Part shown: piece after piece, positions 1-22,538 of the stretch | Layout of the letters: the number at the start of each line of letters is the position of its first letter | Numbering within the stretch: the stretch's first letter is position 1 | NCBI GenBank assembly: GCA_044224495.1 | Contig: JBGAKG010000027.1 | Coordinates: 6,983-29,520 of the forward strand | DNA length: 22,538 bases | DNA from: Polyangiaceae bacterium | GTDB lineage: Bacteria; Myxococcota_A; Polyangia; Polyangiales; Polyangiaceae | Direction: 5' to 3' | The notes under the pieces: generated by a model | Database searches by the model: none | Told to the model about the DNA's origin: nothing | Seen by the model: the letters and a program-made list of their open reading frames with translations, nothing else | Translations under genes and position numbers: made by a program

Positions 1-120
1 GGGCGAGTACGCTGGCACGATGAGGATGCCGAGCGAGCCCCACCCCTGCAGGTGGCTAGGCCAGACGGCGGCGAGTCGCTTCGCTCGAGCAGCCCTGCAC
101 TCGAGCACGAGCACGGGCCA

Positions 121-210
121 CGGATACGGTTACGGTTACGGACACGGATCCGGACGCGGATGCGGATGCGGATGCGGACACGGACACGGATGCGGATACG
201 GAGGCGGACA
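121..210. repeat. Hexanucleotide microsatellite: 15 tandem CGGNNN units (CGGATA, CGGTTA, CGGACA, CGGATG and similar), with a further degenerate copy at 217-222
   Basis: Direct reading: 15 consecutive CGG-W-N-N hexamers from 121 to 210. It lies just 3' of the stop of the minus-strand DUF218 gene. Read in any frame it would encode a dipeptide repeat (Gly-X, Arg-X, Asp-X, Ser-X). Confidence 0.9.
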
Positions 211-213
211 CCC

Positions 214-936
214 TCACGGATCCTTCGGATCCCCGCCCCTCCGAAACACCTCACCACTCGGCCGAAACTCTACCGTTCCGCCCGGCAACGAAACGACGTC
301 CCCCACCCGGTACCCAAAATCCGCAATGCACCGCTCCTCGAACCCCGAGATCCGCGGGTTCGCGAAATAGAACGCCTGATCACGCGACGTGACGATCAGC
401 GCGCGCCCCATCCCGTACCGGAGCATGAACCGCCCCACGTCGCGGAGGTTCGTGTGCGAGTGCCGCGCGCACGGCTCGACCACGATCGCACTCTCCGGAA
501 TCCCGTGGTCGAGGAGGTACCGCCTCATCAGCACGGCCTCCACGTACGGCGTCCCCTCCGGGTGCACGTTCGCCCCCGACACGAGGATGACGGGCGCCGC
601 TCCGCCGCGGAAGAACGCCATCGCGGAGTCGAGCCGCGCTGCCGCGTTGGGGTGCACCTCCGGCGTCGGTGCCGTCGCATCGAGCGGCGTGAACCCCGGC
701 ACCACGATCGCGTCGAACTGGCCCGGCCCCACGGCGACCTTGCGCCCCGCGAGCGCCGCGATCGCGGCGGAGTTCTCCCGCGCCACGTCGACGCCGTTCC
801 CACTGCAGAGCGACCACTCGCCCACCTCGGGGTGGGGCACCAGCGCGGCGACCTCGCCGCCTCCCCCTCGCGTGGCGTGACCATGCCCACCGCAGGCGGC
901 GAGACCGAGCCCCAGAACGGCAACGAAACTTCGCAT
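214..936 (-). CDS. DUF218 (YdcF/SanA-like) domain lipoprotein
   Basis: The long ORF 214..1287 was trimmed to the ATG at 934-936 (cat on the + strand), which gives an N-terminus MRSFVAVLGLGLAACGG with a lipobox. The C-terminal region (VILVSGANVHPEGTPYVEAVLMRRYLLDHGIPESAIVVEPCARHSHTNLRDVGRF) matches the DUF218 architecture. The upstream extension is R/S-rich and probably spurious. Confidence 0.7.
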   Translation of the reverse strand: MRSFVAVLGLGLAACGGHGHATRGGGGEVAALVPHPEVGEWSLCSGNGVDVARENSAAIAALAGRKVAVGPGQFDAIVVPGFTPLDATAPTPEVHPNAAARLDSAMAFFRGGAAPVILVSGANVHPEGTPYVEAVLMRRYLLDHGIPESAIVVEPCARHSHTNLRDVGRFMLRYGMGRALIVTSRDQAFYFANPRISGFEERCIADFGYRVGDVVSLPGGTVEFRPSGEVFRRGGDPKDP

Positions 937-964
937 TCCCCGCCATGGTACATTCGATCGCGCC

Positions 965-2653
965 ATGACCGACGGCGATGACGCGACCGCGCTCCACCTC
1001 CGGAGACGAAGCGAGCCCCCGCCCGACGGTACGAGCCAAGCTCCGACTCGTCCGACGCCGACGCCCGTGCTCGGGATCGAGAACGTCCAGGCCATGGTCG
1101 AGGAGTTCCGCAAGCCTCCCGCCGAGCGCCAGGTCGTCGAGCGCCCGCTCGCCGCGGGCGGCATGGGCACCGTCGAGATCGTGATCGACCGCGCCCTCGG
1201 CCGGCGCATGGCCAAGAAGAGCATCCACGGCATCCTCTCCAGCGATCCGCGGATGCTGCGGATGTTCCTGCGCGAAGCCAGGACCACCGGGCTGCTCGAT
1301 CACCCGAACGTCGTCCCCGTCTACGACGTGGGCGAGCGCGACGGGCACTTGTATTTTACAATGAAGCTCGTCGAGGGGCGGACCCTCAAGGATCAGATCC
1401 GCGACCACGGCGGCGGCGGGAAGCCCGCGGACTACGGTCCGCTCGAGGCGAACGCCCTCTTCAACATGCTCGACGTCGTGGTGAAGATCTGCGACGCGCT
1501 CGCCTTCGCCCACGCGCGCCAGGTGATCCACTGCGACATCAAGCCGGCCAACGTGATGGTCGGAGACTTCGGCGAGGTCTACTTGATGGACTGGGGCATC
1601 GCGCGCCTCCAAGGCAGCGGCGGCCCCGCCGATCGCTCGTCCCAGCCCGACATCGATCCCAACGCCGACGAGCCCGCGCCTCCGAGCGGCGAGACGGGCG
1701 ATGCCGTCCTCGGCACCGCGAACTACATGTCGCCCGAGCAGGCCGAGGGCAGCCGCTTCCTCCTCGATCCGCGCAGCGACATCTTCAGCGTCGGCGCGAT
1801 GATCTACGAGATCCTCACCGGCCGTCCGCCGTACCGCGGCGAGTCGCACGGCGAGACGATCGAGCTCGCGCGCACCGCCACCTTCACGCCGCCGAGCGCG
1901 GTCGTCGGCGGCGCGCGGGTCCCGCCCGAGCTCGAGCGCATCGTGCTCAAGGCGATGGCGCGTCACCGCAGCGACCGCTACCCCGACATCGCCGCGCTCA
2001 AGGCCGACCTGCTGCGCTTCATGCGCGGAGGCGCCGAGTTCCCGCAGACGACGTTCAAGCGCGGCGCCGTCATCATGCGCGAGGGCGAGCAGGGGAAGTC
2101 CGCGTACATCATCGTCTCGGGCCGGGCCGAGGTGCGGAAGCAGATGGGCGGGCAGCTCCAGGTCCTCAAGACCCTGGGCGCGGGCGAGGTCTTCGGCGAG
2201 ATGGCGGTCCTCACCGAGGGACCCCGCACGGCGACCGTCGTCGCGATCGAGGACACGACCGTGCTCGTCGTCACCGACGAGGTGCTCCAACAGGAGCTCG
2301 TCCTCATGAAGCCGTGGCTCGCGCGGCTGGTCCAGGCGCTCGCCGAGCGCCTCCGCGATCTCTACACGACGAAGCGCGTCACCCTGACCGGCGGTCCGAC
2401 CGCTCCGCGTGTCGCGCTCCAGGTGGCGATGCACCTGATGCTCTTCGGCTCGCACGAGCCGAACGGCGCCCGCTCGCTCCGGTGGAGCACGCTCTCGAAG
2501 GAGATCGAGGCGCAGATGGGCGCGCCTCCCCACACGATCCACATGGTCGCGGCGCGCTATCGCGGTGTCACGCTCGACCTCGACGCCGACGTGATCACGG
2601 TCGCCGATCCGGCGGCGCTCGCGCAGATGGTCCGCGCCGATCTCGGCGGCTGA
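965..2653 (+). CDS. Hanks-type Ser/Thr protein kinase fused to a C-terminal cyclic-nucleotide-binding (cNMP) domain
   Basis: Kinase motifs: a Gly loop GGMGTV plus Lys in AKK, a catalytic loop HCDIKPANV, a DWG (DFG-like) motif and SPE. The cNMP domain has the phosphate-binding cassette FGEMAVLTEGPRTATVVA. The start is uncertain: GC3 is mixed between 965 and about 1060, and the GTG at 1067 or ATG at 1094 are in-frame alternatives. Confidence 0.85.
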   Translation: MTDGDDATALHLRRRSEPPPDGTSQAPTRPTPTPVLGIENVQAMVEEFRKPPAERQVVERPLAAGGMGTVEIVIDRALGRRMAKKSIHGILSSDPRMLRMFLREARTTGLLDHPNVVPVYDVGERDGHLYFTMKLVEGRTLKDQIRDHGGGGKPADYGPLEANALFNMLDVVVKICDALAFAHARQVIHCDIKPANVMVGDFGEVYLMDWGIARLQGSGGPADRSSQPDIDPNADEPAPPSGETGDAVLGTANYMSPEQAEGSRFLLDPRSDIFSVGAMIYEILTGRPPYRGESHGETIELARTATFTPPSAVVGGARVPPELERIVLKAMARHRSDRYPDIAALKADLLRFMRGGAEFPQTTFKRGAVIMREGEQGKSAYIIVSGRAEVRKQMGGQLQVLKTLGAGEVFGEMAVLTEGPRTATVVAIEDTTVLVVTDEVLQQELVLMKPWLARLVQALAERLRDLYTTKRVTLTGGPTAPRVALQVAMHLMLFGSHEPNGARSLRWSTLSKEIEAQMGAPPHTIHMVAARYRGVTLDLDADVITVADPAALAQMVRADLGG

Positions 2654-3609
2654 TGTCGGATCCGGTCGGCATCCTCCTCCTCGGGAGCGTGCTCGGCAGC
2701 GTGTTCTCGGCCGTGATCTACGGGGTCCGCGCGTGGTCGCGCTCCGAAGAGCGTCGCATCGACGAGGTCTGGCGGCGCGCCGCCACGTCGCTGAAAGGGA
2801 AGTTCGAGGCGCGCTCCGACGGGCGGCAGCTGCGCGCCGCGATCAACGGGCTCGAGGTCGTCGTGGACGAGACGCTCTCCGGGCGCATCCGGAACATCCG
2901 CGTCCGCGTGAACGCCGCGCACACGATCGGGTTCGCGGCCGACGTGCACCGCGCCGATGCGCTCCACCGCGCGTTCGCGGACGCGCGCGTCACGGACGAC
3001 CCTGCGTTCGACGCCGACTTCGTCATCGAGACCAACCGCCCGGCGCTCGCGCGGATCTGGCTCGACGCGAGCTCGCGCTCGGCAATCCGCGCGGTGGGCT
3101 CGTGGAAGCTCCACCTCGACGGCGGCTCGCTCACGCTCGTCCAACCGGAGACCGGCGCGATGGAGGCGCCGGAGCTCGCGCGCGCGATCCGGAGCGCCGC
3201 CGTCGTCGCCCAACGCGTGACGCGGCTGGCGAACGACTGGAACGCGCTCGCACGGAAGCTCGGCGGCGTGGTGTCGCGCTCGTTCGCTTTCGAGCGGAGC
3301 GAGCTCGCCGCCATGACCGTCGCGCACGACGCCACCGAGGCGAAGCTCGCGGTCGCGCACGATCTCTCCGCCGAGGTCCCCGTCGTCACCACCTTCGTGG
3401 ATGCGGTCGCGGCGGTGAAGCACGACGCGGCGACCCAGGCGACGTTCACCCAGCGCGCGGTCGAGCTCGGCGCGCAAACGTTGCGCTTCGCCGATGGGCG
3501 CGTCCGCCTCGAGCTCGAGGGCGTCGTCACCGACGGAACCGTGCTCCGGAAGCTGCTCGGCCTGGTGTTCGAGGCGGCGGCGCCACCTTCGGTCGGTCCG
3601 TACCGTTGA
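2653..3609 (+). CDS. Hypothetical single-pass membrane protein, translationally coupled to the upstream kinase
   Basis: The kinase stop and this gene's start form TGATG (stop 2651-2653, ATG 2653-2655). The N-terminal helix is VGILLLGSVLGSVFSAVIYGV, followed by an Ala-rich, probably helical soluble domain. The 2314 start in the ORF track overlaps kinase coding sequence and was rejected. Confidence 0.65.
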   Translation: MSDPVGILLLGSVLGSVFSAVIYGVRAWSRSEERRIDEVWRRAATSLKGKFEARSDGRQLRAAINGLEVVVDETLSGRIRNIRVRVNAAHTIGFAADVHRADALHRAFADARVTDDPAFDADFVIETNRPALARIWLDASSRSAIRAVGSWKLHLDGGSLTLVQPETGAMEAPELARAIRSAAVVAQRVTRLANDWNALARKLGGVVSRSFAFERSELAAMTVAHDATEAKLAVAHDLSAEVPVVTTFVDAVAAVKHDAATQATFTQRAVELGAQTLRFADGRVRLELEGVVTDGTVLRKLLGLVFEAAAPPSVGPYR

Positions 3610-3642
3610 CAGGGAGGCCCCGGGGTCGCAGAAGCGTGGGGC

Positions 3643-5952
3643 GTGCAGAAGACGATCACCCTCCCCGTCTCGGGCATGACCTGCGCGGCCTGTCAGGCCA
3701 ACGTGCAGCGCGCGCTCGTGAAGGCGCCCGGCGTCTCGGGCGCGGCGGTGAACCTCGCCACGCACTCGGCGCGGATCGAGTTCGACGACGCGGCGATCGC
3801 GCCGGAGGCGCTCGTCGAGCGGATCCGCGACGCCGGCTACGACGCCGAGCTCCCGCCCCCCGACGAGTCCGAGGCCGAAGCGGAAGAACGCGCCGACGCG
3901 CGCGACGCCGCCGAAGCACGGGAGGCACGCGCCACGCTCGTCAAGGCGCTCGTCTCGCTCGCGTTCGGCGCGATCGCGATGGTGATCTCGATGCCGCTCA
4001 TGACCGGGCACGAGCACGCAGCGCACGCGAGCGGCGATCCGTTCATGCGCGCGGCGGCCGGGGTGCTCGATCCGCCGCTCCGCGCCGCGTTGCCGTGGCT
4101 CTACGGCGCCCCGCGGAGCGCGCTCTGGTTGTCCCTCTTTGGGATGACCGTGATCACCATGGCGTGGGCCGGGCGCGAGATCTTCGTGCGCGGAGTGAAG
4201 AGCGCGCTCCACCGCACGCCCGACATGAACAGCCTCGTCGCGCTCGGGACCACCGCCGCGTTCGGCTACTCGGTCGCGGCGATGCTCTTCCCCGACGCGT
4301 TCCTGCGCGGGGGCGCCGCGCCCGATGCGTACTACGAGTCGGTCGTCTTCGTGATCGCGCTCGTGCTCCTGGGGCGCGCGCTCGAGGCGCGTGCTCGGCG
4401 CGCCGCGGCCCGGGCGCTCCACGCGCTGGCCGCGCTCCGGCCCGACGTGGCGCGAGTTCGGCGGGGCGACGCCATCGTCGAGGTCCCGTCGCGCGAGCTT
4501 CGCCCCGGCGACGAGCTGCAAGTGCGCCCCGGCGAGCGCTTCGCGGCGGACGGCACCGTCGCGGACGGCGCGGGCGACGTCGACGAGGCGTGGCTGACCG
4601 GGGAGTCGATGCCGGTGGCCAAGGCGACCGGCGACGCCGTGTTCGCCGGCACCGTGAACGGCTCGGCGGCGCTGCAGGTGCTGGTGACTCGGGCGCCGAG
4701 CGCGAGCCGCCTCGCGGGCGTGCTGCGGCTCCTCGGCGACGCGCAGGGCCGCCGCGCGCCGATCCAAGCGCTCGCCGATCGGGTGAGCCTGATCTTCGTG
4801 CCCACCGTCCTCGGTCTGGCGATCCTGGACTTCGTGGTCTGGCTCGCCGCGACGGGCTCGGTCGTCCGCGCGGCCGCCGCCGCCGTGAGCGTGCTCGTCA
4901 TCGCGTGCCCGTGTGCGATGGGCCTCGCGGTCCCGACCGCAGTGCTCGTGGCGACCGGCGGCGCGGCGCAGGTCGGGATCCTCCTCCGCGGCGGCGAGGC
5001 GATCGAGCGCTTGGCCGCGGCCGACGTCGTCGTCCTGGACAAGACCGGCACCGTGACGCTCGGTCGTCCCAAAGTGGTACAGTTCGAGCTGGTCCCGGGA
5101 GCCACGGTCGACCCGAGCGTGCTCCTGGCCGAGGCGGCCGCGATCGAGGCGGCCTCCGAGCACCCACTCGCGCGCGCCGTCGTCGCGCACGCCGAAGCCG
5201 AAGGCGTCACCGTCGTCCCCGCCAAGGGCGTTCGGGCGCTCCCGGGGCTCGGCGTCGAGCGTACGGTCGACGGCGTCGTGACGCGGATCGGCGCGCGCGC
5301 GCTGCTGGCCAGCGGAGCCGAGCTCCCGTGGCCGGCCACCGCCGGCGAGGTGCTCGTCGTCCGCGACGGCGCCGCGCTCGCGCGGTTCGTGCTCCAGGAC
5401 GAGGTGCGCCCCACGTCGGCCGACGCGGTGAAGGAGCTCGTCGCGCTCGGGCTCGAGGTCCACCTCGTGAGCGGCGACGCGGAGAGCGCGGTCGCGGCCG
5501 CGGCGCGCGCGGTCGGAATCGAGCGCTACCGCGCGAGCACGTCGCCCGAGGGCAAGCTCGCCGAGGTCGAGCGGCTCGGCGCGGCCGGCAAGCGCGTGGC
5601 GATGGTGGGGGACGGCATCAACGACGCCCCCGCGCTCGCCCGCGCGCACGTCGGGATCGCGATCGGCGGCGGGACCGACGTCGCGATGGAGGCCGCCGAC
5701 GCGACCCTCCTCGGCGGCGATCTCCGCGCGCTCCCCCGCGCCATCCGCTTGTCGCGACGGGCGATGCGGATCATGCGCGAGAACCTCGTCTGGGCCTTCG
5801 CCTACAACGTGCTCGGCATCCCGATCGCCGCGGGAGCGCTCTATCCTGCGTTCGGGATCCTGCTGAGCCCGATCCTCGCGAGCGCGGCGATGGCGGCGAG
5901 CTCGGTGAGCGTCGTCGGAAACAGCCTGCGCCTGAAGCAGAAGCCGAAGTAG
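3643..5952 (+). CDS. copA: Copper(I)-translocating P1B-type ATPase (CopA-like)
   Basis: N-terminal HMA domain with GMTCAAC, the CPC motif in the TM6 region, the DKTGT phosphorylation site, [10 protein letters not shown], and the YN (AFAYNVLG) and MAASS motifs typical of P1B-1 Cu+ pumps. It starts at a GTG. Confidence 0.9.
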
Positions 5953-5961
5953 ACTGAACCC

Positions 5962-6900
5962 GTGCGCCTACGCTCCACATTGTTTGGTCTCGCCGCCGCA
6001 TCCAGCGGTGCGCTCGCGCTCGTCCACTGCAGCGATCCCGCGCCCCTCGGGCCGGATGGCGGCGCCGATGCGACGGTCGACGTCGCGCTCGACGCGATCG
6101 GTCCGGGCGACGGTGGGGCCGAGGCCACGATCGAGGCCGGGCCCCCGTGCGACGACAAGACCCCGTGCGAAGCCGGCACCTGCTGCAGCGGCGCCTGCAC
6201 CGATCTCGCGAAGGATCCACGCAACTGCGGCGCGTGCGGCGCCGCCTGCACCAGCGCGCAGTTCTGCAACGGGAAGGCGTGCATCGCAGCGCAGCTCAAG
6301 AACCTCTGCGAGAACCCAAAGCTCGCCGTGATCCTCGACGGCGTCGTCCCCGACGAGACCGCCGCCGCCCCGATCGGAGCGGCGGTCGACGGCGGCTGTA
6401 CCCCGTCGGTCCAGGTGCGCAACGTGCTGCAGAACGCGCCCGGCGTCATCGACGACGCGGGCCGCCCGCTCCTCGGCGTCGGGGACACCTACCTCGCGAC
6501 GGGCGGCGCGTTCGGGCAGAAGGCGATCGGCTGGGTCGAGTCGAACAAGGTCGGCCCCGTCTACACGCTCGGCGACCAGAACAGCTTCTCGTTCGTGCGC
6601 AAGTCGGACAACGGCTTGCTCGCGAAGGTGCAGAACGCCGACCTGACCGCGAAGCACGATTGGTTCGTCGTCTACCTCGCGCCCGAGCCGCTCGCGGGCA
6701 CGCTCGTGTTCGCGGTCTACGGGATCATGACCGCCGGGACGAACGCCGCGTCGTGGTTCGTCGCGAACCAAGTGCTGCCGAACCGGTCCACGTTCGACAA
6801 GCAGTACTACGTCTACGAGTGGATCGACGCCGACGACGCGGGCACGCCGAACGCACCCGACGCGAACGACACGTTCAAGGTGCTCGCGTCGGGTCCCTGA
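5962..6900 (+). CDS. Secreted Cys-rich protein with a Stig1-like cysteine pattern and a C-terminal domain of unknown function
   Basis: Signal peptide MRLRSTLFGLAAASSGALALVHC. Ten cysteines sit in PPCDDKTPCEAGTCCSGACTDLAKDPRNCGACGAACTSAQFCNGKAC. GC3 is high. It begins 10 nt after the copA stop. Confidence 0.7.
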   Translation: MRLRSTLFGLAAASSGALALVHCSDPAPLGPDGGADATVDVALDAIGPGDGGAEATIEAGPPCDDKTPCEAGTCCSGACTDLAKDPRNCGACGAACTSAQFCNGKACIAAQLKNLCENPKLAVILDGVVPDETAAAPIGAAVDGGCTPSVQVRNVLQNAPGVIDDAGRPLLGVGDTYLATGGAFGQKAIGWVESNKVGPVYTLGDQNSFSFVRKSDNGLLAKVQNADLTAKHDWFVVYLAPEPLAGTLVFAVYGIMTAGTNAASWFVANQVLPNRSTFDKQYYVYEWIDADDAGTPNAPDANDTFKVLASGP

Positions 6901-7413
6901 TCACCCGCGCACGAGCACTCGCGTCGGGCCGCTCGCGTTCTTGGCGACGACGGACGCATTCAGCGCGCCCGCGAACCCCAACCACGCGAGGTTCGGGAGC
7001 ACGGCGACCGCGGCGACCGGATCGATCTTGCCCGCGAAGTACGCATAGCCACCGAGCGTGGCGGCGTTCGCGAGCAGGATCGCGAGCGCGAGCCGCGGCC
7101 GGTGCGCGCCGAAGAACGTCGGGGTCCACGCCGCGTTGCACGCGATCTGCGCGCCCCACAGCCCGAGCGCGGTGGTGCGAGCGGACGAGTCGGGGCTCCG
7201 CGCGATGCGACGCGCGGACCAGGAGCCGAGCGCGTAGAGCCCCGGCCAGACCACGCCGAACGTCGCATCGGGCGGGGTGAAGCTCGGTTTGCGCAGGAGG
7301 CGGTACCACGTCTTGTTCGACCGCTTGCGGCCGACCATGCCCCCGAGCGCCGCCGCAGCGGCCGACGCCGCGGCGAACACGCCGAGCCCGAGCTTGGAGC
7401 GGAGGAAGCTCAT
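6901..7413 (-). CDS. tspO: TspO/MBR family tryptophan-rich sensory protein
   Basis: C-terminal 170 aa of ORF 6901..8820. The ATG at 7411-7413 gives MSFLRSKLGLGVFAAAS... Trp-rich TM signature: WYRLLRKPSFTPP, GLYALGSWSA, WTPTFF. Confidence 0.8.
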   Translation of the reverse strand: MSFLRSKLGLGVFAAASAAAAALGGMVGRKRSNKTWYRLLRKPSFTPPDATFGVVWPGLYALGSWSARRIARSPDSSARTTALGLWGAQIACNAAWTPTFFGAHRPRLALAILLANAATLGGYAYFAGKIDPVAAVAVLPNLAWLGFAGALNASVVAKNASGPTRVLVRG

Positions 7414-7934
7414 CACGTCACCTCCACCCGCACGGACGAGAGCTCGCGGAAGATGCGCCACTCCGTACCATTTTGGGACCATTCCCAATGCGACTCCAGG
7501 ACGCCGCGCGCGCGGTCGAGCACCATCCGGCAGCGCACGATGAGGCCGTCGGCGGTGACGTCGCGGTTGCGAAGCGTCCACTCGTGGTCTCCGTCCACCA
7601 CGAGCTGGGCGGTGCCGAGGAGTCCCTCGTCGCCGTACGTCTCGACGTCGAAGCACCCGAGCTGACGCCCCGCCGACAGGATCTCCCCGTACGCGAGACG
7701 AGCCCCGGCGCGACGGCCATCGAACCGGTGCGCCATGCGATCGCGCCCGGGGAGCCAATCCCAGCGCTCGACGGCGCGGATGACCGCGGCGCGGCCGAGT
7801 GGGCCGTCGACCTGATGGCCTTCGGTCGACCAGCGGCCGGCGAAGGCTTGGAGGGGGGCGAGCTCGAGGCGGGGAGCGGTCTCCCAACGCGAGCGGGTGG
7901 GGGCGGCGGCGACGAGGGGCTGGGGCTGTTGCAT
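7413..7934 (-). CDS. Hypothetical protein, possibly DUF1579/SnoaL-like, translationally coupled to tspO
   Basis: Start at the ATG 7932-7934, with AAGGAG 10 nt upstream on the minus strand (ctcctt at 7945-7950). Its stop TGA overlaps the tspO ATG (TGATG at 7411-7415). The motif LQAFAGRWSTEG resembles DUF1579. Confidence 0.6.
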   Translation of the reverse strand: MQQPQPLVAAAPTRSRWETAPRLELAPLQAFAGRWSTEGHQVDGPLGRAAVIRAVERWDWLPGRDRMAHRFDGRRAGARLAYGEILSAGRQLGCFDVETYGDEGLLGTAQLVVDGDHEWTLRNRDVTADGLIVRCRMVLDRARGVLESHWEWSQNGTEWRIFRELSSVRVEVT

Positions 7935-7944
7935 CTCGGCGATC

Positions 7945-7950
7945 TCCTTC
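7945..7950 (-). promoter_or_regulatory. Shine-Dalgarno AAGGAG for the 7413..7934 gene
   Basis: Perfect AAGGAG with a 10-nt spacer to the ATG. Confidence 0.6.
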
Positions 7951-8051
7951 GCCTTCCTCCCGTGCATCCGGTGTGCCGCGTCGAAATCGGCATCGAAACG
8001 GAGCACGCCGCCCCGCGCGCGTGACGTTTCGGCACGGTGCGCGCGAGATCG

Positions 8052-8714
8052 CTACGCGGCGGGCTTGCGCGCGCGGACCAAGAGCGCGCGCTGGAACGGC
8101 GCCGGGAAGCGGTCGCGCTCCATCGTGACGTCGAAGCCGGCGGCGAGGAGCGTGCCCCGCACCTCCGGCCACGCGAACGTCAGGTAGTACATGACGAACG
8201 GCGGATCGTAGAGCGCGTTCCGGACGCGCATCGCGGCGTTGAAGCCGTGCGCGGCCCAGAACCACGGCGACGTGGGAGGCGGGTTCTCGGCGGTCGCGAA
8301 CACGAACTCGCCGCCGGGCCGGAGCGCGCGGAAGATGCCGGCGACGAAGCGCGGCTCGTCGGCGCGCAAGATGTGGCCGAACGCCCCCACGCTGGTCGCG
8401 ACGTCGAACTCGTCGCGGAACGGCATCGCGAGGACGTCGCCCTCGACGAGCTCGACCCGCGCGCCCGAGCCTTCGTCGGCCCGCCGACGAGCTTCGGCGA
8501 GCATGCCGCGACTGAAGTCGATCCCGACGACGCGCCGCCGGGCGTGGCGCCGGAGCTGGAGCAACGCGGACCCCGTCCCGCAGCAGACGTCGAGCCCGTC
8601 GTCGAACGGACCGATCGCATCGGCGAGCGCCGCCGTGATCGCGTCCGGCGTGCGGAAGGGGGTCTTGTCGAACTTGGGCGCGAGGAGGTCGTAACCCCGC
8701 TCGGTCGACACCAT
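8052..8714 (-). CDS. Class I SAM-dependent methyltransferase
   Basis: Motif I LDVCCGTGS, motif II VVGIDFS, Methyltransf_11/25-like core. Start chosen at MVSTERGYDLL (ATG 8712-8714). The upstream ORF extension is R-rich. Confidence 0.75.
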   Translation of the reverse strand: MVSTERGYDLLAPKFDKTPFRTPDAITAALADAIGPFDDGLDVCCGTGSALLQLRRHARRRVVGIDFSRGMLAEARRRADEGSGARVELVEGDVLAMPFRDEFDVATSVGAFGHILRADEPRFVAGIFRALRPGGEFVFATAENPPPTSPWFWAAHGFNAAMRVRNALYDPPFVMYYLTFAWPEVRGTLLAAGFDVTMERDRFPAPFQRALLVRARKPAA

Positions 8715-8850
8715 CGCCTGGTGCAACAGCTCGAAAAGAGAGGGCCCTCCGCGCTCGAACACGCGACGCCATCGTAGCGTCTCGGTGGCAGGGAGAAAAC
8801 GCCCCTCCGTGGGATGGCAAGCGCGGCGACTTGCGCTAGAACGCCCGGCC

Positions 8851-10716
8851 ATGAAGCTTCGTCGCGCCTCCACCCTCGCCCTCGTGGCCTTCCCCACCCT
8901 CGCCGCGCTGCTCTACGCGTGCGGCGGTGACGACACGACCCAGCCCGGGACCGACGCGGGTCCGGACGTCACGGTGGACGCCCCGGCGGACGCGAAGACG
9001 GACGCGAAGGCGGACGTGAGCGCGCCCGACTCCGGGAACGACTCGGGCCTGAGCTCGACCTCGCAGCAGATCCAAGACGTGCGCGACGCGGCGGCTCCGG
9101 TCGTCGTGAGCGACGCCGGCAGCGACGCGGCGAGCGAGGCGGGCGACGCGACCGTGAGCGACGCAGCGAGCGAGGCGGCGACCGACGCGGCGAGCGAAGC
9201 GGCGACGGACGGCGGCGGCGGGATCCCGGTGAACAACCTCCCGATCGACAAGGCGATCGTCACCTACGTGAAGGCGGCCGTCGGGACGGATCCGGCGGGC
9301 TTCTTCATCCAGGCCGAGAAGGCGGGCCCGGCGATCTTCGTCGCGGTGGACCCGACGACGCTGAGCCCCGTCCCGGTCGCCGGTGACGAAGTGAGCTTCA
9401 AGGTCACGGCGGTGGCGAACGTGTCGAGCCTGCGCGAGGTCGTCGCGCTGACGGGCTGGGCGCGCTCGGCGCAGGGCAAGGACCTCACCGCGCTGCTCCA
9501 GGACATCTCGGCCGCGGCGAACGTCGTGACGGCGCTCGACAGCTACGAGAGCGAGTACATCAAGATGACCGCGACGACGGCCGCGGCGTTCGGTAGCGCG
9601 GGCACCGGCTTCGTGAGCGCGCAGATCACGACGAACGGCATCGGTTCGCCGTCGACGAGCTTCCGCGTCCGCGTCCCGCAGACGGTGCAGGACTCGCTCG
9701 ACCTTTCGCTCAACTGCTCCTTCACGCTGACCGGCGCGATGTGGCGCTTCACGACCCAGGCGCAGCCCTCGGGTTGGGTCGATGGCGACGTGAGCGCGAT
9801 CACGTGCCCCGCGCCGACGGTGTTGGGCGCAGCGGCGACCACGCTCACGACCGTGGTCGTGAACTTCGATCGCAAGGTGGACACGAACTCGCTCCTCGTG
9901 AACGGTAGCCAGTTCACGATCAACAACGGTCTCACGGTGAGCGCGGCGGCCCTCACGGGTCCGCGGCAGGTGACTCTCACGACCTCCGCTCAAACGCCGG
10001 GACAGCAGTACACCGTCACCGTCGCGAATACGATCAAGGACACGCAGGGCAAGGCGCTCGGCAACCCGAACACGGCCAACTTCCTGGGCTTCCTCGTTCC
10101 TGCGGTGCTTCGTCTGAACGAGCTGAACCCCAACATCGGTAGCGGCAACGCGACGCACGACCTCATCGAGCTTCGCGTGGTCACGGCGGGCAACGTGAAC
10201 GGCATCACGATCGACGAGAGCGGGACGACCGTCGCCACGCTCCCGAACCTCGCCGTTGCGCTCGACGACCTCATCGTCGTCCACATCGGCCAGGGAAACG
10301 GTAACGTGACGACGGAGACTGCGACCAAGGCCGATTGCGCCGACGCATCCTGCTATGCCGGGGCGTGGGACGTGAAGGGCTCCACGGCGGCCGGTCTCAC
10401 CTACAGCGGGCGCATCATCACCGTGAAGAGCGCCGGCAGCGGCGCCATCCAGGACGGCATCGCCTGGTACCGGAGCGGGTCGAACCCGTCCTCGACCTGG
10501 TATCAGGACGTCAACGCACTCGCGACCGCGAACCAGTGGGTGGGCTGCAACGGCAGCTGCGCCGACAACACGGCCGCGCAGACGGTCGCCGTCGACTCGA
10601 ACAACTCGGGGGCGACGAACCTCTTGAACAGCATCCGCCGAGTCTCGAACACCGACACCAACGCCAAGGCCGACTGGGCCCTCGGCGCGCAGTCTTGGGG
10701 CGCCGCGAACCCCTGA
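8851..10716 (+). CDS. Lipoprotein with a DAG/TDA-rich linker, a Big_5 (SbsA-like) Ig domain and a lamin-tail-like (LTD) domain
   Basis: Start MKLRRASTLALVAFPTLAALLYACGG (ATG 8851). Low-complexity (DAASEAAT)n region. The SbsA_Ig-like segment reads VVVNFDRKVDTNSLLVNGSQFTI...YTVTVANTIKDTQGKAL. The LTD-like segment reads LRLNELNPNIGSGNATHDLIELRVV. Confidence 0.7.
   Translation: MKLRRASTLALVAFPTLAALLYACGGDDTTQPGTDAGPDVTVDAPADAKTDAKADVSAPDSGNDSGLSSTSQQIQDVRDAAAPVVVSDAGSDAASEAGDATVSDAASEAATDAASEAATDGGGGIPVNNLPIDKAIVTYVKAAVGTDPAGFFIQAEKAGPAIFVAVDPTTLSPVPVAGDEVSFKVTAVANVSSLREVVALTGWARSAQGKDLTALLQDISAAANVVTALDSYESEYIKMTATTAAAFGSAGTGFVSAQITTNGIGSPSTSFRVRVPQTVQDSLDLSLNCSFTLTGAMWRFTTQAQPSGWVDGDVSAITCPAPTVLGAAATTLTTVVVNFDRKVDTNSLLVNGSQFTINNGLTVSAAALTGPRQVTLTTSAQTPGQQYTVTVANTIKDTQGKALGNPNTANFLGFLVPAVLRLNELNPNIGSGNATHDLIELRVVTAGNVNGITIDESGTTVATLPNLAVALDDLIVVHIGQGNGNVTTETATKADCADASCYAGAWDVKGSTAAGLTYSGRIITVKSAGSGAIQDGIAWYRSGSNPSSTWYQDVNALATANQWVGCNGSCADNTAAQTVAVDSNNSGATNLLNSIRRVSNTDTNAKADWALGAQSWGAANP
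9112..9210 (+). repeat. Intragenic imperfect tandem repeat of about 24 nt (GACGCGGCGAGCGAGGCGGCGACC-like) encoding (DAASEAxT)3
   Basis: Direct reading of 9109-9213 and of the translated SDAASEAGDATVSDAASEAATDAASEAATD. Confidence 0.7.
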
Positions 10717-10738
10717 CGGTTGAGCCCCCGGTGTACGG

Positions 10739-10760
10739 CGCAAAGGTGATACCCTTTGCG
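10739..10760 (+). terminator. GC-rich hairpin (8-bp stem CGCAAAGG / CCTTTGCG, loop TGATAC) between two lipoprotein genes, with no U-tract
   Basis: Perfect inverted repeat read directly. It lies 23 nt after the stop at 10714-10716 and ends 2 nt before the GTG start at 10763. Confidence 0.4.
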
Positions 10761-10762
10761 TC

Positions 10763-12043
10763 GTGCGCCTCCGGGCCCTCACTGCACTGACGCTCGCGTC
10801 GCTGCCGATGGCAGCGGCGTTCCTCGTCGTGTGCAACGTCTACACGTCCGACTTGGTCGGCGGCACGGCTCCGCCCGACGCCGGGAGCGGCATCGGTTGG
10901 TGGTCCGGGCCCGCGGGCACGTGCTTCTCGGCGAAGATGCCGCGGCCCGAGGACCGGCCCGCCCCGCAGAGCGGAGGAACGACGGTCCCGCCGATCACGC
11001 TCGCGCTCGCGTCGATGCGCATCGGGTCGCTCGATCAGAACAACCAGTTCAACCAGCTCGCGTGGCAGGATCTCGGGCTCGACCTGGACGGCATCTGCAC
11101 GTCGTCGCCGACCTGCCCGGCCGATGCGCCGCAAGGCTCGTGCAAGGCGACGAAGGGCGCGGTCGCGTACGACGGCAACTACTGCCGGGACAACACGTTC
11201 GGTCGCCTCGAGGTCACGGCCGCCAACATCCAAGAGGTGGGCGGCAAGTACGGCCTCAACGACGACGCGTTCAACTGCGCGCTCTGCACCGGCGCGTACA
11301 ACTTCATCATCAAGATCTCGGGCTACAACGGGCTCGCGAACGACGACAAAATCCGGATCGACCTCTACCCCTCGCCCGGCCTCGAGTCGCCGCTCCCGTG
11401 GGATTGCTCGAAGAAGGATTGGCGCACGCACCCGTGCTTCACGTCGTTCCTCCCCTGGTACATCCGCGACACGGCGGTGGCGCAGCCGACGGGCGGTCCC
11501 GATCTCCCGGACGCGGTGCTCGCGGACGCGAACGCGTACGTGCGTGACGGCTACGTCGTCGGGCAGCTCCCGGCGAACGTGCTCTTCTGGTTCCCGTCGA
11601 TCGCGGGCCGCAAGGCGGACGTCGCCACGGCGTTCCCGCTCCGCATGACGTCGGGCGTGATCACGGGCCGCATCAAGAAGGCGGCCGACGGAACGTGGAG
11701 CGTCGAAGACGGCACGATCGCCGGGCGCGCCTCCTACACCGACGTGCTCCAGGGCTTCCGCCTCATCGGCTTCTGCGAGAGCGATCCGAACTTCCCGCTG
11801 ATGCAGACGTTCCTCGAGAGCAACCTCGACATCCTCGCCGACGGGAAGGTGGATCCGAACCGCACGTGCGATGCGATCTCGGTCGGCATCTCGTACACCG
11901 CGAGCGAGGCGACGGCCGGCAAGCTCATTCACGTCGACGACCTGAAGGAGTGTCCGCCCGCCGGGGACGGCGGCGTGGAGGGCGGAACGGACGCGGGGGA
12001 CGGCGGCAGCGACGCTGGCGTGACCGACGCCAAAGCGGACTGA
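10763..12043 (+). CDS. Hypothetical lipoprotein
   Basis: GTG start. Signal peptide MRLRALTALTLASLPMAAAFLVVC. Several cysteines. C-terminal DAG-rich tail GGVEGGTDAGDGGSDAGVTDAKAD. High GC3. Confidence 0.7.
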   Translation: MRLRALTALTLASLPMAAAFLVVCNVYTSDLVGGTAPPDAGSGIGWWSGPAGTCFSAKMPRPEDRPAPQSGGTTVPPITLALASMRIGSLDQNNQFNQLAWQDLGLDLDGICTSSPTCPADAPQGSCKATKGAVAYDGNYCRDNTFGRLEVTAANIQEVGGKYGLNDDAFNCALCTGAYNFIIKISGYNGLANDDKIRIDLYPSPGLESPLPWDCSKKDWRTHPCFTSFLPWYIRDTAVAQPTGGPDLPDAVLADANAYVRDGYVVGQLPANVLFWFPSIAGRKADVATAFPLRMTSGVITGRIKKAADGTWSVEDGTIAGRASYTDVLQGFRLIGFCESDPNFPLMQTFLESNLDILADGKVDPNRTCDAISVGISYTASEATAGKLIHVDDLKECPPAGDGGVEGGTDAGDGGSDAGVTDAKAD

Positions 12044-12093
12044 AAACCTCGGGGTTCGGCCAAAACTGGCCCCCTCCCCGGGCTTGAGGTAGC

Positions 12094-13461
12094 ATGGTTG
12101 CCTACATGCGCACCCTCCAGCGTTTTTCCCTCGCAGCGCTCGCGCTGATGGCGTGCACGACGATCGGCCGCGTGATCGTGTACCCGGCCCACACCGACAT
12201 GAAGAGCACGCCCGACATCGAGGGCACGGAGCTCGCGCCGACCAGCCTCGGCACCGAAAACTACAAGGGAGCGGCCCCCGGCTTCCACGCGGTGCGGAGC
12301 TCGGACGACTGGCTCTCGGTCTGGAAGGACCCGCGGCCCGACGCGCGCCACCCGCCGCCTCCGTCGGACGTGAGCTTCAAGGATCAGATGGTGCTCGCGG
12401 CGGTCGTCGACGATCCGAAGGTGACGGCGCTCGAGATCACGGCGGTGCGGCGCTCGCCGGATGGCGTGCACCTCTACGTGACCGAGTCGCTCGTGGGCGA
12501 TGGCTGCACCGCGCCGCCGGCGCGCGAGGAGCCGCTGATGGCGTTCGTGGCGGTGCCGCGCGTCGACGACGACGTGCACGTCCACCAGGATCGCATCCAC
12601 GATCCGCGCTGCAGCGGCGCGCCCGAGGCGAGGATCGCATGCCGCGTCGCGGGCTCCGGTCAGGCAGGGACCGACAAGATGAGCGGCGCGCCGGGCCAGA
12701 CGATCGACTGCGACGGAACGAAGAGCGCGGCGGTCGCGGGCGGAACGATCGTGGATCGCAACTGGTACCTCGAGACGTTGCCGCTCGGATCGACGACGCG
12801 TCTGACGGTGTCGAAGTCGACGCTGGGCGCGACGTTCCCGCTCGATGCGTGGGGCACCTACGTCGTGCGCCACGAAGTGAGCGACGACACGGGCAAGAGC
12901 GGGCGCGGCATCGCGACGATCGACGTGGCGCCGCCGGCGGGCTACGTGCCGATCGAGCTGGTGTGGTCGAAGTTCGATCGCAGCGACGATCCGACGACGT
13001 TCCCGCGCGTTCAGCTCCACGTGATCGAGCACCCGGCGCCGCTGGGCGATCGCACGCGCGATTGCTGGCTCGATGCGCCGAAGCCGGCGTGGTGCGAGAT
13101 CGCCGAGGTCGGCGTCACGCAGCAGCTGAAGCTCAAGCCGCAGCCGGGGAAGCGCTATCGGGTCGAGGTGAAGTACGTCGACGATCGCTTCAAGGGCGCG
13201 CCGGTCGCGTGCGTGCGAACGTTCGCGGCGGCGTCGGGCAACAAGCCGGTGGATCTGTGCGAGTACCCCGACACGGTGCGCAACGCGAACGCGGTGTGGT
13301 CCCTCGGAGCGATCGAACCGGACACCGGGACCTTCGGCGATCCGAACGCGAAGCCGGTGGCTCCGCCGAGCGACGCGGGTGCGCCCACCGACGGTGGTGC
13401 GGATGCGGTGGCGCCGGTGATGGCGGGCGACTCGGGCGTGGTGAAGAAGGCGCCGTTCTGA
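12094..13461 (+). CDS. Hypothetical lipoprotein
   Basis: N-terminus MVAYMRTLQRFSLAALALMACTT. An alternative ATG lies at 12106. GAGGT sits 3 nt upstream of 12094. C-terminal DAG-rich tail. Confidence 0.7.
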   Translation: MVAYMRTLQRFSLAALALMACTTIGRVIVYPAHTDMKSTPDIEGTELAPTSLGTENYKGAAPGFHAVRSSDDWLSVWKDPRPDARHPPPPSDVSFKDQMVLAAVVDDPKVTALEITAVRRSPDGVHLYVTESLVGDGCTAPPAREEPLMAFVAVPRVDDDVHVHQDRIHDPRCSGAPEARIACRVAGSGQAGTDKMSGAPGQTIDCDGTKSAAVAGGTIVDRNWYLETLPLGSTTRLTVSKSTLGATFPLDAWGTYVVRHEVSDDTGKSGRGIATIDVAPPAGYVPIELVWSKFDRSDDPTTFPRVQLHVIEHPAPLGDRTRDCWLDAPKPAWCEIAEVGVTQQLKLKPQPGKRYRVEVKYVDDRFKGAPVACVRTFAAASGNKPVDLCEYPDTVRNANAVWSLGAIEPDTGTFGDPNAKPVAPPSDAGAPTDGGADAVAPVMAGDSGVVKKAPF

Positions 13462-13980
13462 TCAGGGTCGCGCGAACGAGAGCGCGAGCGTGACGGACGC
13501 CGACGGCGGCTTCGGCGGGCTGCTGCCGGGCAGCACGCCGTAGTACTTCGGGCCGCAATCGATGCAGTCGCTACCGAGATGGAACGGCGCGAAGCGCCCG
13601 TCACCGAGCTCGGCATCGACGCACGATTGAAGCGCGGGATCGGCGACGGTGACGTGCGACGTGCCGTCGTCGGGATGGGCGGTGACCTGGATGGCGGCGG
13701 TCGCGCCGGGCTCCATGCACGCGCAGAGCGCGACGTAGGAGGGCTCGAGGAAGCTCCGGACGAGTGGCGCGGGGAGCGCGATGGTGCCCTGAACGGACGG
13801 CACGCTCATCCCGGCCGCGCACGACCGAGCGTCGGCGCGATGAGGGGCGACACTGGGCGCAGGGGCCGCAACGACGCTGGCGCGCTCGGCACCGCCGCCC
13901 GAAGCGGGAGCCGCGACGATCGGGCGTTCGGAAGTGCAAGCAACGACGAGCGCGGACCCGACGAGAGCGCGAAGAACCAT
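13462..13980 (-). CDS. Hypothetical Cys-containing lipoprotein
   Basis: C-terminal 172 aa of ORF 13462..14595. The ATG at 13978-13980 gives MVLRALVGSALVVACTSERP. Six cysteines. Its stop abuts the stop of the convergent + gene at 13461. Confidence 0.6.
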   Translation of the reverse strand: MVLRALVGSALVVACTSERPIVAAPASGGGAERASVVAAPAPSVAPHRADARSCAAGMSVPSVQGTIALPAPLVRSFLEPSYVALCACMEPGATAAIQVTAHPDDGTSHVTVADPALQSCVDAELGDGRFAPFHLGSDCIDCGPKYYGVLPGSSPPKPPSASVTLALSFARP

Positions 13981-14053
13981 CACCGCAAAGACCCCAACGC
14001 GCGCCGAGTGTTCCCACCCGCTGGCGATTCGAACCGGCGCGCGCCACCCCGAA

Positions 14054-14067
14054 CCCTGGCGCGCCAG
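14054..14067. promoter_or_regulatory. Perfect 14-bp palindrome CCTGGCGCGCCAGG in the divergent marR/lipoprotein intergenic region
   Basis: Self-reverse-complementary when read directly. It is 106 nt upstream of the marR ATG. MarR regulators bind palindromic operators. Confidence 0.4.
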
Positions 14068-14135
14068 GCCCCCCCGCCCCCCCTCGCTCGCAGACGCGCG
14101 CCGGCGAACGAATTTTCGAGGGGGGTTGGGGGGGG
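14068..14135. repeat. Inverted homopolymeric tracts: C7-G-C7 (14068-14082) and G6-TT-G9 (14119-14135), separated by about 36 nt
   Basis: Direct reading. The two arms are roughly reverse complementary. They could form a long GC stem, or G-quadruplex / i-motif structures. Confidence 0.8.
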
Positions 14136-14172
14136 GCGCAGCGCTGGCTTCGTTCTTGCTGAGCCCCTCGAT

Positions 14173-14652
14173 ATGGACCGTGTTGCGTTCGACATTCGTC
14201 GCGCTGGGGTTGCCTACGCTGCTCGCGCCGCAAAGCTCCTTGGGCGCTGGAACTTCACGAACTCTCGCGTCGACGTGTTCGTGATTCATTCGAAGGTGCT
14301 CGCCCAGCACGGCGTCGTGCTCCAGACCGACTTGCGCGCGCGCCTCGGCATCTCGCGCTCGACCATGAGCCTCATGCTCACGCGTCTCGAGCGGCGCGGG
14401 TTCATCGAGCGACGCAGGGCCGAGCACGACCGCCGCAACATCGTCGTCATCATCACCGCGCTCGGTAGAGCGGTGTTCGACGAGCTGGTGTCGCGCGTCG
14501 GTCCGACGCTCTTCACGCCCTACGTCGACACCCAACTCTGGCTCCACGACCTGCGCACGAGCGTCGCGGTGCAGCGGGCACGCATCCTCCAGCACGTCGG
14601 CGCGATCCGCGAGTTGTTCGGCGACTCCTCGCGCGCACCCTACCCACCGTGA
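14173..14652 (+). CDS. MarR family transcriptional regulator
   Basis: Winged-helix signature LQTDLRARLGISRSTMSLMLTRLERRGFIERRRAEHDRRNIVVIITALG. The ATG at 14173 is in frame with ORF 13579..14652, whose upstream part is antisense to the lipoprotein gene and was rejected. Confidence 0.8.
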   Translation: MDRVAFDIRRAGVAYAARAAKLLGRWNFTNSRVDVFVIHSKVLAQHGVVLQTDLRARLGISRSTMSLMLTRLERRGFIERRRAEHDRRNIVVIITALGRAVFDELVSRVGPTLFTPYVDTQLWLHDLRTSVAVQRARILQHVGAIRELFGDSSRAPYPP

Positions 14653-14653
14653 C

Positions 14654-15523
14654 TCAGCGCTGCGCCGCGCGGATCGCTTTCTCTTCCTGACCCAGCGCGT
14701 GAATCACTTCGAGCGTCCGCTCGCTCACCCGCTTGAAGACCTTCGGGCTCCCCGGCTTCTCCAGGAGATCTCCGAAGTCCACCGGCGCCCCGAACACCAC
14801 GTTGATCGTCTCGCCCTTGCGCGTGAAGTTGCCCGCGACCTGCTTCGGCAGATCATTTCCCAATCCGTTGATGAACACCGGCAGCACCGGCACCCGCGCT
14901 TGGTGGATGATCCGGCCCACCCCGCTCTGCGCCGGCAGCAGCGTGTAGGGATCGTCGGTCTGGTTCCGCGTCCCTTCCGGGTGCAGCCCCACGAAGATCC
15001 CCGGACGCCGCAGGATGTTCGCCGTCTCGTCGAGGCTCGCGATGTTCAAGTGCGCCTGCTTCCGCTCCCGGAACACCGGCGGGTACATCGCGAAGAAGCT
15101 CATCACCCCGTTCACGAAGAAGCCGAGCGGCGCGTCGTAGAAGAAGTTCGAGCGCACCGGGAACAGGATCCGGTGCTTGAACCCCCGCTTCACCAGGTAC
15201 GCCGTGATCACGTACATGTCGAAGAAGCTGCGGTGGTTCGACACGCAGATGTAGCTCGACGACGGGTCGAGGTTCCCCAGCCGCTCCCGCCCGTGCACCT
15301 GCCGGATGTTGCGGGTGCAGAGCTCGATCCAGTTGCACCCGAACGTCCGCTGCCCGAACCGCAGCGCCCGGTTCAGGAGGTTCGGCTCCAGGCTCTTCTG
15401 AACGAACCGCACGTGCGCTCGCGTGATCGACGGCAGCTCGGGCGACAAGAGGTCGCCTGCCCGATCCTCCCGTGCCCCGCGGCCCGGCGCCGTCGGCGCA
15501 TTCGCTTTGATCTCGTGGTCCAT
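14654..15523 (-). CDS. Lysophospholipid (1-acyl-sn-glycerol-3-phosphate) acyltransferase, PlsC/LPLAT family
   Basis: HX4D motif NHRSFFD and PEGTR motif. The full ORF starts at ATG 15521-15523. Confidence 0.8.
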   Translation of the reverse strand: MDHEIKANAPTAPGRGAREDRAGDLLSPELPSITRAHVRFVQKSLEPNLLNRALRFGQRTFGCNWIELCTRNIRQVHGRERLGNLDPSSSYICVSNHRSFFDMYVITAYLVKRGFKHRILFPVRSNFFYDAPLGFFVNGVMSFFAMYPPVFRERKQAHLNIASLDETANILRRPGIFVGLHPEGTRNQTDDPYTLLPAQSGVGRIIHQARVPVLPVFINGLGNDLPKQVAGNFTRKGETINVVFGAPVDFGDLLEKPGSPKVFKRVSERTLEVIHALGQEEKAIRAAQR

Positions 15524-15558
15524 GGAGAGCGTGTATCCTCCGCGGCTAGGTTTCCCCC

Positions 15559-15978
15559 ATGGCGCACTGGCTGATCAAGAGTGAACCGTCCGTGTACCCC
15601 TTCTCGCAGCTCGAGAAGGAGCGATCGACCCGCTGGGACGGCATCCGCAGCTTCGAGGCGCGAAACAACCTACGCGCCATGAAGAAGGGCGAGCTCTGCC
15701 TGTTCTACCACTCCAACGACGGGAAGGAGATCGTCGGCGTCGCCCGCGTGAAGAAGACCGCCTACCCCGATCCGACCGCCAAAGCCGACGAAGGCGACTG
15801 GAGCGTCGTCGACGTGGAGTTCGTGAAGCCGTTCGCCACGCCCGTCGGCCTCGCCGCGATCAAGAAGAACAAGAAGCTCGCGACCATCTCGCTCGTCAAA
15901 CGCTCGCGCCTCTCGGTCGCGCCCATCACCGACGCGGAGCTCACCGAGGTGCTCGCGATGGGGAAAACCAAGCTCTGA
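15559..15978 (+). CDS. EVE domain (PUA-like) protein
   Basis: Classic EVE N-terminus MAHWLIKSEPSVYPFSQL, WDGIRSFEARNNLRAMKKGELCLFYHSN, about 139 aa. Confidence 0.8.
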   Translation: MAHWLIKSEPSVYPFSQLEKERSTRWDGIRSFEARNNLRAMKKGELCLFYHSNDGKEIVGVARVKKTAYPDPTAKADEGDWSVVDVEFVKPFATPVGLAAIKKNKKLATISLVKRSRLSVAPITDAELTEVLAMGKTKL

Positions 15979-16002
15979 CCCTGCTCACGAAAGGCAACGC
16001 CC

Positions 16003-17682
16003 ATGGCCGAGGTCGACAAGATCATCGACATGCTCGAGGACGAGAGCATCGAAAAGCGCATCGCCGCCGCCATCGTGCTCGGCGAGCTCAAGGTGAAGAA
16101 GCCCGAGGCCCAAGAAGGCTTCCTCAAGCTCCTCCACAGCGGCGTCCCCGTCCTCCAACGCCACGGGCTCGAAGGCCTCACCCGCATCGGCGCCGCCAAG
16201 AAGGCGCTCAAGACGACCTTCCCGCTCCTCACCAGCTCCGTCGAAGACGTGCGCCGCGCCGCGGCCGCCGCCGTCCGCAGCGTCGGCGAAGACGTCGTCC
16301 CCATGATCCGCGCGCGCATGGGCGAAGCCCTCCCCGAGGAGCGCCGCGTGCTCGACGGCATCCTCGCCGAGCTCGGCGGGAAGGATGCATTCTCCACGCT
16401 TCTCGCCAGCCTAACTTCGAGCGAGGGCGAAGCCGCCAAGGCCGCCGCGCTCGCGGTTCGCCAACACGTGAAGGACGCCGGCGCCCGCGAGCGAAAGAGC
16501 TACCGCGCCGCGACCGAGAAGTTCCTCGAGTCGCAGAAGAAGACCAAGCTCAACCCCGGCGGTTCTCCGACGGCCATCGCCGCCGCGATCAAGATCCTCG
16601 GCTACCTCGAGGACGACGAAGCGCTCCCCACCCTCCTCGCCTACGCGACCAGCAAGGACGCACCCGCCGTCGTCAAGCAAGAGGCCCTCATCGCGATGCG
16701 CTTCGCGCTCGGTGACGCCAAGGGCAGCGTCAAGGTCATCAACGCCCTCGTCGACGCCGCCGAAGGCGCCGATCGCTCGCTCGCGCACACCGCGCTCCAC
16801 ACGCTCGGCTCACTCGAGGTCCCCGCGTCCGCGATGACGCGCTTCGAGAAGCTCCTCGCCCACGTCGACATCGAACGCGCCCGCTTCGCCGCCGCCTACC
16901 TCGCCGGACAGAAATCGCCGGCCGCGCTGAAGGCGCTCATCGGCGTCATCACCGACTCCCCCGAGCGCCGCCGCGCCGAGCTCGTCGCCGAGCTCCTGAA
17001 CACGCGCGAAGACGCCGCCGGCGCCCTGACCGACGCGCTCCTCGAGACCAAGGACCCCGACCGCGCGTGGCTCATCCGCAAGATCGTCGGCCAACCCTCG
17101 TTCGCCAAGAAGCTCCCACCCAAGGTCCGCAAGGAGCTCCTCGAGACCGGGCTCAAGCGGCTCGAGAAGGGCGACCGCAACTGGGAGCCGATGCTCGACG
17201 TCGTTCAGGTCGCCGATCCCGAGACGTATGCCGACGCGCTGCGCACCTTGTCGCAGAAGCTGCGCCGCAACGGGAACGACGAGAAGGCGCAGACCGTCCT
17301 CGGCCTCCTCCTCCGCTGCGAGAAGGCGACCGACGCCGATCGCTTCGCCCTCGCCGTGATCGAGCTCAAGAAGAGCAAGAAGGACACCCGTCCCGCCATT
17401 CGCAACGGCGACGGTGCTCTTCATCGCCTGAGCGGCCTGCTCGCGCGCGGCTTCGATCTGGCGAGCTCGCTCAAGAAGGAGCGTACGCTCGAGCTCGACG
17501 ACCTCTACTACGTCGGCTTCCACTTCACCGAGCTGGGTGTCGGAGGAGGCGGGGGCGGGGGTGGCGCTGCCGCACGGGCGGGGGACGTGGGGGAAGAGCT
17601 GCTCCAGCACGTGGTCGACAAAGGCGGCCGGACCAAGGTGGGGAAAGCCGCGAAGAACAAGTTGGAGCTCTCGAGCGCTTGA
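16003..17682 (+). CDS. HEAT/PBS-lyase repeat protein with a C-terminal poly-Gly tract
   Basis: Repeated helical units (EKRIAAAIVLGEL, VRRAAAAAVRSVG, ALIAMRFALGD). GAAAGG SD 8 nt upstream. GVGGGGGGGGAAARAGD encoded at about 17536-17570. Confidence 0.7.
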   Translation: MAEVDKIIDMLEDESIEKRIAAAIVLGELKVKKPEAQEGFLKLLHSGVPVLQRHGLEGLTRIGAAKKALKTTFPLLTSSVEDVRRAAAAAVRSVGEDVVPMIRARMGEALPEERRVLDGILAELGGKDAFSTLLASLTSSEGEAAKAAALAVRQHVKDAGARERKSYRAATEKFLESQKKTKLNPGGSPTAIAAAIKILGYLEDDEALPTLLAYATSKDAPAVVKQEALIAMRFALGDAKGSVKVINALVDAAEGADRSLAHTALHTLGSLEVPASAMTRFEKLLAHVDIERARFAAAYLAGQKSPAALKALIGVITDSPERRRAELVAELLNTREDAAGALTDALLETKDPDRAWLIRKIVGQPSFAKKLPPKVRKELLETGLKRLEKGDRNWEPMLDVVQVADPETYADALRTLSQKLRRNGNDEKAQTVLGLLLRCEKATDADRFALAVIELKKSKKDTRPAIRNGDGALHRLSGLLARGFDLASSLKKERTLELDDLYYVGFHFTELGVGGGGGGGGAAARAGDVGEELLQHVVDKGGRTKVGKAAKNKLELSSA

Positions 17683-17712
17683 CGGACCCGGTTCTGCTTG
17701 AAATCATGAAGG

Positions 17713-18630
17713 GTGGTGCCGGACGACGACGACGATCTGGAGAAGACCAACGTCACCCACAGCGGTGAGTTGGTCCGTGAGCTCCTCGCGAAATCGCAGC
17801 GAGATCGCGCGTATCTGATCGTCCTTCAGGGCTCCAACGTCGGCGAGATGTACCGCCTCGACGGGGGCGAGAGCGTCATCGGCCGCGCGTCCACCGCCCA
17901 CATCAAGCTCGGGGACGACGGCGTCTCCCGCAAGCACGCCCGCGTCGTCGTCGACGGCGCGGCGGTTCGGATCGAAGACCTCGGCAGCTCGAACGGCACG
18001 CTCGTCAACGGCGCCAAGGTCGACATGCAGCAGCTGCGGGACGGCGACAAAATCCAGATCGGCTCGACCACCGTCCTCAAGTTCACGTACCACGACAAGC
18101 TCGAGGAGAGCTTCCAGCGCCAGATGTACGACGCGGCGCTGCGCGACGGCCTCACCAAGGCCTACAACAAGAAGCACTTCACGCACCGGCTCGAGACCGA
18201 GTTCGCGTACGCGAAGCGCCACGCGAGCGCGCTCTCGCTCCTCATGTTCGACGTCGATCACTTCAAGCGGATCAACGACACGTTCGGCCACCTCGCCGGC
18301 GACTACGTCCTCTCGCGCCTCGCGCAGGTCGCGCAGGGCACGCTCCGCACCGAAGACCTCTTCGCCCGCTACGGCGGCGAAGAGTTCGCGATCCTCTGCC
18401 GCGGCGTTCCGCTCGCGAGCGCCGCCATCCTCGGCGAGCGCATCCGCGGGCTCGTTCAGACCACCAACTTCGTCTTCGAGACGCGCGAGATCCCGGTCAC
18501 CGTCAGCGTCGGCGTGGCCGCGATGCCGGAGCTCAGCATCGAGCAGCCCCTCGAGCTCGTGGGCTGCGCGGACGAAGCGCTCTACGAAGCCAAGCGCACC
18601 GGCCGCAACCGCGTGTGCCTGAAGCGCTGA
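17713..18630 (+). CDS. FHA domain - GGDEF diguanylate cyclase (GGEEF active site, RxxD I-site)
   Basis: FHA: SRKHARVVVDGAAVRIEDLGSSNGTLVNG. GGDEF: DHFKRINDTFGH, RTEDLFARYGGEEF, ALYEAKRTGRN. The GTG start at 17713 lies immediately after an in-frame TGA, so the exact start is uncertain. Confidence 0.8.
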   Translation: MVPDDDDDLEKTNVTHSGELVRELLAKSQRDRAYLIVLQGSNVGEMYRLDGGESVIGRASTAHIKLGDDGVSRKHARVVVDGAAVRIEDLGSSNGTLVNGAKVDMQQLRDGDKIQIGSTTVLKFTYHDKLEESFQRQMYDAALRDGLTKAYNKKHFTHRLETEFAYAKRHASALSLLMFDVDHFKRINDTFGHLAGDYVLSRLAQVAQGTLRTEDLFARYGGEEFAILCRGVPLASAAILGERIRGLVQTTNFVFETREIPVTVSVGVAAMPELSIEQPLELVGCADEALYEAKRTGRNRVCLKR

Positions 18631-18633
18631 GCC

Positions 18634-19425
18634 CTACATCTTCACCTTCATCCCGGGCGCCTGAATCATCGAGTAGTCGGTGATCGGCGTGCCCGAGATG
18701 TCGAGCAGCTTGAGCTTCTTCAACGTCTTCAGCGGCGACAGGTCCTTCACCGCGGTGTTCGCGAGCGACAGCTTCTCGAGCTTGGTGAAGCCCGCGATGA
18801 CGCTCACGTCGGTGATCGGCGTCGCATCGATCGAGAGCTCGGTGAGGTCGACCATCGCGCGAATCGGTTCGAGATCGCGAACTTCGGTGTGCGAGATGTC
18901 GAGGCGATCCATGTGGATCAGCCCGTGGATCGGCTTCAGGTCGACGAGCTTCACGTAGTTCACGACGAGCGTCATCATCTGCGTCTGCGTCGAGATCGGG
19001 GTGAGGTCCGTCAGGTCGCCGTTGCGGACGAAGAGGTCCTTCAGCCCGGTGAGCTTGGGGAACACGCACGGGTTGAGCTCGTCGGTCGGCGTCGTCGACA
19101 GGTTGATCGACTTCACCTTCGGGAGCTCCGACGTGAGGATGTCGCCGGTCGGCTTCTGGAGCTTCACGCGGACCTGCGCTTCGAGCGCGGAGTCGCCCTC
19201 GAAGTCGACCTTCACGTTCTGCGTGCAGTGCCATTCCTTCTTTGGCTTCGGCGGCGGCTCGGACGGCGTGCTCGACGCGGGCGGCGGTGGCGTGACCGCC
19301 ACGCTCGTCGCCGCGGTCGCGCTGGCCGACGTGCCGGACTTGGTGTCCTTCGGATCGTCGCAGGCGACGGTCGCGAGGAGCATGCACGCGGGGAGAAGAA
19401 CCGGGGCAAAACGGAGCGCCTTCAT
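18634..19425 (-). CDS. Leucine-rich repeat (internalin-like) lipoprotein
   Basis: C-terminal 263 aa of ORF 18634..19881. The ATG at 19423-19425 gives MKALRFAPVLLPACMLLATVACDD. Pro-rich linker followed by LRR units (LTDLTPIS, LVDLKPIHGL, LTELSIDATPITDVSVIAGF, LEKLSLANTAVKDLSPLKTLKKLKLLDISGTPITD). Confidence 0.7.
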   Translation of the reverse strand: MKALRFAPVLLPACMLLATVACDDPKDTKSGTSASATAATSVAVTPPPPASSTPSEPPPKPKKEWHCTQNVKVDFEGDSALEAQVRVKLQKPTGDILTSELPKVKSINLSTTPTDELNPCVFPKLTGLKDLFVRNGDLTDLTPISTQTQMMTLVVNYVKLVDLKPIHGLIHMDRLDISHTEVRDLEPIRAMVDLTELSIDATPITDVSVIAGFTKLEKLSLANTAVKDLSPLKTLKKLKLLDISGTPITDYSMIQAPGMKVKM

Positions 19426-19498
19426 GGGCCCGAAGGATAGGCGCCGAGGTCCGGAGAGAGCAATCGCTTCGACGCGGGCCGGTGCGTAGGATGGGGGC

Positions 19499-19864
19499 AT
19501 GACCAACCGCTCCAAGCTCGCCGAACGCATCGGGCTCGCCGCTGCGTCCGCCTTCCTCGTGGCCGTCATCCTCGCCTGCAAGGCCCCCGTCCAACCCGAG
19601 GCGACCGTCGTCTGCACGGGCGAGACGGAGGACATCAGCTGCGTCCTGACCCACGTCGCGGGGACCACCGCGATCAAGGCCTGCTGGGACCTGCAGTTCG
19701 ACTGCAAGAACGGCACGTCGGTGAAGGGCACGAACTTCTGCGAGACGGTGCAGCCGAAATCGACCTCCACGAAGAAGATCCCGCTCAAGGACCTCACGAA
19801 CTTCGACAAGTGCGACAAGGCCACCGGCAGCAAGGTGGAGAACCTCGCGCTCACCGCGATGTGA
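19499..19864 (+). CDS. Small Cys-rich lipoprotein (8 Cys)
   Basis: Lipobox VAVILAC. Mature part about 95 aa with paired cysteines. High GC3. 15 nt upstream of the next gene. Confidence 0.6.
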   Translation: MTNRSKLAERIGLAAASAFLVAVILACKAPVQPEATVVCTGETEDISCVLTHVAGTTAIKACWDLQFDCKNGTSVKGTNFCETVQPKSTSTKKIPLKDLTNFDKCDKATGSKVENLALTAM

Positions 19865-19879
19865 GCACCTGAGGCTGCC

Positions 19880-20929
19880 ATGACCTTCGGCTACGACGAC
19901 TTCGGTGCTGTCGCCCAGCGGCTGCACTTTCGGATCGATCCGCCCGAGAAGCACCTCCTCGCCGCCGAGCACTCCATCGACGGAGTGCTCGACGGGGTCC
20001 ACGTCTACGTCCGCCAGTGGCAGGGCCAATGGGTCCACGTGGAGTTCACCGCCTGGCTCACCCCGGCGCTCGATCTGCGCTTGCTCATCGAGCGCGAGAG
20101 CGTGGGGGCGAAGCTCGGTCACCTCGTCGGCCGGCACGACATCGAGATCGGCGATCCCGAGCTCGATCGCGCATGGAAGATCAAGGCGGACGAGCCCGAG
20201 CGCGCCAAGGCCCTCTTCACGCCCGCGGTCCGCGCCGCGATGCTCGGCTGGAAGAAGTCCGGCGTGCCCCTCCGCATCACCGACGAGACCGTCTCGTTCT
20301 GGGTCACGCCCGGCGCGTACTCGACGCTGTCGCAGCCCGTGCTCGAGCAAGACATCCGGGCCGCGGTCGGCCTGGTCACCGCGCTCGCCGCGGCGACACC
20401 GAACGTCCCGAGCTCGACGCTGTTCGCGGAGTACGTCGAAGCGTGGCGCGCCTACGCGACGGCGCGCGGGCTCGAGCTCACGGCTTCGCCGCTCCGGGTC
20501 AGCGGGCGCCTCGACGGCTCGCCGTTCACTGCGCGCGCGGTCGCGACGGACGAACGGCGGTGGGGCGTCGACGTGCACCTCGCGTTCGACGAGCCCCTCC
20601 CGTTCGCGCTCCGCGTGCGGCCGAAGCGGTTCTTCGATTTCATGGTGCTGAGCGGCGAGCCCCCGCACCTCGAGCTCGGGGATCCCGCGTTCGACGGCGA
20701 GCTCCGGACGAGCACGACCGAGCCGCCGAAGGCGAAGGCGTTCCTCGACGAAGGCGTGCGGCGCGCGCTCCTCGAGCTCCACGCGACCGCCGGTGACGTT
20801 CAGCTCGACGAGCGCGGCCTCGCCGTTCGCACGAAGACGATGACCGATCCCGAGACGTTCGGCCGCATCGCCGAGCGCGTCGCTCTCGTCGCGCGGAAGC
20901 TGCACGAGCGCGCGGGACCGTATCGCTGA
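19880..20929 (+). CDS. Hypothetical protein built from two tandem homologous halves
   Basis: GAGG SD 5 nt upstream. The halves align: IEIGDPELDRAWKIKADEPERAKALFTPAVRAAML with LELGDPAFDGELRTSTTEPPKAKAFLDEGVRRALL, and GVLDGVHVYVRQWQ..W with GRLDGSPFTARAVATDERRW. Confidence 0.65.
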   Translation: MTFGYDDFGAVAQRLHFRIDPPEKHLLAAEHSIDGVLDGVHVYVRQWQGQWVHVEFTAWLTPALDLRLLIERESVGAKLGHLVGRHDIEIGDPELDRAWKIKADEPERAKALFTPAVRAAMLGWKKSGVPLRITDETVSFWVTPGAYSTLSQPVLEQDIRAAVGLVTALAAATPNVPSSTLFAEYVEAWRAYATARGLELTASPLRVSGRLDGSPFTARAVATDERRWGVDVHLAFDEPLPFALRVRPKRFFDFMVLSGEPPHLELGDPAFDGELRTSTTEPPKAKAFLDEGVRRALLELHATAGDVQLDERGLAVRTKTMTDPETFGRIAERVALVARKLHERAGPYR

Positions 20930-20950
20930 GACGCGCGGTGCGGGGCGCGC

Positions 20951-21562
20951 TCAGCGCCGCCGCGCCGAGCGTGCCTTCCGCGGCGGTTCGACGCCGACGC
21001 CGTCGAAGAAGACGGCCGTGAGCAGCGGCACCAGCTGCTTCAACCGTGCCGCGGCCAAGTTGCCGCTCGCGAGCAGCGACGCCGCACCGTGCACGAGCGC
21101 CCACGCGCCGATCGCGAGCTCGCGCGGCGAACGATCGGCGCGGACCGTTCCCTCGCGCTGGCCGTCTTCCAGCGCGCTCTCGAGCAGCCGGAAGCTCTCG
21201 CCGCGGCGGGGCTCGCCCTCCTCGGGCGCGAACGCGAGGACCAGGCGGAAGCGCTCCGGCTGCGCGAGCGCGAAGCGGACGTACGCCTCGCCGAGCGCGG
21301 CGACGCGGGCGCGCGGCTCGGACACGCCCTCGATCGCGACGCGCGACGCTTCGCCGAGCGCGCTCAGCGCTTCTTCGCGGAGCGCCGCGAGCAGCTCCGC
21401 GCGGCCCGCGAAATGACGGTACGGCGCGTTGTGGGTCACCCCCGCCGCGCGCCCCAGCTCGCGAAAGGTGAAGTCGAAGCTGCCGCGCTCGGCGAAGAGG
21501 CGCAGGGCCGCATCGAGCAGGGCGCGGCGCAGGTTTCCGTGGTGGTAGGCCCGGCGGGGCAT
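20951..21562 (-). CDS. TetR/AcrR family transcriptional regulator
   Basis: Start MPRRAYHHGNLRRALLDAALRLFAERGSFDFTFRELGRAAGVTHNAPYRHF (ATG 21560-21562). HTH signature. The upstream 14 codons of the ORF were rejected. Confidence 0.8.
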   Translation of the reverse strand: MPRRAYHHGNLRRALLDAALRLFAERGSFDFTFRELGRAAGVTHNAPYRHFAGRAELLAALREEALSALGEASRVAIEGVSEPRARVAALGEAYVRFALAQPERFRLVLAFAPEEGEPRRGESFRLLESALEDGQREGTVRADRSPRELAIGAWALVHGAASLLASGNLAAARLKQLVPLLTAVFFDGVGVEPPRKARSARRR

Positions 21563-21584
21563 GCAGAGGCTCTTAGCACGGATG

Positions 21585-21605
21585 AATGTGGCGCCTGTCC
21601 ACATT
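21585..21605. promoter_or_regulatory. Candidate TetR operator: inverted repeat AATGTGG-N7-CCACATT
   Basis: 7-bp perfect arms read directly. They sit in the 83-bp divergent intergenic region between the tetR-family gene and the oxidoreductase gene. Confidence 0.4.
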
Positions 21606-21645
21606 GGGGCTTGCGCCGGCGCCGGGATGGAGGCATGACGGGGGC

Positions 21646-22538
21646 ATGGGGATCACCGCTGCCACCACCGGGTCGGAGAACCGTCGCCGTGCGCACGTCG
21701 CCTTGCCGGAGCGGGTGGACGTGGCCGTGATCGGGAGCGGCCTCGGCGGGCTCGTCGCCGCCGCCCGCCTCGCGCAGGAGGGTCGCTCGGTAGCGGTCTT
21801 CGAGGGGCACTACACCGCGGGCGGCTGCGCCACCCAGTTCACGCGCGGTCCGAAGCGCGCGCGCTGGGCGTTCGATGTGGGGCTCCACTACGTCGGCGAC
21901 TGCGCGCCCGGGGGCACGATCCCGCGCATCCTCGACGAGCTCGGCGTCCACGTGGACTTCGCCGAGCTGGACCCCGAAGGGTTCGACACGTTGGTCTTCC
22001 CGGATTTCCGCTTTCGCATCCCCGCGAACCTGGAGCTCTACCGCGAGCGGCTCGTCGCGATGTTCCCGCACGAGCGGCGCGGGATCGACGGGTACGTGAA
22101 GCTGGTGCGCGCGGTCATGAACCTCGCGCGGCTGATGGAGCGGTCCGAAGGGAAGCGCCCGTCGACGTGGGAGATGGCCAAGGTCGCCGTCGACGGCATG
22201 CGCATCGCGCGTTGGCAGAGCGCGACGATCGGAGAGGTGCTGCGTCACTTCGTGAAGGACCCGAAGGTCGCCGCGATCATGCTGGGTCAGAGCGGCGACT
22301 ACGGGGTCGCGCCGTCGCGGGCGAGCGCGCTGCTGCACCTCGGCCTCGCGGGTCACTACTTTCGCGGCGCGTACTACCCGAAGGGCGGCGGCCAGGTCAT
22401 CGCCGATCGGATCGCGCAGAAGCTCGAGTCGCTCGGTGGGACCGTGCACCTCCGAACGCCGGTCGAGAAGATCGTGGTCGAGGGCGGGCGCGTCACCGGC
22501 GTGCGGCTCGCGGCGAAGGCGGGCGAGAAGGCCCGAAC
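21646..22538 (+). CDS. FAD/NAD(P)-binding oxidoreductase of the phytoene desaturase (CrtI) family, 3' partial (runs off the window)
   Basis: Translated manually; this frame is not in the ORF track because it has no stop. N-terminus MGITAATTGSENRRRAHVALPERVDVAVIGSGLGGLVAAARLAQEG (Rossmann GxGxxG). Downstream GAYYPKGGGQVIADRIAQKLESLGGTVHL is typical of CrtI-like enzymes. High GC3. GGAGG 12 nt upstream of the ATG at 21646. Confidence 0.7.
   Translation, partial: MGITAATTGSENRRRAHVALPERVDVAVIGSGLGGLVAAARLAQEGRSVAVFEGHYTAGGCATQFTRGPKRARWAFDVGLHYVGDCAPGGTIPRILDELGVHVDFAELDPEGFDTLVFPDFRFRIPANLELYRERLVAMFPHERRGIDGYVKLVRAVMNLARLMERSEGKRPSTWEMAKVAVDGMRIARWQSATIGEVLRHFVKDPKVAAIMLGQSGDYGVAPSRASALLHLGLAGHYFRGAYYPKGGGQVIADRIAQKLESLGGTVHLRTPVEKIVVEGGRVTGVRLAAKAGEKAR

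Follow-up and report, generated by a model that had tools for sequence, protein, structure and literature searches.

The 22,538-nucleotide stretch of DNA analysed here (the window) encodes a soluble protein in which a Hanks-type Ser/Thr kinase is followed by a complete CRP/FNR-type module, composed of a beta-roll, a C-helix and a winged helix. The next two genes on the same strand encode a membrane-anchored partner and the copper ATPase CopA (Table 1). Taken together, and with moderate confidence, these features are read as a soluble Hanks kinase gated by cyclic nucleotide and accompanied by a clade-specific membrane adaptor, possibly linked to copper export. The kinase family is large and automatic annotation already lists its architecture; nothing about it is mechanistically unprecedented, and the result is incremental.

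Table 1. Positions of the kinase, partner and neighbouring features in the window
Feature	Coordinates	Strand	Basis
Divergent DUF218 lipoprotein-like gene, syntenic upstream neighbour	214..930	-	Pfam DUF218
Kinase CDS, 562-aa soluble Ser/Thr kinase with CRP-like module	965..2653	+	ORF, Pfam, GC3, homologues
Hanks-type PknB-like kinase domain, residues ~56-345	1130..1999	+	Pfam, Foldseek, conserved motifs
Catalytic loop H189-C190-D191, non-RD variant of HRD	1529..1537	+	Each residue invariant in 116/116 homologues
D209-W210-G211, DWG variant of DFG	1589..1597	+	Invariant in 116/116
Long, poorly conserved activation-loop insert, residues ~215-246, ending at T244	1607..1702	+	pLDDT, conservation
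Cyclic-nucleotide-binding beta-roll, residues ~355-445	2027..2299	+	Pfam cNMP_binding 363-443
Phosphate-binding cassette F410-G-E-M-A-V-L-T-E-G-P-R-T-A-T-V425	2192..2239	+	Conservation
CRP C-helix equivalent, K449-P450-W451 at its start	2309..2374	+	Model helix 450-470, alignment, conservation
CRP-type winged helix with degenerate recognition helix, residues ~478-560	2396..2644	+	Model, tail profile, FtrB match
Partner CDS, 318-aa membrane-anchored protein, probable remote DUF3137 relative with predicted TtfA-like fold	2653..3609	+	
Partner N-terminal transmembrane anchor, residues 5-25, then Arg-rich stretch	2665..2727	+	Hydropathy, model
Partner extreme C-terminal G-P-Y-R	3595..3606	+	Conservation
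TTGACA hexamer ahead of copA, overlapping the stop codon of the partner	3606..3611	+	Conservation
copA, P1B-type copper ATPase, start 33 nt downstream of the partner	3643..5952	+	Pfam HMA, E1-E2_ATPase, Hydrolase

The kinase and its family

The kinase gene begins with ATG in the ORF list, and its N-terminus is kept from residue 1 at a 93%-identical locus. GC content at third codon positions is 0.93 in the kinase ORF, 0.93 in the partner ORF and 0.94 in copA, indicating that both ORFs are coding. An identical protein (P0001) was recovered for the kinase product, and the top matches include more than 100 full-length homologues with 49–94% identity; the conservation figures given below for the kinase refer to 116 homologues within this range. 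Pfam identifies Pkinase (PF00069) at residues 60–304 (E 1.1e-32; 114 bits, cut-off 31.7) and cNMP_binding (PF00027) at residues 363–443 (E 1.8e-22; 79.6 bits), both above the gathering score. These are strong matches to domains of a conserved gene family and no products of chance, and the first-pass annotation of a single polypeptide joining a Hanks kinase to a cyclic-nucleotide-binding domain is borne out.

The kinase domain is closest in structure to PknB of M. tuberculosis (33% identity, target TM-score 0.88 by Foldseek), the top structural matches are all bacterial PknB, PknA or Stk1, and none of the best 50 matches is a PKA or PKG chain. The catalytic residues K85, E104, D191, N196 and D209 are invariant, and G65-G-M-G68, K85, E104, N196 and S-P-E at 256–258 are invariant or nearly so. 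With a Pkinase domain and the full catalytic set the protein belongs to the Hanks-type Ser/Thr kinases and looks catalytically competent from its sequence, as had been supposed when it was described as apparently active. Because H-C-D is invariant where RD-type loops have HRD, the kinase is of the non-RD type, RD being a subclass feature and no requirement for Hanks membership. The DWG motif aligns at the DFG position, after HCDIKPANVMV, and T244 at the end of the activation-loop insert is present in 113/116 homologues, with residues 218–246 below pLDDT 50 in the AlphaFold2 model. That model has a pLDDT of 83.7 and a pTM of 0.65, such that the inter-domain arrangement is moderately confident only.

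Fusions of this kind had been attributed to the Myxococcota, and the family is indeed found there, but the architecture extends more widely, to a Planctomycetota homologue (locus L003) that has HRD, not HCD. A scan of genome contigs by full-length kinase alignment and the pattern YMSPEQA[RE] returned mostly generic kinases, with a true family member only at L003; an Acidobacteriota candidate (L057) was rejected because its architecture is a different one, with a C-terminal repeat region behind the kinase. The MADS6, BREX PglW and lanthionine-synthetase kinase families were likewise rejected, their NCBIfam matches lying far under the cut-offs and covering the generic kinase core only. In the searchable literature, no bacterial Hanks kinase carrying a cyclic-nucleotide sensor was found to have been characterised biochemically.

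The membrane-anchored partner and the copA junction

The kinase stop and partner start overlap by 1 nt (ggcTGATGtcg, 2648..2658), and partner residues 5–25 have a Kyte-Doolittle value of 2.14 within a model helix spanning 4–46, in agreement with the earlier description of a translationally coupled, membrane-anchored protein. An N-terminal hydrophobic segment is present in 54 of the 64 members of the partner family. This family is not readily seen: a word-indexed protein search recovers three homologues, and only an exhaustive profile search reveals the rest. The partner itself matches nothing in Pfam or NCBIfam, with DUF3137 (PF11335) unmatched even at E 10, and 24/64 homologues match the DUF3137 model (best E 1.6e-7). 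A second family member within the window (19880..20926) matches it at 2e-4, under the gathering score. Structure prediction, proposed earlier as a check on this protein, places a TtfA-type alpha/beta fold behind the N-terminal helix. The partner is thus modelled as a fast-evolving, N-terminally anchored, remote DUF3137 relative with a TtfA or type III chaperone-like fold, and its soluble part probably faces the cytoplasm as two chaperone-like, TtfA-like domains. The extreme C-terminus is flexible in the model (pLDDT 68); GPYR is invariant in the four closest homologues, and 58/64 family members end in YR, mostly as GPYR.

The partner directly follows the kinase in eight of the nine loci with a kinase at least 69% identical, and is absent from all of the ~25 more distant kinase loci as well as from one locus with 69% kinase identity; the kinase therefore does not need it. 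It is a clade-specific neighbour and no family-wide companion. The family as a whole does not have the proposed two-component module, and the co-occurrence analysis finds the pair conserved within the subclade and not beyond it. In most genomes the kinase stands alone; the one subclade in which it has gained the coupled partner gene probably belongs to the Polyangiaceae. The host of the window is a soil myxobacterium.

Such a distribution could also arise if the order kinase, partner, copA were merely inherited and without functional meaning, the partner having landed there by chance from a large set of paralogous, DUF3137-like membrane proteins. Consistent with this, not only is the partner limited to the subclade whose kinases are at least 69% identical, but an upstream histidine kinase, a DUF533 gene and the DUF218 gene are also syntenic inside it, and since the whole neighbourhood is shared the adjacency may reflect common ancestry. 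The DUF218 gene is kept upstream in L002, L083 and L091 (where it starts is uncertain; in L001 the gene caller puts the start at window position 840). Moreover, the wider partner family has no general link to kinases, the second member in the window lies far from any kinase, copA is not adjacent in L002 and L089, and at L096 the kinase is followed by copA without a partner. Against this, the kinase–partner junction is held as an overlap or a gap of no more than ~11 nt in all eight loci with a partner, even though identity drops as low as 29% in the partner and never below 71% in the kinase, and the partner is kept with a conserved fold and C-terminus. A functionally meaningless order is accordingly regarded as rather unlikely, and the reading of the partner as an adaptor is preferred.

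As previously noted, the pair lies directly upstream of copA, whose translation contains CxxC and CPC motifs, and this adjacency recurs: copA is found 30–33 nt past the partner in four loci, with the same placement in L090, L091 and L093. The sequence CGTTGACA is kept in 4/4 loci with copA after the partner and uses an unusual CGT Arg codon, and an apparent palindromic operator of its own precedes copA in two loci. Because of this conserved TTGACA hexamer and the apparent operator, copA may be regulated independently. A promoter scan found no complete sigma-70 consensus, a terminator scan gave a single terminator-like site that lies inside the partner ORF and is at chance level, and Rfam identified no RNA family in the window.

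The C-terminal CRP/FNR-type module

The best sequence matches of the beta-roll among solved structures are the cyclic-nucleotide-binding domains of PKG and PKA and CRP proteins; those of PKG and PKA are genuine cGMP- and cAMP-binding domains (E 4e-25 to 1e-16). The phosphate-binding cassette is intact, as first stated, with G411, E412, R421 and A423 invariant and T422 present in 112/116 homologues, and the beta2–beta3 glycines are invariant as well. The protein thus has the N-terminal beta-roll of the CRP/FNR type. The motif R-T-A is found in both cAMP and cGMP binders, and sequence alone cannot tell which of the two would be the ligand.

Many proteins of the CRP/FNR superfamily bind no cyclic nucleotide, and the beta-roll could, like those of FNR, CooA, NtcA and CprK, sense another ligand or none, the kinase then being regulated otherwise or constitutive as a non-RD enzyme. 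The HCD motif would suit a kinase that needs no activation, and no cyclase gene stood out in the window, where most ORFs beyond 8 kb were scanned with Pfam in part only. However, the invariance of the ribose-phosphate residues and of the beta2–beta3 glycines, together with the closeness of the true PKG and PKA domains, makes a loss of cAMP/cGMP sensing quite improbable, and binding of a cyclic nucleotide remains the favoured reading.

The tail behind the beta-roll had been suggested to be a degenerate CRP-like domain of about 100 aa, and this is supported by several lines of comparison. The equivalent of the CRP C-helix has K449-P450-W451, invariant among the homologues, at its start, and the AlphaFold2 helix 450–470 aligns with M. 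tuberculosis Crp, beginning at residue 122 of the latter. The predicted structure, obtained as a check on this tail, is a confident CRP-type winged helix at residues 480–559 (pLDDT 90–98) with the order helix, strand, helix, helix, beta-hairpin, helix. Searched as a single sequence against solved structures, residues 440–562 give nothing significant, and CRP is recovered by the family profile only; the tail-only profile matches CRP-family chains exclusively (M. tuberculosis Crp residues 122–222 at E 1.4e-3, GlxR at E 0.016). The C-terminal half as a whole aligns end to end with M. tuberculosis Crp (query 28–221 against chain 29–222, E 8e-16), and the NCBIfam model FtrB, a CRP/FNR-family regulator, matches residues 335–559 (E 7e-6). 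The tail alone has no match in Pfam or NCBIfam, and of the HMMs proposed for the search Pkinase and cNMP_binding were found in the kinase protein and HTH_Crp was not. With its long C-helix and C-terminal winged helix, the tail and the cyclic-nucleotide-binding domain constitute a complete CRP/FNR-type module.

The recognition helix, A-P-P-H-T-I-H-M-V-A-A-R-Y, has a hydrophobic family consensus, and the polar and basic DNA-contacting type (R-E-x-x-x-R/K) is absent. Because this helix is hydrophobic and the domain acidic, the winged helix is probably a regulatory domain that has lost DNA binding. A hybrid of kinase and transcription factor, in which a dimer of the module would retain DNA binding and the kinase would either modulate the module or be brought to promoters, would fit the full CRP topology, the alignment with the Crp DNA-binding domain and the retention of the helix-turn-helix scaffold residues E515, Q517, G519 and Y532, but is very unlikely given that S-R-E-T-V-N-K of M. 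tuberculosis Crp is replaced in the family by [A/L/V]-P-P-[H/L/I]-[A/T]-I-[F/H], that about one basic residue is left in the recognition helix, and that across 116 members the domain has a mean net charge of -2.4 (range -5 to +1).

Proposed mechanism and comparison with known systems

In the mechanism that we infer, a cyclic nucleotide would bind the intact phosphate-binding cassette and, as in CRP, reposition the C-helix and what was once the DNA-binding domain, which would alter autoinhibitory contacts of the kinase, its dimer geometry or both, and switch it on or off. Since the kinase is non-RD, one would expect allosteric regulation that does not depend on phosphorylation of the activation loop. 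The partner would interact with the kinase as an adaptor or scaffold in the membrane (or as a substrate), bringing it to the inner membrane, with CopA, the Cu+-ATPase of the next gene, as its possible target.

Textbooks present protein kinases that depend on cyclic nucleotides as an invention of eukaryotes. A bolder and rather improbable extension of the scheme is that such a kinase arose in bacteria separately from PKA and PKG, when a whole CRP transcription factor was captured and its winged helix reused to gate a non-RD PknB-type kinase, and that in one Polyangiaceae subclade a TtfA-like single-pass adaptor tethers the kinase, perhaps with GPYR as a docking motif, to phosphorylate and tune CopA; if true, copper efflux would be tied to cAMP/cGMP signalling. 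The kinase family offers a soluble, single-polypeptide system for studying how a CRP-type allosteric switch that once acted on DNA can be made to control a kinase. The HCD and DWG motifs and K-P-W, with which the C-helix begins, offer themselves for mutagenesis, and the clade-specific adaptor and the adjacency of copA provide a testable physiological output.

Among known systems, the PknB-type kinases (M. tuberculosis PknB and PknA, S. aureus Stk1) share with the window kinase the fold, the catalytic residues, a GT..Y[ML]SPEQ P+1 loop and the conserved activation-loop Thr; they differ in that the window kinase has no transmembrane segment and no PASTA domains, has HCD for HRD and DWG for DFG, and carries a C-terminal sensor that is cytoplasmic and CRP-like. 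CRP/FNR proteins, of which M. tuberculosis Crp (Rv3676) and C. glutamicum GlxR are the closest solved, align with the entire C-terminal half including an intact cassette; in the window the module is instead fused behind a kinase, and since the domain is acidic and has Pro and hydrophobic residues where the recognition helix would contact DNA, the protein is probably no transcription factor. The partner resembles TtfA, the mycobacterial MmpL3 accessory factor (PDB 6t84), at only 10% identity and differs in having two tandem domains and the C-terminal GPYR; its relation to Pfam DUF3137 is through homologues, the model being unmatched by the window protein itself. PKG and PKA also join a kinase to a cyclic-nucleotide-binding domain, with PKG domains as the best match (E 4e-25) and R-T-A in both. 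However, the initial label 'PKG-like' is no more than an analogy, because the window kinase is PknB-like with HCD (non-RD) and DWG variants and lies outside the AGC group. The domain order is also reversed, with one cyclic-nucleotide-binding domain C-terminal to the kinase in place of two to four in tandem at the N-terminus or on a separate subunit, and this domain continues into a CRP-type C-helix and winged helix; the likeness to PKG and PKA is convergent.

The kinase and its CRP-like C-terminal half

As the first-pass annotation proposed, a single polypeptide joins a Hanks-type kinase domain to a cyclic-nucleotide-binding domain, and its stop codon shares one base with the start of the downstream partner gene (ggcTGATGtcg). 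The window has a GC content of ~70%, and third-position GC in the kinase (0.93), partner (0.93) and copA (0.94) genes matches the coding signature of the genome. Among the database matches listed there are more than 100 full-length kinase homologues at 49–94% identity, all bearing Pkinase and cNMP_binding; their names trace them to assemblies of Polyangiaceae, Labilithrix and other Myxococcota.

Features discussed here (window positions unless another locus is named)
Feature	Position	Strand	Description
ACGGAT tandem repeat	120..221		~14 copies, 83% matches
Kinase ORF	965..2653	+	562 aa; Pfam Pkinase, residues 60–304 (E 1.1e-32); cNMP_binding, residues 363–443 (E 1.8e-22)
Partner ORF	2653..3609	+	318 aa; start at 2653
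Partner C-terminal G-P-Y-R	3595..3606
Partner–copA junction	3604..3645		contains CGTTGACA
copA	3643..5952	+	P1B ATPase; HMA, E1-E2_ATPase, Hydrolase (Pfam)
Cys-rich secreted protein	5962..6900	+	weak Stig1 match (E 1.4e-4, below cut-off)
FHA-GGDEF protein	17770..18630	+	FHA E 4e-19; GGDEF E 1e-45
Second partner-family member	19880..20926	+	weak DUF3137 match (E 2e-4, below cut-off)
Partner–copA junction with palindrome, L091	5063..5125
Partner–copA junction with palindrome, L093	1409..1471
Kinase homologue and copA, L096	1..3435
Planctomycetota fusion, L003	9818..11803		661 aa

Residue conservation was scored in an alignment of 116 homologues, in which the Gly-rich loop (G65-G-M-G68), K85, E104, D191, K193, N196, D209 and the P+1 residues P257-E258 are invariant and S256 is present in 115. 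The catalytic loop reads H-C-D rather than H-R-D, making this a non-RD kinase, and the Mg-binding motif is D-W-G rather than D-F-G; both variants are invariant. The AlphaFold2 model (pLDDT 83.7, pTM 0.65) contains a disordered activation-loop insert of ~30 residues (pLDDT <50) ending at the nearly invariant T244. Its best structural match is Mycobacterium tuberculosis PknB (33% identity, target TM-score 0.88), followed by PknA and Stk1, and no AGC kinase stands at the head of the match list. With its catalytic residues, including the Lys and Asp positions K85, D191 and D209, invariant and PknB leading the structural matches, the kinase looks active, in line with the first reading, and is a bacterial enzyme of the PknB type; the description 'PKG-like' holds as an analogy of logic but not of ancestry.

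The phosphate-binding cassette (F-G-E-M-A-V-L-T-E-G-P-R-T-A-T-V) is intact, as originally described, with G411, E412, R421 and A423 invariant and T422 present in 112 of the 116 homologues. The best sequence matches among solved structures are the cyclic-nucleotide-binding domains of PKG and PKA (E down to 4e-25), and cAMP and cGMP are indistinguishable as ligands at the sequence level.

The 100–120 residues that follow, initially regarded as a tail of unknown function and possibly a degenerate CRP-like domain, are of the latter kind. Over its full length the C-terminal half aligns with M. tuberculosis Crp (chain residues 29–222 of 224) and with GlxR, and the NCBIfam model FtrB (CRP/FNR-family regulator) spans kinase residues 335–559. 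As a single sequence the tail has no match in a search of solved structures; a tail-only profile of 23 sequences matches only CRP-family structures across the whole PDB, namely Mtb Crp residues 122–222 (E 1.4e-3) and GlxR (E 0.016). In the AlphaFold2 model a long helix at 450–470 is equivalent to the C-helix and is followed by helix, strand, helix, helix, beta-hairpin and helix (pLDDT 90–98), a winged helix. The positions of S-R-E-T-V-N-K in Mtb Crp read A/L/V-P-P-H/L/I-A/T-I-F/H in the kinase family, and the net charge of the winged-helix domain averages -2.4 over the 116 homologues, which together suggest a loss of DNA binding and a present role for the domain as a regulatory or interaction module.

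Fusions of this type had been placed in Myxococcota, but they are not confined there. A Planctomycetota protein (L003) has Pkinase, cNMP_binding and a tail aligning to the family CRP-like tail profile; it carries HRD instead of HCD and keeps DWG. The fusion thus predates Myxococcota and extends beyond them, and HCD is derived.

The partner family and its association with the kinase

The membrane-anchored partner has no domain match in Pfam or NCBIfam. A word-indexed protein search returned three homologues only, and an exhaustive profile search gave 206 cluster representatives at E ≤ 1e-3. Among 64 aligned family members, 24 match DUF3137, 54 have an N-terminal hydrophobic segment and 58 end in YR, mostly as G-P-Y-R. 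This ending is flexible in the partner model, the family being otherwise 30% identical, and resembles docking motifs of the hydrophobic-Tyr-X type at protein C-termini. The anchor is followed by an Arg-rich stretch, which by the positive-inside rule suggests a cytoplasmic location for the soluble part. The partner and the second family member in the window have a DPxFD...L(D/T)xxxR motif region in common (BLASTP E 1e-4); the latter also ends in AGPYR but has no obvious N-terminal anchor, and neither it nor another family protein, P0130, adjoins a kinase gene. The partner diverges far faster (29–59% identity) than the neighbouring kinase (71–93%) and copA (61–80%).

We compared 36 other kinase loci, scoring each for the partner by tblastn. 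Nine of them came from look-ups of proteins and 26 from a scan of metagenomes; the last, L001, duplicates the window sequence and gives no further information. The partner is found directly 3′ of the kinase, overlapping it or no more than ~11 nt away, in the window and in seven other loci (L002, L083 and L089–L093), eight distinct loci in all; the kinases of the other seven are 69–93% identical to that of the window. It is absent by tblastn from L084 (kinase 69% identical) and from all of ~25 loci with kinases ≤64% identical. The proposed two-gene module is thus a clade-specific addition rather than a family feature, although the tight coupling is well kept within its clade. Shared ancestry could itself account for the adjacency, since upstream genes are also syntenic in the partner-bearing clade.

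The more distant loci form two groups by their downstream genes. Those at 63–69% identity have a convergent methyltransferase gene, and the Labilithrix-like loci at ~50% (L087, L088, L099–L113) have enolase and two conserved, convergently oriented genes for T2SSE (PilB/PilT-like) ATPases, an arrangement found in ~15 of them, with a GMC oxidoreductase or MarR gene upstream.

Upstream, the 63–94% identity clade has a conserved block (L002, L083, L085, L094, L095 and L097; L084 and L091 in part) encoding a GAF-HisKA histidine kinase, a ~60-aa ORF, a DUF533/TerB-like protein and a short-chain dehydrogenase. In the closest members a DUF218 gene follows on the opposite strand; the window begins past the block's expected position. 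The ACGGAT repeat spans the 3′ boundary of the DUF218 gene (stop at 214), from just inside it into the downstream spacer, and would read as Gly/Tyr/His repeats in one frame and Arg/Ile/Met repeats in another.

copA and its possible control region

The pair lies directly upstream of a gene whose P1B ATPase domains bear out its first assignment as copA. In the window, L090, L091 and L093 this gene lies 30–33 nt 3′ of the partner; it is 7 kb away in L002 and replaced by a toxin-antitoxin-like pair in L089. The kinase homologue of L096 (63% identity) has copA as its immediate downstream neighbour (gap ~70 nt) and lacks the partner, so the kinase–copA adjacency may predate the partner or survive its loss. 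copA may also have a promoter of its own: CGTTGACA, overlapping the stop codon of the partner, is kept at all four partner–copA junctions despite a rare CGT codon. In L091 and L093 a perfect palindrome, ATACCCCC-C-GGGGGTAT, stands just before copA, and the window keeps only CCCCGGGG of it; the palindrome resembles a CsoR-type copper-repressor operator. Directly 3′ of copA is a gene for a Cys-rich secreted protein with a lipoprotein-like signal.

Proposed mechanism and relation to known systems

An apparently active non-RD Hanks kinase is joined covalently to an entire allosteric unit of the CRP type, in which the cNMP pocket is intact and the winged helix degenerate. On cyclic-nucleotide binding the C-helix and the winged helix would shift in the manner of CRP, and this shift could alter kinase autoinhibition, dimerisation or both. 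In the partner-bearing subclade the TtfA-like single-pass protein may recruit the kinase to the membrane or be its substrate, perhaps with CopA as a target. The FHA-GGDEF protein, combining a phospho-threonine reader with a diguanylate cyclase, represents a plausible downstream target class for the Ser/Thr kinases of this genome.

Automatic annotation already lists this architecture, under names such as 'cyclic nucleotide-binding domain-containing protein' and 'CRP-like cAMP-binding protein/...'. A literature search found no characterised bacterial Pkinase+cNMP protein, agreeing with the first-pass annotation; for myxobacteria only PP2C-cNMP fusions are noted (PMC2887360). PKG and PKA offer an analogy only: neither their AGC-type catalytic domain nor their tandem arrangement of cyclic-nucleotide-binding domains was found in the kinase. 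The nearest known families are the CRP/FNR regulators and the PknB-type Hanks kinases. With the CRP/FNR regulators its C-terminal half has the fold and ligand pocket in common but not the DNA-reading residues, and among the PknB-type Hanks kinases it is a member with its own variants, HCD and DWG.

Follow-up and report, generated by a model that had tools for sequence, protein, structure and literature searches.

A pair of C- and G-tracts upstream of a marR-family gene appears to be part of a marR control region with the layout of an enhancer-dependent sigma-54 promoter and a structured spacer, a reading to which we give a probability of roughly 55%. The tracts lie in a 22,538-nucleotide stretch (22.5 kb) of DNA from a Polyangiaceae bacterium, referred to below as the window. 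The layout itself is conserved in all eight orthologous regions compared, and the arms of its spacer covary between species. Under the proposed mechanism, two GCGCGCCAC motifs on one helical face would probably be bound by an activator (an NtrC-type enhancer-binding protein) and/or by MarR. A spacer carrying an inverted repeat and an A/T block would separate them from the -24/-12 element CTGGC-N7-TTGCT, and transcription would begin only 1-2 nt ahead of the ATG, so that the marR mRNA would be leaderless. The spacer may set the geometry or the accessibility of the contact between the upstream protein and the sigma-54 holoenzyme, acting as a bendable or protein-bound symmetric element, and possibly also blocks transcription entering from either side.

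The locus and its orthologs

The marR gene (14173-14652, + strand) encodes a MarR-family regulator of 159 aa (Pfam MarR, E=1.3e-11), whose NCBIfam and PDB matches are to generic MarR only. Eleven homologs of the protein were found: ten are full-length, 63-71% identical and have the same N-terminus, and the eleventh (P0012), 51% identical, was called short. The other flanking gene is a minus-strand lipoprotein ORF with an ATG start at 13980 and a lipobox-like sequence, MVLRALVGSALVVAC; the syntenic locus L049 has a called gene that matches this ORF at 72% identity. Both flanking genes are as the original prediction had stated. The lipoprotein gene has a candidate promoter of its own, farther left.

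Upstream regions were compared for eight orthologs, namely the window and loci L049, L001, L051, L056, L052, L054 and L055, with MarR identities to the window of 51-71%; five NCBI-only orthologs (P0003, P0004, P0005, P0006 and P0009) were left out of this comparison. When genome contigs were searched with a MarR alignment, one true ortholog locus was obtained, L001, from a Polyangiaceae MAG, while the same search of metagenome contigs gave no ortholog and distant MarR proteins only. The order of elements described below was common to all eight regions, whatever gene stands upstream. These upstream neighbours differ, being a divergent lipoprotein gene, a co-directional bactofilin-like gene or others. 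The tracts had initially been ascribed to a divergent promoter region, an assignment that finds no support, as the module accompanies marR even where the upstream gene is unrelated and co-directional: in L001 and L052 it directly follows the stop codon of such a gene. The gene controlled by the upstream module, of which the tracts are a part, would be marR.

Upstream palindromic sites

Two conserved, dyad-symmetric sites are found upstream of the predicted core promoter and do not overlap it. Site 1, CGGCGCGCGCCACCC (14035-14049), contains the 10-bp palindrome GGCGCGCGCC and an invariant block, CGCGCCACCC, at 14040-14049; its columns are invariant in an alignment of 6 distinct orthologous regions. 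Its counterpart in L049, L051 and L001 is a perfect palindrome of 12-16 bp, (G)TGGCGCGCGCCAC(C), and site 1 itself has one mismatch to TGGCGCGCGCCA. Site 2, CCTGGCGCGCCAGG, is the perfect 14-bp palindrome that had drawn attention to the region. It is present, at 14055-14068 rather than at 14054-14067, the first placement being off by one base. The core of site 2, CGCCA (14062-14066), does not vary, and its distance to the CGCCA in site 1 is 20 bp. In the seven closer orthologs, such CGCCA motifs recur at intervals of 10-11 or 20-21 bp; only one CGCCA, together with related TGGCGCGCC palindromes, is present in L055. The GCGCGCCAC motifs are in helical phase, at about -127 and -107 in the window and about -105 to -148 across orthologs, and the window has two of them where other species have three or four.

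Taken alone, a 14-bp palindrome is at chance level (6 palindromes of at least 14 bp in the window, against 6.7 expected), and further copies of TGGCGCGCGCCA are not enriched in the window (6 versus 9.2 expected). A similar 16-bp palindrome at 2770-2785 was dropped, as it lies inside a coding region. It is conservation across species, not the single sequence, that makes the palindrome significant, as it does the stem described below. Membership in a repeated motif that is itself conserved, GCGCGCCAC(C), makes the palindrome a very probable binding site for a protein. The proposal that it serves as a MarR operator is one of two candidates: two or more sites in phase, some 105 to 130 bp ahead of a sigma-54-type -24/-12 element, would fit an enhancer-binding-protein site at least as well. 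No enhancer-binding-protein gene was found in the 22.5-kb window.

A predicted sigma-54 promoter and a predicted leaderless start

The predicted sigma-54 promoter, CTGGCTTCGTTCTTGCT (14144-14160, + strand), has its -24 TGGC at 14145-14148 and its -12 TTGC at 14156-14159. GG and GC stand exactly 10 nt apart, the spacing of the class. The sequence also agrees with the class at TGGC and TTGC and at the Y and W on their 5' and 3' sides, but has TTC in place of the canonical ACG at positions 5-7 of the -24 element; the M. xanthus sigma-54 consensus is TGGCACG-N4-TTGC(T/A) (PMC7910581). YTGG-N9-TGCW is present in 8 of the 8 orthologs, and TGGC-N7-TTGCT in at least six. TGGC and TTGCT are invariant in seven of the eight, L055 having TGGA-N7-CTGCA, and the 7 nt between them drift in sequence at a fixed length, which is the pattern expected of -24/-12 contacts. 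TGGC-N7-TTGC occurs once in the window, and 32% of shuffles of the 22.5 kb yield one such occurrence by chance, so that the whole of the promoter call is carried by conservation.

If C14159 is taken as -12, transcription would start at about 14171, leaving a leader of 1-2 nt before the ATG of marR (14173-14175, + strand). In each of the eight orthologs (L055 counted by hand), the start codon is ATG, and its A follows the -12 C at a distance of 13-14 nt. No conserved Shine-Dalgarno sequence precedes marR across the 8 orthologs, and a 1-nt indel in L054 rules out a conserved in-frame start upstream. The layout predicts that the marR mRNA is leaderless, with its start deduced from the position of the -12 element.

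A consensus scan of positions 13700-14500 gave no sigma-70-like promoter. The possibility of an ECF-type or sigma-70 promoter within the GCGCGCCAC repeats or the A/T block was also considered and rejected, no conserved -10-like element being seen there by eye. The upstream unit keeps only a loose helical phase with the -24 element, the distances (34-39 and 47-49 nt) being suggestive of a bimodal distribution.

The tracts are the outer arms of a conserved inverted repeat

The spacer measures 78 bp in the window and 65-91 bp across orthologs. The seven closer orthologs keep it as an imperfect inverted repeat centred on a GCCGGC that does not vary. In the window, this hairpin-capable repeat covers 14068-14137 and consists of a C-rich left arm, the central GCCGGC, an A/T block and a G-rich right arm. 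The outer part of the left arm is the C7GC7 tract, CCCCCCCGCCCCCCC (14069-14083), directly after the palindrome, and that of the right arm is the G6TTG9 tract, GGGGGGTTGGGGGGGGG (14120-14136), whose G9 is the longest homopolymer in the window. Direct reading and a script both found these runs, with the 36 nt between them that had been announced. GCCGGC (14100-14105) occupies the exact centre of the repeat and corresponds to invariant columns in the alignment; its flanks are palindromic throughout, but with bases that differ from one ortholog to the next. Its distance to site 2 is near-constant, 33-36 nt. The A/T block with the start of the right arm, GAATTTTCGA (14110-14119, about -60 to -52 from the predicted start), is conserved in the alignments, with AAWTTT(C)GAGGG as the family motif. 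This block is a candidate bend or architectural-protein site, and no match to the E. coli IHF consensus was seen in it by eye.

The minimum-free-energy fold is a single long hairpin in the window, L049, L001, L052 and L054. Folding energies were -47.7 kcal/mol for the 78-nt spacer, and -68.5 (+ strand) and -99.3 kcal/mol (- strand) for larger intergenic segments. Compared to dinucleotide shuffles, the single-sequence effect was modest (z=-1.0 to -1.4 for the larger segments and, for the 78-nt spacer by itself, z=-1.6 on one strand and -2.6 on the other). Dinucleotide shuffles keep the C-rich/G-rich composition, and they were replaced by arm-wise shuffles and by cross-species covariation. With arm-wise shuffles, the window gave z=-2.5, and the Stouffer z over 6 orthologs was -5.9; it came to about -5.8 when L056 was included, and to about -3.9 when L054, the strongest locus, was left out. 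Covariation was computed on MAFFT alignments that were not fitted to structure. The score was 0.44-0.53, against 0.20-0.21 in shuffles (0 of 500 as high) and at most 0.27 in slid controls. Pairing cells amounted to 76-80%, against 62-63% in shuffles (0/500) and clearly lower values in slid controls, and 11-14 pairs were changed on both sides (1/500 shuffles). The innermost helix was 91-93% paired, and of the 5 pairs in it, 3 had changed on both sides. The arms are more complementary than their composition would explain, and they covary between species. The idea that the C-tract and the G-tract pair with each other in a stable stem is supported, the stem potential being conserved in orthologs with compensatory changes. 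What is kept between species is the complementarity of the arms, not a long homopolymer; the homopolymers are this genome's version of the outer arms of the conserved repeat.

Does the repeat act as RNA?

Covariation that preserves pairing is a classic sign of RNA or single-strand structure. Two considerations run against the sigma-54 model on this point: the repeat would lie upstream of the transcript, with no obvious route to single-strandedness, and its GC-rich centre should slow cruciform extrusion. We keep as a real, if minor, possibility that the repeat acts as RNA, either as a structured 5' leader of marR or as a bidirectional terminator or insulator devoid of a U-tail. A leader would be transcribed from an unrecognised upstream promoter, with the TGGC...TTGCT block as a leader motif; a terminator would stop read-through from upstream, or the antisense transcript of the convergent gene abutting marR. 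The compensatory changes and the very stable stem of the 78-nt spacer are what one would expect of RNA. The + strand has 9 cells of the G·U type against 4 of the A·C type, a slight excess that hints at a + strand RNA but is not significant for strand assignment. The gene arrangement also suits a terminator: the minus-strand acyltransferase gene is separated from marR by 1 nt, and a convergent gene abuts marR in five other loci (L049, L051, L052, L054 and L056), so that there is no room for a terminator between the two genes. The position right after a co-directional stop codon in L001 and L052 points the same way.

On the other side, no conserved promoter-like sequence is found upstream of the repeat. 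The upstream gene is divergent in at least three loci, and in others the repeat is preceded by coding sequence that is unrelated. The stem is not followed by a U-run on the + or the - strand, and a terminator scan of 13700-14500 was negative; the nearest T-rich stretch, TTCGTTCTT, begins 12 nt past the stem, and its T-richness is not conserved. In L049 and L054, the 7 nt that separate TGGC from TTGCT are not rich in U. Rfam gave no match at gathering score in the window, and a permissive search of 13900-14260 returned chance-level miRNA/lncRNA models only (E>2). Finally, a marR leader would have no conserved Shine-Dalgarno sequence.

Are the repeat and its runs selected?

It is unlikely that the homopolymers and the repeat are without selected function, that is, low-complexity GC-rich DNA in which complementarity is kept by mutation alone. 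Template-switch correction of quasi-palindromes is an established mutational process; combined with slippage in the runs, it would keep the arms paired, while selection would act only on the flanking sites and the promoter. In agreement with this, arm sequences and run lengths differ freely between species, hairpin strength is variable (z from -0.8 to -5.8, weak in L049 and L056 with z about -0.8), and inverted repeats of comparable arm length are common in this genome, with 44 pairs in the window. Drift of this kind is harder to reconcile with a repeat found at the same place, with the same invariant GCCGGC at 33-36 nt from site 2, next to MarR proteins that are only ~63-71% identical. It also has to face the scarcity of G/C runs elsewhere in the window. 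All G/C runs of at least 7 in the 22.5 kb fall in this region, and four G/C runs of at least 6 within 100 bp were never obtained when a first-order Markov model was simulated 300 times. Outside this region, the window has only 2 runs of at least 6, for ~10 expected in its full length. Because they are scarce in the rest of the window, such runs are not simply tolerated everywhere.

Improbable readings: structural switch, phase variation and G-quadruplex

A very unlikely variant would make the inverted repeat a structural switch, in which extrusion of a hairpin or cruciform removes ~70 bp of spacer. Extrusion would be driven by supercoiling or by transcription passing through, and would bring the enhancer-bound protein next to the promoter, or move it off its face; the homopolymeric C/G arms would let the stem slide in register. 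If true, the distance between enhancer and promoter would be controlled by DNA secondary structure, feeding a leaderless regulator mRNA.

Slippage in G9, G6 or C7 had been suggested to switch marR and/or the lipoprotein gene on and off, as in a contingency locus. We hold this for highly improbable. G9 has a slippage-prone length and run lengths do vary between species; moreover, with the tract placed downstream of the upstream sites and ahead of the -24 element, a change in its length would rotate these sites relative to that element. Nevertheless, the tracts are identical in three pairs of same-sequence assemblies (window/L017, L049/L050 and L052/L053), a weak argument as these are consensus assemblies and the members of a pair may share reads. 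Counted from the predicted start, the tracts occupy -102 to -88 and -51 to -35, outside the -24/-12 spacer and outside ORFs, and several orthologs are without any run longer than 6-7. A 1-bp change is unlikely to work as a switch, because ortholog spacers already range from 65 to 91 bp and phasing is loose. The sole paper found that joins homopolymeric, phase variation and myxobacteria concerns, in the part of it available, low-complexity regions in proteins. Known contingency loci (Neisseria, Haemophilus, Campylobacter, Helicobacter) share with this one a G9 run in a regulatory region. In contrast to them, no length polymorphism is seen here in the assemblies (three pairs), the run is outside the -10/-35 or -12/-24 spacer and the ORF and is paired with a complementary C tract, and the host is a large-genome, Polyangiaceae-like soil myxobacterium. 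Run length alone is a poor ground for inferring phase variation in a GC-rich soil bacterium.

Least credible of all is a quadruplex or i-motif modulating the promoter, formed by the minus-strand G7CG7 or by G6TTG9: the complement of C7GC7 is an ideal G3-N1-G3-N1-G3-N1-G3, and the window has just one other canonical G4 motif, but G6TTG9 offers only three usable G3 runs and is no four-run motif, the motif on the minus strand of C7GC7 has an equivalent in 3 of the 8 orthologs only (window, L049 and L052), and a complementary tract 36 nt away favours duplex or hairpin.

Comparison with known systems

The sigma-54 layout proposed here can be compared with enhancer-dependent promoters that have tandem dyad sites (E. 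coli glnAp2/NtrC; M. xanthus katB/PexR and the Nla28 targets). Like them, the marR region has a -24 GG and a -12 GC at canonical spacing, at least two partly palindromic repeated sites ~100-130 bp upstream on one helical face, and an A/T stretch between, where IHF or an intrinsic bend usually sits. It differs from them in that promoter, activator and start are predicted, in that the start would be 1-2 nt from the ATG, hence leaderless, and in that the place of an IHF site in the spacer is taken by a GC-rich inverted repeat that is conserved and covaries. For M. xanthus PexR and Nla28, an arrangement of repeated palindromes ahead of a sigma-54 promoter is known, leaderless mRNAs have also been proposed in myxobacteria, and this promoter class is abundant there (PMC12754779, PMC7910581). 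If the model is true, a small Polyangiaceae-like clade makes a MarR-type regulator from a sigma-54 promoter as a leaderless mRNA, a combination that we have not met in the literature. The spacer would then be selected for self-complementarity rather than for sequence, and the region would offer a compact, testable case of spacer structure shaping enhancer-promoter communication in bacteria. A literature search found no paper joining sigma-54, inverted repeat, enhancer-binding protein and Myxococcus.

MarR autoregulation provides a second comparison. As with sites I and II of E. coli marO, two similar dyad sites about two helical turns apart stand upstream of a marR-family gene, and the sites are conserved together with a conserved DNA-binding domain; MarR binding is putative here. 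MarR operators usually overlap the promoter of the regulated gene, whereas the present sites lie ~105-130 bp upstream of the predicted start, not overlapping the core promoter, and some orthologs have 3-4 direct CGCCA repeats at 10-bp spacing.

Among papers on sigma-54 and cruciforms, judged by title and abstract, the Borrelia burgdorferi ospC operator alone looked relevant. It is described as a large, possibly supercoiling-sensitive inverted repeat (PMC3700930), which, as here, is long, stands just upstream of an alternative-sigma promoter and, in place of a simple site, is implicated in control. Organism, sigma factor (RpoS) and base composition differ, the marR repeat being GC-rich, with homopolymeric ends, and placed between the upstream sites and the promoter.

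A cluster of homopolymers upstream of marR

The tracts and the palindrome lie in a 192-bp intergenic gap between a minus-strand ORF starting at 13980, whose N-terminus (MVLRALVGSALVVAC) resembles a lipoprotein signal, and marR (14173-14652, plus strand; 159 aa; Pfam MarR, E=1.3e-11). Direct reading and a script placed C7GC7 at 14069-14083, immediately 3′ of the palindrome, and G6TTG9 at 14120-14136, 36 nt further on, as originally described; the palindrome CCTGGCGCGCCAGG is also present, one base to the right of its reported position, at 14055-14068. Although the G+C content of the window is about 70%, all of its G/C runs of at least 7 (22.5 kb searched) fall within the gap upstream of marR. 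Given this placement, and given that none of 300 Markov simulations produced four G/C runs of at least 6 inside 100 bp, the cluster is a genuine local anomaly. Only two other runs of at least 6 were found in the window (3856 and 7853), against the roughly 10 that first-order composition predicts for its full length, which suggests that this genome avoids such runs in general. A perfect 14-bp palindrome is no anomaly, as 6 palindromes of at least 14 bp were observed in the window versus 6.7 expected; inverted repeats with equally long arms are common there too.

The upstream organisation follows marR

Among 5.8 billion sequences, only 11 homologs of the MarR protein were found. Ten, at 63-71% identity, are full-length and share the N-terminus, and the eleventh, P0012 (51% identity), was called short. 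At its locus, L055, the gene call is too late: the true ATG is 75 nt farther 5′ (L055 418-492), where an in-frame ATGGACCGAGTC (MDRV...) agrees with the conserved N-terminus and TGGA-N7-CTGCA precedes at the family's usual distance. Orthologous DNA was compared at seven distinct loci, L001 (a Polyangiaceae MAG), L049, L051, L052, L054, L055 and L056; L050, L053 and L017 are second assemblies of identical sequence, of L049, L052 and the window respectively. SRR28480385 (Logan) yields both L017 and L056, whose proteins share 100% and 64% identity with the MarR of the window, and is therefore a mixed community that includes at least two related Polyangia-like organisms. The L017 contig starts inside the palindrome at 14055-14068, so the short-read assembly broke at that point.

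Synteny between L049 and the window extends to both flanks, and a called gene in L049 is 72% identical to the ORF starting at 13980. In L001 and L052 the gene upstream of marR is co-directional and unrelated (bactofilin-like in L001, in our reading of its sequence). The DNA upstream of marR has the same organisation in all orthologous loci despite these differing neighbours, so the module belongs to marR, and neither to the lipoprotein gene nor to a divergent promoter as such.

A predicted sigma-54 promoter with a leaderless start

Conservation among orthologs marks out a candidate −24/−12 element at 14144-14160, CTGGCTTCGTTCTTGCT, followed by 13 (or 12) non-conserved nt and then the ATG. At the critical positions it agrees with YTGGCACG-N4-TTGCW, the form of the sigma-54 consensus applied to M. 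xanthus (PMC7910581). Y-TGG-N9-TGC-W is found in 8/8 orthologs; in 7 of the 8, TGGC and TTGCT are invariant, and the intervening 7 nt vary at fixed length (TTCGTTC, TCACTTG, TCCGTTC, CTCGAAG). The most distant ortholog, L055, keeps GG and GC (TGGA-N7-CTGCA) with an unchanged distance to the ATG. Fixed ends around a drifting 7-nt spacer are the pattern predicted for −24/−12 contacts. Neither a U-rich terminator tail nor a generic conserved leader would be expected to leave such a pattern. Chance alone yields one TGGC-N7-TTGC per 22.5 kb, the number found, in about one in three shuffles, so that it is conservation that carries the case. No enhancer-binding-protein gene was found within the 22.5-kb window. 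We put the probability of a sigma-54 promoter upstream of marR at roughly 0.65-0.7.

If the C of GC is −12, transcription is predicted to start at about 14171, and 1-2 nt 5′ of the ATG in every ortholog. The start codon is ATG in 8/8 orthologs, no conserved Shine-Dalgarno sequence was found among these 8, and a 1-nt indel in L054 excludes a conserved in-frame start farther upstream, all of which fit a leaderless marR mRNA. Leaderless mRNAs (leader of at most 5 nt) have been proposed for myxobacteria (PMC12754779). The region probably works like an enhancer-dependent sigma-54 promoter, whose defining features at the sequence level it shows; it differs from such promoters by its predicted leaderless start, and by a covarying inverted repeat where the IHF site usually lies.

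Two palindromic sites lie farther upstream. In site 1 (14035-14049), CGCGCCACCC is invariant across the alignment, and in L049, L051 and L001 the site forms a perfect palindrome of 12-16 bp, (G)TGGCGCGCGCCAC(C). Site 2 is the palindrome at 14055-14068; its invariant CGCCA core, 20-21 bp past that of site 1, indicates a real site. In L051, L052, L054 and L056, 3-4 CGCCA motifs are found 10-11 bp apart. The repeats are phased and partly dyad-symmetric, at about −105 to −148 from the predicted start site, and activator sites of sigma-54 promoters are usually phased, partly dyad-symmetric repeats at such distances. They could be activator sites or, equally, autoregulatory operators of MarR, as originally proposed for the palindrome, since two dyads spaced two helical turns apart are typical of MarR. 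Elsewhere in the window the motif shows no enrichment. A 16-bp perfect palindrome at 2770-2785, TGGCGGCGCGCCGCCA, is similar to site 1 and to the L054 variant; the likeness is probably coincidental, as it lies inside a coding region (ORF start around 2653).

A conserved inverted repeat in the spacer

The spacer between site 2 and the −24 element (14067-14144) has an invariant centre, GCCGGC (14100-14105), exactly midway between the C and G tracts, and a conserved A/T block, AAWTTT(C)GAGGG (14110-14125), enters the right arm. Site 2 and GCCGGC are separated by a near-constant 33-36 nt, and the distance from GCCGGC to the −24/−12 element falls into two groups, 34-39 nt (four loci) and 47-49 nt (three loci). 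C/T-rich stretches (CCCCCTCTCCTCTC, CCTTCCGCTCCTTTCC, CCCCCTCC) are found just 5′ of the −24 element in L051, L054, L052 and L056, occupying, in some orthologs, the extra spacer between hairpin and −24; similar CT-rich "insulator" motifs have been reported inside sigma-54 promoters (bioRxiv 10.1101/086108).

Spacers of the window, L049, L001, L052 and L054 fold into a single long hairpin centred on GCCGGC. The arms differ in sequence between species, with C7GC7TCG / CGAG6TTG9 in the window, CCCGACCT(AT)CCCTC / GAGGGAGGTCGGG in L054, CTGCCC / GGGCAG plus C8 / G6 in L052, and GGGGCCCTCT / AGAGGGG...CCCC in L049; the flanks of GCCGGC change yet stay complementary (C-G, TC-GA, TGGGA-TCCCA, TT-AA, AC-GT, TTTCGGGG-CCCCGAAA). 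The stem is very stable, at −47.7 kcal/mol for the 78-nt spacer and −68.5 kcal/mol for a larger 136-nt segment, and its energy is only modestly better than that of dinucleotide shuffles of the same C-rich/G-rich sequence. When each arm was shuffled separately, which keeps composition, a Stouffer z of −5.9 was obtained over six orthologs, about −5.8 with L056 (own z=−0.8) added and about −3.9 when L054, the strongest locus, was left out. The same hairpin emerged when plain MAFFT alignments were folded with RNAalifold, with compensatory changes in 14/24 and 11/17 pairs. Using structures taken from those very alignments, of 6-7 sequences including the closely related L051 and L056, paired cells amounted to 76-80%, versus 62-63% with partners shuffled within columns (0/500), and the covariation score to 0.44-0.53, versus 0.20-0.21 shuffled (0/500) and at most 0.27 in all slid registers. 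The signal for conserved arm complementarity is good but not final, and it bears out the proposal that the tracts can form a stable stem. Close orthologs all carry C-runs (6-8) or G-runs (6-7) at the arm positions, with differing lengths and sometimes swapped polarity. The homopolymers are, on this evidence, the form that the outer arms take in this genome.

Possible roles of the repeat

If marR is transcribed from the predicted sigma-54 promoter, its transcript begins downstream of the repeat, which would then act in DNA, possibly as a symmetric, bendable or protein-bound spacer setting the geometry between the upstream protein and the holoenzyme. A loose functional analogue is found in Borrelia, where the ospC operator consists of a large inverted repeat 5′ of an alternative-sigma promoter (PMC3700930).

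There is also some support for action in RNA produced by other transcription. Covariation that preserves pairing, as seen in the arms, is a classic signature of RNA structure; the plus-strand counts favour G·U-type over A·C-type cells (9 versus 4, not significant); and a convergent gene abuts marR (1-nt gap in the window, similar at other loci), leaving no terminator space, so that an antisense transcript would meet the hairpin first. However, the stem has no following U-run, matches no Rfam family and has no conserved promoter upstream, and the context upstream of the module varies. Alternatively, the repeat may be neutral, produced by slippage and template-switch correction of quasi-palindromes, although neither the invariance of GCCGGC at its centre nor the fixed spacing from site 2 fits this easily.

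Phase variation by tract slippage, as first suggested, is very unlikely: the tracts lie outside both the −24/−12 spacer and the ORFs, and ortholog spacers ranging from 65 to 91 bp work. Tracts were identical in 3/3 same-sequence assembly pairs, a weak test because consensus assemblies were compared and some reads may be common to L017 and the window's genome. Among the papers searched, the only one to join homopolymeric tracts, phase variation and myxobacteria concerns, by its title and abstract, low-complexity protein regions. Less probable still is a G4 or i-motif as the functional form, as the canonical motif occurs only on the minus strand of C7GC7, not in G6TTG9, is found in 3/8 orthologs and has a complementary tract 36 nt away. 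The original prediction was thus partly right, in its stem and in its palindrome as a site, with phase variation and G4 unsupported. The sole other canonical G4 motif of the window is at about 15485 (minus strand), near the 5′ end of the acyltransferase gene.

Neighbouring genes

A candidate ECF-type promoter of the lipoprotein gene, GGGAAC-N17-GTCT, is found at 13989-14015 (minus strand) and is conserved in L049 (about 2817-2843). This promoter is on the left side of site 1, and the C/G tracts have no part in it. Its GTCT is 8 nt 5′ of the ATG in both, so a nearly leaderless mRNA would be expected for the lipoprotein gene too.

Between the end of marR and that of the convergent minus-strand gene there are 1-20 nt in the window (14652-14654), L049 (3480-3487), L051, L052, L054 and L056; with no room for a terminator, each transcript must enter the other gene antisense. 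In the window and in L049 the convergent gene encodes an acyltransferase (PF01553), and in L056 it carries PF05157 (MshEN); it is cut, and was left unscored, in L051, L052 and L054. Finally, a HEAT-repeat protein (16003-17682) contains ten consecutive glycines (GVGGGGGGGGAAARAG) close to its C-terminus.

Follow-up and report, generated by a model that had tools for sequence, protein, structure and literature searches.

The three successive + strand genes in the window (the whole 22,538-nt stretch of Polyangiaceae DNA analysed here) are, on balance, best read as an EVE-HEAT bicistron lying beside a relocated, separately promoted dgcB-like gene, rather than as a dedicated three-protein system. 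The open reading frames occupy positions 15559-15978 (139 aa), 16003-17682 (559 aa) and 17713-18630 (305 aa, GTG start). Spacers read off the sequence, 24 nt between the EVE and HEAT genes and 30 nt between the HEAT and cyclase genes (33 nt when counted to GTG 17716), agree with those given in the first-pass annotation, as do its domain assignments, which were recovered in Pfam searches for EVE (E=8e-41), HEAT_2 (E=7e-17), FHA (E=5e-19) and GGDEF (E=2e-45). Translation of the cyclase probably begins at GTG 17716, giving 304 aa in place of the 305 aa from GTG 17713, since the later codon better fits the 'MP..' N-termini of cyclase homologues. Two neighbouring genes on the - strand lie outside the unit. 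One is a divergent acyltransferase gene (14654-15523; PF01553, E=9e-18), which is a conserved neighbour of the EVE-HEAT pair, being found upstream of EVE in those clade loci whose contig extends that far. The other is an LRR protein gene (18634-19881; LRR_4, E=1e-15) convergent with the cyclase gene, homologues of which occur downstream in most loci of the cyclase-linked subclade described below (L001, L002, L005, L008, L009, L049 and L065), directly 3' of the cyclase in four of them (L001, L002, L009 and L049).

Judged by its sequence, the cyclase is closely related to DgcB of Bdellovibrio (Bd0742; PDB 6HBZ/6HC0/6HC1; Meek et al. 2019), an already-known type of phosphothreonine-switched c-di-GMP synthase. 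The match to PDB 6HBZ (E=2e-54) covers both domains (residues 41-302), and both proteins combine an N-terminal FHA domain with a C-terminal GGDEF domain. These correspond in the window cyclase to residues 37-120 (17821-18072, + strand; Pfam span, residues 55-117) and 142-300 (18136-18612, + strand; Pfam and TIGR00254), respectively. Alignment places R61, S75/R76 and T96/N97 of DgcB against R58, S72, R73, H75, S93 and N94, all of which except S93 are listed as invariant among 17 orthologues, and the FHA motifs G57-R58, S72-R73-x-H75 and S92-x-N94-G95 are invariant in the same alignment. As in DgcB, the phosphate-binding Arg, Ser and Asn of the FHA domain are kept together with the I-site (R212-x-x-D215; 18346-18357, + strand) and the GGEEF A-site (G221-G-E-E-F225; 18373-18387, + strand). 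Both catalytic-domain motifs had been recognized in the first-pass annotation, and both are invariant across the 17 orthologues, as are the guanine-specifying D197, D180/D182 and N188.

The N-terminal tail of the cyclase, L9-E-K-T12-N-V14 (17737-17754, + strand), represents a candidate phospho-acceptor and predicted ligand of the protein's own FHA domain. Compared with the self-ligand of DgcB, L-E-K-pT14-S-I-V (PMC6733907), it has the same residues from -3 to 0 and retains a hydrophobic one at +2; D7, E10 and T12 do not vary among the 17 orthologues, at least 90% of which also keep V14. The fusion of FHA and GGDEF domains, the phosphothreonine-binding residues of the former, the self-ligand tail, and a competent GGEEF motif with its RxxD site together place the protein in the DgcB type. 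The two cyclases nevertheless differ in several respects: K72 of DgcB is replaced by an invariant Asp (D69), the +3 position of the tail is Thr, Ser or Ala (T15 in the window) where DgcB has a hydrophobic Val, and the window gene lies downstream of EVE-HEAT and does not adjoin a calcineurin-like phosphatase gene, which the Bdellovibrio dgcB operon is reported to include (bd0740; PMC6733907). No Metallophos gene was found among the scanned window genes, a feature of context that does not define the DgcB type. The suggestion that this protein couples Ser/Thr phosphorylation to c-di-GMP synthesis is likely right by analogy with DgcB, but the mechanism is not new, having already been described for that enzyme in a paper that itself pointed out myxobacterial orthologues (PMC6733907).

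The cyclase gene may well be transcribed independently of its upstream neighbours. A sigma-70-like element, CTTGACG-N17-AATCAT (17678-17707, + strand), is located between the HEAT gene, whose stop codon it overlaps, and the cyclase start, and is the sole consensus promoter match within positions 14500-19500. All ten subclade loci (10/10) carry CTTGACG-N16/17-xAxxAT between HEAT and cyclase, with CTTGACG and A2/A5/T6 of the -10 invariant, while the spacer around the conserved element otherwise varies from ~30 to 125 nt. The cyclase start codon follows the -10 by 2-9 nt in 7 of the 10 loci, with longer leaders in L001, L003 and L087. Matches to the composite promoter pattern are rare: the window contains one (0.02 expected), and ~1 Mb of loci contains only three that are unexplained. 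These observations suggest that the element acts as the cyclase's own promoter. More generally, the conserved CTTGAC-N17-xATGAT elements are candidates for strong promoters in the poorly studied Polyangia, and some of them appear to be leaderless.

Co-transcription of all three genes, as first proposed, is weakly supported, with an operon-like EVE-HEAT pair on the one hand and a conserved promoter-like element before the cyclase on the other. The first-pass annotation had itself named independent promoters and terminators between the genes, seen in transcript data, as findings that would count against its proposal. The former has a candidate, at the sequence level, in the element described above; a scan of the + strand found no terminator-like site between the three genes, such that read-through from HEAT into the cyclase could still occur.

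Presumed orthologues of the cyclase are found across Polyangia at 65-90% identity, and their other genomic contexts indicate where the window gene may have come from. In Polyangium aurulentum, Sorangium So ce542, Minicystis and one metagenome lineage (L081, L082, L083 and L088), the gene order is GlnE< Metallophos_2> FHA-GGDEF>, with the divergent GlnE gene directly adjoining Metallophos_2 in 3/4 lineages; Minicystis is the exception, having a faint Metallophos_2 call and no adjacent GlnE gene. The corresponding orthologues (P0190, P0206, P0236 and P0168; 64-67% identity) are of equal length and possess the same tail, FHA and GGDEF motifs, and both HEAT and EVE are absent from these loci in all four lineages. 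The upstream neighbour of the cyclase is thus a phosphatase gene in this pair and a HEAT gene in the window subclade, whereas a CTTGAC-N17-xAxxAT-like element of the same architecture precedes the cyclase in both settings (L082 and L088 for the former). Each multi-Mb contig of the clade yields only one cyclase match among the best 120 matches listed, a pattern that favours the relocation of a gene present once over its duplication. DgcB-type phospho-tail cyclases with an L-E-K-T-like tail are highly conserved and appear to be single-copy across the sampled Polyangia, and their usual pairing with Metallophos_2 lends weight to the kinase/phosphatase switch put forward for Bdellovibrio.

The first gene of the trio (15559-15978, + strand) encodes an ordinary stand-alone EVE (PUA-like) protein, a single-domain, full-length EVE fold that matches PF01878 over profile positions 1-145 of 145. 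Its relatives of known structure include 2GBS (Rpa0253; E=1.6e-32), 1ZCE (Atu2648), 2EVE (PSPTO5229) and human THYN1, and from family annotation it is predicted to be a reader of modified nucleic-acid bases. EVE is elsewhere a widespread stand-alone protein of diverse contexts. Conserved examples comprise ZapAB-ssrS-(FAU1)-EVE in beta/gamma-proteobacteria and PlsB/TesB-type genes in Pseudoalteromonadaceae, reported in a survey of EVE genomic contexts that makes no mention of HEAT or GGDEF (PMC7641849); in the window, by contrast, EVE has a divergently oriented PF01553 acyltransferase gene on one side and, on the other, the HEAT gene to which it is coupled. A role in an EVE-containing, modification-dependent restriction or defence system was also considered and rejected. 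The domain stands alone, its neighbours are the acyltransferase and HEAT genes, no nuclease, McrBC-type GTPase or further defence effector was found fused to it or beside it, and in PADLOC neither EVE nor the cyclase had a match, while HEAT had only a weak one to OloA (E=7e-5, 20 bits).

Within the trio, operon-like behaviour is confined to the EVE-HEAT pair, whose two genes overlap or lie very close together (-8 to +24 nt in 12 loci), and the start/stop overlaps suggest translational coupling. In L012, from a sister lineage, the order is swapped, HEAT preceding EVE with a gap of 1 nt, and the persistence of the adjacency through this swap hints at a real functional link between the two genes. 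Upstream of the pair, a -10-like element, GTGTATCCT (15531-15539, + strand; TATCCT at 15534-15539), lies 19 nt 5' of the EVE start codon, and either GTGTATCCT or TGTATGCT, with small variants, precedes the EVE ATG by 7-19 nt in 13 clade sequences. This element is probably the promoter of the EVE-HEAT unit.

The second gene (16003-17682, + strand) encodes a 559-aa all-alpha HEAT-repeat solenoid, belonging to a family of ~540 aa conserved in Polyangia/Myxococcota with more than 544 full-length homologues; clustering at 50% identity with E<=1e-30 gives 279 clusters. No Pfam family covers the C-terminal half of the protein. An AF2 model predicts helices throughout (pLDDT 88), and Foldseek searches with this model retrieved generic HEAT/ARM scaffolds only (probability 1.0, TM-scores just 0.2-0.5); neither these nor sequence searches found a specific relative of known function. 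Although the all-alpha repeat solenoid is shared with generic HEAT/ARM proteins such as the PP2A A subunit, importin-beta and designed alphaRep, the family is distinguished by invariant motifs of its own: YYVGFHF, DTRP and a C-terminal KNKL.

The distribution of the gene order was assessed by comparison with ~90 related genome pieces, counts being taken over 80 species-level HEAT loci. EVE is adjacent to HEAT at 11/67 evaluable loci, the cyclase at 8/73 and all three genes occur together at 8/67, with about 56/67 evaluable HEAT loci being without both partners. In the HEAT tree the EVE-adjacent loci form one clade, within which the cyclase-linked subclade is nested. The comparison of gene neighbourhoods called for in the first-pass annotation hence does find the order in other genomes, all of them within a single nested clade, and with partners differing elsewhere the proposed new EVE, HEAT and FHA-cyclase module fares poorly. 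The three-gene order is present in eight species-level genomes and in L087, across HEAT sequences diverging to ~50-57% identity; adjacency maintained over such divergence could reflect selection, not just inertia.

Beyond these loci, the neighbours of HEAT vary widely. In L085/L086 the place of the cyclase, 3 nt after HEAT, is taken by a TrkA-type K+ channel gene; no cyclase was detected at the EVE-HEAT loci L007, L004 and L006 (the latter two on short contigs), and in Pendulispora the EVE orthologue is not flanked by HEAT. Other HEAT clades adjoin genes for secreted phosphatase-like, HlyD, ECF sigma and FGE-sulfatase-like proteins. In a distant clade (L056/57/60/63), HEAT is situated between a REC-PAS-GGDEF-EAL gene and a CHASE4 hybrid histidine kinase gene, the latter overlapping HEAT by 4 nt; together with the FHA-GGDEF clade, this places HEAT beside c-di-GMP enzymes twice, independently.

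We propose that two transcription units have come to lie side by side through lineage-specific rearrangement. The first, EVE-HEAT, would probably be read from the conserved -10-like element within the 35 nt that separate EVE from the divergent acyltransferase gene, with its two genes translationally coupled in most relatives and its HEAT product representing a conserved, Polyangia-wide alpha-solenoid. The second would be the dgcB-type gene, driven by its own sigma-70-like promoter with a leader that is very short or absent; read-through from the first unit may contribute but would not be required. In the subclade ancestor, the dgcB-like gene and its promoter would have landed 3' of EVE-HEAT, parted from the Metallophos_2 phosphatase gene that it usually adjoins. 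If the protein works as DgcB of Bdellovibrio does, Thr12 in the tail D-L-E-K-T-N-V could be phosphorylated by a Ser/Thr kinase, after which docking of the phospho-tail on the FHA domain may allow two GGDEF domains to form a productive dimer and synthesize c-di-GMP, which may in turn feed back via the RxxD I-site.

Other readings of the locus were weighed against this arrangement. EVE and HEAT could constitute a true functional pair, with the HEAT family serving as a scaffold that recurrently works with c-di-GMP enzymes and the cyclase as a looser, lineage-specific client. The tight EVE-HEAT junctions, the linkage retained in L012 and the presence of HEAT beside GGDEF-type proteins of differing architecture in two unrelated clades are consistent with this view, since two such adjacencies in about a dozen distinct neighbourhoods would be uncommon by chance, on a rough estimate with an assumed GGDEF gene frequency. 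We nonetheless consider it rather unlikely, given that EVE adjacency is limited to a single clade and missing in Pendulispora, other HEAT clades have unrelated neighbours, the structure search yields generic solenoids only, and the richness of myxobacterial genomes in signalling genes inflates chance adjacency. An extension of this idea, to which we give still less weight, is that EVE acts as a nucleic-acid-modification reader bound to the 540-aa HEAT scaffold, and that the family recruits varied outputs (DgcB-type cyclase, TrkA K+ channel, GGDEF-EAL with hybrid kinase); if true, such a module would connect c-di-GMP or ion signalling with the modification state of nucleic acids. Alternatively, the three products may be functionally unrelated, with EVE and HEAT doing no more than share a transcript, as is common for unrelated genes in bacteria. 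The variability of HEAT neighbourhoods, the many contexts of EVE and the conservation of the flanks, the acyltransferase gene being as conserved as the trio itself and the LRR gene lying downstream in most subclade loci, point in this direction, but the apparent translational coupling of EVE and HEAT and the survival of their adjacency through rearrangement in L012 speak against it, and we regard it as improbable. Finally, a single co-transcribed sensory module, in which EVE senses a modified nucleic acid, HEAT scaffolds and the cyclase outputs signal and kinase input as c-di-GMP, would account for the common strand, the short spacers, the lack of a detected terminator between the genes and the spread of the order across divergent genomes, but appears very unlikely given its restriction to a single nested clade in which unrelated flanking genes are likewise retained, the order not being conserved beyond general synteny, the K+ channel gene that replaces the cyclase in sister lineages, the pairing of cyclase orthologues with Metallophos_2 elsewhere, the putative internal promoter, the many HEAT loci without both partners, the silence of the EVE survey (PMC7641849) and the absence of EVE, FHA or GGDEF fusions from seven longer-than-usual HEAT representatives scanned.

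The value of reading the locus as an EVE-HEAT bicistron beside a separately promoted dgcB-like gene is mostly corrective, in that EVE, HEAT and an FHA-cyclase should not enter catalogues as a new module on gene order alone. The ~540-aa HEAT family is widespread in Polyangia, and its translational coupling to EVE in one clade is a pairing that the EVE survey does not mention. With respect to the unusual Gly8 tract noted in the first-pass annotation, this feature of the HEAT protein is real (residues 514-521; 17542-17565, + strand), and lies inside a lineage-specific, low-complexity loop insertion that is limited, in an alignment of 23 HEAT sequences, to the window protein and its two closest relatives (P0002 and P0004) and is modelled by AF2 at low confidence (pLDDT <50 at residues 516-519).

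Pfam searches bore out the domain calls of the first-pass annotation: an EVE gene (15559-15978, + strand; 139 aa, full-length EVE domain, E=8e-41) is followed on the same strand by a HEAT-repeat gene (16003-17682; 559 aa, HEAT_2 repeats, E=7e-17) and an FHA-GGDEF cyclase gene (17713-18630; 305 aa, GTG start, FHA E=5e-19, GGDEF E=2e-45), and third-position GC of 0.90-0.94 marks each ORF as a coding frame. The intergenic gaps of 24 nt (EVE-HEAT) and 30 nt (HEAT-cyclase) were also confirmed, although the 'MP..' N-termini of cyclase homologues make the GTG at 17716 the likelier start, in which case the second gap is 33 nt. By Pfam, the trio is flanked by a PF01553 acyltransferase gene, divergent and separated by 35 nt from the start of EVE, and by an LRR gene, convergent and 3 nt past the cyclase stop. 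The protein collection contains 100% identical counterparts of the HEAT and cyclase proteins (P0001 and P0121, respectively), and the best match to the EVE protein is 88% identical. An Rfam scan of the window gave no match, and a repeat search returned codon-bias-level matches only. All three components belong to known kinds. We consider it probable, if well short of certain, that EVE and HEAT form a bicistron and that the cyclase after them is a dgcB-type gene with a promoter of its own, relocated beside the pair in one Polyangiaceae subclade.

Across 12 loci the EVE-HEAT junction ranges from -8 to +24 nt, mostly as 4- or 8-nt start/stop overlaps typical of translational coupling, and the 24-nt gap of the window contains a GAAAGG Shine-Dalgarno-like sequence. 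Upstream, 13 clade sequences share a conserved element, GTGTATCCT or TGTATGCT (with small variants), positioned 7-19 nt ahead of the EVE start codon; on sequence grounds it represents a candidate -10 of the EVE-HEAT unit. The 35 nt separating the divergent acyltransferase and EVE start codons in the window (15524-15558) contain the conserved TATCCT-like element, and most relatives have their EVE ATG 7-9 nt past it, which suggests leaderless transcripts with promoter elements within the neighbouring coding sequence. The EVE protein itself is a standard stand-alone member of its family, with relatives including 2GBS (E=1.6e-32), 1ZCE, 2EVE and THYN1. A survey of EVE contexts describes ZapAB-ssrS-EVE and other neighbourhoods, with PlsB-type acyltransferases in one lineage, and nowhere mentions HEAT or GGDEF (PMC7641849). 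Also, no HEAT gene adjoins the EVE orthologue in the cultured Pendulispora albinea.

The HEAT-cyclase spacer varies from ~30 to ~125 nt across the subclade of EVE-HEAT loci with a downstream cyclase, and in 10/10 of these loci carries an invariant heptamer, CTTGACG, followed by 16-17 unconserved bases and a hexamer with invariant A2, A5 and T6 (AATCAT, AATGAT, AACCAT, AAAGAT, CACGAT and similar). These conserved positions are those expected in a sigma-70-type promoter. The element is the sole consensus promoter match in 5 kb of the window, and the composite pattern matches once in the entire 22.5 kb versus 0.02 matches expected. Over ~1 Mb of fetched loci the pattern occurs 24 times: 12 matches are upstream of cyclase orthologues, including two in a Metallophos_2 context (L088, L089), nine, all in the Labilithrix-type clade, precede one further conserved gene, and three are elsewhere. 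At the equivalent position, the Sorangium locus L082 has CTTGAAC-N17-GATCAT. The recurrence of the element across these contexts suggests that the cyclase gene has a promoter of its own, whatever its location. The start codon falls just 2-9 nt past the -10 in seven of the ten subclade loci, suggesting a leaderless or nearly leaderless mRNA, with longer leaders in L001, L003 and L087. An ATG within the -10-like element was rejected as an alternative cyclase start, being out of frame in the window (17706), L005, L008 and L009. No terminator-like site was found between HEAT and cyclase, and read-through into the latter is thus possible. A promoter-like element of this same architecture, CTTGACC-N16/17-ATGAT, precedes a conserved ~187-aa gene (neighbour cluster c3, no Pfam match) downstream of HEAT in Labilithrix-type genomes (L018 8923-8951; L021 5462-5490; L024 7784-7812; L027 7688-7716; L030 8996-9024; L033 8429-8457; L034 8951-8979; L053 8294-8322; L023 11183-11211), suggesting that it may be a general strong promoter consensus for Polyangia.

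Among more than 7,000 cyclase relatives in the protein search, the best 120 are all ~305-aa FHA-GGDEF proteins from Polyangia with 63-100% identity. Four orthologue loci were inspected outside the window clade (Polyangium aurulentum, Sorangium sp. So ce542, a Minicystis MAG and a metagenome lineage), and in all four a same-strand Metallophos_2 gene precedes the cyclase (L081 5239-6936; L082 5102-6933; L083 5661-6909; L088 4256-5936), the Minicystis call being a short product with a faint match only. In three of the four, Metallophos_2 has a divergent GlnE gene immediately upstream, the exception being Minicystis, where a short GlnE-domain gene is farther off; neither HEAT nor EVE was found near the cyclase in any of them. 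This pairing matches that reported for Bdellovibrio, in which the calcineurin-like phosphatase gene bd0740 shares an operon with dgcB (PMC6733907), and the Metallophos_2 gene looks like a conserved partner of the DgcB-like cyclase family. Furthermore, each multi-megabase contig of the window clade occurs once among the best 120 cyclase relatives, which weakly suggests a relocated single-copy gene rather than a duplicated paralogue.

The closest solved relative of the cyclase is Bdellovibrio DgcB (Bd0742; PDB ID:6HBZ), aligned over both domains (E=2e-54). The FHA domain of DgcB binds its own N-terminal tail, L-E-K-pT14-S-I-V; that phosphorylation of the tail activates c-di-GMP synthesis is supported by the structures and by an engineered variant that is tail-bound and constitutively active, an RxxD I-site confers feedback inhibition, and orthologues are present in myxobacteria (PMC6733907). 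The window cyclase has a comparable N-terminus, D-L-E-K-T12-N-V. In an alignment of 17 orthologues (64-88% identity), D7, E10 and T12 of the tail are invariant and V14 is at least 90% conserved; also invariant are the FHA residues G57-R58, S72-R73-x-H75 and S92-x-N94-G95, together with GGEEF (221-225), R212-x-x-D215 and the guanine-specifying D197. By analogy, the earlier proposal that this protein couples a kinase mark to c-di-GMP synthesis is well founded; the mechanism would be the one published for DgcB, and is hence not new. A Ser/Thr kinase with a cyclic-nucleotide-binding domain is encoded at 881-2653 (+; Pkinase E=1e-32, cNMP_binding E=2e-22) and is probably the kinase that the annotation had in mind; 15 kb separate it from the cyclase, to which nothing connects it.

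The HEAT protein belongs to a conserved full-length family, with more than 544 homologues (52-100% identity; 279 clusters at 50% identity, E<=1e-30); nearly all full-length members listed have 535-560 aa and match over their entire length. Taking one genome per species yielded 80 loci from Polyangiaceae, Labilithrix, Sandaracinaceae and more distant Myxococcota. Stop-to-stop ORF clustering around HEAT was swamped by antisense shadow ORFs in this 70% GC DNA and was dropped in favour of a crude gene caller, GC3 minus GC2, which missed some genes. The neighbours vary between clades. In a sister lineage (L085/L086, 5001-8095), the divergent acyltransferase, EVE and HEAT genes are present but a K+ channel gene (Ion_trans_2, TrkA_N/TrkA_C-gated) takes the position of the cyclase, starting 3 nt past the HEAT stop; L007, L004 and L006 possess EVE-HEAT with no cyclase detected, and in L012 the order is reversed, HEAT preceding EVE with a 1-nt gap. 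In some other clades HEAT adjoins a secreted protein of unknown function and a purple-acid-phosphatase-like gene, and in others a HlyD-type, ECF sigma factor or FGE-sulfatase-like gene. In a distant clade (45-46% identity; L056 3394-8176; L057 1493-6031; L060 9-12378; L063 1529-10551), a REC-PAS-PAS-GGDEF-EAL gene precedes HEAT, whose stop shares a 4-nt overlap with a CHASE4-HAMP-PAS hybrid histidine kinase gene, and another GGDEF gene follows ~3 kb downstream. The HEAT family is thus found beside c-di-GMP enzymes a second time, independently. This recurrence and the persistence of the EVE-HEAT pair through the order swap are the basis of a reading in which EVE and HEAT truly belong together and the HEAT family would serve as a signalling scaffold whose clients vary; we regard that reading as unlikely.

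Adjacency was counted by tblastn and HMM over loci with sufficient flank. EVE adjoins HEAT in 11/67 loci, an FHA-GGDEF gene is downstream of HEAT in 8/73, and all three occur together in 8/67; HMM searches for divergent EVE, FHA and GGDEF domains across all 80 loci revealed no hidden EVE or FHA-GGDEF gene beside HEAT outside the clade. In a neighbour-joining tree of HEAT, all EVE-linked loci form one clade, within which the cyclase-linked loci form one nested subclade that also retains the unrelated acyltransferase upstream and, in most loci, the LRR gene downstream. The gene order is thus kept outside the window genome, but only to the extent that plain synteny would give, and there is a small chance, similar to that of the scaffold, that synteny is all there is and that not even EVE and HEAT are functionally related. 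The new three-protein module of the first-pass annotation, despite this shared gene order, is more doubtful still.

An exhaustive profile search for HEAT fusions revealed none to EVE, FHA or GGDEF, these domains being absent from the seven longer-than-usual HEAT representatives scanned; P0498, P0494, P0399, P0364 and P0491 contain HEAT-type repeats only or have no Pfam match, with an additional weak sub-threshold ERAP1_C match in P0364. The HEAT protein, which has an invariant D-T462-R-P loop, is confidently predicted to be an all-helical solenoid (pLDDT 88), for which Foldseek returned generic solenoids only (PP2A A subunit, importins) at low TM-scores, with no functional lead. A role in defence was rejected, as PADLOC gave just a weak OloA match, judged to be repeat-level similarity. 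The Gly8 tract noted previously does exist (residues 514-521, nt 17542-17565), but it sits in a low-confidence loop of the predicted structure. Of the 23 family members aligned, just the window protein and the two most closely related to it have the insertion that holds the tract; this low-complexity insertion is specific to the lineage rather than characteristic of the family.

Upstream of the trio, an ORF at 13579-14652 (+) matches a MarR-type winged helix in its last ~120 residues only; the real gene is probably a short regulator at ~14150-14652, the N-terminal part being high-GC ORF noise. Finally, the region 10724-13461 (+) encodes two conserved ~440-460 aa proteins without Pfam match, c1 (10724-12043) and c7 (12088-13461), which look secreted from their N-termini as judged by eye. 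No neighbour of the HEAT gene is more widely shared than cluster c1, found at 24 loci (also upstream of HEAT, L014-L068); in the window clade it lies several genes upstream in the same orientation, and in the Labilithrix-type clade it is directly divergent.
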